Virus record (IMG/VR): IMGVR_UViG_3300020379_000624
Coordinates: 1-26,383 of that record
Direction: 5' to 3' (one strand)
Length of the DNA stretch: 26,383 bases
From: a virus
Taxonomy: Duplodnaviria; Caudoviricetes
Positions 1-26,383 of this stretch are shown in pieces. How positions within the stretch are numbered: position 1 is the stretch's first letter; every line of letters starts with the position of its first letter. The notes under the pieces were generated by a model. The model was not told the origin of the DNA. It ran no database searches and saw only the letters and a list, made by a program, of their open reading frames with translations. A program made the translations under genes and the position numbers.

Positions 1-487
1 CTGTTAATGGATCAGATATCGGGACACTTGTGTAACACTGTAGTTTGTAATCCTTTGGTTGTAGATGTTGTCGTTCAATCTGATCTACTGCATGATCGAA
101 ACACATGAACCAAGATAGATTAAACTTACCTGTTTTTGGTTCTAATCTCCATGGCATACTATTACATGGGAACAATTCGATCTTACTACATCTTGTGTGT
201 TTAACTCCTCTGTTCTTGGCGGATGTTCTCGTTTGTTTGGTTGACGTACTCGTCGTAGATTTGGTCGAAGTCCTTACCTTCTGACTCTGATTCGAGGTAG
301 TTGTTGATTTCTTCTGCTTTGATGTCGTAAGGGATTTTAGACCTTTGTTCAGATTCTGTTGTGTCTTCGACTTTACTGAGGACGATACTGTTTTCTTGGA
401 TCTTCCAGTCGATTTCTGTACCTTCGTCCCAACCGAGTTGGAGGATGATACTTTCTGGGATTTCGAGGAAGAGTTCTTCTGTTTCAT
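1..487 (-). CDS. Hypothetical protein, 3'-truncated at the window edge; Ser/Thr/Lys-rich basic N-terminal region plus small globular C-terminal domain; overlaps the AbrB-like gene in the +1 frame
   Basis: Hand translation from ATG at 487 gives 162 codons with no stop before the window edge: MKQKNSSSKSQKVSSSNSVGTKVQKSTGRSKKTVSSSVKSKTQQNLNKGLKSLTTSKQKKSTTTSNQSQKVRTSTKSTTSTSTKQTRTSAKNRGVKHTRCSKIELFPCNSMPWRLEPKTGKFNLSWFMCFDHAVDQIERQHLQPKDYKLQCYTSVPISDPLT. Absent from the ORF track, presumably because it has no stop in the window. A shorter in-frame alternative start exists at ATG 157. Confidence 0.7.
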   Translation of the reverse strand, partial: MKQKNSSSKSQKVSSSNSVGTKVQKSTGRSKKTVSSSVKSKTQQNLNKGLKSLTTSKQKKSTTTSNQSQKVRTSTKSTTSTSTKQTRTSAKNRGVKHTRCSKIELFPCNSMPWRLEPKTGKFNLSWFMCFDHAVDQIERQHLQPKDYKLQCYTSVPISDPLT

Positions 488-515
488 CTGTTCCGATAAT
501 AGTGAGTAATTCCAT
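201..515 (-). CDS. AbrB/MazE/SpoVT-like swapped-hairpin DNA-binding domain protein with acidic C-terminal tail
   Basis: LFLEIPESIILQLGWDEGTEIDWKIQENSIVLSK fits the AbrB/MazE pattern (l.IP..i...LG...G..v........i.l). The start overlaps the upstream stop (TAATG). Confidence 0.75.
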   Translation of the reverse strand: MELLTIIGTDETEELFLEIPESIILQLGWDEGTEIDWKIQENSIVLSKVEDTTESEQRSKIPYDIKAEEINNYLESESEGKDFDQIYDEYVNQTNENIRQEQRS

Positions 516-1195
516 TAGTCAATATACCCATTCTTTTTTAACCATTCACCAGTCATAGGGGTCGGATCATAATCTGTCCACATTGACTTGTTAGCACACG
601 ATTGTAATGCTTTCATAGTCATACCCTCTGTTCTACCTGCCCATTGCGCTTCTGCTTCCCATGGTACACTTGCTTCAGGATATGTACGCTCTGCTAGGAC
701 TCTCCATAGCATTGGTACACTCTCTTCAGGAAGAATAATAGCAATCATACTATTGTCAATGGTGCCTGCCATACAATCTTGCGCGGCATGCCATCCTTCG
801 TGACGCATCAACATCATCAAAGTACCAGGATCACCCATGTAATCCCTGTTCAAATAGAAGTTGTTGGATACTGTGTGATAGACACCACGATGACCTTCAG
901 GGAAATAGTATTCATCAGCAAGATATACTTTGACACCAATTTGATTCAGTGTCATCAACATCATGTTGAATTCTGCTGCATACGGTGTGAATGCTTCCAT
1001 ATTAGGATACTCATGTGAGATATCCAATAGGGTGAACACTTCATCAACGTCTTCCTTACACTCACGTAGCATCATACAACCCATAGAGTCATATGATTTG
1101 AAACCTTGTGTGATCTTGCTTTCATTAGCAAATACTGCTGCTGTTGCCATTGTAGCAGCAATACCTGCTGCGTACATCATCTTACGTAAGACCAT
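515..1195 (-). CDS. Putative exported zinc metallopeptidase (HExxH zincin)
   Basis: N-terminal Sec-type signal peptide (MVLRKMMYAAGIAATMATAAVFA), HEGWH motif in MRHEGWHAAQDC, and downstream WEAEA as a candidate third zinc ligand. Confidence 0.7.
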   Translation of the reverse strand: MVLRKMMYAAGIAATMATAAVFANESKITQGFKSYDSMGCMMLRECKEDVDEVFTLLDISHEYPNMEAFTPYAAEFNMMLMTLNQIGVKVYLADEYYFPEGHRGVYHTVSNNFYLNRDYMGDPGTLMMLMRHEGWHAAQDCMAGTIDNSMIAIILPEESVPMLWRVLAERTYPEASVPWEAEAQWAGRTEGMTMKALQSCANKSMWTDYDPTPMTGEWLKKNGYID

Positions 1196-1328
1196 TGTTC
1201 TTGTTTTCCTGTCGAATCCTGTGCAAAATACCTTCAGCTAATGCATGATCATCATTGTTCAATGCTTCCATATACTGGATGATTAGATCACGCATTTCAT
1301 CACTCACAACATACTCTTCTTCACTCAT
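1182..1328 (-). CDS. Small acidic hypothetical protein (48 aa), not in ORF track
   Basis: MSEEEYVVSDEMRDLIIQYMEALNNDDHALAEGILHRIRQENKNNGLT*. ATGA overlap with the stop of 1325..1573, and it fills the gap to the peptidase gene. Confidence 0.75.
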   Translation of the reverse strand: MSEEEYVVSDEMRDLIIQYMEALNNDDHALAEGILHRIRQENKNNGLT

Positions 1329-1573
1329 TCTTCTTCCATTGACATATACAGACGGAGCAGTTCTTCCTCATTATAAAATGTGGTTACTTCATCCTCCATG
1401 TTATCAGGATCCATCCATTCAAAGAACTCATCTGCGAGTGACATAGCATTGTCAATCTCATCGTTCTCCATGAAATGCCTGAAGCGTGTTACTACCCAAT
1501 CATAAATGTCATCACGTTGTGCGGACAGACGATTGACAGTAGCAGCATCGTCAGTAATGTTGAAGTCGTTCAT
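1325..1573 (-). CDS. Acidic hypothetical protein (82 aa)
   Basis: Open frame with ATGA coupling at both ends; helical, acidic composition typical of small cyanophage ORFs. Confidence 0.75.
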   Translation of the reverse strand: MNDFNITDDAATVNRLSAQRDDIYDWVVTRFRHFMENDEIDNAMSLADEFFEWMDPDNMEDEVTTFYNEEELLRLYMSMEEE

Positions 1574-1818
1574 AGTTTGTTCGCGAAGAGAACGTTAGCA
1601 AGGTGATCGTACTGGATGAATTCTACATCCTTGGGTAGCATACTAGCAGCGGCAGCAGCAAAGTCGTTAGGAAACTTCTTAAACATACGCCAATACTTCT
1701 CAATACCCTCATCATCTAAGTCAGCATGCGGTAGCACACGGATCTCGAACTCTCCACGAGTATATCTGCTAGGATATGGTTGGATGTACTCTTTGATGTG
1801 TTCAGCGAGCATGTTCAT
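1570..1818 (-). CDS. Hypothetical protein (82 aa)
   Basis: Open frame with 4-nt overlaps to both neighbours. Confidence 0.75.
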   Translation of the reverse strand: MNMLAEHIKEYIQPYPSRYTRGEFEIRVLPHADLDDEGIEKYWRMFKKFPNDFAAAAASMLPKDVEFIQYDHLANVLFANKL

Positions 1819-2045
1819 TTTACAAATACCTCATTGTTGTGTTCAATAGTGAGAGATTGCATATCTTGGAGCATCTTGCACATATATGCAACATACTCTA
1901 CATCCTCATCACAGGGATTAAAATCATAACTACTGTCCCAATCGACAGTGTTATCTTCAAACACGGGAGCACCAAACATATAACCTTCGTCATCAATAGC
2001 ATATGCGTTGCCATCAGCAACGATATAGAAATTAGGAACAGTCAT
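1815..2045 (-). CDS. Acidic hypothetical protein (76 aa)
   Basis: Open frame immediately downstream of a sigma70-type promoter; first gene of a translationally coupled run. Confidence 0.75.
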   Translation of the reverse strand: MTVPNFYIVADGNAYAIDDEGYMFGAPVFEDNTVDWDSSYDFNPCDEDVEYVAYMCKMLQDMQSLTIEHNNEVFVK

Positions 2046-2075
2046 GGTTGAGGAAAAGAAATTGGATCTGAATAC

Positions 2076-2104
2076 AGTGTACTATGTATGTGGGAGTTTG
2101 TCAA
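2076..2104 (-). promoter_or_regulatory. Host-like sigma70 promoter
   Basis: Minus strand TTGACA (2104-2099), 17-nt spacer, TACACT (2081-2076), about 30 nt upstream of ATG 2045. Confidence 0.8.
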
Positions 2105-2394
2105 CCACAGTAATCATCAATTAGATCAGGTGCTGGGCGACTGGTCGGTTTGAATGGTGATGATTCAATAGAACTAGTAGAGTTAAGCAATGCTTCACGC
2201 AACACTGGTGCTACATTATCAAATGCTTTGATGCATTTCTTGCCTTCAGCATCTGCCATGAGATAGTTTTCCTCTACAAGCATCTTTACGAAGCGCATAG
2301 CAGTGATGCAACGTTGCAAGTCATCTGACTTGAGTTTGGGTTTCTTTCCAGATGATTGCAGGAAAGTGAAATCTTTTGCAGTGACGAGAGTCAT
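2101..2394 (-). CDS. Hypothetical protein (97 aa)
   Basis: Open frame filling the space between neighbours on the coding strand; no recognisable motif. Confidence 0.7.
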   Translation of the reverse strand: MTLVTAKDFTFLQSSGKKPKLKSDDLQRCITAMRFVKMLVEENYLMADAEGKKCIKAFDNVAPVLREALLNSTSSIESSPFKPTSRPAPDLIDDYCG

Positions 2395-2430
2395 GATAAT
2401 GAAACAGTGTTGTGTGTTAGTAAATGTGGT

Positions 2431-2871
2431 TCAACTCATGTAGAGGTAACCACCTGCCCAATCGCAGTTTTCAAGAACATACTCACGATCTTTGATGATA
2501 CGCAAGTCGTAACGAACGTACTTAGCAGGACCTTTCCATCCTGCTGGTTTGTATACTTCACCTGTCTTTTTGTCAACAAATGCGTGTACACTACGCTGAT
2601 TGCTCACCATCACAATCTTGTGATACTTACGACCTGTTTCAAGAACAAAGTCATAGTCACTGATACCACTCTTCAACTTTTCAATCGCTTCAGTGTGGTA
2701 TGTGCTGGAAGGATCCTGCAGAAGTGAACGCTTATGCATCTTGATTGAATGGTTGATGAAGTCCATACGGAGTGCTTCACACAATGCTAGAGTGTGACCG
2801 AGAACTGCTTTCTCGATATCCTTACGTGCTTCAGCAGATGCAGCGTATTCAGCGAATGTGGTGGTGGTCAT
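2431..2871 (-). CDS. Conserved phage hypothetical protein (146 aa), early class
   Basis: Contains ETGRKYHKIVM...SVHAFVDKKTGEVYKPAGWKGPAKYVRYDL, a motif I recognise from T4-like cyanophage hypothetical proteins. Directly downstream of a dyad-type promoter. Confidence 0.85.
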   Translation of the reverse strand: MTTTTFAEYAASAEARKDIEKAVLGHTLALCEALRMDFINHSIKMHKRSLLQDPSSTYHTEAIEKLKSGISDYDFVLETGRKYHKIVMVSNQRSVHAFVDKKTGEVYKPAGWKGPAKYVRYDLRIIKDREYVLENCDWAGGYLYMS

Positions 2872-2895
2872 GGTGTCTCTTGTGTTGATGAACTT

Positions 2896-2953
2896 ATTAT
2901 AGCAAGGATCACGCCTTGCGGATCTCCCCGCGTACCACTACGTCAGCTGGCAC
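2896..2953 (-). promoter_or_regulatory. Dyad + Pribnow (putative early) promoter, copy B
   Basis: Minus strand GTGCCAG-CTGACGTA-GTGGTAC starts 52 nt before TATAAT (2901-2896), followed by leader AAGTTCATCAACACAAGAGACACC-ATG. Confidence 0.75.
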
Positions 2954-3160
2954 ACGAGAGATTGTGTAGCGACGGATTTGCTGGGAGAATGGACGCCATG
3001 CATCAACGGTCTCGTTCACGATGCGGTTGTGCTGACGATCCATGCCCTTAGCAGTGGTGCATTTGCCTTCCTTGCGGAAGTAAACGATGGGGTGCTGCGG
3101 AGCATCCACGGTGTCAATCTCGATTTTGTAGAAGGAGTGCTTGACGGTGGTCGTGGTCAT
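2909..3160 (-). CDS. Hypothetical protein (83 aa; start revised from 3205 to ATG 3160)
   Basis: ATG 3160 (MTTTTVKHSFYKIE...) follows a -10 box and an AAGG-containing leader. The track's longer start runs through the promoter. Confidence 0.8.
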   Translation of the reverse strand: MTTTTVKHSFYKIEIDTVDAPQHPIVYFRKEGKCTTAKGMDRQHNRIVNETVDAWRPFSQQIRRYTISRVPADVVVRGEIRKA

Positions 3161-3181
3161 GAGTGCCTTGCTGATGAACTT

Positions 3182-3239
3182 AGTATAGAGCAGAATGGGG
3201 ATCAAACCATACGGACGTGGACACTGTGTGTACCGTCCT
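3182..3239 (-). promoter_or_regulatory. Dyad + Pribnow (putative early) promoter, copy C
   Basis: Minus strand AGGACGG-TACACACA-GTGTCCAC starts 52 nt before TATACT (3187-3182), followed by leader AAGTTCATCAGCAAGGCACTC-ATG. Confidence 0.7.
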
Positions 3240-3363
3240 TGTTCATTTGACGAGTGTACAAGTCGTTATGGATACTACGAGCAAGTGCTTCCTCCATCGT
3301 TTGATAGCACACTTCACCCTCTTCAGGAGTGACAGCAGTGATCTCGTAATACTCGTGTTGCAT
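3202..3363 (-). CDS. Small hypothetical protein (53 aa), not in ORF track
   Basis: MQHEYYEITAVTPEEGEVCYQTMEEALARSIHNDLYTRQMNKDGTHSVHVRMV*. GAGG Shine-Dalgarno-like sequence 4 nt before ATG, with its own promoter upstream. Confidence 0.8.
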   Translation of the reverse strand: MQHEYYEITAVTPEEGEVCYQTMEEALARSIHNDLYTRQMNKDGTHSVHVRMV

Positions 3364-3385
3364 GGTGCCTCGTGTTGATGTCCAT

Positions 3386-3442
3386 AGTATAGCGTCTCTA
3401 GGACGGCAAACCCATCATACGGGTCAGTTCATCAACTGTCAC
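3386..3442 (-). promoter_or_regulatory. Dyad + Pribnow (putative early) promoter, copy D
   Basis: Minus strand GTGACAG-TTGATGAA-CTGACCC starts 51 nt before TATACT (3391-3386), followed by leader ATGGACATCAACACGAGGCACC-ATG. Confidence 0.75.
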
Positions 3443-3583
3443 CTCCAGTTCTGCTGCTTTCAGTTCCAATGCCATCATACCAGCAGTGTCATCATCACTC
3501 ATATCCATTTCTTCCATATCAGTGTGCTTAATCATTTTGTCAAACAACATGTTGACGAAGTTGCGATCTTCTTGTGTGATCAT
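3398..3583 (-). CDS. Small hypothetical protein (61 aa)
   Basis: Open frame; the ALELKAAELEVTVDE motif resembles small cyanophage early ORFs. Confidence 0.75.
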   Translation of the reverse strand: MITQEDRNFVNMLFDKMIKHTDMEEMDMSDDDTAGMMALELKAAELEVTVDELTRMMGLPS

Positions 3584-3743
3584 TGTTCAGTTGGGAGAGA
3601 AGGTGATTGTACAATTCTGCAGCATCAGTATTATAATGTGCAGAATATTGTTTTGTATAACGTGCAGGACAACCCATCATAGTATCCAACATAAATCGGA
3701 TCTGAGAGGGAGTCAGTGGCACGTCAGTGTATTTTATTGTCAT
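3540..3743 (-). CDS. Hypothetical protein (67 aa; start revised to ATG 3743)
   Basis: MTIKYTDVPLTPSQIRFMLD... starts immediately after an intergenic hairpin and overlaps the next gene by 44 nt. Confidence 0.65.
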   Translation of the reverse strand: MTIKYTDVPLTPSQIRFMLDTMMGCPARYTKQYSAHYNTDAAELYNHLLSQLNNDHTRRSQLRQHVV

Positions 3744-3744
3744 A

Positions 3745-3779
3745 GTGTCTTGAGAGGGGTTACAGACCCCTCTGGACAC
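3745..3779. other. Intergenic GC-rich stem-loop
   Basis: Perfect 8-bp stem agaggggt (3753-3760) / acccctct (3766-3773) with a 5-nt loop, extendable by gtgtc/gacac. No U-tract on the coding strand. Confidence 0.65.
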
Positions 3780-3782
3780 CAA

Positions 3783-4025
3783 TCAGCATGCCATAGGGGC
3801 GTATTCGGATCGTGGCATTTGCTCAGTATGGTAATCAGTGACGAAAGCACCGTTGCCGATACGCTCATTCCACTCATTACGTGCTGTAAGCATAGTCACG
3901 GTGCTGTAGGACTTGAGACCATTTGATTTCCAAGTAACACGCTTCTGAAAACGCTTAACGCCTTCATCAGCAATGTATGCCTCGGGAAAGAAATCGACGA
4001 CGGTGACGTTGCTTGTGAGTTGCAT
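3783..4025 (-). CDS. Hypothetical protein (80 aa; start revised from 4100 to ATG 4025)
   Basis: MQLTSNVTVVDFFPEAYIAD...; AAGGGA upstream of the ATG. The track's longer start runs through the promoter. Confidence 0.8.
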   Translation of the reverse strand: MQLTSNVTVVDFFPEAYIADEGVKRFQKRVTWKSNGLKSYSTVTMLTARNEWNERIGNGAFVTDYHTEQMPRSEYAPMAC

Positions 4026-4050
4026 GGGGTGTTCCCTTGACGACTTCTGT

Positions 4051-4107
4051 AGTATAGGGCAAATGGGTCCGCTGTGTGCGCGGAGTGGACAGTCCGTCAA
4101 CTGTCAC
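4051..4107 (-). promoter_or_regulatory. Dyad + Pribnow (putative early) promoter, copy A
   Basis: Minus strand GTGACAG-TTGACGGA-CTGTCCAC starts 51 nt before TATACT (4056-4051); fully intergenic. Confidence 0.8.
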
Positions 4108-4124
4108 CAAAGATCGGGATGATG

Positions 4125-4442
4125 TTAGTTTTTGCGTGTACGGTTTTGTTTATGTGCTGTTCCCACAGAGCGGCATCTTCCAAATTGTAGAAGATCGCTT
4201 GTTGGCGGGACGTGGATCCCTTCTTCTTGTTTTTCATCCAAACGACAGCGTATTTCATTCCAAAATGCAGGGTATACTAAAATGTTGACATAGTGACGAC
4301 CCCATCGTGAGTTTGCGGACTCAGGAAGAGGTTGATCAATGAAGCATATCGTTAGATATTCTTCACAGATGAAAGAGATGTAACCCTTGATACTATCGTA
4401 TTCAACGGGTTGTAGTAATTCAAAATCATCAATCGACTTCAT
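4125..4442 (-). CDS. Hypothetical protein (105 aa), small beta-rich (SH3-like?) domain
   Basis: VEYDSIKGYISFICEEYLTIC...VNILVYPAFWNEI pattern resembling conserved cyanophage hypotheticals. The fold call is inference. Confidence 0.75.
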   Translation of the reverse strand: MKSIDDFELLQPVEYDSIKGYISFICEEYLTICFIDQPLPESANSRWGRHYVNILVYPAFWNEIRCRLDEKQEEGIHVPPTSDLLQFGRCRSVGTAHKQNRTRKN

Positions 4443-4626
4443 CGAATAACTTGCGATCTTTGTTTTCTACTTTAGGGAGACGGAACATCTCCTTCAGATC
4501 ATTGAGATCATTGAGTTGCTTCTGCAGATTATCAATCTGACGCTGCAGAATTTCAAAGTTGCGGTCGTTGTTGTTTTGCAACATCAACATGTTGTTGATT
4601 GCTTGCTTGAAATCTTCTTCGTTCAT
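4429..4626 (-). CDS. Coiled-coil hypothetical protein (65 aa; start revised to ATG 4626)
   Basis: Heptad pattern FEILQRQIDNLQKQLNDLNDLKE. The ATG lies 1 nt after the upstream stop codon. Confidence 0.75.
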   Translation of the reverse strand: MNEEDFKQAINNMLMLQNNNDRNFEILQRQIDNLQKQLNDLNDLKEMFRLPKVENKDRKLFDEVD

Positions 4627-4627
4627 G

Positions 4628-4945
4628 TCAGTAGCGGGATGGAATTTTGTCGTAATGCCATTTTTCAGACAATTCTTGCATGTCATCTAGAAGGCGATGA
4701 CCCATCATGAGATGTTTAAGGTCATTCGCACGATCTAGACACTTCTGATGATATTGTATCACATCATCGACGCAAGATAGCATCTCCTCATATATTCTTC
4801 GAGGCGCGACTCTCTCATCTTGGAGGTAATCGTCGATAGCATCTTGCATGCGACATTTACGCTGCTTGGCGTACTCGTCCTCTGGTACATAGTTTTCATT
4901 TGTGAGAGTTGGGCGATTGTCCATGAAATGTTTTGGCGAAGTCAT
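4628..4945 (-). CDS. Helical hypothetical protein (105 aa)
   Basis: Open frame with TAATG coupling to the upstream gene. Confidence 0.75.
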   Translation of the reverse strand: MTSPKHFMDNRPTLTNENYVPEDEYAKQRKCRMQDAIDDYLQDERVAPRRIYEEMLSCVDDVIQYHQKCLDRANDLKHLMMGHRLLDDMQELSEKWHYDKIPSRY

Positions 4946-5136
4946 TAAGTCATTTCCTCATTCCTACGTTTATCAAGATAAGCAATGATTTCGCCACGCC
5001 ATTCTAGGAGTTCATGATAACATTGCTGATCATGTGCATCTTGACGAAGTTGATGGTCTGGTTTTAGTACACTTTCATAGAAAATGTAGAAGGCATCTTT
5101 ACGTTTCTCTTGTTTCGTGGTGCTGTTCCAGTCCAT
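4945..5136 (-). CDS. Conserved cyanophage-type hypothetical protein (63 aa)
   Basis: KQEKRKDAFYIFYESVLKPDHQLRQDAHDQQCYHELLEWR motif; GGAG upstream of the start. Confidence 0.8.
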   Translation of the reverse strand: MDWNSTTKQEKRKDAFYIFYESVLKPDHQLRQDAHDQQCYHELLEWRGEIIAYLDKRRNEEMT

Positions 5137-5228
5137 GGTTTTTGATCTGACTCCGTTATTTTATGTGATCGAGGGGGACAATGCAAGGGGTATTTCGATT
5201 TCTTTACAATCTCTTCAGGATTCATCAT
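5064..5228 (-). CDS. Possible small basic protein (54 aa, MMNPEEIVKKSKYPLHCPP...)
   Basis: Fills the 5137-5214 gap but overlaps the downstream gene by 73 nt; no recognisable motif. Confidence 0.35.
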   Translation of the reverse strand: MMNPEEIVKKSKYPLHCPPRSHKITESDQKPWTGTAPRNKRNVKMPSTFSMKVY

Positions 5229-5448
5229 CCACACGGTCAACTGATGCAATATCGCACACTGGGACCTCGTGCTCGCCACCAATCATGTACCAGTGCATTA
5301 ACTGTCCATGATACTCTGGATGAGCAGCATATTCTGTAGTATACTCACGTTCACCACAATATAGCAGTTCCGATTCAGGAATCGAATGCTCTCTGAGCAT
5401 TGCCTGTAACTGCATGTGCGTTAAATCACACTGTCTTGGCACTTTCAT
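5215..5448 (-). CDS. Conserved cyanophage-type hypothetical protein (77 aa)
   Basis: First ORF after a strong sigma70 promoter; LTHMQLQAMLREH...HWYMIGGEHEVPVCDI motif. Confidence 0.8.
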   Translation of the reverse strand: MKVPRQCDLTHMQLQAMLREHSIPESELLYCGEREYTTEYAAHPEYHGQLMHWYMIGGEHEVPVCDIASVDRVDDES

Positions 5449-5468
5449 GGTGAGTTGCGATTGATCAG

Positions 5469-5497
5469 ATCATACCACAATACCAATCTAGAGTCAA
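5469..5497 (-). promoter_or_regulatory. Host-like sigma70 promoter with extended -10
   Basis: Minus strand TTGACT (5497-5492), 17-nt spacer ending TGg, TATGAT (5474-5469), 20 nt upstream of ATG 5448. It marks the boundary between the structural module and the small-ORF region. Confidence 0.8.
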
Positions 5498-5898
5498 CCT
5501 CCAGCTGGTGGTTCGATTGGTTGACTATTAATGTATGGAATAGTGCCAGTAGGAGTAATCACATACGCTTTGATGTGATGATCTTCATCTGGTAAATTCT
5601 GTGGTTGTGGGAACCAATCAAAACAATTATCTACAGCGACTTGCTGACTGTTAAAGAAGTAGAATAAATCCTTTGCTTCAAATACAGCATCAATCTCTGC
5701 TTCTGGGATGATCCAATTAGCAATCTCAGCATCATTTGGATCTTGATCCACATAGTATGCCTTTACAGTTGCTTTCTTCTCATCAGATAGAGCATGATAC
5801 GCATGGTTATCAATAACCAATACGTATTTGTTCTCATTCTTAGCGATACGAGCACACACTTCGTAGGTAGTATGTGGATTGAGTGAAATTAGTGCCAT
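5494..5898 (-). CDS. Hypothetical protein (134 aa), last gene of the tail-fibre module
   Basis: Open frame starting 2 nt after the chaperone-gene stop; GGAG Shine-Dalgarno-like sequence upstream. Confidence 0.8.
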   Translation of the reverse strand: MALISLNPHTTYEVCARIAKNENKYVLVIDNHAYHALSDEKKATVKAYYVDQDPNDAEIANWIIPEAEIDAVFEAKDLFYFFNSQQVAVDNCFDWFPQPQNLPDEDHHIKAYVITPTGTIPYINSQPIEPPAGG

Positions 5899-5900
5899 TA

Positions 5901-6728
5901 TTATTCTCCTGCTGCAATTTGCTCAAGGATGCTATCCAAGTTGGTTTCTGTATTACTATCGAAGATTCTACTTACAGGTAGAGCATCAACATTATCAACA
6001 GCAATCGAGATAGACAGATATGTAAGGATTCTATCAGTGTACTTCTTCAATACTGCTTGATTAAGATAGAAGTAGTGATGCTTAGTATCTGCTAGATATT
6101 CTTCTGTATCACCATCAGCAACACGAGTTGCATACTTCGATGGTGTAATAGGGAATTCAACTTCTACTGCAGGGACACCTTTCTGATCACTAGGAATATC
6201 TCTTAGTTTCTGTCTGTATGTGACCCACTGAGCTTTAACTTCATCAGTTAGTGGAGAATCTGCTGCTTGTGTCCAATCACAATCCATAAGTAGGAACTTT
6301 CTCATCATCTTGAGTTTGTTCCAGTTGACCATATTATCTTTTGCATAGATGCTCTTCAATTTGGCATCTAGATCATAATCTTCAATATCTCTATAGTTGA
6401 TGAACTTATCATGCAGAGTATTGTAAAGACCTTTGATCTCTGCAGCAGTAAATTCTGCTGTATCAAACTCATAAGATACCCACTTATAAGTTTTGGTTTT
6501 CTGATCTCTCTGATACTTGTTCTTCAGCATCTTAGAGGTTTCATCTTTATAGAAGATAAAACTTTCTAATTTATCTCTATCTGAATCCCATAGGGGATAC
6601 AATACAGGAGAGATCTCCTTTGTCCAGTAGTCATCACTGATGCTCTTTGTCAGTCCATCACACTGTATTTGCCTAGTAGTGGCATTTACAAATAATGCGA
6701 CGGTTTGTGTATTGGCAAATTCGGTCAT
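5901..6728 (-). CDS. Tail fibre assembly chaperone-domain protein
   Basis: MRKFLLMDCDWTQAADSPLTDEVKAQWVTYRQKLRDIP matches the phage tail assembly chaperone motif (R..LL..sDWtq..D.pl......W..YRq.LRD.p); located downstream of fibre genes. Confidence 0.8.
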   Translation of the reverse strand: MTEFANTQTVALFVNATTRQIQCDGLTKSISDDYWTKEISPVLYPLWDSDRDKLESFIFYKDETSKMLKNKYQRDQKTKTYKWVSYEFDTAEFTAAEIKGLYNTLHDKFINYRDIEDYDLDAKLKSIYAKDNMVNWNKLKMMRKFLLMDCDWTQAADSPLTDEVKAQWVTYRQKLRDIPSDQKGVPAVEVEFPITPSKYATRVADGDTEEYLADTKHHYFYLNQAVLKKYTDRILTYLSISIAVDNVDALPVSRIFDSNTETNLDSILEQIAAGE

Positions 6729-7342
6729 TGTACTTTATGGGCCCATCCTGTCAATATGTATTTATCTTCAGTAAATACTGTGTTTCCTTTATGAACATGA
6801 GTTAAACCTGCTGGCCAAATAACTACCATGCCACATTCTGGTTTAATTCTACGTCTTTGATATAAAAACTCTGTCTCTGCCTCACCTTCTGGCATAGTAT
6901 TGAGATACATTGTCCATACTAACTCACGACTAGCAGCAGTAAATGATGCATTTTCATAATGCCATTCGTGATATCCACCCTGAGGTGGTGTCTTCTGTGC
7001 TTTCACAGCATAGGACATCAGTTTAACACTAAGCAACTGATTATATTCTAAACAATAACTTTTCAAGCAACACTTCAAATAGTCATTGACAGTGTTGGAT
7101 AAGTGTACGTCATAATGGTTTAGAACACATGCATAGTCATGTCTTCCCATTCTACCATTGGCAAACTGTTCTTTACCAGTTTCACCGTCATTAATTAGAG
7201 CAGATGTTTTTTGAATCTCATCAACCTTGTCAATCAATTCTTTGCATAATTGCTTTGGGATGAAATTTTTCCAAACACCAATAAAGTCATCAAACTCACC
7301 CACCATTTGTTCTGGTGGAAATATGAAATTTTCATTATTCAT
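6725..7342 (-). CDS. 2OG-Fe(II) oxygenase (prolyl-4-hydroxylase-like)
   Basis: GGYHEWHYE (HxE iron ligands), WTMYLN, ETEF, P..G..VIWPAGLTHVHKG (distal His) and KYILTGW; a family common in cyanomyoviruses. Confidence 0.9.
   Translation of the reverse strand: MNNENFIFPPEQMVGEFDDFIGVWKNFIPKQLCKELIDKVDEIQKTSALINDGETGKEQFANGRMGRHDYACVLNHYDVHLSNTVNDYLKCCLKSYCLEYNQLLSVKLMSYAVKAQKTPPQGGYHEWHYENASFTAASRELVWTMYLNTMPEGEAETEFLYQRRRIKPECGMVVIWPAGLTHVHKGNTVFTEDKYILTGWAHKVQ
6759..6766 (-). promoter_or_regulatory. Candidate T4-type late promoter (NATAAATA)
   Basis: Minus strand GATAAATA, 30 nt upstream of the chaperone ATG. A short AT-rich motif that could be chance. Confidence 0.35.
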
Positions 7343-7345
7343 AAT

Positions 7346-10300
7346 TTAGTATGCTTTGATCAAATATTTTACTCTGTGATATTTAGTGATTAGTGGAATA
7401 TTGTTTTCTGGAACAACTAGTGCAGTGGTTGAGATTGGAGTAGAAGAACTCATTAAGAAGTTTCCATCTTCAGCTGCTAATCCTGCCTGAACAACACCAA
7501 TGTCATAATCTAGGAAATCAACATCACTAATAGTATTGCCATCAGAAGGAACAAATGTTTTTGTTGTTACTTCATCATAGAAGAATGTCATCATGGAAAT
7601 ACCATAGTTATCTTCTGATGCTACTGAGTTATCATCTTGTCCTGCATTTCTTGTCTGTCTGATAATTAAATCAACACTATTGGCATTTCTAATAGCAGTA
7701 CCCTCAGCAAGTATAACCTCTTTTTCAACCCAACCTGTACCTAGATCACCTGCTGTAATAATAGTATCTAATACGTTAGTTGTGTTTGATCCTGCAGGTT
7801 TCCAATAAGCAATAAGATCTTCTTCTGGAACTGCACCACCATTAAGATTAGTTCCTTTAATACACGTAAACCTAATCTTATTAACATTCGACATATTAAA
7901 TGATGCCAAAATGTATTGTCTTGTACCTGCTCCATTAAATGCAATGTACTTAGTTGCTAATCCTCCATATGTTGGAGCACCAGCACCAGCAGGCATGGCA
8001 AATTTATTAGATGAGTTAGTTCCTAAACCAGGATTCTGTGGTGTTACCTCATTAGCAGTAGTATCACCATCTGCAGTAGATTCTTGCCAAATATTTGCTG
8101 TGTAGAATGATCCACCAGGGAATCCATTAACATTACAATTGTAGTATCTACCAGCAGGAGATGTGGTTTCACCAACAACAGTACCACCACCTTCTGATCC
8201 ACGATAAGTTACGATGACACTACCATTCACACCATTTGTACCATCTCCACCACCTCCACCAACACTTTGTAGACCAGCAGAAATACCAATATTTTGATCA
8301 ATCAAACTACAAACAATAGTTGCACCTTGACCACCGCCACCACCAGGTGAACCATATACTAAGATTGTAGTATCAACTTTAATTTGAACATATCCATTAC
8401 CACCGCCAGATCCTGGAGAACCACCATTTCCTGCAGTGCTCCATGATGCATTAGCATAGGTTGTTCTGACGCAAGAATCTCCTCTCTTACCACCAGTACC
8501 ACCACCGTTACCATTATGTCCGACACCTGCCTGACCTGCTTCACCACCAGATGCAGAACCTGCAGGACCAGCAGCGCCACCGCCGCCGCCTCCACCACCA
8601 GCAGTACAACCACCACTAGTACCATCACTACCATTAACAAAGTCCATCGCAGTGCTTACAGTGTGTAAGTTTGTATTTGCAGCTCTATGATTTCCACCAG
8701 CATAGCAACCATCAGTAGTACCACCACCGTTGAAACCACCACCAGATCCACCACCTGAACCTCCTCCACCAGCACCTAAGAATGCAGTACCTTGGTTGAA
8801 GTAAACACCAGTAGAACCACCAGCAGATCCAGCAGTTGCACCGTTACCCCATGCGCCGCGGCCACCATTACCACCATTGGAAGCACCACCGCCACCACCT
8901 GTCTGGTTTGCTTCAGATCCAGTACCATTGATGTTACCATCAATATTATTAAATCCTGCTTTACCACCTTGACCAAGAGTCCATGATAAAGAAGATGGAT
9001 TTTGTGTCATAGTAGCAGTAACTAATGCACCAGCACCACCAGTACCACCATTTGCACTATTATTACAATTAGAGTTACCATTACCATTACCACCTCCACC
9101 ACCGCCACCAGCAGCTCTTACAGTAACAGTTCTAGATTGTTCGCCTGCTGCTGGAGCAGGGGCAGTCCAACTTCCGTTAGAATTATATGTCTGATATGAT
9201 CCGTTATTAGTTACAGTTGATGATTCAGATTTACCGTCTCCACCACTACCACTGTTACCACTTGCGCCACCACCAGAGATATTAGAAGTATCAGTTCCAG
9301 CACCACCACCATTTTGACCAGGTGATCCATTTGTAGCACTGTATGTAAAATCTGGGTCATCAATTAATACCTGAGGTATTAAGAATGTTCCACCTGCTCC
9401 ACCAGCACCACCTTGATTACCTCTAGTAGCACCATCACCACCATATGCATAGATGGTTTGATTAGTTCCTTTCCAGTTAAATGTGGCATATGCATAACCA
9501 GCATCACCACCATTATTAGTAGTATCAGCACCACCTCCACCAGGAGCAACTAATGAAATATCAATTTGAGAGAAGTTTTCTCCTCCTTGAAGCACATATG
9601 GAGACGTATTAATTGTTCCAGGACTACTAATCTCATCATTACTAAATGTTGTTCCTGTACCAGGATCTTCAAATGTATCTAACTTACCACCAATTGTAGT
9701 AGCAGCATCAATAACATATGCTCTTGGATCTGGAGTTGATGTTTCTTCAATAAAAGATCCAACAGCAAGTTTAGCTGTCATCAATCCTGTTGCTGGACTA
9801 GAAGTTGGAGCACTATCAGGAACATAAGTTACAACAGTAGCACTAAGTTGATCTCCAAGAACTTCAAATGCACCATTATATTCAGCTTGATTTGCTCCCT
9901 GAACTTCAATTGTACTACCAGCATCAAAACCATGTGGAGTTGATGTTGTAAGAATTACATAACCTAACGCTGCATCCCATACAGCACTTTGTACTGAAAC
10001 TGTTGGTGATCCTGTAACAGGATAAGTGCCATTAGGATCAGGTGGAATTGAAGGAATACCACCACGTAATCCAAGTGCCTGAATACCAAACATATCCAAT
10101 GCGTTAGCATCACCTTCATTACCAGCTTGTAATTCATTACCACCACTAGCATTAGCACAAGTTTGAGAAATAGTAACAGTTTGACCTGCTGTCTGCAAAC
10201 CTGATGGAATAGTTACAAAACTCTGTGTCCAGTAAGCATATACAGCATCATACTGATCAAAACCTCCAGAGATGCTATTTGCTGCGTTAAAATCTTGACC

Positions 10301-11869
10301 TGATGGAATAATTTCTTCAGTTGTTCCATCAGAGAAAGTTACTTGTAATCCTTCACCAACATTATTTGTTCTTTCTCCACCATTACTATCATTACCACCA
10401 ATAGCAAAGATATAAAACTGATTATATCCAGTGAAGTCCATTGTATAAGTAGCAGATCTACTACCTTGCAACGTTGCACCAAATGTACCAGTGCTATTAT
10501 ATCCAAATGCTAGATACTTATCTCCTTTATCTGTAACAGCTGGTTCTGAAAAACCACCAATTTCACCTGAACCTGTACCATAGTTTTCAAGAGAGACACC
10601 AGAAAAAGATGCTGTTGATGCAATAACAGGATCATTAACGTCATAATTGACATCAGCAGGAACATTAGGATCTTCACCACCAATGCCTTTCACGTTACCA
10701 TAGGTTGCCATCCTAGGATTGTTTAATGGATCTTTTGACAATCCATGAGAGTGACCTAGTGCTAATCCACCAGAACCATCTGGTTCAAATGGTAAAATAT
10801 TAGATCTAGATTTAGAATACATTACAGCATACTGATCAGATGGTGAGGAACCAAATTCTGCCTCAAATCCTTCATCTGGTTCAGAAGATAAGATGTAATG
10901 GAAGTGTTCTACTGGTCTAGAGAAAATGTAATCATCAACAGGTCCAATTCTAAACTCAACAGAACCTGTCATGAATGTAAGAATATCAGCAGTGATATTA
11001 CTGTATCCAGTAGTTCTAACATCACCTACAGTAAAGAATGCTCCACCATCAAGAAGATCAGTGTTAGAAATGAACCATCTACCACCAACTTGTCCTACAT
11101 TATTAACTAGTGCGTTCTCAATGGTTGGAGATCCTAAGTTATCAACTGCACCAAGACCTGCAATTATTCTGTCCCTATAATCAGGAAGTTTAAATGTACC
11201 AATCTGATATGGATAGTCACGCAGATTATATGATTTCCTGAAGAATGCGTTTGGATGGTTACCAGAAGTAAAATTAACTGTAGTGAATGAGTTTACTGTA
11301 GTACCATCTGCAAAGTCAACTTCATATGCAAATTCAGTACCATCAACAGCAACTAGACCTGTTAAATCTTCTGTTGGTAGTTTTGTTTTGTAAAACTTAT
11401 TAAGTTCAAATAGTGGTGTTGGCATTGCTCCCAACCCATTACCACCATCTCCTGTATTATCAATGAATCTAAATTGACACCCGTATGGATATGGAAGTTT
11501 TGTTGGTCCCTGAATTCCAATATCTCTATTAATATTAATGAATGCTTTGCCATTCAAATAATATAGTTTCTTTAGACCACCAGCATTTGATGGTTGTGTG
11601 GGATTAACTTCTGCATCACCACCATAGGTGTTACCAATACAATTATATAATTCAGGATAATCTCTAATTAGTAATTCTTTTCCGTCACAATACAAATAAC
11701 GCTTATATGCAAACTCAGGATCTTCTCCTCCAGTTCCAGCACCACCATCATAAACTGCACCAGTAGAAAAACTATCTACCAGAAATGGCGTAATAGATCC
11801 TATAGGAGCGTACTGTCCATCAGTTTCTTGCTTATAAGCAGTGAATTTATTTCTATATGAGGTAGTCAT
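7346..11869 (-). CDS. Tail-collar-domain fibre/adhesin protein (1507 aa) with glycine-rich and duplicated jelly-roll-like domains
   Basis: Collar motif PIGSITPF...YLYCDGKELLIRDYPELYNCIGNTYGG...FKLPDYR; HxH motifs EHFHY and GHSHG; long Gly-rich region about 8200-9560; closing motif KYLIKAY. Confidence 0.85.
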   Translation of the reverse strand: MTTSYRNKFTAYKQETDGQYAPIGSITPFLVDSFSTGAVYDGGAGTGGEDPEFAYKRYLYCDGKELLIRDYPELYNCIGNTYGGDAEVNPTQPSNAGGLKKLYYLNGKAFININRDIGIQGPTKLPYPYGCQFRFIDNTGDGGNGLGAMPTPLFELNKFYKTKLPTEDLTGLVAVDGTEFAYEVDFADGTTVNSFTTVNFTSGNHPNAFFRKSYNLRDYPYQIGTFKLPDYRDRIIAGLGAVDNLGSPTIENALVNNVGQVGGRWFISNTDLLDGGAFFTVGDVRTTGYSNITADILTFMTGSVEFRIGPVDDYIFSRPVEHFHYILSSEPDEGFEAEFGSSPSDQYAVMYSKSRSNILPFEPDGSGGLALGHSHGLSKDPLNNPRMATYGNVKGIGGEDPNVPADVNYDVNDPVIASTASFSGVSLENYGTGSGEIGGFSEPAVTDKGDKYLAFGYNSTGTFGATLQGSRSATYTMDFTGYNQFYIFAIGGNDSNGGERTNNVGEGLQVTFSDGTTEEIIPSGQDFNAANSISGGFDQYDAVYAYWTQSFVTIPSGLQTAGQTVTISQTCANASGGNELQAGNEGDANALDMFGIQALGLRGGIPSIPPDPNGTYPVTGSPTVSVQSAVWDAALGYVILTTSTPHGFDAGSTIEVQGANQAEYNGAFEVLGDQLSATVVTYVPDSAPTSSPATGLMTAKLAVGSFIEETSTPDPRAYVIDAATTIGGKLDTFEDPGTGTTFSNDEISSPGTINTSPYVLQGGENFSQIDISLVAPGGGGADTTNNGGDAGYAYATFNWKGTNQTIYAYGGDGATRGNQGGAGGAGGTFLIPQVLIDDPDFTYSATNGSPGQNGGGAGTDTSNISGGGASGNSGSGGDGKSESSTVTNNGSYQTYNSNGSWTAPAPAAGEQSRTVTVRAAGGGGGGGNGNGNSNCNNSANGGTGGAGALVTATMTQNPSSLSWTLGQGGKAGFNNIDGNINGTGSEANQTGGGGGASNGGNGGRGAWGNGATAGSAGGSTGVYFNQGTAFLGAGGGGSGGGSGGGFNGGGTTDGCYAGGNHRAANTNLHTVSTAMDFVNGSDGTSGGCTAGGGGGGGGAAGPAGSASGGEAGQAGVGHNGNGGGTGGKRGDSCVRTTYANASWSTAGNGGSPGSGGGNGYVQIKVDTTILVYGSPGGGGGQGATIVCSLIDQNIGISAGLQSVGGGGGDGTNGVNGSVIVTYRGSEGGGTVVGETTSPAGRYYNCNVNGFPGGSFYTANIWQESTADGDTTANEVTPQNPGLGTNSSNKFAMPAGAGAPTYGGLATKYIAFNGAGTRQYILASFNMSNVNKIRFTCIKGTNLNGGAVPEEDLIAYWKPAGSNTTNVLDTIITAGDLGTGWVEKEVILAEGTAIRNANSVDLIIRQTRNAGQDDNSVASEDNYGISMMTFFYDEVTTKTFVPSDGNTISDVDFLDYDIGVVQAGLAAEDGNFLMSSSTPISTTALVVPENNIPLITKYHRVKYLIKAY

Positions 11870-13176
11870 TAATACTTAATTAGAAACTCTTGGATTAGAT
11901 ATGGTTGAATGAATTGATCTGCTTTATTCTCTTCGTTAACACGAACAGAAATTGTAGATACAATATTTGCAGCAGGAATAAATGTAGGAACGGTGTTCAC
12001 TTGATATGTATGTGGTTGTGCCTCAAAATTTACAAAGTGTCTATGTGTACCATCATTACCAGTAGCAACAACCTGATTTGTTACGTTATTAATTGCAGCA
12101 AATCCGTCTTGAGTTGAATCCTTAAATGAGTCGAATGGTAGGTTGTCATCATCATAATTACTTGCTAAAGTAATAGGACCAGTTCTTGGTTGTGCAAGAT
12201 AACCACCAATAGCACAACCAGGGAATCCAGTAGAGTCACATTTTACAGCAACTGTTCCAGTATATGTAATACTACCGCAAGTTGCTGATTCCTGTGATCC
12301 TGAACTTCCTCCACAACCACCACCATCACCAGACCAAACTGGGAAACCACAAACATATGATTCTGGAATTAGACATTCATACGAAGCAGTAAATAAACAT
12401 CCAGTAAAACATCCAGCATAGTATTCTCTTCTACATCCAGCAGAGTTAGTTTCTGATTGAGTAACACTAGACAATCTCTGTCTAGTAGCATTGAAGTAAC
12501 ATAAATCCTGTCTAGTATTATATGCCCACTCTAAAACACAAAGAGTAGATTTTCTAATGTAAGAGTTTCTACCAAATGAAGCAAATTCATTACCAGTAGA
12601 AGATGCTACTCTTGTTCTATTTCCATCATGGAAGTGAGCATGAGGAATAAATGCATTTTGTAGAACATCAGTATTCTCAGTATAGTTTCCAGTGTTTCTA
12701 ATAAATCCTGGTTCTCCAGTAACCTCAATAGTTTGAGATGGTAAGAAGAATGATCCTGTGTACTGAATTTGATACGAAGTACCAATATTACTAACAACTT
12801 CTAATCCAACACCTGATTTTGTAATAGTATTCTGATTATCATCTTCAATAAACAGATCAACATAATCTCCTGCGTTTGCACCAGATGATGCACGTAGTTT
12901 TTTAGATCCGTAATCTGGTAGTTGGAATTGATTATCTAATAGTGTTTGATTTGGTTTCTTAAATCTGGAGAGAGAACCAACACCAAGAACTTCTGCTAAA
13001 GCAGGAAAAATCTCAGCAGCATAGATTGCTCCGTCACACCTCAAATATCCTTGTGGTAACTTATCAGCATTTGATGGATCATCTGGGTCATTTGACGATA
13101 ATTGTCTAGACCAGTTGATAATAGTTCCCGTGGTAGTTCCTACCTTGGATTTCTCCCTGTTGTACATTACTGCCAT
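11869..13176 (-). CDS. Tail-collar-domain short fibre protein (435 aa) with Cys-rich central region
   Basis: GTIINW...LPQGYLRCDGAIYAAEIFPALAEVLG...FQLPDY; HxH motifs PHAHFH and THRHF; closing motif QPYLIQEFLIKY. Confidence 0.85.
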   Translation of the reverse strand: MAVMYNREKSKVGTTTGTIINWSRQLSSNDPDDPSNADKLPQGYLRCDGAIYAAEIFPALAEVLGVGSLSRFKKPNQTLLDNQFQLPDYGSKKLRASSGANAGDYVDLFIEDDNQNTITKSGVGLEVVSNIGTSYQIQYTGSFFLPSQTIEVTGEPGFIRNTGNYTENTDVLQNAFIPHAHFHDGNRTRVASSTGNEFASFGRNSYIRKSTLCVLEWAYNTRQDLCYFNATRQRLSSVTQSETNSAGCRREYYAGCFTGCLFTASYECLIPESYVCGFPVWSGDGGGCGGSSGSQESATCGSITYTGTVAVKCDSTGFPGCAIGGYLAQPRTGPITLASNYDDDNLPFDSFKDSTQDGFAAINNVTNQVVATGNDGTHRHFVNFEAQPHTYQVNTVPTFIPAANIVSTISVRVNEENKADQFIQPYLIQEFLIKY

Positions 13177-14424
13177 TTAGAATGCCCTCATGATCACAAT
13201 AGTAGTAAGTGATGGTGTATTAGGGTTAATCTGCACACTCAAAGCCTTGTCAACACTAACAGGTGCAATGGTTCCCGTCGTCATATTATTTATGAGGATA
13301 GTGCTAGGAACACGCATCTGTGCTTTAGTCATTGTGATGTCAATTGTGAAATGATTATGAGATGCTAATGATTCAGAATTGTAGTTATCAGCGTTATGAT
13401 TAAGTGTAGTTGGATATGGTTTTAATGCACTACCACCTCTAGAAGGAGGAACAACTGCATTACTATAAAAGTTTTTAAATCCTTGATATCTACCAGCAGG
13501 AGGGAATGGTGTAGAAACTGCAGGTGTTTGTTGATTAATAATACAGGTATTTGGATCATCATATTCAACTGTATTACCATACTGTGCTACAACTCTAGAT
13601 GTACCAGGAATAGCAGGAACAGAAGCAGGTGCTGCTGTAAAATCCCTGAACTGGTTCATCGTAGGTAATGTAAATGCAGCTTCATCATACCATGTAACTT
13701 TAGCAGTTCCTGGATTGAATCTATCTGCTTGATCCTCTGATGGGTTTACTGCTTCAGCAGAAACTGTAGTAAATTGTCCACCCTGAGTATCATAGTTACC
13801 TGCCTCAAATAGTCCAACATAACCACCACCTAGAACTGCAGATGGATATTTTTGATCTGCATCTTGTGGTTGACCATGACTATGAGCTGGTGTATGGTCA
13901 ATACCAAGTTTTCTTGGAATAGTTCTAGCAGTAGTAAAATACGCTGGGTCCTGAACATCAATACCTGTAATCTTTCCTGCTAAGGTTTGTTCTGCCTCTA
14001 CTTGGAAGTTTACATCGATATAAGAAATAACATTTGTTAAAGGAGCAGCATCATTACCATTTTCAGTAATGTATTGACCAACAACAGCACTATCACCTGG
14101 ATCTAATCTAGAAGATTCTAAATCTACCATTGAACAGTTGTTCAGATTAGGTAATGTAAAGATATCATCGTCATCATATTCAGGAAAATTATTCTGAATT
14201 CCTACAGGTGGACCACCAGGTTCTTGATAAGGACCATAAGTATTACCCAACAGTTGTGCTAACAATGGATAATCAATAGCACGTACAGTTTGTCCACTGC
14301 AGACAAGATAACCAGTTGGAATAGCGGACTCTAGCAACGCTGAGCTGCTAGATGTCCCTGTCCATGGTAAGATTGACCCAATTGGGTTGTTTTTTACTGA
14401 TTTGATTCTGTTGTAACTTGCCAT
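13177..14424 (-). CDS. Tail-collar-domain short fibre protein (415 aa)
   Basis: PIGSILPWTG...IPTGYLVCSGQTVRAIDYPLLAQLLGNTYG...FTLPNL; HxH motifs PAHSHG and SHNHF; closing motif PSLTTIVIMRAF. Confidence 0.85.
   Translation of the reverse strand: MASYNRIKSVKNNPIGSILPWTGTSSSSALLESAIPTGYLVCSGQTVRAIDYPLLAQLLGNTYGPYQEPGGPPVGIQNNFPEYDDDDIFTLPNLNNCSMVDLESSRLDPGDSAVVGQYITENGNDAAPLTNVISYIDVNFQVEAEQTLAGKITGIDVQDPAYFTTARTIPRKLGIDHTPAHSHGQPQDADQKYPSAVLGGGYVGLFEAGNYDTQGGQFTTVSAEAVNPSEDQADRFNPGTAKVTWYDEAAFTLPTMNQFRDFTAAPASVPAIPGTSRVVAQYGNTVEYDDPNTCIINQQTPAVSTPFPPAGRYQGFKNFYSNAVVPPSRGGSALKPYPTTLNHNADNYNSESLASHNHFTIDITMTKAQMRVPSTILINNMTTGTIAPVSVDKALSVQINPNTPSLTTIVIMRAF
13287..13294 (-). promoter_or_regulatory. 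Candidate T4-type late promoter (NATAAATA)
   Basis: Minus strand CATAAATA, about 110 nt upstream of ATG 13176; intragenic and possibly chance. Confidence 0.25.
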
Positions 14425-14434
14425 TTTTCTTAGA

Positions 14435-17400
14435 TCAGACCTCCATTAACCACCAACCTTGTACGGAAGTAGGAATACCAACCTGTCCATCACTATCAGT
14501 TGCTCCTAGGTATACCAAACTAAATGCTGCATTAGCAGTTTGTACAACTAGTTCTCCTGAAGGATATGGGGTGATTCTACCACCGAGAAGTGTTCCTGTG
14601 CTGTCTCCTTGAATTGGAACATTAGAAGATTCTTCTGTTCTAACCACGAGAGAAGTGTTATAATTTAGATTACCACTAACGTCAATCAATCTAACAACAT
14701 CTCCAGTTTGTGGGGAGGTTGGAAGTTTCACTACAAGTGTAGAGGTTGCTGTAGTATTTACCATGTAAGTAATGTTGGCTTTCAGGTTGAGTTGTTCTTC
14801 TGTAGATGCAGAAGAAATATATCTCGTGTGTCTACCACCAGAAGAGGTGTAGAAGTTAGTATATCCAAAGGAATCAATGGAGTTATCTTGCTTAATAGCA
14901 AACTTCTTACCACCACTTGGACCAAGATTCTTAACAGAAAGTTGTTCAACAGTTGTAGATGGAGTTGCTTGTGCAACACCTTCGACTGTGAATGTCGTCT
15001 CTGCACCAACGTTACCTAAGTTATCAACGAAGAATGATGGTACAGTAGAGTCAGGATTCTGAATTACGTTCTCAGGATCTGATGCACTGAAGAGATAGAA
15101 GTCACCTCTTGCAACAACACCTGCATCCCAGAAGAATAGACCTTGGTGATCAGCGTGACCGTCATCGTTAACTAATCCAAGTAATCTTGTCTTGTTAACA
15201 GAGTCATAGATCTCGAAACTACCACCAATCATTCTAAGATCACTGGAAACTGTTAGATCTCCAGATCTGTATTCAATTGCACCTGCCTTGATCTGCTCAT
15301 CCATTACAGTGGTATGAACAACTCCTCTCATTCTGCCCTTAACAGCAGCCCAGATCATTGCATCACCCTCACCATCAGCAAGAGCAATCCAACCAAGGTA
15401 ATCTAGTTTTTGCTGTACAATATAACCTCTATCAAGGATAATAGAGCAGTAATCGCTAGTTGCACCAGAGACAACTCTTTGTCTGGTTTCACAATCAATA
15501 ATGTTAGCAAGTTCTGGGTGCTTAAGAACTCTTCTTACAACGTTTCCTACGTCGAAGATGTTATCGCCTGGAACGAATGGTTGATCTGTATCTAAACCAT
15601 CACCTGGGTTAGAAACAACAATCGTTGGATTATTACCAGTGATAACCTGTACAATCTTACAGATTTGGAAATCTCCAATACCTGTAGATGCTGCAGATGT
15701 TGTTCCAATGAATACTAAATCATCAACCGCAAATGCACCAGTTCCAATACCAAGATCTTGTACAGGAACCTGTACTAGGTTAGAAGAACCTGTTGCAGTA
15801 TCTCTAACTGTTGTGGAAGGACCACCAGCGTTGATTGTTTGTGGATCATACCAGAATCCATATGCTCTCTTGATAGTTCCAGCATCAAATAGTGCAGGAA
15901 TACCAGCAGTGGTAGATGATGTATTACCAGCAGCAGCATATTCAATATCGATTCTACCGTAGTGGTTACCAATCTGAGTAGTTCCAGTACAAGTATCAAC
16001 ACTGAATGTTGGTACTTCATTACCATTGGTTAGAGTAAACTTCTCGTTTCTTCTTGCTTCAAAGGTGAATGTACCAGAGGAAGCACCAACAATATTCTGA
16101 TTAACAACAATTTCACCAGCTACTGGATTGATAGCAGTAATATATGTGTCTGGTAGAATATCCAGAGAAGCTTCATTAGTGATGATAGCGATGTAATCAC
16201 CAACTTGAATGTCAGCAAGTGTCTTATCAGGAGATGTTACGGTAACACCAGTTAGAACAAACGATCCAGAGAAACTTGCTGCAGTAAATGCAATCTTGGA
16301 AACTGTACCACAACCACCCTTAATTTTTAAACTATTGTTGATTGTAGTGTTACCAAGAATTGTAGTATCACCAGTTACAGAGTTAACAACAAATACATCA
16401 CCAGCAGCACCTGCAGAACAGTCACTAGAGATAGTAAACTTCTGCTCATCAGCACTTAGTGGAGTAACAACCTTGATTACTTCACCCTGATTAAAGATGC
16501 CATCGTTGTTAGTATCTTCACGATCAACAATTACGTAATCGTTGTTCGTTAGTGCTCCACCAAACTCAGCAAGGTATACATTGTCCTGAGGACCAGTAGA
16601 ATCTAATGCCTGCTCAGTCCACGTAGCATCAAACTGTACGTTAACCTTGTAGATAGGTGTAGTATCAGCATGATTTGCAAGAATTGCAGTGTATGTACCA
16701 AGTGGTTGACGCTTAACCTTGAGGTAGTAAGGAGCAACAGCAGTTCTGGTTAGTTCTAGAACCTGAACGATTTCAGGATGTCCACTAGCAGTGATTGCAC
16801 TGTTAATGATGATGTAATCATTCTCTACAAAATATGGATCACCATTATTTTTGATTGGTTGATTCTTAATTGGTAAGTAGAACTCATCACCCGTTAGTAG
16901 TGGGAATGTCTGAGGTTCAACAAGTGGTGAACCACCAATGTTTGTAACTTCCTGCTGATATGCAGCACCACCCCAAAGACCAGCACCAGCGGTATCAACT
17001 TGGTTGTAACCTTCATCAGTTGTTCCTACAACTAGAACGTTGAGAATATCAATGTTCTTATTGAATAATGTATCACTTAGGATACCATCATCATGTGCGA
17101 AAGGAGAAGATCCAAGTTGTCCTCTGTTTCCTAGGAAGGAGAACGATGCAACACCACCACACATTGTGATGTTACCTTGGAATGTAGCAGAAGCAATAAC
17201 TTCTAACTGGTTGTTGATTGTAGTAACACCACCCTGACCAGCAATATTAATTTCAGATGCATTTAGACCGAAGTTAATAGTAGATGCAGAACCAGAGTTA
17301 GAGAAGAAGTCAACTTGTCCAGCAGTAGTAGATAGTGTTACAGTATCATTAATAGTTCTTCTTGAACCTAACTGGAAGTCACCATCAACCTTGAAGGATT

Positions 17401-20400
17401 TGGTCTTGACTCTAGTAAAGGATAGAGATTCGCTACTATCATATGCACCACCAATATTAATCTTAGAAATTGTTCCAGCACCGTCAGAAGGACGATTGTC
17501 TGGTGTTGCACCAAGATCAATGTTACTATGCTCAGATGAATTACCAATGTTGACGAACTGATCACCAGTTACATTGTCACCAAGGTTAATTGTCTGAGTG
17601 AGAGTTCTAACATTACCAATGTTAATGAACTGTGTATCACCAGCAAGATTTAATGTACCAGTGAATGTGGCATCAGTTACAAGATTAAATGTACCTGATG
17701 TCTGAGAAGTTCTAATCTCCGCAGTTGTACCATCATCACCATTGACTTCGATGTCATGCTCAAAGCGAGCATCATCAGTAAATCTAGATGTGCCGTCAAC
17801 AACGAATGCTCTATCAAGTTGAGAGTTATCAACATTAATACCAACACGACCATTGTTTGTAGTAGCAACTCTTAGAACTGCCTCATCATTAGGAGCAGCA
17901 CTGTCACCACCAACTAAGAATGCATTGTTTTCATCTGTCTTATCACGATCAGCAAAATCAGTGTGCTGTAGGTAATCACCAGTGGTGCGACCACTAATGA
18001 ATGCAGTACCAACAACGTCAAGGTTTGCACGAGGATCAGTAGAAGCATCTACAAACTGTTTCTGATAAGCATCATGTGGAGCACGAGCAACAGTGTTGAT
18101 ACCTAACTTGTAATCACCAATTGTTTCTGTCTCTGTTCTAAGTGCTTCAGCACCAATAACTCCAAGTTCTTTGAAGTTAGCATTAGAGAACTCAATGGAT
18201 GGATCAGGTTGTCCAGTGGTTTTTCCTGCGAGGAAATTTTCCCAAGGAATAGTATCAGTTGCTTTCTGATTGATGATCTGGAAGTGACAGTAGTTATTAG
18301 CTGGGTTGAATGGATCACCTGGCTTGCTGTATACAATCCAAGTAAGGTTCATATCACCTAAACTATAGTTGTCATTGTTATACCAGTTCTTCAGACGAAT
18401 CTGAGAAGCAGAAGTAATACCAATGTCAGCACCAACTTGAAGTGCAGTGCCACTATTGAAATCTCTGAACGAAACTTTAACAACGTTAGTACCGTCAAAG
18501 ACGATGTTATCAATCTGAGTGTTAGGAATTTGTGAGAAGTAGTTAGCAAGAACCCATGCAATAGATCCACTCTTACCTACTTCCTCACCCTTGAATAGGA
18601 TGTCACCAGGAGAAGGAATTACACCACCATAAGTGATGTACTGAGATCCATCAATTCTAGAACCACCATTAGCAATCAATGGAGATTGGTTAGGAGTTGC
18701 ATTAGATGCTACACCAGCTAAGGTGTGTGTCTGCATCATGTAATCCTGACCATTACCTCTAGAGTTGAAAGCAAAGATAGCAGCATCAATTCTGTTCTTA
18801 CCGATGATGATATCACCAGTGTCTACTGGAGTAAATGCTTGTCTGTCTAGACCTTCATCTTGTTCTGCCTGTGTTACTTGATCAATCGATTCTACATAAG
18901 AACGAATAATCAGAGGAGCACGGGATTGTGATAGATCTTCATCCTGAACAGAGATAGTTACAGGAGATTCAAAGTTATTAACTAACTGTCCATCACCACC
19001 AACAACTGTGATATTCTGGTTGAATGTTACAGGTGTATCGAAGGTAGTAACTAGACCGTCTAGTACATCATCCTCGTCTCCATCATCATTCAATCTAGCA
19101 GCATCGATGAATGTTTCTTCACCAGTGATAGCATTAATTCTTCTATTACCGATGTATAGATCACCTTGGGAGTTAATACCCGTGTAGAAGACGATACCAC
19201 CGTCTTGTTTCTTACTTTGGGCGTAGAAGTCCTCATCAGGTGTTAAGACAATCTCCTGACGTGCTGGGAGACCAGTGGAGTAGTTACCTGGACCGAAACC
19301 AAGGTATTCAAACGTGTGGTTACCTGCACGAGCAATAGATGGTCTTCTAAGTTCAACATAGTAACGCTGATCTGTGAAGGAAACATCACCAGTACCACCA
19401 ATAGGAATCAATCTCTGTTCAGATCCAGAAGTTGCATTACCACTCTGTGCTTGAATGGTGTAGATATTTTCTCTGAATGCAGGTTGATCTGTTAGATCAT
19501 CAACCATCTCTCTAGTTACAGATCCCTTAAAGTCGTTAACTGTAACTAAACCATGTACATAGTTGTCAGCAGCAGAGAATGTTGATGGTGGATCAATCAA
19601 TCCAGCATAGTAATCTTTCTCTTTTGGTGAAGTACCAGAGCTCTTAAACCAGAGAGGATCATTCCTGTAGTTAAGAGGATATAGTTTGCTGATTGGTTGA
19701 GAGAACTTAAACTTCTTAAAGTTATTAGTAATACCAGCACCAGTTGGGAATGGTGACATATTACCACGTAGTGCAGTTAGATAGTAGATACCATCTTGCT
19801 GACCTGCAATTCTACGTTGTAGTGTCTCATAACCGAAGACATAGAATGTGTCTTCAATGATACCTGCATCATCAACTCTATCAACATAGTATTCAACACC
19901 AGCATCATCCTGAATACGATCACCAGGGGTGATGGTATAAACGTTAGCGCCGTTTTGCTTGTAGAAAAACTCAGGATTATTTTTTCTGATTTGAGTTTTC
20001 AGAGGTAGGGATTTGCCCATGTCCTGATCCTCAAGCATGTCAGCAAAGACAGTGCCCTGTTGGAATCTTGTGTTGGCATACTCACTGTACTCTAGATCAC
20101 CGTTACGGATGTTCTTGATGATGATGTAATGGTCACCACCAACAGTGTAGTAAGCATGGATGTTAGCAAGACCAGAAGAATTACCACTGAAGTTAACAGC
20201 ATTAGGAGATGAAGATGTATTATCAACCTTACTGGTTACAAAGATACCACCCTGAGGAGCAGTAATCTTAACAGTAGTGAATGTCTCGTTTCTTAGACCA
20301 GGGAAGTTCTTAACATCAACACCATGATCATACAGAGTCAATTCTGTATACTCAATGCTATCATCTAAAGCATCTTTGATCTTACGACCAGATTGAATAG

Positions 20401-23400
20401 TTGCTTGAATACCAGAGGAGAATCTTGCGAATGATCTGTACTCAATACCAGCACCTGTTTGATCCCTTCTGAATGGATCATAAGTTCCAGTTGTATCACC
20501 AATAAATTCAGTAGCATCAACTGGGTTCTGGAATCTAGCACCATAGACAGTACCTACAACTGGTTTCAATAGAACCTTCTGTGGTACTAACTTACGTGTA
20601 TCGTCAGTCCTTGTCTTGATAACAAATCCATTGATAGGATCTCTTGCGTTCTCAAGATACTTAGGAATGACCATACGAATCTTGTATGTTCTTTCATCCT
20701 TATCACGGTTATCTTCTAGACGCTCATACCACATATCAGTGGATCTTGGACGATCCTTAAGATCATTCTGAGCAATTCTGTAGAAGATATTATCTTCTAG
20801 TTCACTAGGAGTTGACTTACCTGTGACTTCATCCTTACACTGGATGTACCACTTACCATTAGTTGCAATAGCGTCAGTGAAACTAGGATCGAATCGCATT
20901 GGCGAACGACGCTTGTTAGCATAGACATTGAACTTAAGACCAGATTGACCAGATGCAAATGTAATTGGATTTACATTGTTGATCGCATCAGCATATGTTA
21001 GGTGAAGTGTAAGTGTCTTATTGTTCTGATAACGTGTGAAGAATTCAACATTAGGATTGATTCTACCGATAGCAGAGTTTTGTGGATCAGTAACAGCAAC
21101 GTTAGGATCATTGACATATGTCTGAGAAATTAGAGGTAGAACACCACCTTCAACAGCTCTGATGAATGCCTTCTGTGGTGTTACACCAGCATTAGGAACG
21201 TCAAAGATGTGAGATACATCTGTCTCAATACCAGCAATGATTGAACCACTGAGTTTACCAGTGTAGTTGTGTAGATCATACTTGTCATCTAGGACAAACT
21301 GATAGAGATCGATCTCAACATCCTTATCAATTGCATCAGTTTCAGATGCGTAGATATAGATACCTGCTGCTGCATTCTCCTTAGAGGTTGCAAGCATCAA
21401 TCTAGTTTGATCACTACCATCGAAGAATGATGTAGCACCGTAGTTTTCTGGTTGTGTGACTCTACCTGGAGCAATTACATAGTATGTTCTGTTAGTTTCA
21501 AATCCATTAGGTAGGCGAACAAGACGCTTATCAACATCAACATACTTACCTGTGACTTGATCAAAACGAGGACGTGGTACTAATCTTACAGGTGTACCAG
21601 TTTCAAAGTCATGTGGGTTAGAAGGACCACTACCAGAAACGTCAATTGTAAATACTGTAGCTCTAGATGCTAGAAGTGCAGTGTTAACTGTCTGTTCTTG
21701 TCTAGTAACTGAACCAAGACCACTATTAATAATCGTGGTGATGTTACCAACTAATGTTTCAATAGCATCAGCAGTAGAAGAACACTCTCTATTAGTAGAA
21801 GAGGTTGTAGTGTCAGCAATAACATCAGGACCCTCATTCTCAGGACCAACAACTACTGTGTTTGGTAGAGTGTCTGCCCAGATACCATTTTCATATACAA
21901 AGTATAGATCAACAGATGTGCTATTTTGTAATGCATTTACAGAAACACCTTCACTTAATCTAGAACCTTTAACACCAAGTTCAATCTGTGTGTTACTGAT
22001 AATGTTCTTGACATATGTACCAGCAGGGATGTTAGAGTAAACTGCAGTTGGGTTGCTTCCTAGTACACCAGGAGCACCATCGTTATCACGATAAGAAGCA
22101 GCAGTGTATTCAGTAACACCCATACCAATGATGATGCCACGAGTATCATTAACATCAACGATAGCAGAACCAATAGATGTAGTACAGTTATATGCAAGAA
22201 CATCGAAGTTTCTCATGGCAGCAGTTGCCATCTGTCCTACGTAATCCCATGCGTCTAGTGTCTCTGTCTTCTCTCCATCAATATATTCTAGGTTGTTACC
22301 AACATAGTATGCTTCACCTGCCTGTACCGAGTTAGAGTTTCCACCCAATCTCAAGTCATTAACAACAGCATCAACGATGTAAGTAACGTCACGGAAACAC
22401 TTAGATGCTTCATTGTTGATTGTAAAGTCACCTGTGTTTAGTGTAGGTAGACCAGCAAGTGTGCCGCCAACGATTGCATCCTGTAGGATATCAAATAGTG
22501 TCTCAATAGATCCACGAACGTTTGCACAATCCCACTCACCATTGTTTAGAGGTGGTAGGTTGTCAAGGTTACCTTCATTGAGGGAGTTACATGCAATATC
22601 AACCAATGCGTTAACAGTTGCAAGAACATCAGAACAGTTACCATCTGCATATGTAGATGGTTGATACTTACCAGATGCTCTAGGATATGCATGTGTACTT
22701 ACATTTGCATCCTTAGTACACTTAAAGATTAAGGACTCTTCCTTAAGTTTGATGCTAGTGTTTGTACTCAAACTATGAGCACCAATTGTTAGAGCAATAG
22801 AACCAGTTGCAGGATCATATACTGCATTAGATACGTTATGCTCAACTAGAGGAGATGCACCAATGTTAAAGGTGATGCTGTAAGTAGTTACAGAATCAAC
22901 AGCAATGTTAGAACCAGCAAAAGGATCAATACCAGGACGTGGATATGACTTAGTAGTTGCATTGCCATCCATATCACATGAGAATGTGAATGCATTATCA
23001 GTCAAGGAAATTTGATCACTAGAAGTTACACCGTGTGCTGTACCGAAGTACAGAGTCATGGCACCACTTGTAGCATTGTAAGTAGCATTTGTTGGTGTTA
23101 ATGTACCACCATTAAGTACGCTGACAGAGTTAGCAGCAGCACTTACAAATGTGTGAGCATATCCACCACCAGATACAACAGCACCAGCTGCAGCAGCAAT
23201 GAATGTGTGTGGATATTGATCACCAGATGCAGATGCACCAACATTAACTGTAATAGAAGTAGCAGTAGTGCTAATGATGTTAAGTGCAGCGTTCCATGCA
23301 GGATCAGGACCGTCTAGTGTTGTTCTAACAATACCATCAAGGTTACCAACTCCACCGTCATTACCAATTGCTTGGATAACAATACCAAACAGAGTATCAA

Positions 23401-26383
23401 CAGCAGCAACAGCAGAACCACACTTAGGTAGTAGTTCAGTTGCATCCCAATCTTCTACAATTGTATCATCAATCTTCTGAACAAAAGCATTACCAGCAGA
23501 AACAGATACTGTCTCATTCTTGATAACCTGCATTGCGATGTTCTTCGCTTCGGTCATTACCTTAGCAGCTTCATCACGCTCAGCATCAAGGAACGTAGAG
23601 ATGTTAGTACCAGTTTGATAGTCGTAGTTGGTGACATAGATCTTAGCAGCATCATATGTCTTATAGTTACCACCAAACTTAACGTCCCACATAACTTCTT
23701 TAAGGACGGTGATAACATCATCCTTACAATCTTGTGGAGTATTGTTTTCCTGTGGTGTGTAAGCAGGATATGCAGAAATCATACGAAGATATGCTTCTTC
23801 GGCAATGAAATCTAGGTTATCAAGAACCATGTCATGTGCATCACACTCGATGTTTCCTACGATTGGAGGATCACCAGTTGTGTCAAGTGTAATGTTAAGG
23901 TCACGATCATAGTATGTGTTAGTCAATGCACGCTGCATCAATTCTTCAGCACGCTTGAATGCAGTGATAGAAGGTTCAACTTCAGCATCAACACCGTTAG
24001 CGATTAACTGGTTACCATTGAAGTATTCTTTAGTTGCAGCAATAGTAAACTCGTTACCACCAAACCAAAGGTCTTGTGCAACAGCGTCAACAACAATACC
24101 AAGGTCTCTACGACACTTAGCTTCACCAGTGATGAATGTTCCAGCATTTGCTGGGTTGTTCCAGATACCACCAGTGATGTTACCAGCAGTGATTGCATCA
24201 GTAACAATAGTTCCTAGAGTATCAACAGCAGATTGAACATCAGCACATGCACTAGAACTTGTTCTGCTTGTGACTGCAGAGTTCTGTTTTACAACAGCAT
24301 TTGCATCTGCACCTACGAACGTGTGGTTATAGTTACCACCAGAGATAACTGCATTTGCAGTAGCAGATACAAATGTATGTGCAGTTGTATTAGTGGAAGG
24401 AACGTTCTTCAGTACCTGAACTGTAATTGTAGTTGCAGTTGCTGATAAGATAGGAAGTGCAGTTTCGTAGAATGGATCAGTTGAACGAGGATAAGTGTGG
24501 TTAGTTTGATTATTATCTTCATCACATGTGAATGTCAAAGAGTTAGCTGCAATCTTAATGCTTGTGCCAGTTGCTAAACTATGAGCACCAATCGTCAATT
24601 CCATCAATCCTGTTGTAGGATTGTAATCTGCATCAGAAACGTTGAAGTTAACAATAGGTGATGTACCTACATTGACTTCAAATGTGTCATTAGTTTTGTT
24701 AGCAACTGTCAACCATGTATTATAAGTTGGGTCAGATGCTCTTGGATATGTCTTCCATCCAGTTACTGAACCGACGTTAACTGAGATAGTTGTACCAGTT
24801 GCAGATATAATTGGAAGTGACTGGTTAAATGCAGGATCAGTTGTCCTTGGGTAAGTGTGAGTGGTAGCATTGCTATCCTTATCGCAAGTGAACGTTAACG
24901 AGTTTGTTGCGATAGTAATTGAATCATTAGCTGTGTAACTATGGTTACCAATTGTTAATTCAAGAACACCAGTGGTAGGTGAATACGCTGCATCAGTTAC
25001 ATCTTTATCAGTAGTACCATTAACAGTTACTGCATTGGTAGCTACTCCACCTGCCCATGTGTGTGGAGAACCAGTACCCATGTCACATGTGAATGTTAAC
25101 GAATCTCCTAAGAACTTAATCTGATCTCCATTAGCAAGACCATGACCAGCAATAGTTGTTACTAGAGTTCCAGTTGTTGCATTATATGTTACATCAGTAG
25201 GAGTTCCTACATTAGTTTGTGAACCAGCATAAGTGGATCCACCTTCTGTTACTGTTAAATCTTTATAGTATAACTGGTTAGTAATCGCCTTCTTCATTTC
25301 GTTGATGGCGGTATTATATGCAGTTACACTTTCTGCTTCCTCACCCACAAGACCATTGCTTAGAGGTGTAGTTGCATTAGTGAAGTATTGCTCAGTGAAT
25401 GTTCTGGTATGCTTGTTACCTTCACAGAACATGTCAACAGTGATTGCATCAATGAAGTATCCAATGTCACGAGCACACTTAAGTTCACCAGGTCCCCTAC
25501 CTTCACCATAGTTAACCTCAATAGGCATGGTGTTGAGGTTACCGTTAGAAAGAATTGTGGTAACGATACTTGTTAGTGAATCAACTGCAGATTGAACATC
25601 AGAGCAGAGGAATTCTTGAGCATTGAACTGGTTATCAGTATTGCCAGCAAATGTAACTGCGTCAGCAGCAGCACTTACGAATGTATGTACATAGTCACCA
25701 CCAGTGATAACTGCTCCAGCTGTTGCACCTACGAATGTATGTGGATCAGTGTTTGTTGATGGGATAGTTGTTAATACTTGGAGTGTAATTGTGGTTGCAG
25801 TTACTGACTCAATTTCAATTGAAGTATTATAGAATGGGTCATTACCATTTGATCTAGGATATGACTTCTCAGCAGCAGCACCAGTAGCACCACCAAATCC
25901 ACAACTGAATGTTAGTGAGTTAGGTGCTAATCTTACATGTGTACCAGCTGCCAAACTATGAGCACCAATCTCAAGAACCATCAATCCTGTGTTAGGATCA
26001 TATGTTGTTCCTGTAGTTGGTGTGAATGTTACCTCAGGTGATGCACCAACATTAACTGTGATACTATCTGTTGTGGATGCAGTGATCTCAATGTACTGTC
26101 CAGATACTGGGTCAGTTGCACGAGGATATGTCTTGTTAGAAGTATTACCATCCATTGTGCAGGTCATTGTCAATGCATTATCTGCAATCTTGACACGATC
26201 ACCAACACTCAATCCATGATTAGCAATATCAAGAACCAATTCACCAGTAGATGCAGTGTATGCTGCACCATGTGGTGTATACTGCTTAGTTACCTGACCA
26301 TATGCAGAACCAGGTGCATTGTCTGCAGTTCTGAATAGATCCTTCTCATAAAGCTGATTAGTGATCGCTTTCTTGATCATCTC
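14435..26383 (-). CDS. Giant virion structural / long tail fibre-like protein (>3,981 aa, 5'-truncated by the window edge)
   Basis: The frame is open to the edge (in-frame GAG at 26383-26381), and the first residues [14 protein letters not shown] repeat the internal [14 protein letters not shown], so the track's Met is internal. Contains [30 protein letters not shown], fibre-shaft motifs (LGINT..[15 protein letters not shown]) and a C-terminal YMVNTT...[17 protein letters not shown] domain typical of T4-like fibre proteins. Confidence 0.9.
   Translation of the reverse strand, partial: [3982 protein letters not shown]
22200..25620 (-). repeat. Four diverged alpha-helical modules with C-x-R/D-D...D...GGN motif and associated C..v.sav.tL..iv helices
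   Basis: [22 protein letters not shown] (25480), [22 protein letters not shown] (24118), [22 protein letters not shown] (23731), [22 protein letters not shown] (22402). Confidence 0.85.
22680..26280 (-). repeat. Seven diverged ~95-aa beta-rich modules (Y.p.TG.l.ltig.H.l..g..i....nsltFtC..d.....k/hYPR..DP.....l.i...t.ttitvnvG...HTFv.a..nav) in three clusters
   Basis: Seven YPR motifs and seven HTF/HTW strands counted in the translation; clusters at about 25640-26280, 24290-25200 and 22680-23310. Confidence 0.85.

Follow-up and report, generated by a model that had tools for sequence, protein, structure and literature searches.

A conserved and apparently undescribed dual-coding region with an exchangeable host gene in cyanophages

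Known overlapping genes and the cyanophage locus

Overprinted genes are well known in bacteriophages, the D/E and A/B pairs of phiX174 and the Rz/Rz1 pair of lambda being examples. The pair considered here, an acidic AbrB-like gene (ORF-A) and a basic gene read in its +1 frame (ORF-B), is a case of overprinting, which is in itself already known. The nearest precedent for ORF-B is gene 30.3' of phage T4, which lies inside gene 30.3 and is annotated as 'internal translation, in a different reading frame'. As with ORF-B, it occupies the +1 frame of the same strand, has an internal start, encodes a basic product and belongs to a T4-type myovirus. In contrast, the 30.3' product has 75 aa, is fully nested, shows no visible sequence likeness and has a host gene that is not AbrB-like, whereas ORF-B leaves the overlap into a domain of its own, termed domain X, and sits over different host genes.

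One survey reports suppressed synonymous change and Ser/Arg-rich, likely disordered products for viral overprinted genes; its curated overlaps did not include bacteriophages or any genome larger than 30 kb (PMC6195259). The present locus differs in two respects. The overlap looks mutual, with an N-terminal extension of ORF-B lying over the ORF-A core and the ORF-A tail lying over the ORF-B arm, and it behaves as an exchangeable module. In large dsDNA phages it is rare for long overlaps under selection to be curated, and our literature search of open-access papers found no description of the ORF-A/ORF-B overlap. A dual-coding region with a swappable host gene is real, conserved and apparently undescribed.

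The analysed stretch of viral DNA (the window) is 26,383 nucleotides long. Its minus-strand genes comprise a tail-collar gene and other large genes, followed by small ORFs that match cyanophage PHROGs. All tblastn matches of the ORF-A and ORF-B proteins were to Synechococcus, Prochlorococcus or 'Cyanophage' records and, where a taxonomy was given, mostly to Kyanoviridae. The features of the locus are collected in Table 1; the stop of the upstream gene and the start of ORF-A share one base (TAATG). A scan for promoters and terminators stayed within chance (18 vs 12.5 +/- 4.0). At the far end, a minus-strand ORF of 3,982 codons (14435-26383) is open at the window edge; it had no Pfam match at E 0.001 and is probably a giant tail or fibre protein.

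Table 1. Features of the dual-coding locus in the window
Feature	Position	Strand	Remarks
Upstream gene, phrog_591	515..1195	-	Profile match
ORF-A, 104 aa, AbrB/MazE-like N-terminal core and acidic tail	201..515	-	phrog_661, E 1e-13
AbrB-like core of ORF-A, residues 7-56	348..497	-	Entirely dual-coding from residue 10
Putative internal ATG of ORF-B, formed by Asp10-Glu11 (GAT GAA) of ORF-A	485..487	-	28 nt after ORF-A start
ORF-B, +1 frame, ~96-aa K/S/T-rich arm then domain X	2..487	-	Runs off window edge
Dual-coding overlap, 287 nt	201..487	-	ORF-A Leu/Ile/Val/Phe and Tyr/Asp/Asn third positions all C
KTQQNLNKGLKSL in ORF-B, degenerate copy of the +1-frame motif KTQxxLEKNLxxL	329..367	-	
SESEGK motif, kept in the ORF-A frame	273..290	-	17/34 loci
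Domain X (FP..PWRLE..WF.C.DH..I.R..L..Y), single-coding	2..199	-	phrog_1609/3790/23641

The ORF-A product contains 28 acidic residues (D/E), and its core weakly matches MazE and AbrB of the AbrB/MazE/SpoVT swapped-hairpin family. The Pfam MazE profile (PF04014) gave 21.1 bits, below its cut-off of 24.7, and seven of the nine PDB profile matches were AbrB/SpoVT chains, all weak at E 0.28-0.77. A gene of this type is annotated as 'MazE' in Sf-FP1. In S-CREM1 a MazE gene is reported, and a stand-alone form of ORF-B, ORF117, is listed as hypothetical (PMC9964418).

The gene order, small and acidic followed by small and basic, recalls type II toxin-antitoxin modules. However, the two genes overlap by 200-410 nt rather than by a few bases, and X is not tied to AbrB. 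No toxin Pfam matched any of the 121 X members at E 0.05. Membership in a toxin-antitoxin system is unsupported, and obligate pairing fails: 50 of 70 AbrB loci lack X, and X occurs with another host gene, T4-GC_751 (phrog_1364), or alone. The same observations do not support the suggestion of the original prediction that the linkage to AbrB is hard-wired. A spanin pair is likewise set aside because no transmembrane or lipoprotein features were seen by eye.

ORF-B is open from its ATG to the window edge, with 162 aa visible; judged by its relatives, it would end about 9-13 residues further on. Its first 100 residues include 24 Ser, 20 Lys, 18 Thr, one Ala, no Pro and no acidic residue, the earliest acidic residue being at position 104. 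The prediction of roughly 100 aa free of acidic residues was therefore correct. The accompanying description of a histone-H1-like arm holds for the positive charge but not for the rest, as the arm has almost no Ala and no Pro and there is no winged-helix. A Lys-rich low-complexity arm is also a feature of HC2, the bacterial H1-like protein, and the stand-alone X representative P0130 matches HC2 at E 3e-6; in contrast, 120 of the 121 X members have no such match, and the arm in the window is K/S/T/Q-rich. ORF-B as a histone H1/HC2 protein was rejected: its model has one helix and four strands, it lacks a Lys/Ala/Pro tail and its profile is unmatched.

PHROG 1609, 3790 and 23641, all of unknown function, hold domain-only, C-tailed and short N-tailed forms of X, and PHROG 661 and 1364 hold the host genes. 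The long overprinted form is absent from all 14 named overlap-type records checked: the domain only is annotated in four and nothing in ten. It is sometimes called in metagenome collections (P0016 and others). Transcript, proteome and knockout studies that rely on the annotations of these 14 records would therefore miss ORF-B.

Codon bias, selection and the internal start

Within the overlap, all 22 Leu/Ile/Val/Phe codons of ORF-A are NTC (ATC 11, CTC 6, GTC 3, TTC 2). Similarly, all 17 codons of the NAC/NAT type that follow the GAT of the internal start are NAC, this GAT, which creates the ATG, being the sole NAT. Elsewhere in the window the NTC share is 0.14-0.56 in small neighbours and 0.10-0.32 in the seven large genes above 5.4 kb. 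Under the codon usage of the neighbours, and with codons taken as independent, the chance of these runs is 2e-10 for NTC and 1.5e-7 for NAC. The original prediction had reported both the exclusive NTC usage, unlike the structural genes, and a +1 frame open through 287 nt from ATG 487 (overlap 201-487), and both were confirmed. Avoidance of +1 stops, which it named besides the Ser that NTC yields in the second frame, does not explain the bias: NTT and NAT never create a +1 stop, yet they are avoided, NTT being used not once. In ORF-B, NTT and NAT would give Phe/Leu and Ile/Met, and NTC and NAC give Ser and Thr, so the bias points to selection on the composition of ORF-B.

The open +1 frame by itself is weak evidence and not striking. 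When ORF-A was resampled synonymously, in the codon-shuffle test that had been proposed, the frame stayed open in 5,800 and 4,108 of 100,000 sequences (p 0.04-0.06). Openness thus has a chance of about 0.05, and it is the NTC/NAC bias that is strong.

Homologous loci were compared with the window. Among loci L001-L066 and the window, 50 had an overlap of more than 150 nt, with L008 and L026 set aside as cut, and 34 remained after a redundancy filter below 90% identity. These 34 overlaps use NTC in 534 of 586 and NAC in 607 of 658 codons. For comparison, eight host-gene homologues that stand alone in phages of this group give 25/111 and 20/86, with 27 +1 stops in 363 codons. L006 was left out of these controls because of its 58% GC. 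It shows NTC in 13 of 17 codons and a +1 frame open into an unrelated protein, and it lacks X, so GC-rich DNA can acquire the signature in another way. This AbrB-like gene with its ATG-started open +1 frame (L006:1456-1900) may reflect a GC effect or a second, independent overlap.

A scan independent of X used a codon-neutral AbrB-core pattern and found 119 loci in about half of IMG/VR; with one added locus (120), and without seven that were not AbrB-like and 43 duplicates, 70 remained. Eighteen, some of them contigs already among the 34 overlaps, are open and in frame with X, and two are open but cut off before X. Each of the 50 X-less loci has low NTC and between one and five stops in the +1 frame. 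Past the conserved Pro, the gene ends after 31-47 codons (one 87) in stand-alone AbrB loci vs 64-113 in overlapped ones. The X side of the locus survey consisted of HMM and tblastn matches. Of 39 metagenome loci with ORF-B, 36 show both X and upstream DNA, and in every one of these a -1 ORF of at least 170 nt is open; the other three were uninformative. No overlap-type locus has a +1 stop upstream of the ELFP motif, the finding that would have counted against the original prediction.

Selection was measured in ten disjoint pairs of loci. Synonymous change per codon is 0.028 in the ORF-A core vs 0.22 upstream, an approximately 8-fold suppression (12 synonymous and 109 non-synonymous differences in 429 codons vs 213 and 139 in 966), and 15 overlapping pairs agree. 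Rates at the three codon positions are 0.19/0.10/0.14 in the core vs 0.11/0.08/0.32 upstream. This pattern rejects coding by ORF-A only (p 7e-12) and by ORF-B only (p 8e-7), pooled p-values that overstate independence because the loci are related. Given the ORF-B protein, about seven stops per locus are predicted in the ORF-A frame, yet ORF-A is open (p at most 0.002 at 33 of the 34 loci, the ORF-A stop defining the stretch). The -1 frames of four stand-alone X basic tails are closed. A loose LEKNL pattern was found in ORF-B at 30 of 34 loci, with one match spurious and the copy in the window degenerate, failing the regex used for KTQxxLEKNLxxL. The exact LEKNL occurs in 12 loci over ten different ORF-A-frame peptides, and a short form in L233 begins at a KTQxxLEKNLxxL-type motif. 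Together these comparisons make it very probable that both frames are coding. The expectation of an overprinted pair was thus upheld by homologues in which the +1 frame stays open and synonymous change is suppressed, by the positioned ATG and by the normal stand-alone controls.

Translation of ORF-B probably starts at position 487. In 20 of 20 non-redundant AbrB-type overlaps, the internal ATG lies 10-11 codons ahead of the conserved Pro. In these 20 loci, C-ending codons make up 25 of 69 in the eight codons before the ATG and 114 of 115 in the next ten; beyond the overlap they make up 271 of 754 codons in X (all 34 loci). Anti-SD pairing is weak at the ORF-B ATG (-3.5 kcal/mol vs -3.7 for ORF-A) and absent at the alternative starts ATG 157 and TTG 172, which would also cut conserved residues and truncate the domain X fold. 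An ATG at this hairpin site is present in 15 of 18 overlap loci vs 13 of 50 stand-alone AbrB loci (p 4e-5), and its presence in the latter indicates that the start is latent in the AbrB family. Three overlap loci are without it; in one of them an ATG lies two codons earlier, but not in L114 or L153. Near the ORF-A start, the 34 overlaps have an in-frame start that is ATG in 33 and TTG in one (L039, hand-assigned). One X subgroup has an in-frame Met directly before X (KVMNSRK), so a short X could be made there. Among four RNA runs, two had small shares and together gave six short contig pieces, which carry no signal of translation or strand.

In six loci (L114, L153, L085, L003, L009 and L010), the open +1 frame reaches back to an ATG within the final codons of phrog_591, and all three frames may be open over a short stretch.

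Exchangeable host genes and domain X

The arm of ORF-B is not confined to AbrB-like genes. It lies over GC_751 in S-PM2, Syn1, ACG-2014b, S-WAM2, S-RIM2, S-RIM8 and others. Like ORF-A, GC_751 is acidic, but no alignment was obtained between the AbrB and GC_751 profiles (hhalign probability 1.1%), and we treat the two families as apparently unrelated. Over a short acidic ORF without a core, the arm occurs in S-MbCM6, S-SKS1, L067 and L233-237. Separately arranged forms also exist: in S-CREM1, X carries a PAAKK arm of its own and the GC_751 homologue is separate, and in ACG-2014f, S-T4 and S-CAM7 a basic tail is C-terminal to X. At five of 13 GC_751-type loci (L028, L029, L031, L054 and L055), a stand-alone AbrB gene lies directly downstream of X, so AbrB and X are neighbours in either arrangement.

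In a tree of X (46 rows, 63 columns), well-supported branches require a minimum of three changes in the AbrB label and three in the GC_751 label; the columns are few and the root is not established. The simplest reading is that the acidic-tail/basic-arm/X block has been recombined, with some secondary losses (L048, L050). L048-L052 have only a short KKKK arm and are nested among overlap forms, indicating that some lineages can do without the long arm. Both genes exist today with and without the overlap, providing a natural experiment on how overlaps arise, on which frame yields where, and on whether the +1 frame of a neighbouring gene can supply a disordered arm.

Two further arrangements were observed. 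Coreless acidic -1 ORFs of 48-77 aa lie over the arm in L067, L233-L235, L237, L053 and L062, and are unannotated in S-MbCM6 and S-SKS1. In S-IOM18, S-RIM2 and S-RIM12 (L058, L059 and L061), the overlap cassette directly follows a tRNA cluster, upstream of GC_751.

Domain X is a cyanophage domain of ~55 aa found in 276 cyanophage records, including S-PM2, Syn1 and S-RIM2, and the window copy matches its PHROGs at E 1.5e-8 to 2e-4. The model (pLDDT 84.5) has a short strand, a hairpin, a helix and a strand, a predicted beta-beta-alpha-beta order. The top eight BFVD structure matches were all cyanophage proteins (TM 0.56-0.75). A Foldseek search of the PDB gave no match at E 0.001 or better, and no PDB sequence match was found. 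VIA-align returned nothing that we trust, neither the best row (Z 3.9, a topoisomerase II segment) nor the zinc-finger-like and T7 Gp2 rows below it (Z 2.3-2.9). DUF7441 (PF24225) scored 0.77-0.84 in Atlas, below 0.9, and is absent from the Pfam matches of the 121 members.

At E 0.001 or better there are 118 X representatives, of which 117 were located by profile; 114 of these 117 are net positive. Seventy have basic tails of 15 aa or more (35 N-terminal, 32 C-terminal, three both), 32 are without a long tail and 15 have non-basic tails. Seven representatives carry the LEKNL motif at residue 8, starting short proteins. For the short-tailed representative P0057, no viral contig was found.

Proposed role of ORF-B and alternative explanations

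With moderate confidence, we favor the explanation that ORF-B is translated from the internal ATG as a basic nucleic-acid-binding protein and that both frames are under purifying selection. Initiation would occur at ATG 487, perhaps by ribosomes that re-initiate after finishing phrog_591, whose stop lies 28 nt upstream. The resulting product of about 172 aa would attach to nucleic acid, in all likelihood phage DNA, through its basic, predicted-disordered arm, which would keep the small domain X in place there. The composition of ORF-B and the basic tails of stand-alone members argue, to a similar moderate degree, for nucleic-acid binding. X may need positive charge, which some lineages would supply with an ordinary tail and others by reading an acidic upstream gene in the +1 frame, and the acidic-tail/basic-tail/X block would be a cassette recombined behind AbrB, GC_751 or no core.

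Two alternatives concern the role of the arm, and each is tentative. The products could form a charge-matched pair in which the acidic, aromatic ORF-A tail binds and neutralises the ORF-B arm, acting as a chaperone, a DNA mimic or an antitoxin-like partner, with the overlap fixing co-inheritance and ratio. Consistent with such pairing, the acidic -1 ORF persists over the arm where the core is missing (L053, L062, L067, L233-235, L237), and the ORF-A frame keeps D[WY]xxFW (9/34 loci) and SPExxGSW (8/34) besides SESEGK, whose serine codons switch between TCN and AGY among the 17 loci with the motif. The AbrB gene just downstream of X at GC_751-type loci fits as well, and one review counts 11 viral overlaps with interacting products (PMC8227390). 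Against this, opposite charge follows automatically from the code (GAA and GAC read in +1 give Lys and Thr), stand-alone X genes with long basic tails lack an acidic -1 ORF, and ORF-A tails vary greatly in length and sequence. Direct binding of ORF-A and ORF-B seems unlikely. A complex prediction for an ORF-A dimer with domain X scored 0.00, with a poorly folded partner and with the basic arm not included, and it speaks neither for nor against such binding.

The arm could instead be a low-information linker, selected only to be open and hydrophilic so that ribosomes that start near the upstream stop reach X, with function residing in X alone, for instance in binding a phage or host protein. 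Non-synonymous differences outnumber synonymous ones in the ORF-B frame of the core (80 vs 54), short X forms exist, and the weak fold rows include a T7 Gp2-type small protein-binding domain, not significant at Z 2.3. A mere linker is at odds with the LEKNL motif that also begins short X proteins and with the recurrence of basic tails at either end of stand-alone members.

A programmed +1 frameshift, yielding an A-B fusion with no separate initiation of ORF-B, is very unlikely. It would account for two A/B chimaeras in databases (P0028 and P0033) and for the missing hairpin ATG in L114 and L153, but each chimaera is a single-member cluster from one contig, P0028 departs from the X frame towards its end, the ATG is exactly where the codon bias sets in, and the ATG is enriched in overlaps. 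The idea that the open +1 frame is a by-product of C-ending codons in a highly expressed ORF-A, with X made from ATG 157 or TTG 172, draws on the marginal openness and on GC-rich L006, but it is highly improbable and already largely refuted by the +1 stops and low NTC at X-less AbrB loci, by the absence of the bias before the ATG and past the overlap, and by the truncation of X from the downstream starts.

Returning to the favored nucleic-acid-binding reading, a lead on the role of X comes from its stand-alone forms. Eleven of 57 C-tailed representatives carry an LxxFF-type motif ([ST/N/D][LIV]xxFF; mean in shuffled sequences 0.11), and in seven the motif is no more than four residues from the C-terminus; none was seen in overlap-type ORF-B proteins. 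Such C-termini were noted on P0080, P0084, P0089, P0093, P0100, P0119, L032, L064 and L066. The cyanophage DNA polymerase gp43 ends in a similar motif in five of five records (four with FF), loci L189-L196 being part of the comparison. C-termini of this type bind the gp45 clamp of T4, according to two papers (PMC6212786, PMC2988020). By analogy, the LxxFF end of stand-alone X is a possible gp45 sliding-clamp docking site and a lead for a role at replicating DNA. It is rather unlikely that the locus as a whole is a mobile cassette, widespread in Kyanoviridae, that encodes a basic DNA-binding arm and its acidic neutraliser and is inserted by recombination behind unrelated cores, X being a new DNA factor of replication or transcription whose stand-alone LxxFF members dock on gp45. 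In ACG-2014f, the DNA polymerase matches (L193-L196) fall in two separate ORFs of 492 and 396 aa (KJ019097.1, about 125,300-126,900).
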